64,000 nt of DNA from Octopus vulgaris (GCA_951406725.2 OX597817.1:25296001-25360000); one strand, 5' to 3'. Positions 1-64,000 are shown, counted from the stretch's first letter. Notes: generated from the letters alone by a model not told the origin. Made by a program: numbers and translations.

Positions 1-360
1 TACACATAAATACATATGTATATACCACATATAAAACATATTTTGCTTAGCCACCTTCTTTCATATCCTACTCTAAGGGTATTGGTCAAGCTATCATAGT
101 AAAGAACACTTTTCCCATGATGCTGTGCACTGAGATTAAATTTCGAGTCATGTGGTTGAGAAGTAAACTTCTTAACTGCACAACTATTTTTCTATGGCTT
201 TGCAGAATATAAGTTGGATTAATAATTCTTGAAGTTTTAAGAGGTTTCTTTTCCAATATATTTTTCTCTGTGAATTAACTCCATGATAATCTGTGGCCTT
301 TGAAAATTCTATTAAAGAAGGAGGGAAAGAGTAAAGTCAGAGGAAGAAAATGATGATGAC

Positions 361-361
<1 letters not shown>

Positions 362-404
<43 letters not shown>
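362..404. repeat. (GA)n microsatellite
   Basis: Direct reading of the dinucleotide run. Confidence 0.95.
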
Positions 405-406
<2 letters not shown>

Positions 407-988
407 TAGTTCAAGTATGCTGAGAAAATTGAATTGAGCATAGAAAAACATTTACAGACAAAATATTCATTCAATCTCATTCTCTTTTACCTTCATCTTT
501 TCCTCTTCTCTTTATTTCTTTAGAGATGTTTTTCACCCTTCTGTCTATCTTTCTGATTTCAATTTATATCACTGTTGCTTCAGTAATGGGTATAATTTAA
601 TTGTTGAATTATTATATGTAGCACATCAGAACAAAAAAAAACATTCAAGAAATAATCCCATATATGAAATATTAAATATGTACAGATAAGCAAACTAATT
701 ATTATATTGGCTTTAGATGAACAACAAAAACAACAAATGACAGTAACAACAGCTCCAACTACAACAAAATGAATATCAAATTTCATGATATGTTCAATGT
801 AGCCAACATATCTTTCATGTAAATGAGAGCTACACATTTTAAATTCTAGATTTTTCCACAACAAACCCACACTGAAAAATGTAGAAATAATACAGATGAT
901 TGGGTATCTTATAGCATGGCTGTAGTCAGCCTTTTAACCAAGGGTTTGGGTTTCAGTTGCTAAAATGGATTCACCATAAGCCAGCTAA

Positions 989-992
<4 letters not shown>

Positions 993-1031
<39 letters not shown>
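993..1031. repeat. (TA)n microsatellite
   Basis: Direct reading. Confidence 0.95.
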
Positions 1032-1038
<7 letters not shown>

Positions 1039-1538
1039 AAAATCTTAGGGTGGCAAAAATATTTATAGAAAAATTCTTTGCTACCATTGGTCTAGTGAGA
1101 AGGAAAAAATTTAGTCAATAGACTAATTAAACTAATTATTCATAAAAGAATACAATGTACATTCAAACACATAAGAGATAACCGAAAAATAGGATATTTG
1201 ACTCACTAGAAAGAGCAGTTAAAACTCCAAGCCACTAATAGTTGCAATTCTGAAAGGGAATGAAAAATAAAAACATTTACCCTATTTTTCCTAGACTATG
1301 CATAGTTTCTGCAATCTTATATAAATTAAAATAAAATAATTCCAATTTATATCTGGTGCTGCTTCGTCAGTAGGATGCCAGGGATCGAACATATGGATAC
1401 GAAGCGATAAGTAACATGCCACGTGTCTATATGTTATAATTTTTCAAATCCACCGTGCAAATGTGGAACTATCTGGCAGTAAATAAATTGCTGATTTTCT
1501 TTCAAAATTAGCCAAAACACATTTTATTATTAATTAAA
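1032..1538 (-). mobile_element. Probable Penelope-like terminal repeat (pLTR) fragment embedded in (TA)n, carrying a hammerhead motif
   Basis: Non-repetitive block flanked on both sides by (TA)n and containing the HHR at 1289-1375. The PLE link is inferred from the known association of minimal type I HHRs with PLE pLTRs. Confidence 0.5.
1289..1375 (-). ncRNA. Type I hammerhead ribozyme motif with long stem II
   Basis: Minus strand reads UCCUA-CUGACGA-aGCA...AUAUAAAUUGG...UUAAUUUAUAU...UGCa-GAAA-CUAUGCAUAG-UC-UAGGA. Stem I is UCCUA/UAGGA, stem III is the palindrome ACUAUGCAUAGU, and the cleavage triplet is GUC. Confidence 0.7.
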
Positions 1539-1763
1539 TATATATATATATATATCTCAGGGCTTCACAGCACACATCTTCAGTAGGAGTTTTTGTTGCA
1601 CATTTGATTCTATATATATCATGGTTTAAATAGCTGTCATGAAAATATATCAGGTCATCTAAAAATATTAGTTAAAATGGATTATTCAAGTGATATCTGA
1701 TTCTCATCAGATTCACATGAAGAAAGACATTCTATACTCTCTCCTACCTTTAAAAGAGGAAGC

Positions 1764-1808
1764 ATTATCATTATTATTATTATTGTTGTTGTTATTATTA
1801 TTATTATT

Positions 1809-1846
<38 letters not shown>

Positions 1847-1888
1847 TATTATTATTATTATTATTATTATCATTATTATCATTATTAT
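1764..1888. repeat. (ATT)n/(ATC)n compound microsatellite
   Basis: Direct reading; it accounts for ORFs 1682..1927 and 1690..1905. Confidence 0.95.
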
Positions 1889-3233
1889 TTCTTTTACTAT
1901 TGTAACACTGGAATTAAGACTGTTCAATGAGAAACATCTTTTGTTTTGTTATATACAGGTATATAACTTCATACAATGCTTCATGTTCCCTTTTGTAGGT
2001 TTCTAGAATGGTTTTTAAACACTAATGCACTGGAACTAAATACTGTAAACCCTTCTTTCATTGATTCCCTACTGTTCAAAGTATCGACATGAAATTTTGG
2101 GATTTAAGTAAATAATTGGCTATTAGGTCTAACACTTAATCCCTTGTTAATCAGACTGAGCAAACCTATGATCAAAGATATTAACATATCTAGCATTAAT
2201 TTAGCAGATGTGCCCTTCCTTATTTATGATGACAGGTGATTATTTGAAGTAGATTTGACTGCTATTTCTAGTGGCTTAAGGGACGAACAAATGGTCTCCC
2301 TATTTGGCCTGGATTTTCTCAAATGGTTAAATGATTCTTACAGGTGGTCTGATGTAATCAGGTAATAGAGTATTTACTGTTGCAGCAGTAAGGACAATAA
2401 CAGCAGCACCAACAACAACATTAATAATAGGCATAACATTGACTGACAACCCTCTCTTCTATACTTTTGAAACAACCACATCCACTGCTAATTATATCAC
2501 CTTAGTATTGAAAGTAATCATTTACTTTGGCTAGGTATTTAAGAGAATTTATTCCTGACATGATTTTAGTGCTTATTACCACAGTGCATCTATCATTTAC
2601 AAAGCTTGCTTTTTCTTTTAGCCTGTTTGTGGTTCCACTAAATCAGTTGTGTATTTATGGTTTACACTGGAATTTCTACCATTTCCTTTTCTGCATATTG
2701 AGTTAGGTAAATTTTCGTCTGGTTCCAGGATCCTATATTTCTTTTTCTTACTAATATTTTAGCCTTACTAATATTTTAGCTTACTTTGATATTTCTAAAT
2801 TCTAGATTTTGTTTTCACATCTGGAATTTCTTCTCTAATTCTACTATAGATTCACTAGGTTATAAGAGTCCTCAGGGACAGCTGACCTTTGTGGTGGCCT
2901 ACAAAACTCTGTTGAATAAGAGAAGCCAAGTACTTATCTTTTGACTCCTACATGCATGCAAAAATTCATTGCTTAATTAATCACTGACTTTAACTTTGCT
3001 GCTTGCACCAATAAACACAGTTTCTTCTGCCCTCATGAACTGTTCATCAATACTTAGTTTCATTATTCACCACCAGATCATTCAGTGGTATCATGTCAGA
3101 GGTTTTCTGCAAGTCAGTGACTGTAACTTTAAGTGAAGAATTTATTTTGTAATTACCTCACTAGGAAAATTACCTCTGTGGTTATGTCTTGTGGACATAA
3201 AGCCAAAATGCATTTGATATAGGCTAATTCCTT

Positions 3234-3556
3234 ATTTACATTATTTACTTTTGATGGATATTTGTCCTCATCTTGTTTATTTCTAACACAACGTTTCGGC
3301 TAATATACCTGATAGCCTTCATCAGGTGTCTTGGGGAAATTTCGAATCGGGGTTCTCATTCCTAACATATTTTCGATGTTATTATTATCCTCATTATTAT
3401 TATTATTATTATTATTGTTAAGGTCACTGCCTGGAATCGAACTTGGAATCTTGGGGTTAGTAGTGCGCCCTCTTAACCACTACGCTATATGCCTGTCAAA
3501 TGTAAATAATGTAAATTATGTACATAATTCCTCATCTCTTAAATATACAACTCTAT
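3234..3556 (-). mobile_element. Family F tRNA-headed SINE with hammerhead motif; 5'-inverted copy with 14-bp TSD
   Basis: The minus-strand head has A box TAGCGTAGTGG and B box GTTCGATTC (about 3421-3494), followed by an (AAT)n spacer and the HHR. The 3' tail reappears on the plus strand at 3494-3556. TSD TAGGCTAATTCCTT lies at 3220-3233 and 3557-3570. Homologous to 5044-5315. Confidence 0.85.
3285..3330 (-). ncRNA. Minimal type I hammerhead ribozyme inside family F SINE
   Basis: Minus strand reads GACAC-CUGAUGA-a-GGCUA(ucagguauau)UAGCC-GAAAC-GUU-GUGUU. Stem I is GACAC/GUGUU, stem II has 5 bp, and stem III is the loopless palindrome AACGUU. Confidence 0.7.
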
Positions 3557-3775
3557 TAGGCTAATTCCTTTCCTGAAAAATTGTGCAATGACTGTCTGTG
3601 ACATGAATCCATTTTCCATCACACATAACAATACGTTGCAAAAATGGTTCACTTTTATGCCATGACAGCAAATAACAGCAAGTTGAAACTTGTTATTTGA
3701 TGTTCGTTCAGTTCATGTGGTACCCACTTACCCAGCTTCTTTACCTTGCCAATTTGTTTCAGATGGTCCACTATA

Positions 3776-3993
3776 CTCTCTCTCTTTTCTCTCTTTTACT
3801 TGTTTCAGTCATTTGACTGCGGCCATGCTGGAGCACCGCCTTTAGTCGAGCAAATCAACCCCGGGACTTATTCTTTGTAAGCCCAGTACTTATTCTATCA
3901 GTCTCTTTTGCCGAACCGCTAAGTTACGGGGAGGTAAACACACCAGCATCGGTTGTCAAGCAATGCTAGGGGGACAAACACAGATACACAAAC

Positions 3994-4038
<45 letters not shown>

Positions 4039-4201
4039 CGACAGGCTTCTTTCAGTTTCCGTCTACCAAATCCACTCACAAGGCATTGGTCGGCCCGGGG
4101 CTATAGCAGAAGACACTTACCCAAGGTGCCATGCAGTGGGACTGAACCCGGAACCATGTGGTTGGTTAGCAAGCTACTTACCACACAGCCACTCCTGCAC
4201 C
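3776..4201 (-). mobile_element. Family A tRNA-derived SINE, full length
   Basis: Head GGYGCAGGAGTGGCTGTGTGGTAAG, internal (CA)/(TA) repeat, and tail ...GAAACAAGTAAAAGAG. Short CTATA duplication at 3771-3775 and 4201-4205. At least nine homologues in the window. Confidence 0.9.
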
Positions 4202-4446
4202 TATAGTTGAAATCGAAACATCAAACCTTGCTGCAAACTCATGCATAATTTGAGATGTATCTGCTTCCTCTACAGTTTCCAGCTCATCATTATCCACCTC
4301 GATCTCAGGTCTGATTTTTAAGAGTAAAGTCACCAAACTGGAACTTCTCAAGCCATCACCATACAGTGCACTCATTCACCACATTTTCAACAAACACCTC
4401 ATTGATGTTTCAAGTTGTCTGAGATGCATTAGTTCCACAATGGAGC

Positions 4447-4595
4447 GGCGCAGGAGTGGCTGTGTGGTAAGAGACCGATAGAATAAGTACTGGGCTTACA
4501 AAAGAGTAAGTCCCGGGGTTGAGTTGCTCGATTAAAGGCAGTGCTCCAGCATGGCCGCAGTCAAATGACTGAAACAAGTAAAAGAGTAAAAGAGT
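4447..4595 (+). mobile_element. Family A SINE, internally deleted (about 25-nt head fused to 3' tail)
   Basis: Junction GTGTGGTAAG|AGACCGATAG. TSD AATGGA(G/A)C at 4439-4446 and 4596-4603, inside the mariner. Confidence 0.85.
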
Positions 4596-4830
4596 AATGG
4601 AACTCATATTCATAAACAACACAAATTTTTTTATCTATCCATCGGTTCACAAAAATTGATTTACAAGAGAAAACTCAGAATATAATCAGACACCATAAAT
4701 TGCATTTTGAAAAGCGATGTTGTAACTCTTTAATGCTGTAAAACAAAGAATTCTTAGGATAAAACATTAGAGTTAACGACTGTCAAACCTGGTGCATAAG
4801 AAAATCGAACATTTCATTCTTAATGACCTG

Positions 4831-4832
<2 letters not shown>

Positions 4833-4863
<31 letters not shown>

Positions 4864-4873
4864 TGTATGTATG

Positions 4874-4907
<34 letters not shown>

Positions 4908-5035
4908 TGTATGTTTGTATGTATGTATGTATGCATGTATGTGTGTGTGTATGTATGTATATGTACAAACGTATATACATGAATGTATGTGTATATATAT
5001 ATATTTATATATATATATTTATATATATATATACA
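4833..5035. repeat. (TATG)n/(TA)n compound microsatellite
   Basis: Direct reading. Confidence 0.95.
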
Positions 5036-5043
5036 TGCCCACA

Positions 5044-5315
5044 GGCATATGGTGAAGTGATTAAGAGTGCGGGCTACTAGCCCCAAGATTCCAAATTCGA
5101 TTCCTGGCAGTGACCTGAATAATAATGATAATAATAATAACATCGAAAAATACCTTAGGAATGAGAATCCAGGTTCGAAATTTTCCCAAGACACCTGATG
5201 AAGGCTGGAGGGTATATCAGCTGAAACATTATGTTAACAACAAACAAGATGAGAGCAAATATCCGTCAAATGTAAATAATGTATATAATCCCTAAACTCT
5301 TAAATATAAAACTGT
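5044..5315 (+). mobile_element. Family F tRNA-headed SINE with decayed hammerhead (5190-5235)
   Basis: Collinear with the reverse complement of 3234-3494 plus the tail. The motif GACAC CTGATGA a GGCTGG...TCAGCT GAAAC ATT ATGTT shows CpG-type decay relative to the 3285 copy. Confidence 0.85.
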
Positions 5316-5323
5316 ATTATACA

Positions 5324-5380
<57 letters not shown>

Positions 5381-6056
5381 CTATGCATGTAAACGTAAAC
5401 ATGCGTTTGTGTTTTTACAATGTCATTAAGCACAGTTATTCTCTACTAAATTTCACTTAGATGGTTTTGCTCAACCTGACTTTTTGGGTGAAAAGACTTG
5501 TCCATGCTGATGTACTATAGGAATGAAACCAGTACTCCGTGACCATAAAGCAGCCTTATAAACCACATGACCATATCAGCACACCAGGTTATTATGTGTG
5601 TTAGAGACGATTGTCCTCTTGGATCAGAGACCACTTTGTTGTAGATAAATTTTTCCACCATCGATTTTGAACTCAGGCAAGCAAAGTAATGAAACTATTT
5701 TACAGTTCTGCTGTTGCTACTGTTTTATAGAGGATGACCTAGATCATGTTACATCGTAGCAGCAAAATGCTTTTACAATAAGTCAATGCAATATTTTGGA
5801 ATCGTACTTTGATTTGAAATGGCATGTCAGAACAGAAGCAATTTACACTGTGGAAGAGACATTTGAGTAATCTAAAAGTACAAAAACTGTTACATTCACA
5901 TTTTATATGTTTCTTAGGTGTCAAAATTTTTGTTCTACTTCTGTGACTGGACCACTGGCACATCTCTCCTACAATTCATTGAAATCATTACTGTGTCTAG
6001 ATGAGAAGAATGTTTAAATACAAATATTAGGTTAAGTTATATATCACGGTGCATAG

Positions 6057-6391
6057 TGAAGGCGCATGGCTCAGTGGTTAGAGCGTCGAGCTTACGATCG
6101 TGAGGTTGTGAGCTCGAATCCTGGACCGGGCTGTGTGTTGTGTTCTTGAGCAAGGCACTTTATTTCACGTTGCTCCAGTTCGCTCAGCTGTAGAAATGAG
6201 TTGCGACGTCACGAGTGCCAAGCTGTATCGACCTTTGTCTTTCCCTTGGATAACACTGGTGGCGTGGAGAGGGGAGGCTGGTATGCATGGGCGACTGCTG
6301 GTCTTCCATAAACAACCTTGCCCGGACTTGTGTCTAGGAGGGTAACTTTCTAGATGCAATCCCATAGTCATTCATGACCGAAGGGGTCTTT
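6057..6391 (+). mobile_element. Family D tRNA-derived SINE
   Basis: A box TGGCTCAGTGG and B-box-like GCTCGAATCC, then a TTCTTGAGCAAGGCACTT domain. Homologue at 46257. Confidence 0.9.
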
Positions 6392-8640
6392 AAAAAAAAA
6401 AAAGTGTATAATTTACTAGTTGTATTTTAATCAAAGTATCTTCACATTCTGTGTGTGAAAGAATGTCTGTAAGTTACATTTTCTGAATCAGACAACAGCA
6501 TGGCTTGGTTACAATAAAAGTGTAGTGATAATTATAAATAAATTTAAAATAACTGAGAATATGTTCTCATTAATTTTCTCAGTAATGAGAATATGTTCTC
6601 ACTAATTTTTGAATTTAGACTCAAAATAATTCTCAGAGTATGACAAGCATGTATTTACTTACACATAAGGCATTTGTTAAGTTACTGTGAGGTGTTTTCT
6701 GAAATCTACAATTCTTGGAATATGGGAATTTTTGCTAGCTCCCTGGGGATATCTTAGTTCTGTCAGAATGATCCCCTGTTCTTTCTGACATTGTAGACAT
6801 TGTGAGGTATCTCTCATGACTTTCACATATAGCATAGCAAATTCTGTGAGAATATAGAAAAGAAATAAGAGATATAAAGTGGGAGAGAGAAGAAGGAGTC
6901 CCTGAGATTGACAGATAGTTCATTTATTGACACCCCTAGGTGATATGAAAAGCAAAGGTGACTTTGATTTGATTTGAACTTGAACAAATACCACAGAGCA
7001 TTATATCTGACATTCTAATGTGAGGTATATTGTTTAATCATCTTCAGGCATGCTTAGGCATCTTTGATGGTTAGATAGTCTTCTTCTCATCAGACTATTT
7101 AGTAATCTATATGACACACAAAGAAATGGCGTACCTATTCTAAACTGTAAAGTTTTCAATTGCGTAACAAAGGTGTGAGCAAATGATGCTTAGAATTTGA
7201 ATGAAATCTATATTACAATTTTCTATTTATGAATTTTATTTCACTTTAGTATGTAGTAAGTCTTATTTTTTATTTAACTATTATGTAAACATGTTCAATA
7301 CACATGAGCTTGTTTATTTCTTCACGTGTAGTTATAAACATATTGAATGTGTAAGCACTTGGACTAAAATTGACTATGTTAAGAAACTATTGAATTCAAT
7401 CAGAAAAGTTAATTCAAGGTATCTTAATTATCCTAACTGAGTATAAGAAGTAGAAAATCTGTTTCTAATGTTTCAGTAGTAAAGCAAAATTCTGTGCATA
7501 TGCTCATGTGCATGCACATAGGCATGTATGCACCTTTAATGATTTAAAAGAGTAAGACTCTAGAGCAAAAGAGCAAGGTAAAATTAACAGATAAAATTTT
7601 TGAAAAATTAATTAAAATAAATTGTTAATGAACTAACAAGTAGAACATAAATAACAATTATGGGATTTAATTTACTCAACTGCATCCAAAAATTATTTAC
7701 ATATTAACAAATAACATAAAATTAAATAAAGAAAAAGAAATGAATTGAAAGATAGCTAATATAGTCATCATTTGATTCCATAATATCTAACCAGATTTTA
7801 AATCAATAATTTTCAAAAATTTTCTTATTTATTTATTTATTTATTTATTCATTTATTCATATATTTTTATATTTCAATCTCATTTTATTATATTTTATTT
7901 TGTTCTTGTTATTATTCTTGTATCAGCTTAATTCCTCTTCTCCTCTATCAAATTCAAAATTTTACAAAACTACATAAAATTTCTCCTAGAACTAACAACT
8001 AATTTGGTTTTCAAAATATATTTATAAACACTATTAGTATTAAAACCCATATCAAAACAAATGTTACATTTGCCTAAAGCACAAGATTTTTCTTCATAAA
8101 AGAAGCCATTTCAATTTTGTTAGAATAGAAGCTATTTTTGTTTTTATCTTGCTATATCTTTCAAAGAAAAGAAATAGGAATAAGATTTACAAATGATAAC
8201 TTCAAAATAAATCATTCTTTTATCAGAATTATAAAATACCAATTTGCTCAAAGAGACTTTTCTTTATCTCCTTTTTATTTTGGCTTAGTATTTTCATTTA
8301 CATCCATTTTATGGCTATTATTTTTGTTTTTCTTATCTTTGCATGAGTTGGCCAGGTTTATAAATTCTGATGTTACATGTGTTCTAGGAGTATGAATGAA
8401 TGAATCAATGCTTCATCTAATTCATAGAATTTTAAAACTTGTGTTAATTGCTTAAAACAAATAATACTCTTATGGGAGGAGAGGACAGAAAAAATGTTAT
8501 AATGTTTATGCTTTTTCCAAGAGCAATCTGAATTTACTGACAGGAAAGTATATATAGCCAAACAGAGGAAGAGGCCTACAAACTCAGCTCACTGGAAGTT
8601 TATCATTTGTAATTGTTCTCTGTCTCTTTCTGTCTGTCTG

Positions 8641-8644
<4 letters not shown>

Positions 8645-8688
<44 letters not shown>
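8645..8688. repeat. (TC)n microsatellite
   Basis: Direct reading. Confidence 0.95.
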
Positions 8689-8690
<2 letters not shown>

Positions 8691-9303
8691 CTCTCTTTCT
8701 TTCTCTCTATTCACACATTTTATTTTTTAATTTAAAATCAAAAACATGAGATTCTTTATAAGGTGCTTTAACCAAATCCATTTCCATAATTTCTACAAAA
8801 AAAATGGAAGTCTACATCAGATAATGAACATTTATGGATCATAAAGCCTTGCACTATGTAAACTGGAATAATTACAACAGGAAATTTCTTGATGATAAGT
8901 TTACTAATTAGAGCAGGTGTCAGATCAACCTACAATAATTGCTTCCTAAATCTTTCAGTTCCCAAGACAGTTCTGCTAAAGGGAACATGACTTGTTCCTA
9001 GATGGAAGTTGAAATATTAAAAAATAGGGGTAGCAATTAGAACACAGTTCATAGTTGCATTATGTGATGGTTGCAAATATGTTTGATGGGATTAACAAGT
9101 TGAATTTGCAGCCACATGGTTTCAAGTTTAACCCTATTGCATGGTGACTTGAACAAGTGTCTTCTACTACAGCGTTGAGTTGATTGTCTTGTGTGTAGAA
9201 TTTGGGCGATGGAAACTGTCTGGAAGCCTATTGCATTTACATACAAGCATACATATTTATTGACTTCTTGGCTAAAATTGAAGTGTAGTATCCATTCTTA
9301 TCA

Positions 9304-9307
<4 letters not shown>

Positions 9308-9363
<56 letters not shown>

Positions 9364-9391
9364 TATATACATATATATATACACACATATA

Positions 9392-9427
<36 letters not shown>

Positions 9428-9476
9428 TCTATATGTATGTGTGGATATATATATATATATATACATATATATATAC

Positions 9477-9549
<73 letters not shown>

Positions 9550-9614
9550 TATAAATGTATGTATATATGTGTGTGTGTGTACATATATACATATATATAT
9601 GTGTGAGTGTGTGA

Positions 9615-9686
<72 letters not shown>
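9308..9686. repeat. Long compound (TA)/(TATG)/(TG) microsatellite
   Basis: Direct reading; it accounts for the 185-aa and 170-aa YIYI ORFs. Confidence 0.95.
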
Positions 9687-9690
<4 letters not shown>

Positions 9691-11052
9691 TCACATTTGT
9701 GCAAATGCATTTAGAATTGTATATCAGTTGAATAAAGTTAAAACATAAAATGAACAAACAGGGAAGAAATGAACAATGATGCAATGCAGAAAGTTAACAT
9801 ACTGATATATATATATATATATATTTATATTTTTGTGTGTGTATAATGTAAGCAACTAATGTTCAGAACTATCATCATGCTATCAACTAACGTATGTAGT
9901 TATGACGTACTGAACAAAATTAGAAACACACACACATACACGTACACACACACACAACAGCTGTGTAATTATTATAACTTTATTCTAAAACTTTTAGTGG
10001 TATTTCGAAAAATATGAAAAATGCAACTATATGTAATCAAATATTATTGTTGTTATCTCAACAAACAATCATTTAATTTCCCTCATATCACTTCCTTTTT
10101 TTCTAATAATTTGAATATAAAATTACTAGGATTTTCTGATCCTCCATTTACCTACAACTATTAATGTCATTACAAAATGCTTTTTTCTATTTGGGAATGC
10201 CATCATTCATGTATTCATGTAGTTTCTTCTTTGTAGCTACCATGTTGAAATATTTTGTAATAAACCATATAATCCCATTTAATACCATGGAGTATTTCCA
10301 CCAGAGTGAAATTTATCATGGGATTATCTGGAATCATATAAAATTATCTCTTGAAAATAACTTTTCATAATGGGAAACAGTTTTGTTAAATGGTCAACAT
10401 ACTCTATGATTATTATTGAATACATCTACTAGTAAGACACCCTACAAAAACTTTGTTTCATTTTTATAAATACTTGTTATGAATTAAAACACCCCATTTG
10501 ATTTCCCAAGTCAGCAACGGTGTATCTGCATCGTTATGTATGCAATTCAAAATTGGAATCACAAGTAGAATGCATAGAAATGCTTGAGGCTAATCCCTAA
10601 CACTCTCACATCTAATTCAAATCTGGAAAAGAAGAAACATCTCTCACTCTACATTTATGATGAACACCAAACTATCTCACTTCCTCATGCTGTATGATTA
10701 ATCCAGATTGAAACAGTAGATAGTTTAGCTGTGGCTTAAGAAAATCACAAAATAGATTGAAACTGTTTCAGTTATGTTGATATACCCATGCTTACATCTG
10801 ATGGACTAACCCTAATGTGGAGAATCTCAAAAGAACATTCATTACTTTGCAGATAAAAAAGAAATGCAAATGTTTAAATAAACACAATGCTTTATTGCAA
10901 TCACTTTAAATCCTTGATTGGTTGCATAATGTCAACTTTATAATTAAAATCAATGTGAACATGAAAATTAATATATTTAGTATTGTAGTTGTTTTAGAGT
11001 AAAAATACTCAACTAGATGAAATGTTTTTATCTTTTCAATCTTTCATACATA

Positions 11053-11680
11053 CATTCATTCACCATTAACACTTTAAATGTAGTTTACTATTTAAATGCA
11101 CTGTTTACTAACAGCTAATATTTCTCAGAAGCTAACTAATTAAATTAGGATAATTACTCGTTTCTTGGCCTGTTTAATTTCTAATTTCTCATTTCTCTAG
11201 TTTAATTTCTTATCTGCCATGAACACTATGGATGCATTCTATTCTAAACACTCCTGCTACTTTCGTTCCCTGTACCATTTTCTCTAAACTCACTTCTGGT
11301 TGCATCTATCTGTTTAAAAATCCTTGTCGCATGTGTTCCCTACCATTCAATTCTCTCACGTATTCTTGCCCAGTTGCCAAATGATGATTATGCATTGCTA
11401 AGCTAAGACTCGCATTTTTTGATCCTTCATTCATTCGCCATTACACTTTAAATGTATTGTTTACTATTTAAATGTACTATTTACTAACAGTTAATTTTTC
11501 TCAGAAGCTAACTAATTAAATTAGGATAATTACTCATTTCTTGGCCTGTTTAATTTCTAATTTCTCGTTTCTCTAGTTTCATTTCTCATCCGCCATGAAC
11601 ACTATGAATGTATTCTATACTAAACACTCCTGCTACTTTCGTTCATTCCTCATACCATCTCCCCAAATTAAACTCGCTTG
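11053..11680. repeat. Diverged direct duplication of about 240 bp (period about 375 bp)
   Basis: CATTCATTC...CTCAGAAGCTAACTAATTAAATTAGGATAATTACTC...AAACACTCCTGCTACTTTCGTTC occurs at about 11053-11290 and about 11428-11680. Confidence 0.85.
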
Positions 11681-11789
11681 TTCTCACAGTGTGCCCACCC
11701 TGTCCTGCCCCACCACCAATACCGGATATCTCGATCTCTATCTATCTTCTCACCATCTACACCGGATATCTATCTCCTCCCACCACCAT

Positions 11790-12145
11790 TACCTGATGGT
11801 AATCAAAATGTAAATCAAATGGAAATTGTAGTTGTGATACCTGTGCCTGTGGCATGTAAAAACCAGCATCCGAATATGGCCGACGCCAGCGTCACCTTCA
11901 CTGGCTTCCATGCCGGTGCCACATAAAAAGCACCAACCAATCGTGGCTGTTGCCAGCCTTCTCTGGCCCCTGTGCCAGTGGCACGTAAAAAGCACCCACT
12001 ACACTCACAGAGTGGTTGGTGTTAGGAAGGGCATACAACTGTAGAAACACTGCCAGATCTGACTGGAGCCTGGTGCAACCTCCTGGTTTCCCAGATCCCA
12101 GTTGAACCATCCAACCCATGCTAGCATGGAAAACGGACGTTAAAC

Positions 12146-12175
<30 letters not shown>
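11790..12175 (+). mobile_element. 5'-truncated RTE-type LINE 3' UTR ending in (GAT)n
   Basis: Shares GGCACGTAAAAAGCACC subrepeats and the ...CATGGAAAACGGACGTTAAACGATGATGAT end with the LINE at 38360-39735. Confidence 0.8.
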
Positions 12176-12176
<1 letters not shown>

Positions 12177-12279
12177 ATGTATCATATGTATATTAATATA
12201 CATATACAAGTAATAATGATGTATTAAACTGAGGAAAAGATCATAACCTGTATATCCATGAAACTTATCTTTTATACCT

Positions 12280-12511
12280 ATTTCTTTACTAACCACAAAG
12301 GGCTAAACACAGAGAGGACAAACAAGGACAGACAAATGGATTAAGCCGATTATATCGACCCCAGTGCGTAACTGGTACTTATTTAATCGACCCCGAAAGG
12401 ATGAAAGGCAAAGTCGACCTCGGCGGAATTTGAACTCAGAACATAGCGGCAGACGAAATATGGCTATGCATTTCGCCCGGCGTGCTAACATTTCTGCCAG
12501 CTCACCGCCTT
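12280..12511 (-). mobile_element. Family B tRNA-derived SINE, monomer
   Basis: Head GGCGGCGAGCTGGCAGAA, B box GTTCAAATTC, and conserved GCCTTTCATCCTTTCGGGGTCGAT..AAGTACCAG domain (resembles the Meta-SINE domain from memory). TSD TTATCTTTTATACCT at 12265-12279 and 12512-12526. Confidence 0.9.
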
Positions 12512-12949
12512 TTATCTTTTATACCTTGTCAGTCATGGTTGGCAATATGTCACTTCTCAACTAATTAAAGAATTATATTTGGAATTTTTCATGACAATTG
12601 TATACCCCACTGGGACAGATATACTAACTAAGAAGAAGAAATATAGGAGAATGATGAGAAAACTTACTGATAAATTAGATATCATTAAGAACAGTGGGTT
12701 GCCAACTTTACAAGAAATTAAGAATTTAAATATAAATGCTTTTGAATTTTACTGCATGTTCACAGACTTCTAAAACAAATAAGAAAATTATTATGGACAT
12801 AATGCAGAATGTGAAAACTTAGATAGAATGAGTGGATTTTATGGAAAATAATAGCAGGTATACCTATTTCTACAACTAGAATTTTAGTGAATGTTAAAAA
12901 TTTAATTAAAGGAAAAAATTTATCTTGAGATGTGAATTGCTTTTGTTGA

Positions 12950-14450
12950 TGGTCAGCTGATCAAATTCAAAATTCTTCATAAAATATAAAGATTGGACAG
13001 AGCTTATGAAAAATTATCGGTAGACTCAGAAACGATTATACTGCTTAGAGTGGCACTTGGTGAACTTGTCACAAAAATATGTTATGGATTTATCAATATG
13101 ATGTTGAGGAAACCAGTTTTACTAGTAATAGTTGTTAATAAACTCACTGGTAAGTTCTAAGTATCATGATGAATGAATAATAAGCCTTGAGTATCTGTGA
13201 GTGATCTTGTGTCAATGCATTGAGTGGTCTTTCTTGGGATGTATTCTGGATTACTTGAGTGTGCAACAGCAAAATTGCCGAATATGTAGGAGCAGTACTC
13301 CATTGTGGTTTCCTCATCAACTTTGTAGAGTGTCTGTAACTGGGATGTGTATTGTAGTATATATTCTTGATATGAGAATTGCTTGCTTGTTTGTTTTTTT
13401 TTTTGTTTTTAATTTTTGCTTTTGGAAGAGACATGATTGGCATATCATGTGGAGAAAGCTTTCAATATCTCTTTGATGGAATGGGTGCATGTTTGGTGTA
13501 GTTTCAAAATTGTTTGGAGATGATGCACAGTTGCAAAAAGTTGATGAAGAATAAGGAGTAGTATAACTTCTTTAAGTGTAAGCTTTCATTGTGTTGACCC
13601 TTCAGTAATGAAATACCATTATTCAATAGTTTCGTTGCTTGTGTAGTATAACCAGAGCAGTTTTAATTCTCCAGTGCTTCTTGTGGCTGTGTTCAACTTT
13701 AAATGTTTTACAATGTAGTAAAGCACTAATCCAAAATGGTGAATTGGTAGAATTATTGGAGTGTCTTGTATAAGGTTGTCTTGTAGTATTTGTTCTAAAT
13801 CTTTGCATTCTGAGTTGTTGGATGGTTGACTTGAATCAACAATCAATATTACACTACTTCCTGGTGCCTTAATAAAGTTCATTCAAGTATTCAAGACAGA
13901 GCTAACACCTGTAATTGATTGGTAAGAATGAAAATAACGAAGTTGAACAACAAAATATTTACCACCTGGCTTGACATAGTAAAATGCCTTACAATCAACA
14001 TACAACAGTACAATGATTTTTTTGTTAGATAAGTCAATAGTACTTTATATAAAAATATTTTATTAACTGTGTTAAGTTGGGTAACCAGTCGGTGCCTTAA
14101 TATGTGGATTTATTAATAATCTCAGTGCAGTCAAGTGCTCACCTTTTACGAATGCTGTTTATGACATATAATTGTACTTGTCAGTGTGAGCTATTTGGTG
14201 CATTAATGTCTCCCTTCAACATCACGTTCACTTTCCATTAAATAAACCTGACATCAGATTATCTAAACTTACAATATCTTCATAATTACATGTTTAATAT
14301 TAAGTGATAGGTTAGATAAGGCTTAGTGGATTGATTTTTAGCAAAGCTCTAGTTCCAGATGGTGACCAAAGAATTATATTGTCACTGATGAATGCTCAAA
14401 ACAGAGCGCCAAGGACAGCATCTGATCAGTGATCAGTTAGCAAAAGAAGT
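12950..14450 (-). mobile_element. Highly decayed Penelope-like coding fragments
   Basis: Fragmentary minus-strand peptides resemble PLE thumb and GIY-YIG regions. The segment at 14056-14120 is shared with 16081-16150. A decayed HHR-like motif lies near 14380 on the plus strand. Confidence 0.35.
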
Positions 14451-15499
14451 TTGAATATGACCCTAAAGGATGTCTTTTACCTTTAATTCTACTTCAGGTA
14501 ATTTCTTAATTTGCATAGACAATTTAACTAAAGTATTTCACATTATACCATTTGAGCTTTTATGCCAGACTATTTTCAATTGATTCATAATTGAAACTGT
14601 TGGTGCCTCGTTCTAACTCTTTGCACTCTTCAAACAGCTAAGTCAGTGATAGAGACAAAAAGCTCAAAAGACATATAGACTAATATCACTAAAAGATAAT
14701 AAAAACACTCTTTTGTTATTTCATGAATCTACAGGCCTTTGGAAAATGCTCCATTTTTTGTACACTTGATAAAAAGAGAGAGTCTAATGTTAGATATTGC
14801 ATACAGTTATGTGGAAATTCCCATCTGGCATATATAACACTTTTGATAAGGAGCATCTGCACAGGGGATCTGTTTCAGTTTTCAAAACTTCCCTAGTCAC
14901 TCATTGATGACTTACTATACAATTTTCTCCTTCAAGAGCAAAATAATTGGGCTGAGAATAAATCAGGGTTATTTCCTAAGCACAAACCTGATTTACAATT
15001 AACATCAAGATTATTGCTTGGTTTCCAACTGTCTGATTTGTATGTGAAGAAAATCCTAGCTATAAATGAATTGCAAATATTTTCTATTTATGTTAGGAGC
15101 GATACCTTTGAAGTTGTTGTCTAAGCTGAGTTTCTGAAAATATCTGACATTTATCAACAGAATTCGTGGTCAATAGTTTGTAAGCATTGAGCTTGTGTAG
15201 TGTTACTACTTCATTTGGTGACTGAAAGAAAGCACTTTTAATCTAGTCATGGTTTCATTGTAAGTAGAACACTCAGAAATAATTTTGAAATTCTATAGGA
15301 AAAAGGAGTTTGCAAAGAATTTCAGAAAAATGTCACACATACATATATGCACACATAAACACATATATATATGCACACCTGCACATAAATATAACTTTAT
15401 AGCTATACAAAGATAAAAAAATCGATGTCGAAGAATGCATAATGTTGAATAAATATTTAAGTTTTGGTTTATGTGTTAAAACTCCTCATTTCATACAAA

Positions 15500-16350
15500 T
15501 GATTGGAACTTTTGGTTGATAATTAAGGCAAGCATAAGATAAGAGACAATTCAGTTTAAAACCTGATTTAGTTCACTAAACATTTTGTTGACAAATCTGT
15601 CAGATATATCAGTTTACAGAATTCTTATATCAACATGGGTAGAATCTTGCAGATTCATTTTGTTTAAAATAGTATCATATAGTCTATGAACTATTATTGG
15701 ACCTATATTGTGTTGCAACAGTAATGTTGACCTAAATTGAAGCACCAGTTATTTAAGTCAGAACAAGCATTGAAAATTGTCGGTAACTTGGCAGCAAGCT
15801 AAGTATGTGAATCTGAGGTGGTTCTTTGTGAAGCCTATTTCTTTGGCTTAATCTAGACATTTGCAATTTTAAAGCATATCTAATAGCCAGAAGAGGTGTG
15901 ATCTCAGCTATTTTGATTTATTCTTGACACACTTTTTAAGAAGTGAGTTTTAATAATGTTTCAGTAAGCAATAGTTGACTGCTTGCCTTGAAGTTGTTAA
16001 ATGCCTTATTATCAGTATGCAACACAGGACAATAGTTTGTGTGATGTAGGTTGATAGTTATAAATAACATGTAAAGAAAGTATTTTATTAACTGTGTTTT
16101 CTAAGTTGGGCAGTGAGGTAGTGTCTAAATATGTGGATTTATTAATAAACATCACTTAGCTTAGTGGTCAGGAGTATTTATTCCATTATTAATACCCATT
16201 ATTACCATTCCTCAACATTATATGAGAACTCGTTCTACTTCTATTTAGGAAACATAAATAATTGGTAGCAAGCCATCACAAAGCGTTTGAAACTTTCCTA
16301 TTTCTAAAATATTGTTCTGTGACAGTCTTTAAGTAATTTGGAATAAAGAT
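15500..16350 (-). mobile_element. Highly decayed Penelope-like RT fragment
   Basis: Minus strand QNNILEIGKFQTLCDGL..TNIY resembles RT motif 4, and the region is homologous to 14056-14120. Confidence 0.35.
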
Positions 16351-17166
16351 GCATATCACTTTGCAAAAATAACATAATAATTAAAAAGAATAATGACAAA
16401 GACAAACAAGAAACAGTTAAAAATAATTGATAATTATTCAATTGTTAAATCTGTTAAATGAACTGGGCTGCCAAAAAGAAAGTAATACAACAGAAACTGG
16501 AAAGACTAAAGTACATTTCAGTAAAAATAGATGACAGCCTAAAAGAAGTGGCAGAGAAACTTGTGGGAATAAAACAGTTGAAACGTTGTCATTAATGAAA
16601 TGATCTCCATAGAAGATGAAGTGCCAAAGGAAAATAACCACAAAGGAAAAGAAATGCTTCAGAAATATAGTTTTTAATTAGCATTAACTGTAATTTGTTT
16701 GTTACTAAAATGCCCTAGCTTTTGACAAAAAATTTGTCTTTCTTATAAATATTTTAATTTCATCTCTAAAATGAGACAAAGTGTGAAAAACGGTCATAAT
16801 TAAGGTTCTGCTCAGATGATAATTGATTTTAAAATCTGGCAGAAAATTGTTTTTAAGACAAACCATGTTACTTTATTTATTTCGTTAGCCAAATCATATT
16901 TTTTTAAATTTTAGCTTGGAATAATGCCAGAGGTGGTAATAGAAAGGAATTTAGCAAACTGAAATGACACCAAGAATTTATTAAGCTGGAAGAAAAAAAT
17001 AAAAATGGGTCCAGATGGAGTTTGATTATAGAATGAATGGAAGTAAAACCAAAATTTTAAGTCACTTAGTCCAATATTCTCTTTCTCTTAAAACTTGCTC
17101 TCTTAAAATGAAACTGTATTGCTAAATGAAAAATATGACATTTACTTTTTTCTCTGTTATTGTTAG

Positions 17167-17181
17167 ATCTACAGAGATCTG
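17167..17181 (+). other. Candidate 15-nt microexon
   Basis: TTTACTTTTTTCTCTGTTATTGTTAG|ATCTACAGAGATCTG|GTAAGC: pyrimidine tract, AG acceptor and strong donor. Length is a multiple of 3 with no stop in any frame. No transcript evidence. Confidence 0.35.
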
Positions 17182-18462
17182 GTAAGCAAAGGACAAAGCA
17201 TGCTTTAAATTCCTATATAAAATAAATTCAGTTCACTTTCATAGAGATGGTTTAAGGAATGCAAAGTGGTATATGCAGTAAAGGGGATAGAGTAGGAAAT
17301 AGAAAAAATACCTAGCTATTAATATAACTCATTAGAACTTAACTTAGCTTTAAATTACTTAAAATATCACTAGAATGTTAAGTTGAGATAGTGCTGTTAG
17401 AAAATAAAATATCTTTTTTCTTTTTCCATTGAAGGTTACTAAGTGTCATGACCTGAAGCAAAACTATGCACCACCAAAACAAACATGCTCCAATCTCAAT
17501 CATCCTCACAATCTTTTATCACAATTATCATCTCCACCACCATGATTTAACAGTCTCATCATGTCTGCCAATATCATTTCTATATCGCAAATCACCTCCA
17601 CCACCCCCAACCACTTCCACCGACACTACTATGAAAAACTGTTGGTCGTACTATCACTGTTACTATCACACTTCTAGAACCTGTACTACTACTACAGTAG
17701 TTCTACCATTTCTATGATCATCATCACTGTCATCACCATAAAAATGATTGTTAACAATACTGCCATCAACTGCTGCTAGCAACATTACCAGAGGTAAAAA
17801 AAAAAATGAAAAAAAAAAAACATAAACATACATATGTAGAATAAAAGCAAACAAATAAACAATCATTTCTCTGAAATTATCCCAGTAATCATTTTATATA
17901 TTTCCCAATATTATCATATTTCCCCATCTACAAACGAAAACATTTCAGTATTATCTGCATCTGACACTACTCAACTTACAAAAACCAAAAAATGAAAGAA
18001 AAAAAAAGATTTTGCTATTTCATTTTTATCAAGATGGCTGACAATGAAATCTAATTTGTTGATAATATTTTCCGCAGACAATAAACAAGATGGGGAGGCA
18101 ATTTGTGAAATAAATGTCCTCTAAACATCAGGAAATAAGGTCATAAATTTCACCTAGTTTAACTCCACAACCAAATTACAATAAACGCAGAATGAATTTG
18201 AATTCATTTTTATATTGTGGCCCGGGGTCAGTCCAGTTTGAACAAATATTTCATCAGATGTTTAGCCAAAAACCACACAGATTTGCTGCAAAACTGTATC
18301 TAGAACAGCATTATCCAATGTGTTCTTCCAGTTTTGGTTTGTAAAGTGAAATTTGAAGATTTGGTTACTATTTATGATAGCACAAATGAAACATAAACAG
18401 TTATATGGATTGAGACTAGACTAATGATTTTAATATAATAATTAATTTTAATATAATAATTA

Positions 18463-18715
18463 AATTGTAGTTGTGATACCTGTGCCAGTGGCACGTAAAA
18501 AGCACCAACCGATCATGGATACTGCCAGCCTCCCCTGGCACCCATGCCAGTGGCATGCAAAAAGCACCCACTACACTCACGGAGTGGTTGGCATTAGGAA
18601 GGGCATCCAGCTGTAGAAACACTGTCAGATCAGAGTGGAGCCTGGTGCAGCTTCCTGGCTTGCCAGACCCCAGTCGAACTGTCCAACCCGTGCTAGCACG
18701 GAAAACGGACGTTAA

Positions 18716-18746
<31 letters not shown>
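18463..18746 (+). mobile_element. 5'-truncated RTE-type LINE 3' UTR ending in (GAT)n
   Basis: Near-collinear with 11825-12175. Confidence 0.8.
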
Positions 18747-18747
<1 letters not shown>

Positions 18748-20559
18748 TTAAACTGATTATCTGAGGTGTAAAGCATTTAAAGTTGAATACTGAATCATGT
18801 TTGTTATTAAATTTGAAGTGTGTGTGTGTGTCACAGGGGGATTTAATTTTGCATTACTTAGTTTTATGGGCACAGAACAGGTCAACATCAGATAGCTAAA
18901 TGAGAATATTTAAGCTTTTATTAATCTGTTCAGGCCACATAGATACACTAGCAAGTCACCAATCCAATTTCTTTTACCATATGCACCAAGTGGTAGGGCA
19001 GCGTGCTGGCTCAGTATTATGTGGAGTATAACATTTTGATGATGATAATAATGTTTCATGGCATCACGTTACATGTCATTTTGCAAGGAGAGCCTGGCAG
19101 TGTATTGTAACTTCACCTGAAAGAATAGGCTGAATTGAAGATAATCTTTCAGTGGGAAATCTACTATTGTGTGTGGCTTTTTAGGCCTAAGATGATATTT
19201 CTGGGTTATTAGCAGTTCATTAACAGGGTGTTTCTTTGGTCAAAATAAAAGGGTGGCTCCGTTTTGCTATCAATGGACGATGGGTGATGATGGAGTATAT
19301 ACAGTTTCTCATTATGAAGAGTTGGCAAGTATGAACTCTAAGAGAGTATAGAGGGAGCCTACAAAAGATATTGCATGTAATTTTTCATAAAGTTGGTTCT
19401 TCAATTGAAGTGGAGCAATGAAGCAAAAAAAAAAAATTTATTTTTTAACACCTGAAAGAGTACATGCATTGTTATTTGTGCAAAAGACTCAATCTTTCAG
19501 TTTTAGATTCAGGGAAAGTATTTTGTGTTATTTCTGTAGTTGATTTGACTAGTTTAGTTGTTTGTATAATGCAGTGAATCTAACAAAGTGTATCCACTTC
19601 AAGAGCCCCCTAGAAGGGAATGTAAATATTTAAAGAATTACAATACTCCTTAAAAATTCATGTGTTGGAAGGTCTGTAAATTTTCCAATGATGTACTAAA
19701 AATGTAAGCCTAATGGAATTAAAATGGATGAACAACTTAGGGAAGGTATGATCCCCATTTGAATCGCATCTACCATTATATTTACTTGTCTTTATTTCTT
19801 AGTAGTTCTTAAAAAAAAGAAATGTTTTAAAACGTTTCACCATGCATTTATGATTATTCTTTTCTTAAAGATCTTGAATTTTGTTTGGTACTTTCTTTTA
19901 AAATAATTGAGAAACCTTGAAATGGTATGCCCTAGTTGGAAGCTTGTTTCCTTTTCAAATCATATATTTTGATTTGTGATGTAAATTCTTTTTGTATATA
20001 TTATCTGCTGTGTTCCACAAAGGAAACTGTTTGCAACTTAGAACATGCTATAATGATTATTTTAAAAACTGTTTCAAGAAATAAAATTGTTAGTGGAAGA
20101 ATTAGATGAAAGAACTCGAAAAACAAGTCTTCCCAGGTTTATACAAACTGGCCAGTATTTGATTTCCAATAGTTTCACGGGAATTATATCAATCACCTGG
20201 TTGTAGATGTGTGACTAAACTTGTTTGATAGTCTATTGTATACAGTAGTATCAATACTGATTTCTTATTTAGGCAAAACTCCAGTAATGCTGAGGAGTGG
20301 ATTAGTCAATGCCAATAAAATAAAGTACTTGACTGGCACTTTATTCTATTGACCGCAGATTTTTGAAAAGCAAATCTGCACGTGCAGGGAGTTGAAAACA
20401 GAACACACAAAGTTAATTCCAAAATATATCTCATGAATACCCTGGGATGCATAATCAGTGATGATTCTTGATGGCTAAAGTCTTTCAACTTCTGAATTAC
20501 TTTCCCAGTTGACACATTCTTCCCAGTAGCAGTAAACCACTGGTTTACCCCCAAATCCC

Positions 20560-22170
20560 CACCATATCCCAAAACACCAAATGCCTTTCTCTGCAACTTC
20601 AGTGATGGAATTTATGACCTTCCTCTTTGCTACACCAGTAACTTCAATTGCAACAACTATCTAACAAAGTGAATACCCAACAAAATCAAACAACCCATAT
20701 CTACTAGTTTGCAATGTGCCAGCAAGCATTATTTTCCACACTGCTCTAACAGCTTCTGATATAAGGTAATCTTTCTCTCATCAGCCTCCTCCATATGTTC
20801 TTCCAAAGGAACAGTCAGTTCCTACATGATCACATTTTGGTGGAAGTTTTGATGATTACTGTGCCAGGGCAAAGTGTTGTTGGCCCAATATACTCTGGGA
20901 ACTTTAATTGTTCTGCAAGATCACTCTGGGGCTGTGGAAAATGAGCATTAGTCATTGATGGTTCAGTGAACTGGTCTTCTATCTAGCTCTGTAAAAAATG
21001 ATGGTTTTTTTCTGGGGTAGTATTTATTGGATTGAATGGCTGTATTGCTATATACTGTATTTTGAAATAATAGCATGAAATTCAATATCAAAATATTTCT
21101 CACTAAGATATATATGTCTAAAATAGTATTGTATTAAAAATATATATAAATATATGAAACATGACAGCTTAAAAATATTGTTATCACTCCAGCAACCACC
21201 TTGATTTCCTGATCATGTTGTCAGCAAGAGAAGTCATTGACTAAGTGTCTATGGCAGCTGCTGAGGACGTGTTGAAGAGACCCTCTCTCAGTACACAATG
21301 GGCAGGAGGGTGATTCACTCTTACCTCATCTGTGAAGTTTTGTCAGATGTGGTAAAGTATCATAGGGAGGCCCTGATTGGAAATCTGATATACTGGATGT
21401 CAGCCTACCAGGGATTCGATTAAGAGATGTTCCATTGCTATAATTTGTCTGACTTTGTTCTGTCTCATGGTTGAGTAAGTCCTACTATCCTTCAAGTCTG
21501 TGTTTCCATTATACTTGTGCAGACTGCTTTCTAACTAGAAAGGGTGTGGCCTGGTCAGCCTGTAATGACATGCATAAGATCTGGTCATCAAATCTAAGTA
21601 GAGACTTCAAACTTGAAATCTTCAAAGCCACAGTTGAACCAATTCTACTATATGGCTCAGAAACCTGGACGTTATCAAAGAAGCTTGAGAGGTGGTTGGA
21701 TGGAACCTATACTCGCCTCCTTATGAGAGCTCAAAATCTCTCGTGGAAGCGCCATCCAACCAAAATGCAAATATATGGGAAACTACCACCTGTGTCATCT
21801 CTTGTGAAAGGTAGGAGAGTCCAGTTTGCTGGACATTGTTGTAGAGCTGAAAAAGAAGTAATTTCTACTCTTCTCCTCTGGAAGCCATCTACTCACAATA
21901 CCAGAGGGCGCACACTCTCCTACCCTGATGTAACCTCCAGGGATACAGGCATCCAGCAACAGGACCTCCGTAATGCCATGATGGACCGTGAGGTCTGGCG
22001 TAGCATGGTAAATTCCATTGTCTCGACCACGGTCGAACAATGATGATGATCTTTCTGGAAGAGAGGATTTCACCATCTTCTTTTGGTGTAACCAATCTGG
22101 CAAGCTGGAAAGTAACTCAAGCTTTGACCACCTATGGCCACAGTCCCAACAAGACAGGAGTATCAACAAT
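20560..22170 (-). mobile_element. Decayed HERO/NeSL-like non-LTR retrotransposon C-terminus (CCHC knuckle and restriction-like endonuclease), interrupted by an RTE
   Basis: Minus strand gives YDTLPHLTKLHR*GKSESPSCPLCTERGSLQHVLSSC...QHDQ (about 21200-21370) and LKFPEYIGPTTL...ELTVPLEEHMEEADERK..YQKLLEQC (about 20700-20920). Confidence 0.7.
21522..22050 (+). mobile_element. RTE-clade LINE 3' fragment (RT C-terminus, open frame) with (TGA)n tail
   Basis: ORF 21471..22043 contains KLEIFKATVEPILLYGSETWTL...RRVQFAGHC...AMMDREVWR, and the stop is followed directly by a TGA repeat. Confidence 0.9.
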
Positions 22171-22999
22171 AAAAACAAGTGGGTATATGTGTGATTTTTT
22201 ACTCCACGATATAATACTTTCACTTTAAACGCAATTTCAGATAAACTCTGAAATTAAATACTAAACAAATTTTAAAAAGTTTTATTTGGACAAATTAGTT
22301 TAAAACAAAGTGAAGTTGATTTATTTGTAGAAAGACCAAAAATTTCATACAAGTTGCTATTTTAATCTAGCAACAATATGTGGCATCAGTCCAAAATTGG
22401 ACATAAAGGCATTTAATGAATTTAAGTCAGTCAAAATGTACTTGATAGAAACATTTCATTTATCTTGTTTGCAAGCTATTGTTATTGTATGGTTTGTGCT
22501 GAAGTTTTGGCAGCAATTTTTATCTTGCGATTTTCATCTCCAGTGTTAATATCCCTAAGAGAAGCAGAAACAAGTAACTTTATTTTAAATTTTTGCAGAT
22601 AAATCAGGTTTAATCAAGAAAAAAAGTTTGGCATATTTTATTGGCTGCTTCAAACCCATTAATCCTGTACTATTGTTACCAATGGCCTTTTTCTTTATGG
22701 CCAATTGTTTTGTTGTCGTCAATGAGTAAAAACAAGACATTCTACTGAAAAACCAATACATCGTTACTTATCGAAATTTGGCTCTTAGATGCTATATAGA
22801 AAGGTTAAAGAAATCATTATTGTGAGTCATGACAACGAGGACAAAAAGAAACTGACACGAACATTACCCAACATATATTTTTTAATCTTTTACTTTCAAT
22901 GAACTTGAAGGTACAGTGGGGAAAAAAACATCGCTATTTGAAGACAATGGTACAAGACAGAAATTATATTTTATGAATCAATATTTTCAAATGAAATTT

Positions 23000-23790
23000 A
23001 ATGGGTTTTTATTTGAAGGCTCCCTAAGGAAGAAGAACAAAAGCCACTTGAATAATTAGTGGCTAATACTGCCACTATGAATCTCCAGAAACCTTGCTCA
23101 TAGCATCAAGCTTAATATGTTGCACTATGCACAATAAGAATAAATATCAATGCAAGAAGAGGCGATTCCTTAGTGCAGACCAAATTTACTGATATTGATG
23201 ACATGATAAGATATCTCTTCCTAATGATATATTATCATGTCTGTATTGTGTAACAAAAACAAGGGACGGTCTTAAGGATGAAATGCAAAAAGAGGGCGAG
23301 AGTTATCTACTGCCTTCTTAGATACAAAACGTCTTTGATGCTACTGCATGACAGGAGATCCAGTAGTAGGTACCATTCCCAGAAGTATAAAATGTGAACT
23401 AGATATCATCCCTTAGTGGTCAAAGAGAGTAGTAATAACTCTAAATAATAACTGATCTACACTATATTGAGTTCCCATCAAAACATCTGTCAAGTGTAAG
23501 CATAACCGACCGGATATTGTTGTTTGGAATAGACAAGAAAAGGTGTGTACTCTCAGAGGTCAGTTGTTGTGCTGAGGTGAAATCTCTTTAAAAATCAAAA
23601 GAAAGAAGATAACTGTGGACAACTATTCGAAAACTCTATATTTACATTTATACAAATAAAAATTGGAGATCTTGGTTTTGTAACTGTCAGTCTGGATATG
23701 CTGTGATTTCCCAAAAAGGAAACCAACCGATTTGCACATTTCACATGCAATCTGTAAGCAGAACAGTAAAAGTATACAAGACTTTTCTCA
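23000..23790 (+). mobile_element. Decayed R4/Dong-like non-LTR retrotransposon restriction-like endonuclease region
   Basis: VPIKTSVKCKHNRPDIVVWNRQEKVCT..EVSCCAEV..KEDNCGQL at about 23470-23640 matches the RPD...E..K.Y endonuclease pattern. Confidence 0.65.
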
Positions 23791-23922
23791 GGCCTAAAAT
23801 ATGACATTGTTATCATTATCTACATTCTAAAGATGGAATTTTATATCTTCGTTAGAAACCAGTTCCTTCTTCAGACGGAGAATTTAAATGATAAAATACA
23901 TACTACATACATGCATATATTT

Positions 23923-23977
<55 letters not shown>

Positions 23978-24103
23978 ATCCAAATATGAAAACACAAAGA
24001 GAAAACACAACAACGCGAGGACGTGGAACAGATATAGTATTATTGGAAGCTCAGGAAGGAAGGGAAGACGGAGGAAAAAAATCGCCAACGGTACACACGC
24101 GGT

Positions 24104-24150
<47 letters not shown>

Positions 24151-24659
24151 GTGTGTGTGTGTATGCATATATTTCATTTTTGTATTTAGTTGGCAAGATT
24201 CTTTATGTGAATTCGTGTGTTGAAGCATATTCTGTTGTGTCTGGGGAGAGTCATTCTCTTTTAGTACCTTAACACACTCACTGGTAAAATTTCCACTTAT
24301 TTACTTATCTATTTTTTAAAAATAATTTTCATTGTGTCTTGCAACCTTTTCAATAGTGGTTGACTCTGTTATTGAAGCTACATTCTTTTTGTTTGTGTGC
24401 GCGCATGTGTGTGGGCCAGTGTGTGAGCACATATACACGTATGTATGTATGTATGTATATATACCTACATAATTATAATAAATGGAATGGAGAAAGTTCA
24501 AATCAGGTAAACCACAACGAACACATACGTATATGGATTTAATTAAAATAAAAATTGTCCAAAAACAAATATAGATATATTAGAAATACATATAAAAATA
24601 CATGAATATTGAAAATATATATATATGGACATATAAATATATGAATATACAAGCATACT

Positions 24660-24830
24660 AATAATATTATGAAGTATAGGATGTACGTCATATAGTGTTA
24701 TCTAACTTCTTTCTAGCACCCTCGTATACTCAGACTCTATCTTTCTGATCATATCCAGAGAATTGTATGCGGTGCATGAAGATCCGTACAAGTTTCTTCG
24801 TTTCATAGGGTTTGCCTAGTTCATTATCCT
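24660..24830 (-). mobile_element. Short Penelope-like RT C-terminal fragment
   Basis: Minus strand LVRIFMHRIQFSGYDQKDRV resembles the PLE thumb SGY motif. Confidence 0.4.
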
Positions 24831-24999
24831 AAGTCTGATATACATGCACATACACACACATTCATACATGCATACACACACTTACATGCATGCATACATA
24901 CATACATACATACATACATACATACATACATACATACATACATACATACATGCTTACATACATATATACACACATGCCTACATACATACATACATTTGA

Positions 25000-25368
25000 T
25001 TAAGAAATGCATATCACGCATTATTCCATTATTAAACGAAGAAATTATCTTAAAAAGGTTGGTAGAAACAGAAAATCCAAATCTTATATGTTTGCCATTA
25101 ACTATTTTTCCGTATCTAGTGTTTTTAAAGTTTTTATTTATAATCTTTTTCATAGATTTAACAAAATGTGTCTTTAATTGTTTATCGAAAGGAATTATGA
25201 TCCATATAGTTTTATCTGAGTCTACCTTATTTATATATTCATTTTTTTGTCACAATATCGTTTTTTCCCACACAAGGTATTAATTTCTCCTTTACTGTCT
25301 TCTTCTTATTATTGTTATTTTGGTTGTTGTTGATGATGATGTTGTTGTTGTTGTTATTATTATTATTA

Positions 25369-25448
<80 letters not shown>

Positions 25449-26460
25449 GTTATTATTATTCTTGCTCATATTTTTATTTTTGGTTTTATATTCTCCATCT
25501 ATTTGTTCAATTTCATTATTGTAATTATCTTTGTTTAACATATTCATAATAATAATAATAATAATAATAATAATTATTATTATTATTGCTTGGGGGATTT
25601 TCATTCCTACTTTGTAAGGATTTACTATGTCTTTGTTGCTACATCCATAGTTTTATCATTATTATTTTTATTCTTATTTTCAATTTGATTTTCCAAGATA
25701 TTGCAATTCTTATTGTACTTAATTTCTTAATTATAACCAACCTTCTTTAGTGCTATATTATAATTATCTTTATGCTTGTTAAATACTTCTTCATTTGAAG
25801 ATTGATAATTAATTCGTCTCTCAATAGTCATACTAATGTTCTCAATAATATTAAGTGGATGACTACTATTTGCATTTATATATCTAATGTTAAAGTTAGG
25901 TTTTTGATAGGGTTGGTGAATACCCGTTTTAAGGTTAAAGATTAAAGTTAGCGTCAAGAAAGTTTACTGAGTTATTTTCTTTTTCAATTGAAATTGATAG
26001 ACCGTGGTTCTTAAAAAATTGTATGTAATCTTGTTTTTGTAATTTTCCATTATTCTATTAGTAATGTTCTTTATTAAGAATAGGTCATCGTCACGGTAAA
26101 GTCCTCCTATTTCAGAAATTTCTTCATTAAATTTATATAGAATATAGACATCTGGGCGGAGTCATCTGTGGCCATTGGTATATCAAAACAATGAGGTGTG
26201 CCTTTTCTTGCCCAATATTTACCATCGTGAAAGACCACTGTTTTTCTTACTGCAAGTATGATTTTTATTTTTTTCATGGACAAGTTTCTTTTATTCTTAG
26301 CAAATATGAGTGCCTTGTCTAATACAATAAATAGGGTTAATAGATTGGTAATAATCGTTAATGTCTATTTGTATAAATTTACATTTATTCTTAAATCCTA
26401 TTAAACCAATCAATTGTATCCTGCTAGAACGCATCCTGCTAAACCATAGGCTAAACTTAA
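25000..26460 (-). mobile_element. Penelope-like element reverse transcriptase remnant
   Basis: Minus-strand motifs: KFIQIDINDYYQSI, RKTVVFHDGKYWARKG..FDIPMA, GGLYRDD (catalytic, about 26085-26108), HQPYQKPN..YINANSSHP...ALKKVGY, and IWIIIPF...KIVN..IRFGFS. Confidence 0.85.
25307..25588. repeat. (ATT)n/(GTT)n/(AAT)n tracts within the PLE
   Basis: Direct reading; the main tract reads as poly-Asn on the PLE strand. Confidence 0.95.
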
Positions 26461-26482
26461 TTTTTCTTTTTAGAGACAGCAA

Positions 26483-26523
26483 ACTCTCCGACGAACGGAG
26501 ACGTGAAACTCTGAGTAAAAGGT
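26483..26523 (+). ncRNA. Hammerhead-like motif, U4C core variant
   Basis: CCGACGA-ACG(gaga)CGU-GAAA-CUC(u)GAG-UA with weak stem I. A related copy with similar downstream sequence lies at 50758-50796. Confidence 0.45.
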
Positions 26524-26727
26524 CTGTGAATATTTTGCAGCTTTTATAATAAATTGTATGTATATGTATATATACATATATTCAAATTATAATTTATGGT
26601 ATCTAAGAGATACCACCACGCTTGAAATAGCAGCCAAAACTTGACTCTAAAACTACAGTAAAAGTTCATACAGCACCAGGAGAGGAGACAAAAAGACAAA
26701 ATAAACTATCAAAAAAATTACTGGATA

Positions 26728-26785
26728 ATTCCAGATCCTAGATTTCTGGCTTTGCATAAGAAATGCTCAGCCTCATCAGTGGAAT
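26728..26785 (-). ncRNA. Type I hammerhead ribozyme motif
   Basis: Minus strand reads AUUCCA-CUGAUGA-GGCU(gaGCAUuucuuAUGCaa)AGCC-a-GAAA-UCUAGGA-UC-UGGAAU. Stem I is a perfect 6 bp, stem II is 4+4 bp, and the triplet is AUC. Confidence 0.75.
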
Positions 26786-27049
26786 ATACGCAGCACATAC
26801 ATACAAATATATACATACAACATACGAATACTTACATATACGAACGTATACATACATATATATGCATGTATGTAAACGACCAGTTTAAATTGCTCGCCTA
26901 AAACCCCTCGTGCGATATGGTTAAATATATCACCGAAGTGAATATAATGACGAAATAAATATATAAATTTATTTAAATAAGGATAAGATCATTATTTAAA
27001 TATCGAACTTATCAAGTGGCCAGCATGGGAATAAAAACCTTCCACTGAT

Positions 27050-28730
27050 GAGGCAAAGTAACAATGAAGCGAGTTCCGTTGCACAGGTGAGATTAGTCAA
27101 GATTCCTAAGCAACATAATGGGAGCACCCAGTTTTAGTGTCAAGTTATGCGGTGGCATCCCAGCGGGTTTCAGTGTGTTCAGAAATTGAACAGTGTGTTG
27201 AACAACCATATCTTGATCGACTATTGTCAGTTGATCTAAAAGTCAGTTCTGATGTACCTGCTAACTTTTGAAAATGCTCTTGACTGAGTTTATCAACCAT
27301 TTCGTTAGTTGGAACTAGTATTGCAGTTTCTCATAGCTAGTTGACAACAGAGAAATTGACAGATGCATTAGGAAATACTTTATCCATAAGATCCCTAAGA
27401 GAATGTATAATTTTACTGCATGTAATTTCAAGTAGCTGAAATCTTGAGTTGTTAATATCTCATTAATAATCGTAAAAAACTCGTATGATCTTGTAGAAGT
27501 ACTCTGATGTTGCCTGTAAGATGAAGGTTTTTCACGCCTCCAAAGGTACGAGTTTTTGAAGTATGCATTGACCTCATCAGCTTTTGATCCTTTGAGGATA
27601 ACTGGCAAGTTTTGACGAAAATCTACTGCGCCCATGAGCGCGCTATTGTTTTTTATGTCATAGAGATACGGTCAAGTACATCTGGAGCTCCACGATGTAA
27701 CAATGCACTCATCATTAAAGGTGAGGCAAGTTTGTTAGAAAACTGTTACAATTGCAAAGTTTTTAGAAATGTCGCACATTTGAGATTCTTTCATTGCAAG
27801 ATTTAGAAGGAGATTGAACATGGAATGAGCAGTTCTTCCCCCATCGAGGAGGGTAGCTGCAATACCAGAAGCTGCAACACTGGAAGAAGGTTAGATTTTA
27901 TTTCCTCTCATTTAGGATTGCAGGTGAAAGTGACAAAATGATCTGGTTTTCCATATGTCCTGACATATCTCAAAGCATCTTGTGTTCGTTCGTACATATA
28001 TCGAGGACCATCTGTGAATCATGATAAGAGGATTTTAAGTTGTTCTATGTTTTGAATATCTCCATCTGTCCTCAGAGCACCTAGGAGGTGAGCATAATTT
28101 TTAGCCCTTAACTTTTTTTGATTGTTACGAATGTAGAAAACACACTGACTCTCAACTTTATTATATATATATCAACCAGGTATTGATAAAATATATTTCT
28201 TTATTATCCGCAAGGGACTAAACACAAAGGGGACAAACAAGGACAGACAAACGGATTAAGTCGATTACATCTATCCCAGTGCGTAACTGGTACGTAATTT
28301 ATCGACCCCGAAAGGATGAAAAGCAAAGTCGACTTCGGCGGAATTTGAACTCGGAACGTAACGACAGACGAAATACGGCTACGCATTTCGCCCGGCGTGC
28401 TAACGTTTAATAGATCACGATAAATGTATGATTGATTTGAGTGTTCTGGTCTTAACATCAGTTGGTAAGAATAGAAGTCATTTGACGACACCTTTTTGTT
28501 TGTAATTAGCTCTCCTATTGCCGGTTCAATATGTGGAATAATGAAATGATATCTTTGTTGTCCATTCCACAGAATAAGAGGATACAGGAGAGCATCATAA
28601 GAGGGATGAGTCTCTGAAACACATTAAAGGTTGTTATCTCAAGCACGAATGGGAATATCACGATTTTCCTGGGAATCACCTAAGGATGGCTACTTCATTA
28701 GATGTGAGCTCATTAAACTGGCGTAAAATG
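27050..28730 (-). mobile_element. Internally deleted Helitron Rep/Pif1-helicase remnant with a nested SINE
   Basis: Rep-side peptides: ETHPSYDALLYPL...SSNDFYSYQLM and NQKKLRA...GPRYMYERTQDALRYVRTYGKPDHFVTFTCNPK. Helicase peptides: SGIAATLLDGGRTAHS, DFRQNLPVI...SYLW and LLRNL..LCNGTR. Confidence 0.9.
28193..28407 (-). mobile_element. Family B SINE nested in the Helitron
   Basis: Homology to other family B copies; head slightly truncated. Confidence 0.9.
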
Positions 28731-30256
28731 TCCTTTGCAATAGTTTACTATAGACGTAACGAACGCGGAAACGCTCACAGACACATAGACACATATAGAA
28801 GTGATAATATTGAAAACAGCAAAACGTACCCACACAAAGTTAAAGCGAAACGAAATGTAATCAAAATAGGTGCAAGACATACTTTCTGTAGCATAGTTAT
28901 ACTATAAAAAATTTTTTTTCAGTGAATATTTCCAGAGGAAATATTCTAGCGTCAGAAAGTCACCAATGTAGCAAAAATTACAATGTGTCATCAATGTAAC
29001 AAAGTACAGAAAGTCAGAATTTATTTGGAACACGTTCCGGATTGAATATCACGATGAAGAAAGTCAAGCTCCAAGAAAATTCAGAAGACATAATTCAATT
29101 TTTTCATACAAAAGTAATTTATTATTTTACAATTTTTAAGCGAACAAAGTGTGTACAAAGGAATATATTGCTGTTGTGAACGCTAATTAAAAACATTTGC
29201 TGAAGGATGCATGTTGCAAGACATAAATTAATTTGACATCACTTACTATATATTTTAATTGTGTAAGGTTATAGGCTGTAGAATAAATACTGACTAACGC
29301 AGTAAAAATGTTGCGCGGCGTTGAATACTCACACTGACAAAGCAGCAGAGCAGGAAAACGATAAGGACGCTAGGACCGTTAAAAAGCATTATCTTCAAAC
29401 TGGTTATATGGACTGGAATAACATTTCTATAATTATATTGAGAGAGCTGCCGAGGCTTTCTACTTTACCAAGTTTCCAAATTTGTTATAATAACCAGAAT
29501 AACATTTTTCTTTAAATATATTTGAGTGTTGTCAGATCAGCCAAATCTTCATGCTGGTTATAAAACCCAGGATAATATTTCAACACATAAGTAATGATAA
29601 TCGGTAATGCAGTTTAAACAGCAAATCTCCTTGATGAAAAGGAAAATACAAACAGTGGTACTCCAAAGTGAATGCAGTTGGTCGTTCAACGTCCAGGCTG
29701 CAACTGAACTAAACCCTTTAAAAATCGGCGCGTTTCATTGTTGGGTGGTACAGTCACATACATATACTAAGACAGACACACACAGGCATACATTTACGAA
29801 CACCTCAGGCCTATCTCTGTCCCTTTGTGCGTCTGTTTCTATCTTTAGATGTGTGTGTGTGTATGTGTGAGTCATCACAAAAAATAAATGTATACTGAGA
29901 TACATACACAGTTACATACAGTCATACACATATACCTTTCTGTTATCGGCCTAACATACGCAACAAATGTGCAAACGCACACAATGACAGACACATATGC
30001 ACTCACATGGAAAATGTGACGTCGTCGTGAGAGTCGTGCTGGTATAAAATGTCATTTATGATAGTTGACTTAGAGGAAGAATATAGTGTTAAATTTTGGT
30101 AATGTAATTATTTAAATGAAAATAAAGTTTTATTTGGTAGTCGAAAGATTACTGGTTCTTTTGATGCATCATACGTCAAAATCGGCAACTTAATTTTTGA
30201 ATCCATAAGTAACATACGCTCGCACAAAGACACACACACAATCTCTCTTATTTCTA

Positions 30257-30317
<61 letters not shown>

Positions 30318-31280
30318 AATACATATACACACACATGTATATACATACACACACACACGTGCACCGCTTTATGTCTGTTACTACAATAGCATATCAGTTT
30401 AGCGTACTGTTGTGAGAACGACTAAAAAATAATGAGGACACACTAAAAGTTGAGACATTTATTCTAACGTAACGCCTACAACCCTCTGCGAATTGGCGCC
30501 TAAAATCGACTCTTCATAACTTTTGGAGGGAAAACTTCCAGGACCTTCCAAAATTATCTCTTACGTGATCAAGCCATTGCTATGTCGTGACTTGTAAACC
30601 GCAATGTGGCAACCGTGAGTTCGCGTCATAGAGATCACTCAGTATTTTAAATACAGTTAAAAGTTTTTAGAATATTGTTATGCAATCACAAACTGTGTTG
30701 TCATGGGTTTCAGATAACTCATAGTGATATTTCATATTAATTCAAATCAACACAACCCCTTATTTGAAAATGTGTTGGTACTCTGCGACAGGATACACTA
30801 TTGAAAGAAAGTAATTTTGTATTATTGATTGCAAGTGTCTAAGTAACGTCTACTTCCATGTTAACTGAAATCGAATCGTTATATTTCAGAATTCAGCCTG
30901 CAATCCTCAAATCCTATGTCACAATATGCCAGCGTTTAAATCATAGAAAAATACCATTTTTCTAGTGTCCTTCAGAAGAGAGTAAAAATATTTCTTTATA
31001 TACAGATTGGGTTGAGATCCCATCGAATTATGTCTGAAGATTTCAAAAGCCGTGGTCGTGTCTATTTGATTTTATTGAATATGAAATTTCGTTGTTTTTT
31101 TTTTCTGAATAATATTTAAACCGATTCGACACTGTAATTATAGATATAGAAATATTTGTGTATGTATGAGTGTGTGTTTATATAAATACATACATATATA
31201 CATCTGCATAAATATGCACACAGATATAGTGATATAGTCAGTGATACACACAATACACACACATATAGACATACACATAT

Positions 31281-31745
31281 ACTCTTCTACTCTTTTACTT
31301 GTTTCAGTCATTTGACTGTGGCCATACCGGAGCACCACCTTTTAGTCGAAGAAGTCGACCTCTGGTCTTATTCTTTGTAACCCTGGTGCTTATTCTATCG
31401 GTCTCTTCTGCCGAACCGCTAAGTTATGGGGACGTAAACACACCGATATCGGATGTCAAGCAATGGTGGGAGGGGTGGACAAACACTGACACAAACACAC
31501 ACATAAATATATACATGTATATGTATGTATGTATGTATGTATGCATATATATAAATGTGTGTGTGTGTATGTATATATATACGACGGACTTCTTTCAGTT
31601 TCTCTCTACCAAATCCATTTACAAGGCTTTGGTGAGAATGAGGCTGTAGTACAAGACACCTGCCCAAGGTGCCATGCAGTGGAACTGAACTTAGAAACAT
31701 GTGGTTCGGAAGCAAGCATCTAACTACACAGCCATGCCTATGCCT
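31281..31745 (-). mobile_element. Family A SINE
   Basis: Collinear with 3776-4201. Confidence 0.9.
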
Positions 31746-31753
31746 AAAAAATC

Positions 31754-31839
31754 AGCTCCTGGTGAGGATCAACGTCATGACCTTCAGATGGCTCGCTGAT
31801 AACTTTGAATTATGAGACTGATGCGCTGCCCACTGTACT
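31754..31839 (-). pseudogene. Decayed intron-containing tRNA-Met(CAT), elongator type, 5' end truncated
   Basis: Minus strand reads AGTACAGTGGGCAGCGCATCAGTCT-CAT-A[21-nt intron 31790-31810]ATCTGAAGGTCATGACGTTGATCCTCACCAGGAGCT followed by GATTTTTT. It follows the elongator tRNA-Met consensus mostly with CpG-type changes, has no CCA, and has a T6 Pol III terminator. Confidence 0.75.
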
Positions 31840-32235
31840 TTTTATTCTTTTACTTGTTTCAGTCATTTTACTGCAGCCATACTGGAGCACCACTTTCAGT
31901 CGAACAAATCGACCCCAGGGCCTTTTCTTTGTGAGACTAGTACTTATTTTACCGGTTTCTTTTGCCAAACTGCTAAGCTACGGGGCATAAACACACCCAC
32001 ATCGGTTGTCAAGAGATGGTGAGGGAACAAACACAGATACACAAAACATACGTATATACATTCATATATATACTACAAGCTTCTTTCCGTTTCCGTCTAC
32101 CAAATCCTCTCACAAGGCTTTGGTCGGCCCGAGAGTTTAGTAGAAGACATTTGCCCAAAGTGCTACACAGTGGGACTGAACCCGAATCCATGTGGTTGGG
32201 AAGCAAGCTTCTTACCACACAGGCACTCCTGCACC
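31838..32235 (-). mobile_element. Family A SINE
   Basis: Collinear with other family A copies; its tail abuts and truncates the tRNA pseudogene. Confidence 0.9.
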
Positions 32236-32251
32236 GATGTGGGATGCGTGT

Positions 32252-32285
<34 letters not shown>

Positions 32286-32919
32286 CGTGTGTGTGTGTAA
32301 ACATAAATATTGTTGTATATATATATCCTCATAGCTACAATAATCGTCGTTTCGATATCAACATCACAAAGTTGATACGGGTTGGTTGCAATGATTTTGA
32401 GCAGCAGCATACAGTTAGATGCATGCCTTCTGGATGCCAAACACCTTAGTTGCTTCTTAGGACCTATAAGGATATGGTATATTTGTTGTAAAACTGGGAT
32501 TGACAACATATATACCTATAAGTTTGTCTGAGTATGTGTATGTGTGAGCGAATAGCACTATGTGTGTGTGAGTGTGCGTGCATGTGTGTGTGTGTGTGTA
32601 TGCCTGCTTTATACAACGATATAAATATGATTACTTTTATATCTATTTATCAAAGAAATTGAATAATGGTTAGATAAATTTGTGAATGCCAATAGCATTG
32701 GCATAGAAAACCTTAAAAGAATTGTAAAAAGCCAAATATAAAAAGCTTTGGAAATAGATGAGAAAGTTAAATGCAACAGTAAAAGAAAACACGGAACAAA
32801 GAAAAACAAGTAAAAAAAAAAAACAACCCATATCCATTCCATGTAAAGGGATTTTTAATTTGAATTAAAAATAGAATGAAGAAAACTTATAGCCTTGATC
32901 GTTTTTATCGTTGAAAACG

Positions 32920-32922
<3 letters not shown>

Positions 32923-32956
<34 letters not shown>

Positions 32957-33014
32957 TATATATATAAATATATGTGTGTATATATATATGCATATATATG
33001 TATATATATATGTA

Positions 33015-33045
<31 letters not shown>

Positions 33046-33085
33046 ATATATATGTACAGACATACACATATATGTATATATATGA
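32923..33085. repeat. Compound (TA)n microsatellite
   Basis: Direct reading. Confidence 0.9.
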
Positions 33086-33439
33086 AGGCATTTGTGCAGA
33101 AACATATGCACACATGCAAAGTAAAAGAATATTTCCTCTTTTCTACATTATATCATAAGCCATTCATCTATTAGTTCTTTTGAAATAATATGAAAGAAAC
33201 TTTTGTATGAAGAAGTGGAAATATGCTTTTATTTATTTTGTCTACATCACAAATTATATATAATAATCAGAAAACATTGAGAAATAGCTTCTTTAGCTCT
33301 GTCACTATTGTCTCAACTCTGTTTCACTTCCTCTCTCTCTCTCTCTCTCTTTCCATTCTCTCCTTCCTTCTCGCTTTCTCGTATACATATGGATGCATTT
33401 AACCTTGCTTTCCGGCTTAAAAAAATATGCATTCATATG

Positions 33440-33444
33440 CATGT

Positions 33445-33512
<68 letters not shown>

Positions 33513-33640
33513 TAATACATACACACATATATACATACATGCACACACATGTATATATTTATATATACATATATATATATGCATATGTATATAAACATTA
33601 GTACGTATATATATACGTATACATACACACACACATACAT
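33440..33640. repeat. Compound (TA)/(TACA) microsatellite
   Basis: Direct reading. Confidence 0.9.
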
Positions 33641-34376
33641 GTGTATGCACTTATGCTTGTATATGAGGGTGTATGCGTTTGCATCTTTACTTTTTGGGGG
33701 CACATTAATCTGCCTGATTGATTAACGGTGGTTTCGCCGCACAGTTGAATGACCAGAAGTAGAATGGGCATTCAACTGTAAAGGTATTTGGTTTAACAGT
33801 GAAAAGGTGCCATAAAATGCAAAAACACAGCCTTCTCATGTTATTAGGAGAAACATAGATCTAAACATTCAAGCAAAATGCAATATGCGTGCATGTGCAC
33901 ATGCATGTACGTGTATGAATCTATGTATATGTGCAGTGACTGTGTTTCTCAAACCGTTGCTTATAATATTTATATTTATGTACGTATAAACTGCATTTAC
34001 AAAAACATTAACCATCGCTTGTAAGCAAGTATGACCTGACAGTATGTACTCTGCTTTTATTTTTTCGAATCTCAAGCAGAGAGCATCGACTTCTTATCTT
34101 TTTTTACACTTGACCCAGTGTATAATGGATGATGTGACAGCTGGTTGGAGAGGACCTTCCTCCAACACTTAGGAGTTATTTATTTTCATCTCGACAGTTT
34201 GAAGCCGCATAGAATCAAGTCGCTTGCTCAAGGGCAATGCCACTTGATCCAAGAAAATCCTATTTTATGAGCGTGATCAAAACACCTTAACCACAAGACC
34301 ATGGATCTTCCATCACACACACACAGTCACACACGCACACATGCATGCACATATACACACACACATACCCACTCAA

Positions 34377-34785
34377 CATCATCATCATCATCATTGTTCG
34401 ACCGTGGTCGAGACAATGGAATTTATCATGCTACGCCAGACTTCACGGTCCATTATGGCATTACGGAGGTCCTGTTGCTGGATGCCTGTATCCTTGGAGA
34501 TTACATCAGGGTAGGAGAGTGTGCGCCCTCTGGTATTGCGAGTAGATGGCTTCCAGAGGAGAAGAGTAGAAATTACCTCTTTTTCAGCTCTACAACAATG
34601 TCCAGAAAACTGGACTCTCCTACCTTTCACAAGAGATGACACAGGTGGTAGTTTCCCATATATTTGCATTTTGGTTGGATGGCGCTTCCACGAGAGATTT
34701 TGAGCTCTCTTAAGGAAGCGAGTGTAGGTTCCATCCAACCGCCTCTCAAGCTTCTTTGATAACGTCCAGGTTTCTGAGCAATATA
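34377..34785 (-). mobile_element. RTE-clade LINE 3' fragment, same family as 21522-22050
   Basis: ORF 34391..34852 from SETWTLSKKL to STTVEQ* is nearly identical to the 21.5-kb copy and ends in a (TGA)n tail. Confidence 0.9.
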
Positions 34786-35019
34786 CACACACGTATGGAC
34801 ACACACACAAAGAACTTGAAGTGAACTTGTATATTAGAGGGAAGCTAGTCATGAGTGCTGTTGATGGTTCTGCTCAATGATGGTTCGTAGACGTATGCCC
34901 ATATTTGATACCACTTCTGTGAATCGTACCAGCACCCCATATGTTATTTCAATTAAATATGATCCACAAAGGGAGCCCTTGCAAAATATAGAAGTCAAGT
35001 TTCTTTCAATGAACATTAT

Positions 35020-35453
35020 TACTCTTTTACTCTTTTACTTGTTTCAGTCTTTTAACTGTGGCCATGCTGGAGCACTGCATTTAGTCGAGCAAATCGACCT
35101 CAGGACTTATTCGTTGTAAGTCTAGTACTTATTCTATCGATATCTTTTGCCGAACTGCTAAGTTACGGGGACGTAAACACACCAGCATCGGTAGTCAAAC
35201 GATGCTGTGTGTGTGTGTGAGGGGGGGACAAACACATACACACAAACACATACACACACATATATACATATATATGTATACATATATATATGTATACATA
35301 TATACGACGAGCTTCTTTCAGTTTCCGTCTACCAAATCCACTCACAATCTTTGGTCTGCCCGAGGCTATAGTAGAAGGTGCCACTCAGTAGGACTGAACC
35401 CGTAACCATGTGGTTCGTGAGCAAGCTACTTACCACACAGTTACTCCTACTCC
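35020..35453 (-). mobile_element. Family A SINE
   Basis: Collinear with other family A copies. Confidence 0.9.
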
Positions 35454-35692
35454 TGTTTTTAAAAAATAAAAAATATAACTGAGACTGAATAACCAAGGCG
35501 GTAACCTCTTTTTCCATAGGTAAACTAGTTGAACTAGGGATAAGCAATAGCACAGCTTTGTTAATGACACATATAAACACACGCACACATATTTACACAC
35601 TCGTAATTTAACAAAAAGTGATATAGATGACCTGACTCGTGATATCTTCTTGGGTTCACTGAAGACCAAACCATGCTATTCAAACAATATCT

Positions 35693-35923
35693 GTTTCTTT
35701 ATTGCCCACGAGGGGCTAAACATAGAGGGGACAAACAAGGACAGACAAACGGATTAAGTCGATTACATCGACCCCAGTGCGTAACTGGTACTTAATTTAT
35801 CGACCCCGAAAGGATGAAAGGCAAAGTCGACCTCGGCGGAATTTGAACACAGAACGCAACGACAGACGCAATACCGCTAAGCATTTCGCCCAGTGTGCTA
35901 ACGTTTTTGCCAGCTCGCCTCCT
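35693..35923 (-). mobile_element. Family B SINE monomer
   Basis: 16-bp TSD TATTCAAACAATATCT at 35677-35692 and 35924-35939. Confidence 0.92.
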
Positions 35924-36467
35924 TATTCAAACAATATCTACTAAGGGTAGACGTCAGGACAGCCACTGCAAGGTTTTATTCTCATAGCTGCTCCTTACAA
36001 CAATGTATGTTACCTTTCTACAGAAGTAGCATATGTATGTAAACGTTATAGATTATTGAGTGGAGAGAAATGTCCACTGAGACAGTGAGAGAGACTGAAA
36101 AACATGTCTTCAATTTGCAGCACAATAACCCAGCCAGCTGTAGACATTTTGCATTTTTCTACATTGTTTCCTTGTGAATTTCTGCTAAATTTGTTATTTA
36201 TATGATATTGGGTATTATACACAGTAATTTGATGTGAAACACAGCATCGATGGGACTCAAATGTATTTAGCATGACCACGTAACTGATTACACTGTGAAA
36301 CTTTTTGTCACTCTTGACGAAGATTAATCAGGTGTTTCATCAACCAAATATCTACCTGTGAAATTAACGTGTGAACAACTGAATATGCCACAGAGATGTA
36401 TATCATTAATGCAATTCTGAGGCTTAATCAGTGTAACAAGGCCAAACCTTTGAATTGCATGTACAAT

Positions 36468-36469
<2 letters not shown>

Positions 36470-36511
<42 letters not shown>

Positions 36512-36625
36512 GGGGGAGACAGAGAGTAGCTGGAGACAGACAGTAGACGGAGACAGACAGCAGACGGAGACAGACAGTAGATGGAGACAGAAAGTGAATG
36601 GGGACAGAAAGAGGATAGAGACATA
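36470..36625. repeat. (GA)n followed by a degenerate 18-bp (GGAGACAGACAGTAGAC-like) minisatellite
   Basis: Direct reading. Confidence 0.85.
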
Positions 36626-36859
36626 GAAAGTAGAGGAACCAAAAGGAATGGCACTTTGTTTAATGACTTCGAAAATAATGAAAAACAAAATTAACCTCTT
36701 GGGATTTGAGTTCAAAGCACCGGAAAGAGTAACACAAAACGTTCTAAATGGTGTTCCAAAGATTCGGCAAATTCGTTGCATTCAGACTACAATGCAGATC
36801 ATGTGTCATTCCCTAATTTGCTTCTACTATTTTAACTGTCCATATTTTATTCTCACAAG

Positions 36860-36889
36860 ATAATTCACCAGTTACTTGACTCTAGCAAG
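36860..36889 (+). other. Candidate 30-nt (or 18-nt, from 36872) microexon
   Basis: TTTTATTCTCACAAG|ATAATTCACCAG|TTACTTGACTCTAGCAAG|GTAAGC: strong donor; phase 0 reads IIHQLLDSSK. No transcript evidence. Confidence 0.25.
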
Positions 36890-37423
36890 GTAAGCTTCTA
36901 TTGCTATTTAAAACATTCATGTTCCCAGTTCTCTCAGTGAGTCTCTGGCAACTTTCTGTCTCAGATTGCTAATTACAATGTCTAATATAATTTGCATTAA
37001 AAACCTGGCACTTAATAATTTGTTTCATGGGTTTAGTTCTTGACATAAACATTGAACTGAGGCAGAACACCTCTGTAGGACATTAGTAGAATAAATCATT
37101 TTTCTATCACTGAATAATTAATTACTTAACAGAAATATAACAGAGCTGTTAAAATAATAGGAGCAATTTCTAATAACCACTTTAAAGAAAAGATGCTTAT
37201 ACTAAAAGTTGTGTCCTATTTTCCCTTTGTTTCTCTATACATGCCAAACTAAACACAACAAAAGTTATATATTTAAAAAAAAATTTATCCTTGTCTTTAT
37301 TCAAATAGATTCTAATGATATGAATGATTTTGAAAGGTTTTGCAGGTGAAAAAGAGTTAACTATTTATCAAACCTTTTTTTTTTGGCTTTTCAAGAACTC
37401 TATGTATTCATTCTATTAATTCT

Positions 37424-37830
37424 TATTTCTTTACTGCCCACAAGGAGCTACACACAGAGGGAACAAACAAGGAGAGACAAACGGATTAAGTCGATTATAT
37501 CGATCCCAGTGCATAACTGGTACTTATTTAATCGAACCCGAAAGGATGAAAGGTAAAGTCGCCCTCGGCGGAATTTGAACTCAGAACGTAGCCGCAGACG
37601 AAATACCTATTTCTTTACTACCCACAAGGGGCTAAACACAGAGGGAACAAACAAGGACAGACAAACGGATTAAGTCGATTATATCGACCCAGTGCGTAAC
37701 TGGTACTTATTTAATATATATATATATATAGAGAGAGAGAGAGGAATTTGAACTCAGAACGTAACAGCAGACGAAATACCACTAAGAATTTCGCCCGGCG
37801 TGCTAACGTTTCTGCCAGTTCGCCGCCTTT
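37424..37830 (-). mobile_element. Family B SINE dimer, one unit interrupted by a TA/GA repeat
   Basis: Two body units and one head, flanked by an ATTCTATTAATTCT duplication. Confidence 0.88.
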
Positions 37831-38229
37831 TTTATTCTATTAATTCTATTAATTCCGTTGCCATTTGCACTCTAAGAACTCTTACTTATATATCCCAAGT
37901 GACTATTTTTCACACAAATCTCAGCAGATGAATGAACATTGTAAACAACTAATATTCTTTACTTTCTTTATTGTTAATAAAGTATATTGACCATTTTATC
38001 AAAGTTATTATAGCAATATCTAGTTGATGCTTCAAACCAGCAAGCAGAGTCGAAGTTTGATATTTCCGTACTGCTTATTTGTAAGTGCTACTCAAAATAA
38101 AACACAAAAATTATAAACTTTCGGTTATATTTATACATATATTCACTTTCATATAATTTTTGTTTTAGTGCGTGTATTGTTAGAATTTGAAACAAATTAT
38201 GAGATTATATCATGTTACTACAAGAACAG

Positions 38230-38232
<3 letters not shown>

Positions 38233-38304
<72 letters not shown>

Positions 38305-38307
38305 AAG

Positions 38308-38340
<33 letters not shown>
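38233..38340. repeat. (TA)(GA)(GATA) compound microsatellite
   Basis: Direct reading. Confidence 0.95.
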
Positions 38341-38341
<1 letters not shown>

Positions 38342-38349
38342 ATTCGAAG

Positions 38350-39735
38350 GGCCTTAGAGTCAACCTAGCAAAAGCCAAAGTCTTAATAAGTAGGAAGGCA
38401 GACAAGCCACAAATCCCTTCAAGTAATGATCCTGCTCGATCTGTAGAAAAGGCGTTGGTAGAAACTCCATAAGATGTAATCGGTGGTGCAGCAATATCAA
38501 AGGAAGACTAACTGGGAAGATAGCTTTTTGTGTGTGGCAAATGCTCAGGAGCAATAAACACTGAAAATGTGAAGAGAACAACTTCTGTCACATTCCAGGG
38601 GAAAAAATTAAAAGTAGTTGATAGCTTCTATTACCGAGGTGATCAAGTGTAGCTACTAGAATATGAATAGCCTGGGCAAAATTCAGAGAAATCCTACCTC
38701 TGCTGGTAACAAAGGGCCTCCCGCTCAGGGTAAAAAGTAGACTGCATGATGCATGTGTATGAAAAGCCATGCTACGTGGCAGAGAAACATGGGCCGTGAC
38801 TGCTGAGGACATGCGTAAGCTTGCAAGGAATGAAGCCAGTATGCTCCACTGGATGTGTAATGTTAGTGTGCATACATGACAGAGTGTAAGCACTCTGAGA
38901 GATAAGTTGGACATAAGAAGCATTAGATGTGGTGTGCAAGAGAGACGACTGCGGTGGTATGGTCATGTGTTGAGAATGGATGAGGACAGCTGAGTGAAAA
39001 CGTGTCACACTCTACCGGTTGAGAGAACCTGTGGAAGAGGTAGACATAGAAAGACTGGAATGAGGTGGTGAAGCATGAGCTTCGAACATTGGGCCTCACT
39101 GGGGCAATGACAAGTGACTGAGACCTTTGGAGATATGCTGTGCTTGAGAAGACCCGGCAAGCCAAGTGAGACCATAATCATGGCCTATGCCAGTGCTGTA
39201 TAACATTTAAGAGTACCCTTCAACCATTGGACAATAAACTACACTTGCGAAGACTTGTTGAGGCAAGTGAAATCACTGTTGTGACCGATGATAGTACTGC
39301 CTGATTGGTACCCATACCAATGGAATGTTAAAAGTACCATTTGAGTGTGATCGTTGCCAGAGCTGCTGACTGGCTCCTGTGCTGGTGGCACGTAAAAAGC
39401 ACCATTCGAGCATGGCCATTACCAGTGCCACCGGATTGACTCCTGTGCAGGTGGCATGTAAAAAGCACCATTTGAGTGTGGCCGATGCAAGTACCGCCTG
39501 ACTGACCCTCGTGCCAGTGACACATAAAAGCACCCACTACACACTCGGAGTGGATGGCGTTAGGAAGGGCATCAAGCTGTAGAAACTTTGCCAGATCAGA
39601 TTGGAGCCTGGTGCAGCCTTTCTGGCTCGCCAGCCTTCAGTCAAACCACCCAACCCATGCCAGCATGGAAAGCGGACATTAAACGATGATGATGATGAGG
39701 AGGAGGAGGAGGATGATGATGATGATGAGGATGAT
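38350..39735 (+). mobile_element. 5'-truncated RTE-clade LINE: decayed RT C-terminus plus repeat-containing 3' UTR and (GAT)n tail
   Basis: Peptides VNLAKAKVLI...CSICRKGVGRNSIRC, VVDSFYY, AWAKFREILPLL, AMLRGRETW and RRLRWYGHVLRM. The 3' UTR runs from about 39170. Confidence 0.9.
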
Positions 39736-39964
39736 ATGGTGCAAAATTGTACAAAAAAATTAACGATTAAGGGAACAACAAAGAAAGTATATAAGTTTGA
39801 TGCTAAAGAAAAAAAAATGAAAGAGTCTTCGACATTTTTAATCCTACGCTCTTGTACACGAATGAATGGTAATATAAAAAACTTGAAGAAGAATAAAAAT
39901 AGGAGAGAGAAAACAAATGTGGCATATATATGTATATATATATGTATATATATATATATATATG

Positions 39965-40153
39965 CGTGAGTGTGTTAGTGTGTCGGTGTTTGTCCCCCGA
40001 GCATTGCTTGACAACCGATGCTGGTGTGTTTACGTCCCCGTTACTTAGCGGTTCGGCAAAGAGACCGATAGAATAAGTACTGGGCTTACAAAAGAATAAG
40101 TCTCGGGGTCGAGTTGCTCGATTAAAGGCGGTGCTCAGCATGGCCGCAGTAAA

Positions 40154-40155
<2 letters not shown>
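39965..40155 (+). mobile_element. Family A SINE, 3' half
   Basis: Homology to family A body and tail. Confidence 0.85.
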
Positions 40156-40156
<1 letters not shown>

Positions 40157-40200
<44 letters not shown>

Positions 40201-40430
40201 TACATAGATAGATAGATAGATATAATCTTTGATCTCTGTATTGTGCTCACTTGGCACATCCAGTGACACCATATCAGTCATATATATATATATATAGAAT
40301 ATATATATATTATATAGAGAGAGAGAGAGAGAGAGAGAACATAACTAAAGCAACTTCAGACTAATTTCTCTGATATATTACCAACTATATGGAAGAAGTT
40401 TTACCTTTCATGTTCTTAAAGTGACACCAT

Positions 40431-40500
<70 letters not shown>

Positions 40501-40555
40501 AAAGTGTACGTTTTGTATTGAAAATGTATGTTTTGCGTTCTTGTCCCATAAACAC

Positions 40556-40610
<55 letters not shown>

Positions 40611-40638
40611 AGAGAGAGAGAGAGAGAGAGAGATAAAC

Positions 40639-40700
<62 letters not shown>

Positions 40701-41024
40701 TAGATAGATAGATATATACATATATATATATATAATTGTGTTTGGTTTCTTTATTTTGAAATTTGAATATATATTTGTTTACTATAATTTCTTTCCGTTG
40801 ATTATTCTGACAATACATAGTATCTTTAAGGTAATTTGTGTGCTTATTCTGGGCTATTTACTTGTGTTTATATGTTTATAGATGTCCTATATACATGCAT
40901 ATATATACATACATATTACATACATATATATATATATACAAATGTTCATGTATACACACACACATATTTATATATGTATATGTATATAAATCTATATACA
41001 TACATACATACATACATACATACA

Positions 41025-41060
<36 letters not shown>

Positions 41061-41069
41061 TATACATGC

Positions 41070-41108
<39 letters not shown>

Positions 41109-41150
41109 AATGTTCATGTATACATGAATATAAGTGTGTGTGTGTGTGTA
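40157..41150. repeat. Microsatellite cluster (TA, GA, GATA, TACA)
   Basis: Direct reading. Confidence 0.9.
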
Positions 41151-41482
41151 AATTTTCTAATATTACCGTTCGTGTCAAACTAGGAAGACAATCAATGTAA
41201 TGATGATAGATGCTTATTTATTTAATTTCAAATGATTTGTTGTTTTTATTGTCACCGTTTTATTGTTGTCCAATTCATTCATCATGGCTGTTGAATTTAT
41301 TACCTGTGTTATTGTTTGTGTTTGAGGATTGATTGTTGTTATAGGTGCTTATTTTATCACATATGGATGTTATTAATGTTTCCTCTTGTTTATTGTTGCT
41401 GTAGATATTGTAATTGCCGCTGGTGTTGCTGCTACTACTGGTACGGCTATACCCCCTCGTTTGTCTTTGTGTTTAGTTAATA

Positions 41483-41870
41483 CTAGCAGTATCGCCCGGC
41501 GTTGCTCAGGTTTGTAAGGGAAATAACTATAAAGCATCTTTAGAGAGTTATAGCCAAAAAATAGCAAAAAAATGGAAAAAAAAATGATGGTAAATTTTTT
41601 TTTGAGAGTAAAAAAAGGTTGAGTTGCGTCCCCTAGACAGTCTGTGGTTTGTTTTTTTTTATTCTCGACCCCATGTCGAATTTATCGATTTTTTTCAGAA
41701 CTGGGGGAACTTTTCAAAATTTTCGCTGCGTTAGTTTTGAATTATGACATTGGGCTATGCGTGTGTCAAGTTTCATCAGAATCGGTTGAAAGCCGTGGTC
41801 AGGGTGAGGGTACGAGAAAACAGACACACAGAAACACGCACAGACAAACTGCCGTTTATATATAGAGAGA
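41483..41870 (-). mobile_element. Non-autonomous Helitron (about 390 bp)
   Basis: Minus strand begins TCTCTCTATATATAAAC and ends CCTGAGCAACGCCGGG (hairpin)...CTAG. It is inserted between A and T with no TSD. Confidence 0.85.
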
Positions 41871-41883
41871 TTACAACGAGGGT

Positions 41884-42263
41884 GGAGGCGCAATGGCCCA
41901 GTGGTTAGGGCAGCGGACTTGCGGTCATAGGATTGCGGTTTCGATTCCCAGACCGGGCGTTGTGAGTGTTTATTGAGCGAAAACGCCTAAAGCTTCACGA
42001 GGCTCCTGCAGGAGGTGGTGGTGATCCCTGCTGTACTCTTTCACCACAACTTTCTGTCACTCTTTCTTCCTGTTTCTGTTGTACCTGTATTTCAAAGGGC
42101 CAGCCTTGTCACACTCTGTGTCACGCTGAATCTCCTCGAGAACTACGTTAAGTGTACACGTGTCTGTGGAGTGCTCAGCCACTTGCACGTTAATTCCACG
42201 AGCAAGCTGTTCCGTTGATCGTATCAGCTGGGACCCTCATCGTCGTAACCGACGGTGTGCTCC
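41884..42263 (+). mobile_element. Family E tRNA(Arg-like)-derived SINE, 3' module type 1
   Basis: A box TGGCCCAGTGG and B box GTTTCGATTCC; head and centre are shared with 44573-44880. Confidence 0.85.
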
Positions 42264-42931
42264 TATTGTTGGCATAAAATGAGTTGATGTTATTGCCATT
42301 TGTAACCAGAATACACTACGATTCACTCATTTTGTCAGATTTCATTAAAGAAATACTTTCACATATTATCTGGCTGGGAAGAAATTTTACTTTTAGACAT
42401 TTTAAGACGTTTACATATTTTTGCCGAATAATTATTGCAATTTTTCCACGTGTTGTAAAATGGCTGTCACAGAAGTTGAATGAGATACTCGGCATAGAAA
42501 TAGTAGCAATAACAAAAACAAACACATCCCTAAATCATTTTCAATTGGAAAATCTTCAAAAACATAGATTGAGCTTGAAGCTTAGATAAACATTTACACA
42601 TGAAAATAAAATACCGGAATAATGTTGAGAATGTAAAGAATAAAAAAAAAGCAGCAGGAACAGCTGGAACAATAACACAAACATCAACACCACAATACTC
42701 TATTCATTTGTTAATGCTATGTTCCAAAAAGACAGACTCAGTTGGAGCCAGTAAGAGGAAAAGAAGTTGAAGTGGACATAGTATGACAGGATAGAGAGTT
42801 TTTTCCTGCCCATTGATTTTATCTAGGAAATATTGTCACACATTTCAGTTGTTTCAAAATGATATATGAGTCTTCAGAGTGCCACAGATTTATTTTAGGG
42901 GAGGCGTTGGACACTGTGCAAAGGAATATAT

Positions 42932-43346
42932 ATTTCTTTATTGCCCACAAGGGGCTAAACATAGATGGGACAAACAAGGACAGACAAGGGGATTAAGTCG
43001 ATTATATCAACCCCAGTGCGTAACTGGTACTTTATTTATCGACCCCGAAAGGATGAAAGGCAAAGTCGACCACGGCGGAATTTGAACTCAGAACGTAGCG
43101 GCAGACGAAATACCTATTTTTTTACTACCCACAATGGGCTAAACACAGAGAGGACAAACAAGAACAGACGAACGGATTAAGTCGATTATATCGACCCTAG
43201 TGCGTAACTGATACTTATTTAATCGATCCCGAAAGGATAAAAGGCAAAGTCGACCTCAGCGGAATTTGAACTCAGAACGTAGCGGCAGACAAAATACGGC
43301 TACACATTTCGCCCGTCGTGCTAACGTTTCTGCCAGGTCGCCGCCT
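42932..43346 (-). mobile_element. Family B SINE dimer within one TSD
   Basis: 17-bp TSD TGTGCAAAGGAATATAT at 42915-42931 and 43347-43363. Confidence 0.92.
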
Positions 43347-43676
43347 TGTGCAAAGGAATATATGTTGCATTGAATAGTCAAGTTATATTGAAGGTTTTAC
43401 TTGCTATTAAGACCGATGGTGAGGTAAAAGTATATATACAACTGATGAGTTGCTCACCTGCCTATCACTTTCTGTCACAGTACAAGCGTTTGAAGAAAAC
43501 TAAGGTGATTACCAGAGATATTGGCATGAGTGTCTACCCTTGCATTACGATATCTTTGAGCATGATAATGAACAAGTGGTGAGCGCTGACCTGTGGATGC
43601 CTGTATGGATATTCAACCTTAATAACCCTGAAGACAAGAAGATCATCCTTGAGTAGTACTGCATTGAGATCGATCA

Positions 43677-44090
43677 GACGCAGGAGTGGCTGTGTGGTAA
43701 GTAGCTTGCTTACCAACCACATGGTTCGGCTTCATTCCCACTGCAAGTGTCTTCTATAGCCTCGGGCCGACCAAAGCCTTATGAGTGGATTTGGTAGACG
43801 GAAACTGAACGAATCCTGTCGTATATATGTATATATATATATATGTGTGTGTGTGTGCGTGTGTGTGTGTGCGTTTGTGTGTTTGTGTGTCTGTGTTTGT
43901 CCCACCAACATCGCTTGACAACCGATGCTGGTGTATTTACGTCCCCGTAACTTAGCGGTTCGGCAAAAGAAACCGATAGAATAAGTACTCAGCTTCCAAA
44001 GAATAAGTCCTGGGGTCGATTTGGTTGACTAAAGGCGGTGCTCCAGCATGGCTGCTGTCAAATGACTGAAAACAATTAAAAGAAAATAAA
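43677..44090 (+). mobile_element. Family A SINE
   Basis: Near full-length homology to family A. Confidence 0.9.
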
Positions 44091-44572
44091 GACGGCGATG
44101 CAGGACAGAAGATCCAGTTGCAGCATCGGTGACTGGAAAGACCACCGCTTTCTACTTAGAGGAAAAGGAAAATCAAAAAAGAAAGAGTGTAGTGGACCGT
44201 AGCAGGTGCAGTTGTAAACCACAGTAGAAATGACTAATGATACAAGCCTTCACTACTACTGCTGATTCCAAATTTCACCAGTCGCAGATCAAGGCAAAGC
44301 TTGAAAGGAGACAAAGAAAATTCACTTTCTCATGCTGATAACTTAAACAGGTTGCAACAGTAACCAAGACGCTGAGGTAATTCTTCACCACAGGACCAGA
44401 CGGCACTTTAAGCATCAGCACAAACGAATCCTTTTGCGTGAACAGAGAGGACTCATCATTCCATTTGGTAACCATATACAGTTCCTGTTAGTTTTGTAAG
44501 CCGAATTATAATAAAGAAGAACCAGGATAAAAGACATTCCAGTTGGAAACATTATCCAAGCACAATGCAACG

Positions 44573-44880
44573 TTTGTTTGTTTGTTCCTTCTCGAGCCAT
44601 GCCTGGCTCATAAGGGCCGGTTTCCCGGTTTCCTTGGCGTATAGATTCCCCACCTGGACGGGACGCCGGCTCGTCGCAGGTGAGCTGCAAGATGCAGGAG
44701 GAAAGAGTGAGAGAAAGTTGTGGCAAAAGCGTCAGCAGAAGTTCGCTATTACCTTCTGCCAGAGCCTCTTGGAGCTTAGGTGTTTCGCTCATAAACACAC
44801 ATATCGCCCGGTCTGAGATTCGAACCTGCAATCCCTCGACCGCGAGTCCGCTGCTCTAACCACTGGACCATGTGCCTGCA
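44573..44880 (-). mobile_element. Family E SINE, 3' module type 2 ending in (AAAC)n
   Basis: tRNA head GGCACATGGTCCAGTGGTTAGAGC..GGTTCGAATC. TSD ACAATGCAACG at 44562-44572 and 44881-44891. Confidence 0.9.
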
Positions 44881-46256
44881 ACAATGCAACGAGATTCCCA
44901 TTATTCAAAGTTTTATTCTGTTTAAATATGGCAGGATGTGAGAGAGTTTCGCCAATTACTCCTAGCAGTACGAGTTGCTGTATGAAGGTATCTTCGTTGC
45001 CTTAAAGTAGGTATAGTCGTTGTTATCGCTGTTGCTGTTATTTATCCCCTGGTCAACTTCGATTGTGTAGACGCGTGAAAAGGCTTTCTAGCTATGACCA
45101 TCCTATCTGCTTCTTTTTATAAGACACAATGTTGTGCTCAAAGATATTCTACTGGATGAGCAACCTTGGCTCACTCAATATAGTGAGATAAAGCAGGATA
45201 CTGCAGCAGTAAAATGTAGTAGCAAATAGTATGTTATCTTGTAGTAGTGTAGACTTTACTATGAAGTATAGCGTTCTGGTGTATTTCAATACTTTATACA
45301 GTGTATGTATGAATTAATGCTTTAATACCAGAAAATATTTAAATATTCCTCTTATTTCCATTTAAACTGTTCAGTTTCTTCAGCTTGCTTCTTACTGCCA
45401 TAGGAGTTTAGTCCCGAGTGGTAATGTTAGAATTGGTTTTTATAGAATTTCTGATAACAGCATAAGGTAAATCTGCATGAAATGATATACGTTATCTTTT
45501 AGATATGGCTATCATGGTCATGATGATGTGTGCGCTATTGTGATATAAAATAGCAAAAGATTATAAAGATATTTTTCTCAGATGGCTTAAGCTATTTAAA
45601 AAATAATGCATTGATACTTGACATTGGAATATAAAAAAAAATGTCATTGTTACAGCATGAATTAACATAAAGGAAATATCTTTGAGTGAGTGTGTATATG
45701 CCTCTGTACATATCAACATAAGGCAGCATATCGTTCTCAAAGTATTTTAAATCAGTTTCTAAAACAGTTTTATTTATAGTTCATATACAGAACGATCGCT
45801 TCTTTTGTTTTCTCGATTCTGGTCAATTCCTATATTATGAATCGTTTGTTGTCCCAACTGGAGCAGATTACTCAAAATTAGGGCGTTTGAACGATCATAT
45901 ATGACTTTCACAATTATAAAATCTTGAGCGGTGCATGACTATAGCCAGTACTTAGAGGTCCTGGCGTTCTGGTTACAACAACTGTATATGGTTGCCATAT
46001 AGAATGACAAGTCCTCGCTGTTCATGCAAAACGATATGGTTCTACTATAGTTTAAAGCCCCGTCTGGTCCAATCATGAAGAATCACAGCTTCGTGATCGT
46101 TATTGCAACTTGTTCAAGGTGGCAGCATGAGGAAGTGCATTTTCTTTGCTTCCCTTCAGGCTTTGCCTTGGTCTGCGACCGGGGAAATTTGGAATCAGTA
46201 GTAGTAGTGAAGGTCTGCATCATTAGCCATTTTGCTGTGGTTACTACTACATCTGT

Positions 46257-46587
46257 GAAGGCGCATGGCTCAGTGGTTAGAGCGTAGAGCTAACGATTGT
46301 GAGGTTGTGAGTTCGATTCCCGTACCGGGCTGCGTGTTGTGTTCTTAAGCAAGACACTTTATTTCACGTTGCTCCAGTCAACTCAGCTGTAGAAATGAGT
46401 TGCGATATCACTGGTGCCAAATTGTATTGGCCTTTGCCTTTCCCGTGGTGTGGAGAGGGGAGGCTGGTATGCATGGACGACTGCTAGCCTTCCACAAACA
46501 ATCTTTCCCTGACTTGTGCCTGAGAGGGTAACTTACTAGGTGCAATCCCATGGTCATTTGTGACCGAAGGGGGTCTCCTCCTCCTCC
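46257..46587 (+). mobile_element. Family D SINE
   Basis: Homologous to 6057. TSD ACTACTACATCTGT at 46243-46256 and 46588-46601. Confidence 0.9.
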
Positions 46588-46601
46588 ACTACTACATCTG
46601 T

Positions 46602-46829
46602 TTCTTTATTGCCCACAAGGGGCTAAACATAGAGGGGACAAACAAGGACAGACAAACGGATTAAGTCGATTACATCGACCCCAGTGCGTAACTGGTACTT
46701 GATTTATCGACCCCGAAAGGATGAAAGGCAAAGTCGACCTCGGCTGAATTTGAACTCAGAACGCAACGGCAGACGCAATACTGCTACGCATTTCGCCCGG
46801 TGTGCTAACGTTTCTGCCAGCTCGCCGCC
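46602..46829 (-). mobile_element. Family B SINE inserted at the family D TSD
   Basis: A third copy of TACTACATCT lies at 46830-46839. Confidence 0.9.
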
Positions 46830-47319
46830 TACTACATCTACTACGGTCCACATATTCCTGTGAAAAAAATGCTACGTTTTCTATGTGTGTGAGTTGTTTA
46901 GAAATCTAATCTGTTTTGTTTGTTTAATTCACAAAGACTGAGCGAAAAGTACGGTGTTTACCATGCTTGCCTTTACGTATTGTGCGCTTCCTTTATAGCG
47001 TTTATAAATATTTATACATGATTTCCAAGTACAGTGAAATCCCTAGGATGACACTCCTCTTGAACATTTAAAAAGTAACGCCAACAGATAAGACGTGAAC
47101 AAGGAGAGCATTTCAGAATGCTGACTTTGTAGCTTTCTCGAAAAGAGAGGGTGGGTAAAATCGTTAGAGCGGGTTATGAACGGAAATGAGATACTTAAAA
47201 TTGGTCGATGATAGATGACTAAATCGGCTGGGCATTGAATGGAGGAGCAGAAAATATGCAGCAGAGAAGAAAGTGTGAGTAGAGAACACGTCGTATGTTG
47301 TATGGTATTTAATATACCT

Positions 47320-47552
47320 AAGGCGGCGAGCTGGCAGAAACGTTAGTACGCCGGGCGAAATGCTTAGCAGTATTTTGTCTGCCGCTACGTTCCGAGTTCA
47401 AATTCCGCCGAGGTCGACTTTGTCTTTCATCCATTCGGGGTCGATTAAAGAAGTACCATTTACGCACTGGGGTCGGTATAATCGACTTAATCCGTTTGTC
47501 TGTCCTTGTTTGTCCTCTCTGTGTTTAGCCCCTTGTGGGTAGTAAAGAAATA
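47320..47552 (+). mobile_element. Family B SINE monomer
   Basis: TSD GGTATTTAATATACC at 47304-47318 and 47553-47567. Confidence 0.92.
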
Positions 47553-47600
47553 GGTATTTAATATACCAATAGTCGTGTGTGTGTGTAGATAGATATATAG

Positions 47601-47995
47601 ACAGGCGTGGCTCTGGGCTGAGTGGTAAGAAGTTTGCTTCCCAATCACAGGGTGCACTTGTCTTTTACTGCGGCCTCGGGCCAACCAAAGCCTTGTGATT
47701 GATTTGGTAGACAGAACCTGGAAGAAGTCGATTTTTATGTGTGCCTCTCTGTGTGTGTGTGTGCTTGCGTACTTATGTGTGTGTGTTTGTATTCTTGTTT
47801 TTCCCAAACCACCCTTTCCCAACTGGGGTTTTGTGTACGTAACTTACTGGTTCTGCAAAAAAAAAAAAAAAAAAAGCGTAGAATAAATACCAGGCTTGAA
47901 AACAAGAAGTCAAAAGTAGTGGTCTCGATTCGTTCGAGTATAATTCTTCAAGGCGATGCTGCAGCATGACCGCAATTTAATAACTTAATAACAAT
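47601..47995 (+). mobile_element. Diverged family A SINE
   Basis: Degenerate homology to family A head, body and tail. Confidence 0.75.
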
Positions 47996-48089
47996 TTAAT
48001 ACAAGCCTACATTCACTCACTCACATATAAGTATGCCATGTCTGGTGTCTACAACAGATTTCAACCCCTTCTCATTCTCTACTCTTATA

Positions 48090-49601
48090 GACATGTCAGG
48101 GCCATGCCACTCAGTAATAACATTGTCTCCAACAGAATTGATGAAATGGGGCAAGATGTTGAAAACCAGCTTATTAAGACATTAAAATCACGAAAATTCT
48201 CATTTCAAATGGATGAATCCACATTTCGGGACAGTGATGACCTGTTATTGATTTATTTGAGATATTTTGAGCACGAGGCTTCTCAGGAAGAGATGTTGTT
48301 TTGTAAGTCATTGGAAACAACTACAACTGCAAAGGATATCCACAGCAAAACTTAAACATTTGGATGCAAACAAAATACCAAAAGAAAATTTACTGCCATG
48401 CGTGGCAGACGGTGCACCTGATATGATGGGCAAAAAACGTGATGCTTAAAAATGACGAAGGATGAAAACCCAAACATGTTGATTGTCCATTGCGTCATAC
48501 ACCGAGAAAACTTGGTTGCCAAGAAACTGTCCCCTGATTTTAATGATATTCTGCGAGCTGTGATTAAGTGTGTCAATAGCATTAATGCAAATCCCAAAGC
48601 CGAACGTCTTTTAAAGCGGTTTTGTGTAGATCAAAGTGCCGAGCATGTTCGATTATTGCTTCATACAGAAGTAAGGTGACTATCAAGTGGAAATAGCTTT
48701 AAAAGGTTCATGGAATTATTTGATAAGCTTAATGACTTTCTTATAGATAAATGTGAAATGAAAATGCTGTCCACAACGGATTAAAAAACGTTTATCAGTT
48801 ATTTGACAGACATCTTTGAGAAACTTGGAAACTTGAATAAACAACTCCAAGGTGCAAATAGGAAGCGTGTTGATGCGAAAGGAAAGGTTTTTGGATTCAT
48901 TACAGCCGTCGAAATATACAAAAAAAAAATTTTTTTAAAAGAAATTTCAGTCAGTGAAACTGGTTGAATAAATGCAAGATAACGAATGATGCTGCCACCG
49001 TAATTATTGACCGTTTGAATATCTTAGTAAAAGACCTCAACAACAGATTTCGTAATATGGAGGCAATGAATTTTCCCACTTGGCGAACTCAACCACTGTT
49101 GATTGACGTTTCTGATGCTGCAGTTCAATACCAAGAAGATTTATCAGAATTGCAACATGATGAATCAGTGAAGACATTGTTTAAATTGAAAAGTACAACT
49201 ACGTGGCTATGTGATGAGGTTGAAAGAACATACTCCAACATCTCTACATCAGCAAGAGAACTATCGATTCATTTTCTTTCGTCTTGTTGGTCGAATGTGG
49301 ATTCAGTGCAGTTGACAATTTGAGACAAGAGAAACCGGCTTGAAATTACAAAACGTGGCGATTTACGACTGAAAGCAACGAAATTGTCTCCGCAAATCAA
49401 GGATCTGTGCCGTATGCATTAGGCACAGGGTTCTCACTAAAGGAGTCGAGTTATCCGTTAGCCAACTAATTGAATTAAACATTGTGTTTCTACATTAAAA
49501 ATAAAATGTTGATGGGGCCCAGATTTTTGTTATTAAAATGTAGGGCACCTGAAAATTTGTTATTAAAAAGTGATGAACCGATAAAAGGCTGGGAAGCACT
49601 G
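48090..49601 (+). mobile_element. hAT (Charlie/Buster group) transposase pseudogene with right TIR
   Basis: Peptides MPLSNNIVSNRI...FSFQMDEST, ADGAPDMMG, VHCVIHRENL and LLLHTEVR*LS, with frameshifts and stops. Terminus GGCTGGGAAGCACTG is followed by ATTTAAAC (nnnTAnnn target pattern). Confidence 0.9.
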
Positions 49602-49987
49602 ATTTAAACGCTCCCGCCAATTCTGCCTATTCGATGCGACACACACACACACATTCGTGTGTGTCTATGTTACAAGCAATATATTTGATGATGTAATATA
49701 AGAGATACAAACAACTGGGGCTGAAATTGTCTTCTTGCCTTCTACTTCAACTGCAACTTAAAATGCAAAGATATAGCTGCTAAATGGAGATTGGCTTTTA
49801 GCCATAATGTTTTAATCGAGCTGGTACATGTATAACAGAAACGAAGAATTGACAGGCAAGAAACTGATATCTGATCAGATTCTGACCTATGTATATATAT
49901 ATATATATAAACTTACTTGGAGGAGATGAAACGAAACGAAACGAAACGAATCGAATCGACGCGAGGGAGCTCAGTCATACAATAATG

Positions 49988-50034
<47 letters not shown>

Positions 50035-50050
50035 CATCTAATATACATAC

Positions 50051-50086
<36 letters not shown>

Positions 50087-50616
50087 ACAACTCATATGGG
50101 GAAAAGAATGATTGAAAGAGTTTAAATCACGCGAGATCAACAAAAGGTAGGTTCAGGAATGTTGATAACGGTTCTTAGTGTATGCTATGCTATATATTCC
50201 CGGATTAATCATGATGTAACTCCGTAGTAATCATGTAAAGCAGGTTAAGGCTGTACATCATAGGTTAAAACCTAAAACTGAAAGAAAATGAAGGTGTACA
50301 GTTTGAAACACCTGTAAGTTCTAATCTTTACCTCTTCACTTTTTAAGCTGTTGTTATATGTTGTGATAAACCCGTTGGAAGCCATGTAACATGTTGCATA
50401 AGTTAAATACGATAACATGTTACACCAGCTGTTTTGGCACACTAACCTTACTATCTTTTCAGTGTCTATATTTTTTTATAATTTATTTCTTTATGCAAAG
50501 TTTACGATGTACCTCACATTTTTGCATGGAGCTTATTGATTGAAGTAGAGATGAATACACGTGCAATAAAACTGAGGTGATATGCGTGTGTGTGTGTGTG
50601 TGTGTGTGTGTATGAT

Positions 50617-50651
<35 letters not shown>

Positions 50652-50653
<2 letters not shown>

Positions 50654-50810
50654 CCGGAGTTAGGACATAAATGTGAAACAAGGTAGAAAAAAGAGTACTC
50701 AAATACCAGAGGTTGAGTAATATGCTTTATTTAAAAGCAGCAGAAATATAACAAAAGCTGTTACTCAGAGTTTCCCGTTCCTCGTTCGTCGGACAGTTAT
50801 TGTTAACACA
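50652..50810 (-). mobile_element. Probable PLE pLTR fragment abutting (TA)n, with HHR variant
   Basis: HHR-like core followed by AATAAA and a short tail that ends in the microsatellite. Confidence 0.55.
50758..50796 (-). ncRNA. Hammerhead-like motif, U4C core variant
   Basis: Minus strand reads CUGU-CCGACGA-aCG(aggaa)CGg-GAAA-CUC(u)GAG-UA-ACAG: 4-bp stem I and GUA triplet. Confidence 0.5.
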
Positions 50811-50817
50811 GAACCTT

Positions 50818-51227
50818 AGGCGGCGAGCTGGCAGAAACGTTAGCGCTCCGGGCGAAATGCTTAGCGGTAGTTCGTCTGCGTTACGTTGTGAGTTCAAATT
50901 CCGCCGAGGTCGACTTTGCCTTTCATCCTTTCGGGGTCGATAAATTAAGTACCAGTTACGAACTGGGATCGATGTAATCGACTTAATACCTATGTCTGTC
51001 CTTGTTTGTTCCTTCTGTGTTTAGCCCCTTGTGGGTAATAAAGAAATAGGTAGTTCGTCTGACGTTACGTTCTGAGTTCAAATTCCGCCGAGGTAGACTT
51101 TGCCTTTCATCCTTTCGGGGTCGATAAATAAAGTACCAATTTCGCACTGGGGTCGATGTAATCGACTTAATCCGTTTGTCTGTCCTTGTTTGTCCCCTCT
51201 ATGTTTATCCCCTTGTGGATAGTAAAG

Positions 51228-51231
<4 letters not shown>
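50818..51231 (+). mobile_element. Family B SINE dimer
   Basis: One head and two tandem body units joined at AAAGAAATAGGTAGTTCGTCTG. Confidence 0.9.
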
Positions 51232-51295
<64 letters not shown>

Positions 51296-51822
51296 ATATA
51301 AGCACACACATACATATGTATACTGACACACACATACATATATGTGATAGATAGATAGATAGATAGATATAAATATGTATGTATTATATATCAAGACGTT
51401 TAAATTTTCATCTATACACATAGACATATTTATGTTTGTGGTTGGGGGTGAAGGCCTGGTTTGGGTTGAATTATACTCAAGTTTTTATTTACGTATGTAA
51501 AATTGGTGATATGATTAATCGATATAAAACAAAAGGAAACGTTTAGACTTTCTGTGATGAATATTAGGTCGAGCTTCTGTCAAGAGTATGTAAATATATT
51601 TTACTGACTGTTGACTGATGAAATTTGTGTTAAAGGAAATATTAAACATATTACAATAATTGATTTACACTTACAGATATTCATATGTACGTATGTATAT
51701 TTACAGTAACACCACAACAATATATATTTGTGTAAATATCTGTGTGCATATACGTATGTATATGGAAATATGTACATACACAGAGAGTTAGTGAGAAATA
51801 TGTAATTTGTTATTTCTTTTAG

Positions 51823-51855
51823 ATATCAGCGAGAGTATGTATGGATGCAATTGAG
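51823..51855 (+). other. Candidate 33-nt short exon
   Basis: TTTGTTATTTCTTTTAG|ATATCAGCGAGAGTATGTATGGATGCAATTGAG|GTAGGC. Two frames are open (ISARVCMDAIE or YQREYVWMQL). No transcript evidence. Confidence 0.3.
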
Positions 51856-52204
51856 GTAGGCAAACAAAAATGAAAAATGACTATTAAACACCCAGTAAAT
51901 TCTTACGGGAAATATAAAGCAGTTATATTGAACGGTATTTTATTTCATATGCAGTTAAAATATTGTTTACAGTAATGTAAATCAGAATATTATTGGATAT
52001 AGACAAATTTCTCTACGAAATACCATATGAACCTACATCACGGTAAGAATCGCAAATAAGGGAGACGTTGTGCATCTCCCTCGTTCGCCAAAACGAAACA
52101 CAGAGTAAGGGCCGTGGAAATGAAATGTCATAATCTAAGAATCACGCTAGCAGTAGAACCTCAGTATAACCATAATTCATGGCTGTAATATGTAAGTTTA
52201 TATA

Positions 52205-52312
52205 TGTGTCTACCCACGTCACTGTATGTATGTATGTATGTATGTATGTATGTATGTATGTATGTATGTATGTATGTATGTATGTATGTATGTATGTATG
52301 TATGTATGTATG
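52205..52312. repeat. (TATG)n microsatellite
   Basis: Direct reading. Confidence 0.95.
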
Positions 52313-52372
52313 CATGAATCTACCTATCTATCTATATACACGCACACACGCACACATATACATATATTATAA

Positions 52373-52772
52373 TCTTACTCTTACTCTTTTACTTGTTTCA
52401 GTCATTTGACTGCGGCCATGCTGGAGCACCACCTTTTTTAGTCGAGCAAATCGACCCCGGGACTTATTCTTTGTAAGCCCAGTACTTATTCTATCAGTCT
52501 CTTTTGCCGAACCGCTAAGTGACGGGGACGTAAACACACCAGCATCGGTTGTCAAGCAATGCTAGGGGGACAAACACAGACACACAAACACACACACATA
52601 CATATATATATCTACATATATACGACAGGCTTCTTTCAGTTTCCGTCTACAAGACATTGGTCGGCCCGAGGTTATAGCAGAAGACACTTGCCCAAGATAC
52701 CACGCAGTGGGACTGAACTCGGAACCATGTGGTTGTTTAGCAAGCTACTTACCACACAGCCACTCCTGCGCC
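52373..52772 (-). mobile_element. Family A SINE
   Basis: Near full length, flanked by TATATTATA on both sides. Confidence 0.9.
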
Positions 52773-52809
52773 TATATTATATTGATGTTTTCGATCTAAT
52801 TTGGATTCC

Positions 52810-53170
52810 TTGCCATCAAATTTGAATTCTTTGCAAGGGTCGTGGGCAGAACTCGCACGGGACGGTCGGTGCAGGTCGAGGATGTTGAAGACGCTCCTTT
52901 TTTCTCCTGCGTTTTGCCACCTCATTCTGCTGGCTCCATTGCGGATAGCAGACCTCCAGGCTGTCTTATCCATGGCAATTGAGATGTGCAGTCTGGATGA
53001 AGCTTTGTCCCGCCTGCTCACCAGGCACTGCCCTTTTCCGCCGGAATCAATCCTTGGGAGCTTGAGATAGCTCGCCTCCGCTTTAAGTTGTACCGTACAG
53101 TTATGCTTGCAAATGGTCTGTTGTATCATAAATCTAGACAGGTGTTGACTATTTTGTGAGGCCGGTGTGA
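52810..53170 (-). mobile_element. Decayed RTE/BovB-like LINE 3' coding fragment
   Basis: IAMDKTAWRSAIRNGA...EKR matches the RTE C-terminal A.DR..WR motif. Confidence 0.55.
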
Positions 53171-54354
53171 CCATTTTATGTACTATGAGGTACGAAATGT
53201 CCTTATGAAAAAAAACGAACATTTTCATCATTTCTCATTTCATGCTTATTTACTTTATTAGGTAAAATTGACCAAGTTATTCCCGAGTGGAAGTTGAAGA
53301 AGCCAGTATAGTTGTAGATTATCAAACAGAAAAAAAAATCTTTTAAAAATGTATTCAGCAATATAGAATATTGTGCAGTGATATCTAAACCATTTGAGAA
53401 TATCTGCATTCCAACCTCAGATTTGCATTACTTTAAACTGTTCTGAGCCGGTGTGCATGTATGCTATATAGCTTCCTGAACTAAAAAAAGTACAAACAAT
53501 TTAAGAAGATAACTTAATACAGTAATAGAGATACTTTCAAATAGGTTTTCTATCAGTGAAAGAGCAATTTAAAGCGAAATATAAATACCCTGTGTCACCC
53601 GAGATTTTGAAAGCATAAAATTACTTGGATTGAAGCTTCGAAGAAATTTTGCAAATAAGTCTTTTATTTAAATGGGTTTATTTTTTTTTACATTAATATA
53701 TTGCATAAGCACTAAAAGCGTAAAAATTTACCTTTCACAGCATAAGATATTTAATCATAACTCTCATAAAATAACGTACGAGTGAATTTAAACGAACCAC
53801 AATGTTATGTGTAGTGTAGTGGCTTACATTTTATAAAATAAATGAATCATTCATCAGTTATGTTATAAAGGATTAACCGTTTCGTAATTTGTTTCAACTT
53901 CTGAAAATGAACGCTAACAGCACTAGAATGAACCTTGATCAATATCAGACCTAATGTAGCTTTTGAAATATGGTTAAATAAAAAATTACTATTGGTGTGC
54001 GATTACAGTCACACGTGTTTAAATGTAATAACACTAATATTCTTTTTTCTATGAAGTTGACTAGAATATTTTCAACTATAACTAAAGGATCGTCAATTGA
54101 AGGCATGACAAGAAAACTATGGGGCTGGCGCTATGAGAAATTTTCTTTGTTATTATTAAACCAGCCACGAAGAGCATCCAAATCTCTTCAAACTCACAAC
54201 CGCAAGCCTTTTAAAATGTGACGTAATTGATAATGTTATGTTAGAAAATTTATCTGAAGAACAAAACAGGCGAGAGCATAACTGCTGGAATGCATTTTAT
54301 TAATATGTTTGTTTAATCAAATTTAAACTAAGTTTAAACAACAATAGGAAACTA

Positions 54355-55620
54355 TTAGGTTGGCAACTAAGTTCGCGCCGTTTTTTAAAATTTAAATTTT
54401 GTAAAAGGTTTAATAAAAAATAACAACTAATTAATCAATAATGTATTCACCCTTGTTGTTTACAACTTCTTCCCAACGTTCAACAGGATTTTCAGTACCT
54501 CGTTGGTAGAAATCACCCGATTTCGACTAAAAAACCTCATCCAACCAAGTTCTCAATTCTGCATCAGAATTGAACGAAACTCCGCGCACAGCATTTGAAA
54601 GAGACCGAAAGAGGTAGAAATTCGTTGGTGCCAAATCTGTAAAGTGCGGTGGGTGTGGCAGCACTTCCCACCCATGCGTTTGAATGGCTTCCTTGGTCAC
54701 ATTGGCGATATGAGGGAGGGCGTTGTCGTGCAGCAGAAGAACTCCATGCTACCGATTAGGTCTTTTCTCTTGAATACCCGTGTTGAGTCGTTCCACCTGT
54801 TGAACATAGAGTTGAGCGTTTGGTTCCGTTCAAGCAATTCGTAATGGATAATCCCTTCCCAGTCCCACTATACGCACAACATCGTTTTACACTGATGAAG
54901 ATCTTGTTTCACGCGCGATGTTACTTGTTTATCAGGGCGAAGCCATTCCTTACGCTGCTTTATATTGATGTACAGGCACCATTTTTCGTCGCCAGTAACG
55001 ATTCAGTAAAGAAATTGTTGCTTGTGTCCATGAGTTGAGCGGTGACGAGCAAGCAAACCAGCGGAGATTGTGGCTCGTTGATTTTTGTTGTTGTCACTTA
55101 AAGCATGCGGAACCCATACTCTATACTTCTGAACCTTTCCCATCGAGTGAAGATGCTTCTCTATAGCAGTGTGGGAGCATTCTATTTTCTTTGTCAGTTC
55201 CCTTGTTGTTTGCCTAGAATTGTTGTGCAAAATTTGGTTTAATCGCTCTTCATCGAACTCAACTGGACGGCTAGAACGAAGTGCGTCTTTGAGGTGAAAA
55301 TTTCCATTTTTGAACTTGGCATATCAATGACAAGCGGTTTTTTAAGTTATGGCACCCTCTCCATACACAGCACAAATGTCGCGAGCAGCTTTTGCAGCCT
55401 TAGAACCTTGATTAAAAGCAAAAAGGAGGTGTCGAAAATGCTCGTTTTTCTTAACTTGACGTTCCATTTTAATGATCTGAAAATAAACAAAAATTAACTA
55501 AAATAAAATAGAGAAAACAAAAAACAAAATAGATTCCAAAATGATTCAAAAATAGAATTCTCGACAAAAGCAATAGATTCCAAATTAAAAAAAACGGCGT
55601 GAACCTAGTTGCTAACCCAA
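54355..55620 (-). mobile_element. Near full-length mariner with both TIRs and TA TSD; transposase pseudogene about 54431-55467
   Basis: TIRs TTAGGTTGGCAACTAAGTTCGCGCCGTTTTT and TTGGGTTAGCAACTAGGTTCACGCCGTTTTT, with TA on each side. Peptides MERQVKKNEHFRH, WVPHAL, VTGDEKW, HDNALPH and APTNFYLFRSL, with in-frame stops. Confidence 0.95.
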
Positions 55621-56333
55621 TATAAATGTGATAGATATATACAAAGTTCTCTAATATGGCCTTAACCATGATGACTAAATTAAGCTAAAGAACTAAAAAT
55701 AAAAAAAGATGTCACTCAAACTCTGTTTCTACCAGCTCTTTTCCTTTATCTCAATGAAGATTTAAAATCGAAACCAAAAGTACCGAGTGCATCCACGCAC
55801 ATGAGACTTGGCGCACGAACTGTGAAATCCACAGAGTTTTTAGAAAATTAAAAATAACTAGTGAATTTTTAAAAGAAGTAGATGCAAAATTATTCGTTTT
55901 GTCTCTTCGTAAATTGCACTCTCCTAACAAATATGACCAGCTTTTTAATTCTTTAAATTTCAAGGTTTGACACTTACCCAAGAAAGGCTGAAATTTAAGG
56001 TTCATTCCAAAGCTAGGTTTTATAAGTAACCGAACTCCAAACGAAACTGTAAATGAATAAATGAAAATAGCAGTTATTTACCGTAACAAAATAACAATTA
56101 TTTACTGTAATAATAACAATAATTTCAATAATTAATCCAAAATACACATCAAAATATACACTACTCAGAAAATACGACCATGTAGCTCTTATGAATACCT
56201 ACACTTTCTGTCTGACTTGATACCATATCGACTCCCTTCATCAAAGTTGTTTTCACCTAAGTATTTTTTTTTGTTAGTGCTGCATATTTAATTACAATTA
56301 GGTTATTCATTGCAATTTAAGGTTATAATTATT

Positions 56334-56730
56334 CTTTCTACTCTAGGAACAAAGCTCAAAATTTTGAGGGAGGGTGCTAGTCGATTAGATCGACCCCAGT
56401 ATGCAACTGGTACTTAATTTATCGACGACTCCGAAGAGATGAAAGGCAAAGTCGACCTGGCGAAATTTGAACTCAGAATGTAAAGACAGACAAAATACCT
56501 ATTTCTTTACTAACCACAAGGGGCTAAACACAGAGAGGATAAACATGGACAGACAAACGGATTAAGTCGATGATATTGACCCCAGTGTGTAACTGGTACT
56601 TATTTAATCGACCTCGAAAGGATGAAAGGGAAAGTAGACCTTGGCGGAATTTGAACTCAGAATGTAATGGCAGACGAAATACCGTTAAGCATCTCCCCCG
56701 GCGTGCTAACGTTTCTGCCAGCTCGCCGCC
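56334..56730 (-). mobile_element. Family B SINE heterodimer (two subfamily tails) within one TSD
   Basis: The distal unit has a different tail (plus strand TTTCTACTCTAGG..GAGGGAGGG). TSD TAAGGTTATAA(T/A)TATT at 56318-56333 and 56731-56746. Confidence 0.85.
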
Positions 56731-56949
56731 TAAGGTTATAAATATTGAAACGAAAATAATAAGTAAGATCAAGGGAAAAGATTTTATAAGATTTATTTAT
56801 ACATACAAAACTAAAAAGGAAATTAAATGTGGCTTTAAATTATAACCAAATGGTAAATTTTATATATTTCAAATCAAATACTTCATTAAAATTCAGTAAA
56901 ATCACACTGTTCATCTTCAGAACTGAATAAACCATTATAATTTTAAGGA

Positions 56950-58400
56950 TGAACGATATAATTGTATGTATCCTCTTCGTCATCGCTGCCCTTAATTATA
57001 AGCTGAACATCATTTACTGCCTTTTCTTCATTCCTCAGATATTCGACTTCTGTACGATCCGATGTAATTGAAATTCATCATTTCTTGAATGATTTATTTC
57101 CTTCCATGAATTAAAGATCCGTTCAAAGATCAGCGGTAGTGATGGAGCCCGCATATTGCCTTCTTTCATGTAGGAGTTTTCTCCATCACGCATCCACTTA
57201 TTCCACCTCATTCTCCAGTTAAGCAACCTTCTTCCAGCCATACAATATACACGCAGCTTTCTTTTTCTTTCCAGTTATCACTATCTTTACGCCAGCAGAA
57301 ATATGCAATCGAAAAGTGATAATTAACTTTCGAACAAGAAATCTATTTTACACTGATATATTCTGACTAGAAAATAGAAATATATATAGTTTTTCTGATA
57401 ATACATACTACCAAGTAAATGTCTTTCCTGACAAAACGTTTATAATGTTTTATACCAAATCATGTGAAAGGTTAGAGCATAGCATGACTCTCTTGTATCC
57501 CCTACAACCCATCCTTCTTCCAGTATTGATCTTGGCTATTCTCCTTTCTAATACGGTTTCGGGACTTTTGTTGGATTAATGAAATTTGTCTAGATTTGTG
57601 TGGTGCCTCCAGATCTTAGCTCCCTAAGCAATTGCTTAATCCACTTTGTGCGTAGTATCAACTACTTCTTATGTTCTTAAATGGCATATTAATGCGAACA
57701 TCTAATGACAACAAGACATTTATTAATCTGTCAGGAATTAACACTCAGTGATCGGATATTAGGAATATTACTCTTCCTTACATGTGAACTAAAACTCATT
57801 CCAGATGAACACGCTTTTCTTCCATTGAGTTTTAAATTCGCAAATTTGATTATTCATTTTTAAATCATTCTTCATTCATTCAATATATGCAACCATTCCT
57901 TTCCGAACTCTTTTTTGGTATTTTTTTACTCCTAATATTAAGAACCGGATTTATTTAATTGCAGGTAAAAAGACTAAAGAAAACTTGATTTTATCATATC
58001 CAGTAGTTTTCACCAATACAGTTCTCTTGGCTATTTGGCTCACAATTCGATTCTTTCCAAGTCAATATTAAGAAGTGTTTCACCAATGCTTGGTAAGCAG
58101 TAGTCTTTCTTCAGCCGATTTATGATTACCAATTGCTGAGTTAATATCTAATCACCTCGATCAGCAGGGAACTTTTGTGCAATTTTTGGCCTATTCCGAG
58201 CTGTTAACTCTTCTGAACCTTGTGCTTAATCTCACAAACTTTGCACTAAATTTTGGTTATTTAAGGATGCACACGCTAGTCTCAATCTTGTAGCCGTTAT
58301 CTGCAGTACTTCTTCGATGAGGATCTTAAGACATTCGTAACCTAATACTTGCATCAATAGTACGTTAAAAGATAAAAGAAGAAGCGTTCATTAATGTCTT
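56950..58400 (-). mobile_element. Decayed pogo/Tigger-like transposase remnant
   Basis: Peptides IAQKFPAD, RTVLVKTTGYDK, VIPDRLINVLLSLDV.IN (compare VIPGGLT..LQPLDV..N) and WNKWMRDG...GNMRAPS...SWKEI. Confidence 0.7.
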
Positions 58401-58765
58401 TATGTGGAAGTACCAAATGCAAAGATAAGTTGCTTCCCGTAGCATAAACTGCAAATTGAAATGTGGCAAAATATTGCAAAGTGCTAATTATGAAATAGAT
58501 AAATAACAACGTGCATTCTAACATATAGACTTAGGTAAAATAGGCTTTCACCCCATCTTGTAAATAGAGACAATACTCCATGCTGAATTATGTTCGAAGT
58601 TATATTCACAAACCATATAGCATGCAATTATCAATGCATTATTTCAGTAACCAAATAAAAGATCCATGTTTTCTGCTATGAAGTAAATAAAAGCTAAATT
58701 TTATATATAATCCATTATCGTTGTTATGCCTACAGGCATTCCTTTTAAATTTCTCTATATCTTAC

Positions 58766-58888
58766 ATTAAATCCAAGAATATCAAAAATTATAAATTATC
58801 GACTGAGACGTAAGTATAAATGATCTTACATCATTTATACTTACGTCTCAGTCGATAATTTATAATTTTTGATATTCTTGGATTTAAT
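58766..58888. repeat. Perfect inverted repeat with 59-bp arms and a 5-nt loop
   Basis: 58766-58824 is the exact reverse complement of 58830-58888; the loop is CTTAC. Confidence 0.95.
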
Positions 58889-59067
58889 TTTTTTATCATG
58901 GACATTAAATCGAAATGGGATACTTGATTATGTTTGACGTTGTTTATCTGCTGGAGCCTAAGTGAGCTATGATTTATATCTGAGATAAATGTAATATTTA
59001 TTGTGGAAGAAGAAATAGCGTATGACAATAAAACATTTAAAATCTAATTCATAGAGAAAGACAGAGC

Positions 59068-59068
<1 letters not shown>

Positions 59069-59156
<88 letters not shown>
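59069..59156. repeat. (GA)n microsatellite
   Basis: Direct reading. Confidence 0.95.
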
Positions 59157-59159
<3 letters not shown>

Positions 59160-60666
59160 CAAAGCCTGTAGTCGTTGTGTCGCGGAAAGCTATGAACAAA
59201 AATATAAGAAATATGAGTTCCGAGCACTATCCGATGACCTGCTGATTTTGTGTTGCATAGGGATCCTTATAATGTCTTCCACTTTCCTGTTTTCTCTCCC
59301 CTCTCCCTCTCTAGGTGTGTATGTGTCTATAAAGGCAGAAAATTAATAGACTCTTCAGAGCATCTTACATTGTTTTACAGTATTCGTTTCGGCTCTTTGC
59401 ACTCCAAATCCAGCTAAGGATAATTTTTGCCTACAATTCTTTCAGGATCCAGAACCCACCAGTCAAATACTGCTTCAGTTTTTTCTCTTTTAGACTTTTT
59501 CATTCATTGTCTTTGTATCTCTGTCTGTTTGTCAGTCTGACAGTCTCTCACCCCCACACACTTTTCTTTCTTTCTCTCTCTCTCTCTTTTCAAAATTCCA
59601 AACCCGGAGAAAAGTCAGCTCCGACAGATTTAAAGTTCCTCAAGATACTCCATATATACTTCAAGCAACCACAATAGCAGACACTAAGTTGACAGGCTGA
59701 GGCGAAACAGGAACGTAGACAGGTACAATATATCAAGCAGCCACGCATTGTGTTATTGTTACGGTCATAGGTTAGGGAATGATGAAGGGAAGGCGAGGCT
59801 GCGCTGCTACAAGGTCAGAAGTAAAGCAGTACATGGATATGGTGCTGGAGAGACAAATTTGCAAAGATACTTCTTTATATACACAGGCATATATAAACAC
59901 TCAAATTTTCTCTGCTTTCATAGAAAATAAACATTTTAGCAATCCACCGTTATTTATGTTAGAAATTTGATTCGTTTGACACACAGAAACCTAAACGAAC
60001 ACACACATGCTATATACATTATATGTAGCTTTATTATTCCCCCCTCTCTCTCCATTTATATAAATGTGTGTGTGTATATATAAACGTGTGTATGTGTGTG
60101 TGTGTGTGTGTGCGATTATGCACATAGATAAGCATGCATAGTAATTTGTGTGTGTGTATTTAGAAAAAGAGAGATACGATCTGTATTTTGTTCAACACAT
60201 TAGGTATGGCGTGTGTAAAGCGTACCCTAATTTCAAGAAGATCAGTATTTTCCATGAGGAATCTACATTAAGCTCTGCTATTAACTTCATCAATTTCACA
60301 ATCCAAATTCTAGGACTATCAAGAGAAGACAAAGCAATCTGTGTGTTGCGTGATACAGATAAAACTGATTTGATTTCTTTATCTCATTCTTCAACTGCTT
60401 ACTTCTGCTCTCACACATATACATACTTATATATGTGCCTAACTAATAATGCTTCTGCTACACACACGCACATACGCGCGCACACACACACGTACGCTCA
60501 ATCGCGCGCGCACACAAAGACACACACACGCGCGCGCGCAGGCACTTACATCACATACGTCACACAGACACTCGCACACACATATTGACGTTCAAATGCT
60601 TTGCTATATTATAAACATATAAATATGCATTTGGGCATATACATACATACATACATACATACATAT

Positions 60667-60701
<35 letters not shown>

Positions 60702-60703
<2 letters not shown>

Positions 60704-60928
60704 AGCTGGCAGAACCGTTTGCATGCCGGGCGAAATGCGTAGCCGTATTTCGTCTGCCGTTACGTTCTGAGTTCAAATTCCGCCGAGGTCGACTTTGCCT
60801 TTCATCCCTTCGGGGTCGATTAAATAAAGTACCAGTTACGCACTGGGGTCGATGTAATCGACTGAATTCGTTTGTCTGTCCTTGTTTGTCCCCTCTGTGT
60901 TTTGCCCCTTGTGGGTAGTAAAGAAACA
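60702..60928 (+). mobile_element. Family B SINE monomer within microsatellite
   Basis: Homology to family B. Confidence 0.9.
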
Positions 60929-60969
<41 letters not shown>

Positions 60970-61847
60970 ATAATCACATAAATGTATATATATGTGTTGA
61001 TATATATTTAAATTTTACACTTTCGCCTTAACTGGAAAGCTACTTAATACGTAGTCTACATTAGGTTGTATATTTAAAACGAATTCTTTTTCTCGCGACT
61101 CAAGTTTTAAACTGATGTGCTGTCTTTCTTCGAAACTAGGGCTGGTTCAATAAATTCTGGCGTAGGTTCATTTCCCTTAGCAGTCTCTGATGTTATCTTA
61201 TTAAGACTTGGTATGAAGTTGTCGTCACTTGCTTTAACAATGTTTGTAGTTTATTCTGCAGTAGCGTACTTCCCGTTCTTTGTCCTATGTTTCTAATATT
61301 TTTCTTTGTCCAGAATTGTTTGTATAATTTTATCCGTTGACTATTTTAAAAGTTGCTCCACTCAAAAATGTCGATTGTGCAAATGCATCTTTTTTGGATA
61401 AGTTGTGTCATGTCCTAGAACAACTGCTTCATTGGGCAACAGAAGGCAATATGCGGAAAATATCAGAAAAATTCAAGTTAAGAAAAACAGGATATATAAA
61501 AACAAATAACAAAAAAAAATCGAATCAATGAAAGTAGAACAACCAAATGATTGGCAAACGGAATAACAATCATAGACAATGCCTTAAGAAAATAACATTA
61601 GAAACTAACCAATAAAAACGATAGCCATAGACAGTAAACTGAATCTGTTCTAATGCAGATCCGAAAGAGAAATTCGTGCCAAGAAGTAAAACATTCGATC
61701 TAAAGAAAATATATATACTAGGCTGGCCAAAATGACCGCTCAAGCTACTTGTGCATACGCACTCGTTGGATACTTGACACTTCAACGTTAGATTATTGAG
61801 AATTGCTTTGAGGCAGGTTGTATTTTGCGTGCTTGTGATCACTCTAG

Positions 61848-62698
61848 TATTGGAGAACCATAGCGAACGTTATCGACATCATATGAATTTGTTTTATTTT
61901 TTTAAAAAGGCAAGAAAGCGGCAGAAACACGCAGAAACATATATGCTGTGTATGGAGAGGTAATCGTTAAGGGATGTGTATGCCAGAAGTAGTTTTCAAG
62001 ATTCCGATTAGGAAACTTTTCAGTTCAAGTTGCACCTTCATCTTGTGATTAACCACGGCAAAATTAAGGAGCTAGTCCATACTAAACCCCGTTATAAAAC
62101 CTGTAGTATAACAGATATATTCCTCCAGTATCCAAATCGCGTCGAGCTGAAAAACACCTACTACAGTCAGGAAGCTCGATGAAAAAGGTTATGCTTTCAG
62201 TTTGTTGAGATTGGAACATTGTTGATTTTTTGAGCTTCTTCTCAAAGACAGGTCCGTCATATCGGACAAAATGTGATTGTGGCCAGCAAGACAAATTAAA
62301 CGCTACGATCCATCAGAAGCGTCCAACACTTGCTAACCGTGAGAACATTGTCATGCAATACGACAACGCCAGACTGCACACGTCTTTGCAGACCCAAAAA
62401 AAGGTTACTGCAACGTGGCTGCAACGTTTTACCGCACCCTCCCTTTTTGCCTGACATTGCATCTTCAGATTTACACCTGTTTCTGTCTCTTCAAAATTCA
62501 TTGAGTGGACAGACCTTAGACTCTGAAAATGAAGTAAAAAACTTGCTTGTGAGAGATTTTCACCAGTGAATACAGGAAATTCCTCGAACAGAGAATCATG
62601 GATCTGACCACAAGATGGCAGAGAACACTGAAACGAAACGTACCCGTATCATTGATAGAATTGTTTAAAACCGAAAGAACGTTTTGCCCAACAGCACA
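61848..62698 (+). mobile_element. Decayed, internally deleted mariner
   Basis: Peptides KKGKKAAETRRNIYAVYGE, NRENIVMQYDNARLHTS and LPHPPFLPDIASSDLHLFLSLQNSL, with a TIR-like end near 62695. Confidence 0.85.
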
Positions 62699-62707
62699 CA
62701 CACGCAC

Positions 62708-62762
<55 letters not shown>

Positions 62763-62768
62763 ACACAC

Positions 62769-62799
<31 letters not shown>

Positions 62800-62981
62800 T
62801 GCACATACATATGCACGCACAAATCTTTACTTATGTTTGTCGTTCAAATACAGGTCAAGGTCTACTCCGAATTATTCCTCTTAGACAATTAGTTTCATTT
62901 CATACATATATACATGCTTACCACCATACAGACGTAAACATATACATACATACACACACATATATATATACATTTACACAC

Positions 62982-63048
<67 letters not shown>

Positions 63049-63079
63049 TAAATAGATAGATAGATAGATAGATAGATAT

Positions 63080-63116
<37 letters not shown>

Positions 63117-63179
63117 AAAAAAGATAGATAGATACATACATACGTACGTAGTACGCACATACATTCATACATACATACA

Positions 63180-63212
<33 letters not shown>
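62699..63212. repeat. Microsatellite cluster (CA, TA, GATA, TACA)
   Basis: Direct reading. Confidence 0.9.
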
Positions 63213-63213
<1 letters not shown>

Positions 63214-63523
63214 GTATAGTATATCTTTTATGAATCACTGTGTGATATGTATATAACTGTTTGAATAATTTTTTAAAGCTAAACCGATGCAAGTTATAAA
63301 AAATTTATATCACATATCAACGACTAGCACTATTACTTGGTATGTTAATATTTCATCGCGAGGACTCGTTCTTGGGTCAGCTATCAGCACCGTTCCTCTG
63401 TACTTTTCATAAAGAAGGGGTCCTAACCCTGGAATATTAAAATATATCAGAATAATACTAACTATCAACCTGTAATATTAGAATTTCATAACTTGCTTTG
63501 TTTTACTTCAGAAATAATTAAAG

Positions 63524-63652
63524 CATACATACATACATACATACATACATACATACATACATACATACATACATACATACATACATACATACATACATAC
63601 GTACGTACGTACGTACGTACGCACGTACCTACCTACGCACGTACCTACCTAC
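63524..63652. repeat. (CATA)n grading into (CGTA)/(CCTA)
   Basis: Direct reading. Confidence 0.9.
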
Positions 63653-64000
63653 GCTTCGTACATTCTGTCAGGTAAATTTTGATATACAGTATTTTCATTT
63701 TCGTATTCATATTTTTAACATTTGTTGATATTCATTTTCAGTTTTGGTTTTCTTTAAGAAAATGTAATTAACAGATACAATGTGGTACACAAGACTGTGA
63801 TGATCGAATTATTTGCAGTATATATTGCGACATATGCTTTGCGATTATAACAGATGTGTGTTTCTGACATACGATTATGACAGAAGTAGATTTGGAACAT
63901 TTATGATTATAACCAATGTATATTTTAGTTCAAATATGTTTGTGACATATTTTCCACTTCCAAAGGCAATTTCACTATAGTTTACTGCGGAGAAAAATTT

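Follow-up and report, generated by a model that had tools for sequence, protein, structure and literature searches.

The stretch of the Octopus vulgaris genome analysed here, referred to below as the window, is 64 kb long (GCA_951406725.2, OX597817.1:25296001-25360000). It contains two copies of a repeat of about 275 bp, which we call the ribozyme SINE (Table 1). Its head is tRNA-like and is followed by an (AAT)n spacer, a minimal type I hammerhead and finally an AT-rich end. This order of parts had been proposed in the initial annotation of the sequence. It was found in both copies, and the segments are alike, with 66 of 76 identical positions in the head, 45 of 52 in the linker, 38 of 46 in the ribozyme and 43 of 51 in the post-ribozyme segment. 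Over 266 alignment columns the full arm of copy 1 is 80% identical to copy 2. The same annotation had described two copies of 270 bp. The interval 3234-3556 turned out to be a two-armed insertion of 323 bp, in which a full arm on the minus strand is joined to a piece of the 3′ end that is inverted and so lies on the plus strand. Poly(A) is absent from the 3′ end of both window copies, as had been stated; as to the accompanying statement that there is no RTE-type repeat tail, the short 3′ end in fact lies in two to three copies of a 9-nt unit. No target duplication was resolvable around copy 2 within its (TATG)n/(TA)n microsatellite.

Table 1. Features of the two ribozyme SINE copies, in window coordinates.
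Feature	Position	Strand	Remarks
Left target-site duplication of copy 1, 14 bp	3220..3233	+	exact repeat of 3557-3570
Copy 1, full-length arm	3234..3496	-	stops at the short 3′ end, 56 nt beyond the cut, without tail; end corresponds to copy 2 position 5286
Minimal type I hammerhead, copy 1	3285..3330	-	core intact; predicted cut between 3290 and 3289
(AAT)n spacer, copy 1	3379..3419	-	from sequence
tRNA-like head, copy 1	3423..3494	-	A box 3487-3477, B box 3442-3434
Copy 1, inverted 5′-truncated second arm	3495..3556	+	reaches the long 3′ end, tail included
Right target-site duplication of copy 1	3557..3570	+	first two bases also fit the element end
Copy 2, single, full-length, tailed	5041..5319	+	embedded in (TATG)n/(TA)n microsatellite
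tRNA-like head, copy 2	5043..5115	+	A box 5050-5060; the B box, 5095-5103, has a changed first base
(AAT)n spacer, copy 2	5118..5140	+	from sequence
Hammerhead, copy 2	5190..5235	+	decayed at 5222, 5228 and 5231; predicted cut 5230|5231
9-nt unit, 2-3 copies	5269..5289	+	marks the short 3′ end cluster of the family
Optional tail, 31-33 nt	5287..5319	+	long 3′ end near 5317; in copy 2 and one arm of copy 1

Relics of other repeats were observed in the window. A decayed and frameshifted reverse transcriptase (RT) relic of the type found in Penelope-like elements (PLEs) lies on the minus strand at about 25040-26500; it carries a long (AAT)n insert and ends in a microsatellite. Its thumb piece matches a PLE-ORF profile (E 1.2e-7) and HTH_animal clusters of the Atlas (0.97). 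The relic was missed by Pfam, and tblastn of 10 PLE ORFs against the window gave nothing below E 0.2. It shares no DNA with the ribozyme SINE. About 250 bp upstream of it, at 26725-26790 on the minus strand, there is a second, unrelated type I hammerhead-like motif in a single copy; it has a 6-bp stem I, CUGAUGA, a long stem II, an extra base before GAAA and a 3-bp stem III, and it fails the structural descriptor used below. A different family of tRNA-headed SINEs, also with A and B boxes, occurs at 6056-6330, 46255-46516 and 44787-44880, with a body that we take to be CORE-like. An abundant repeat with an internal microsatellite is present in about 8 window copies that are 80-96% alike (3786-4205, 4440-4600 and six further places), and two of these copies lie inverted between copies 1 and 2 of the ribozyme SINE. 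Transposon relics at 21453-22043, 34391-34873, 27096-28620, 47984-49323 and 55003-55323 comprise two C-terminal pieces of LINEs, a piece of a Pif1 helicase (Pfam E 7e-13), presumably Helitron-like, and two DNA-transposase-like frames; the names of the LINE and transposase pieces are presumptive.

In the head of both copies, an A+B scan revealed A and B boxes at the spacing found in tRNA genes. The heads align nearly gap-free to 11 of 12 distinct tRNA genes called by ARAGORN, the twelfth, a SeC call, having been left out. The genes for this comparison were fetched with a pattern from the 3′ half of the head; in the 5′ 42 nt, which lie outside the fetch pattern, the similarity gave z 4.2 for copy 1 (1 of 1000 shuffles) and z 3.4 for copy 2 (3 of 1000). 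ARAGORN called no tRNA in the element itself, and an Rfam search gave no tRNA match there at gathering score or at E 10, which is expected of a decayed head. A phage blastn search with the head returned only two weak matches to tRNA-Gln, at E 2. Both window copies start no more than 2 nt from tRNA position 1, as expected for a Pol III start. A T4 run is absent from copy 1, and the single one in copy 2 is missing from most reads of the family. Judging from the boxes, the start position and the lack of T4, the ribozyme SINE is likely to be transcribed by Pol III. The join between head and ribozyme was seen in 2 of 2 window copies and rests on these two, because the family read data described below span 5149 onward, without 5039-5148. 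Just 5′ of the ribozyme, both copies carry a second B-box-like motif (5160-5188 and 3332-3360), possibly a remnant of another tRNA-like piece.

In the case of the ribozyme, the better copy had been proposed to fold with GACAC/GUGUU as stem I, CUGAUGA with one extra A, stem II, GAAA and a palindromic stem III. This fold was confirmed. The centroid fold of the isolated copy 1 motif consists of exactly stems I and II (z -1.93; 8 of 200 shuffles were equally stable). A structural descriptor found copy 1 as its sole match in the 64-kb window, missing copy 2, and gave 0 matches in 60 Markov-null windows. The copy 1 motif combines two 5-bp stems, I and II, with CUGAUGA, the extra A, GAAA and the ACGU palindrome, which has no loop; the cut is predicted after GUU. 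An Rfam search gave no hammerhead match in the element at gathering score, or even at E 10. It had also been claimed that stem II of copy 2 still pairs although its inner bases differ. The double change is indeed there, but its value as covariation is weak. As proof of covariation it was rejected: the copy 2 letters are not flagged as minority, and the change in copy 1 falls in a 4-base cluster. This cluster creates a hairpin that competes with the core and is specific to copy 1.

The conservation of the motif was followed across sequencing runs. Parts of the ribozyme SINE are present in 20 of the 24 runs listed (seven coded organisms, 15 studies), and the family data given here come from four runs, namely two RNA runs of one study (X23 and X24) and two DNA contig sets. 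The aligned contigs in the two DNA runs number 19,525 and 10,316, which are not copy numbers. At the positions where copy 2 has decayed, the family majority in the four runs keeps the intact letters (60-78% at 5222, 65-84% at 5228 and 87-98% at 5231). CpG decay in the core is similar to that in the flanks (5-11% at 5223 and 5227 versus 10-14%), and is higher at 5222 and 5228. The one free position, N7, is the only common non-CpG core variant in DNA, at 11-16% (among the rows listed, 40 of 101). Both copy 1 and the family majority have a helix I of 4-5 bp, a conserved core, an unpaired base between 9 and 10.1, G10.1-C11.1 and a palindromic 15.2-16.2, which are the traits given for PLE minimal hammerheads by Cervera and de la Pena 2014 (PMC4209133). 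Helix II has 5 bp here, against 7-8 bp stated in that source for schistosome motifs. According to the same source, PLE minimal hammerheads have no activity as monomers and are weakly active as dimers (PMC4209133). A double-hammerhead dimer of copy 1 was calculated at -20.5 kcal/mol, whereas two monomers reach -22.2 and the best cofold -28.5; in this model, the dimer is possible, yet it is not the favoured fold.

The structure of copy 1 bears on how the element was inserted. The exact 14-bp duplication that flanks it has a chance expectation of about 2e-5 in 40x40 positions. The two arms meet at a 2-nt microhomology, where the short arm joins the head, and they overlap in 21 nt of the element. 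The short inverted arm extends 31 nt further 3′ than the full arm, so that the tail is one-sided, and the outer end of the full arm coincides with the short-end cluster of the family described below. When the orientation is read from the full arm, the inverted 5′-truncated copy adjoins the 5′ end of the full copy; this is seen in 1 of 2 window copies, and copy 1 is the only two-armed insertion of the ribozyme SINE that was observed complete. PLE insertions are described with an inverted 5′-truncated copy at the 5′ end and a tail of 30-40 bp, often on one side only (PMC8557442). Copy 1 shares both features with them, and its geometry is that of the published PLE pattern.

The 3′ ends of the family were examined in the four runs. 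Loose ends were found at 5280, 5282, 5283, 5288 and 5289, and each of the four runs has a cluster in this interval, which is 50-59 nt past the predicted cut; part of those at 5289 reflect a third 9-nt unit. A second cluster, at 5317 and about 87 nt beyond the cut, appears in the lists of just the two RNA runs, both of one study. The two clusters are thus about 31 nt apart. The loose letters at 5317 agree at 0.73-0.77, and this cluster may therefore be dominated by few loci. RNA depth after 5289 falls to 33-41% of the depth just before, and contig depth beyond 5289 amounts to 8-9%, edge effects included. Joints between opposite strands were observed at 5239/5268 in both RNA runs and at 5170/5232 in both DNA runs. 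Skips that end at 5256 were taken to be artefacts of changes private to copy 2 and were discarded. In X23 and X24, A>G changes were noticed at 28-30 places and T>C changes at 20-21 places of 5149-5321, versus 5-6 in the DNA contigs, which are unmatched; such a pattern would be expected if the repeat is heavily A-to-I edited in both orientations.

For comparison, loci that carry the same ribozyme core were collected. At least 122 were fetched, with complete flanks for 80; with the locus L001 they make 123 in all. The L001 contig (3380-3650), which is filed under a bacterial assembly, probably represents eukaryotic contamination, because its DNA is animal-like, with introns, microsatellites and two PLE-type ribozymes arranged head to head. 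A PLE ORF on the same strand lies within 600 bp in 28 of the 128 matches listed (27 with the ORF upstream), versus 5 with an ORF on the opposite strand. Counted by families among the matches listed, this is 8 of 52 versus 2 of 52, and many of the PLE-linked matches come from one 31-member family. Among the loci listed are some in which the core lies just downstream of GIY-YIG ORFs, the domain being identified with Pfam in 9 of the 13 ORFs scanned; RVT_1 together with GIY-YIG was confirmed in L059 and L035. Since the search pattern required GUU, the GUU triplet occurs in true PLE termini. An inverted arm upstream of the core was found in 16 of 102 matches listed. Twelve distinct head-to-head loci are among those listed. 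In 5 of them, a duplication of 8-16 bp directly abuts one arm and lies 28-36 bp outside the end of the other, which is the layout shared by copy 1; the remaining 7 have no clean duplication. Family-like ribozyme patterns were found at 0 loci in metagenome contigs and 0 in viral contigs; the single such locus in genome contigs is head-to-head and unrelated.

The spacing of ends was also compared among the loci listed. In a 12-member family, of which 11 were measured, the shared sequence stops 47-55 or 80-84 nt after the cut. This is the closest spacing to that of the ribozyme SINE, and no PLE ORF lies nearby. The loci of this family (L003, L004, L006, L023, L030, L033, L053, L063, L078, L079, L081 and L094) frequently have inverted arms and lack a tRNA head; they are candidates for a family of non-autonomous PLEs. 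In the 31-member GIY-YIG-linked family, the shared sequence is 59-120 nt long, most often about 70-78 or 106-120 nt. In the PLE of the anole, one RT start lies 85-92 nt past its ribozyme cut, a distance obtained by subtraction from data in PMC11167929. Outside the core, the ribozyme SINE had no match among the 123 loci listed, so that no autonomous element sharing its terminus is found there.

These data can be set against an ordinary LINE-driven SINE, in which the PLE terminus would be a passive body, the 9-nt repeat a LINE-type tail and copy 1 a twin-priming inversion. Most copies do end within the 9-nt unit of 2-3 copies, but about a third of RNA depth continues 30 nt beyond the repeat. Twin priming, which is established for L1, yields 5′ inversions with duplications; the full arm of copy 1, however, has its outer end on the short-end cluster and not at an arbitrary internal point, and its geometry matches that of the PLE loci. 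The window contains LINE relics that presumably resemble RTE, yet the 3′ half of the element has no match in the rest of the window, these relics included. The missing PLE partner among the 123 loci speaks for LINE enzymes. On balance, we regard a LINE-driven origin as unlikely.

Alternatively, the element could be a non-autonomous PLE with a dead SINE head. The PLE protein would move it, and its RNA would arise by read-through or in tandem source loci and owe nothing to the A/B boxes. Examples of short non-autonomous PLEs exist (PMC8557442), and the head no longer folds as a tRNA. The RNA data also lean this way: the depth climbs from 5′ to 3′, which suggests many truncated copies, though it is affected by the exclusion of 5039-5148, and 72% of the RNA reads run on into unlike sequence and probably derive from longer host transcripts. 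This reading leaves the correct spacing of the boxes and the start of both copies at the 5′ boundary of the head unaccounted for. Moreover, an A+B pair within 400 bp upstream was found in 0 of 111 PLE-type loci among those listed, so the tRNA head is not a generic PLE feature. A dead head is in our opinion improbable.

We consider it likely that the ribozyme SINE, a SINE with a Pol III promoter, is copied by the RT-endonuclease of a Penelope-like element and not by LINE enzymes. That it had captured a PLE terminus and may be moved by the PLE RT/GIY-YIG protein was the central claim of the initial annotation, and this claim is now supported by the arms, tail and 14-bp duplication of copy 1, by the two 3′ end clusters and by the position of the core downstream of GIY-YIG ORFs. 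A PLE protein is reported to cut and extend both strands, and its RT starts at two internal sites that bound the tail (PMC11167929). In the mechanism that we propose, the A and B boxes would drive a monomeric transcript from the head, and this promoter would remove the usual need of a PLE for a tandem upstream copy as promoter. The PLE protein would bind the captured terminus, and its GIY-YIG domain would make a 14-nt staggered cut. The RT could then start at either of two internal sites, which lie 50-59 nt and about 87 nt downstream of the ribozyme cut, and sometimes on both DNA ends; two cDNAs joined at the 2-nt microhomology would give copy 1. Stem III cannot be closed by a ribozyme monomer, so that the template would for the most part remain uncleaved, and cleavage would need a second copy or the PLE protein. 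According to in vitro work, ribozyme cleavage may be assisted by protein and dispensable for insertion (PMC11167929). In the case of the ribozyme SINE, cleavage is probably not required for insertion either.

The predicted cut site was inspected in the family data. No pile-up of read ends was found there in the four runs, which is uninformative for fragmented libraries. Four indel rows reach 3%, and all of them lie at 5227-5231 around the predicted cut. They are deletions of 1-3 nt, each at about 3.3-4.1% in both RNA runs versus 0.02-0.5% of contig depth, and the same 3-nt loss occurs in a further 455 and 325 clipped reads of the two RNA runs. Simulated reads with substitutions only, aligned with another aligner under three scoring schemes, gave spurious gaps at 5255 and elsewhere and none at 5227-5231. 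Rare variants drop out of contigs, both RNA runs come from one study, the alleles are non-independent and few expressed loci may dominate; for these reasons the deletions do not show cleavage.

The deletions touch on two further readings. In a retrozyme or SM-alpha-like cycle, dimeric hammerheads would cut tandem source arrays into monomer or circle templates, and small deletions at the cut could be scars of re-ligation. The ribozyme is of the dimer type, and retrozymes, monomers included, have been proposed as PLE parasites (PMC7229834; bioRxiv 10.64898/2026.07.22.740005). A single contig joint running back from 5263 to 5190 would also fit, but no reads end at the cut, and both window copies are non-tandem and unlinked, colinear from the head and not permuted at the cut site. 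Such a cycle seems to us very unlikely. The other reading extends the preferred one, PLE-driven copying from a Pol III transcript, and we put it forward as speculative and somewhat doubtful. It holds that a very abundant SINE switched its partner class, with the tRNA promoter expressing the monomeric template that a telomerase-like Penelope enzyme would copy, and that the ribozyme still cuts in host RNA; the cut-site deletions would then mark repeat-bearing transcripts that were cleaved and imprecisely rejoined, or that survived cleavage.

The accepted view of SINEs is that they parasitise LINEs. If the ribozyme SINE is indeed served by a PLE, it would offer a natural minimal substrate of 275 nt for the poorly understood PLE cycle and would inform on the RNA features that the PLE protein needs, the reason for two start sites and the purpose of the ribozyme. 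Many thousands of neutrally decaying copies would allow statistical answers from one assembly. Repeat annotations would, in that case, file some PLE activity under SINE.

Among known repeats, the octopus tRNA SINEs OK, OR1 and OR2, reportedly from the work of Ohshima and Okada in 1994, are said to be tRNA-headed and similar in size to the ribozyme SINE. The body of the latter has, as we judge it, no CORE-like appearance, unlike OR2. OR2 has been described as a CORE SINE (PMC4758252). The ribozyme SINE family may already be catalogued as a plain SINE. PLEs make up 6.83% of the O. vulgaris genome, and the searched text of that report does not mention ribozymes (PMC13282606). In our search of the literature, conducted outside Repbase and Dfam, we met with no tRNA-headed SINE attributed to a PLE, nor did we see the motifs described here in print.

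The combination of a SINE and a hammerhead as such has been seen before, SM-alpha being the precedent. SM-alpha and Sj-alpha of Schistosoma are SINE-like elements of Pol III type, and their promoter is followed by a type I hammerhead (PMC6765202, PMC8490949). In these accounts, SM-alpha is tandem and an active ribozyme frees units from multimers, whereas the ribozyme SINE is dispersed; it differs further in its loopless PLE minimal hammerhead and in its PLE arm-and-tail insertions. With endonuclease-positive PLEs and their pLTRs, as described in PMC8557442, PMC4209133 and PMC11167929, it shares the minimal hammerhead, the inverted 5′-truncated arm, the optional tail and two internal end sites; unlike PLEs, it has no ORF, no partial tandem was seen, and its 5′ end is a tRNA-like head. 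Animal non-LTR retrozymes (PMC7229834; bioRxiv 10.64898/2026.07.22.740005) are likewise short and non-coding, with a type I hammerhead and proposed PLE machinery. They are defined as tandem repeats, and neither window copy of the ribozyme SINE is tandem, though source arrays may exist elsewhere; in the searchable text of the preprint (bioRxiv 10.64898/2026.07.22.740005), the words 'tRNA' and 'promoter' occur 0 times. A further parallel is provided by the TRIMp3 elements Helenus, Ajax and Cassandra, in which parasites of LTR elements carry a Pol III promoter derived from a small RNA, together with two LTRs, a PBS, a PPT and 4-5-bp duplications (PMC10886601). The ribozyme SINE would be their PLE counterpart, in which a Pol III promoter likewise serves a non-autonomous parasite of a retroelement other than a LINE. 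Such parasites of LTR elements are a recent addition, and a Pol III SINE run by a PLE, if true, would complete the set.
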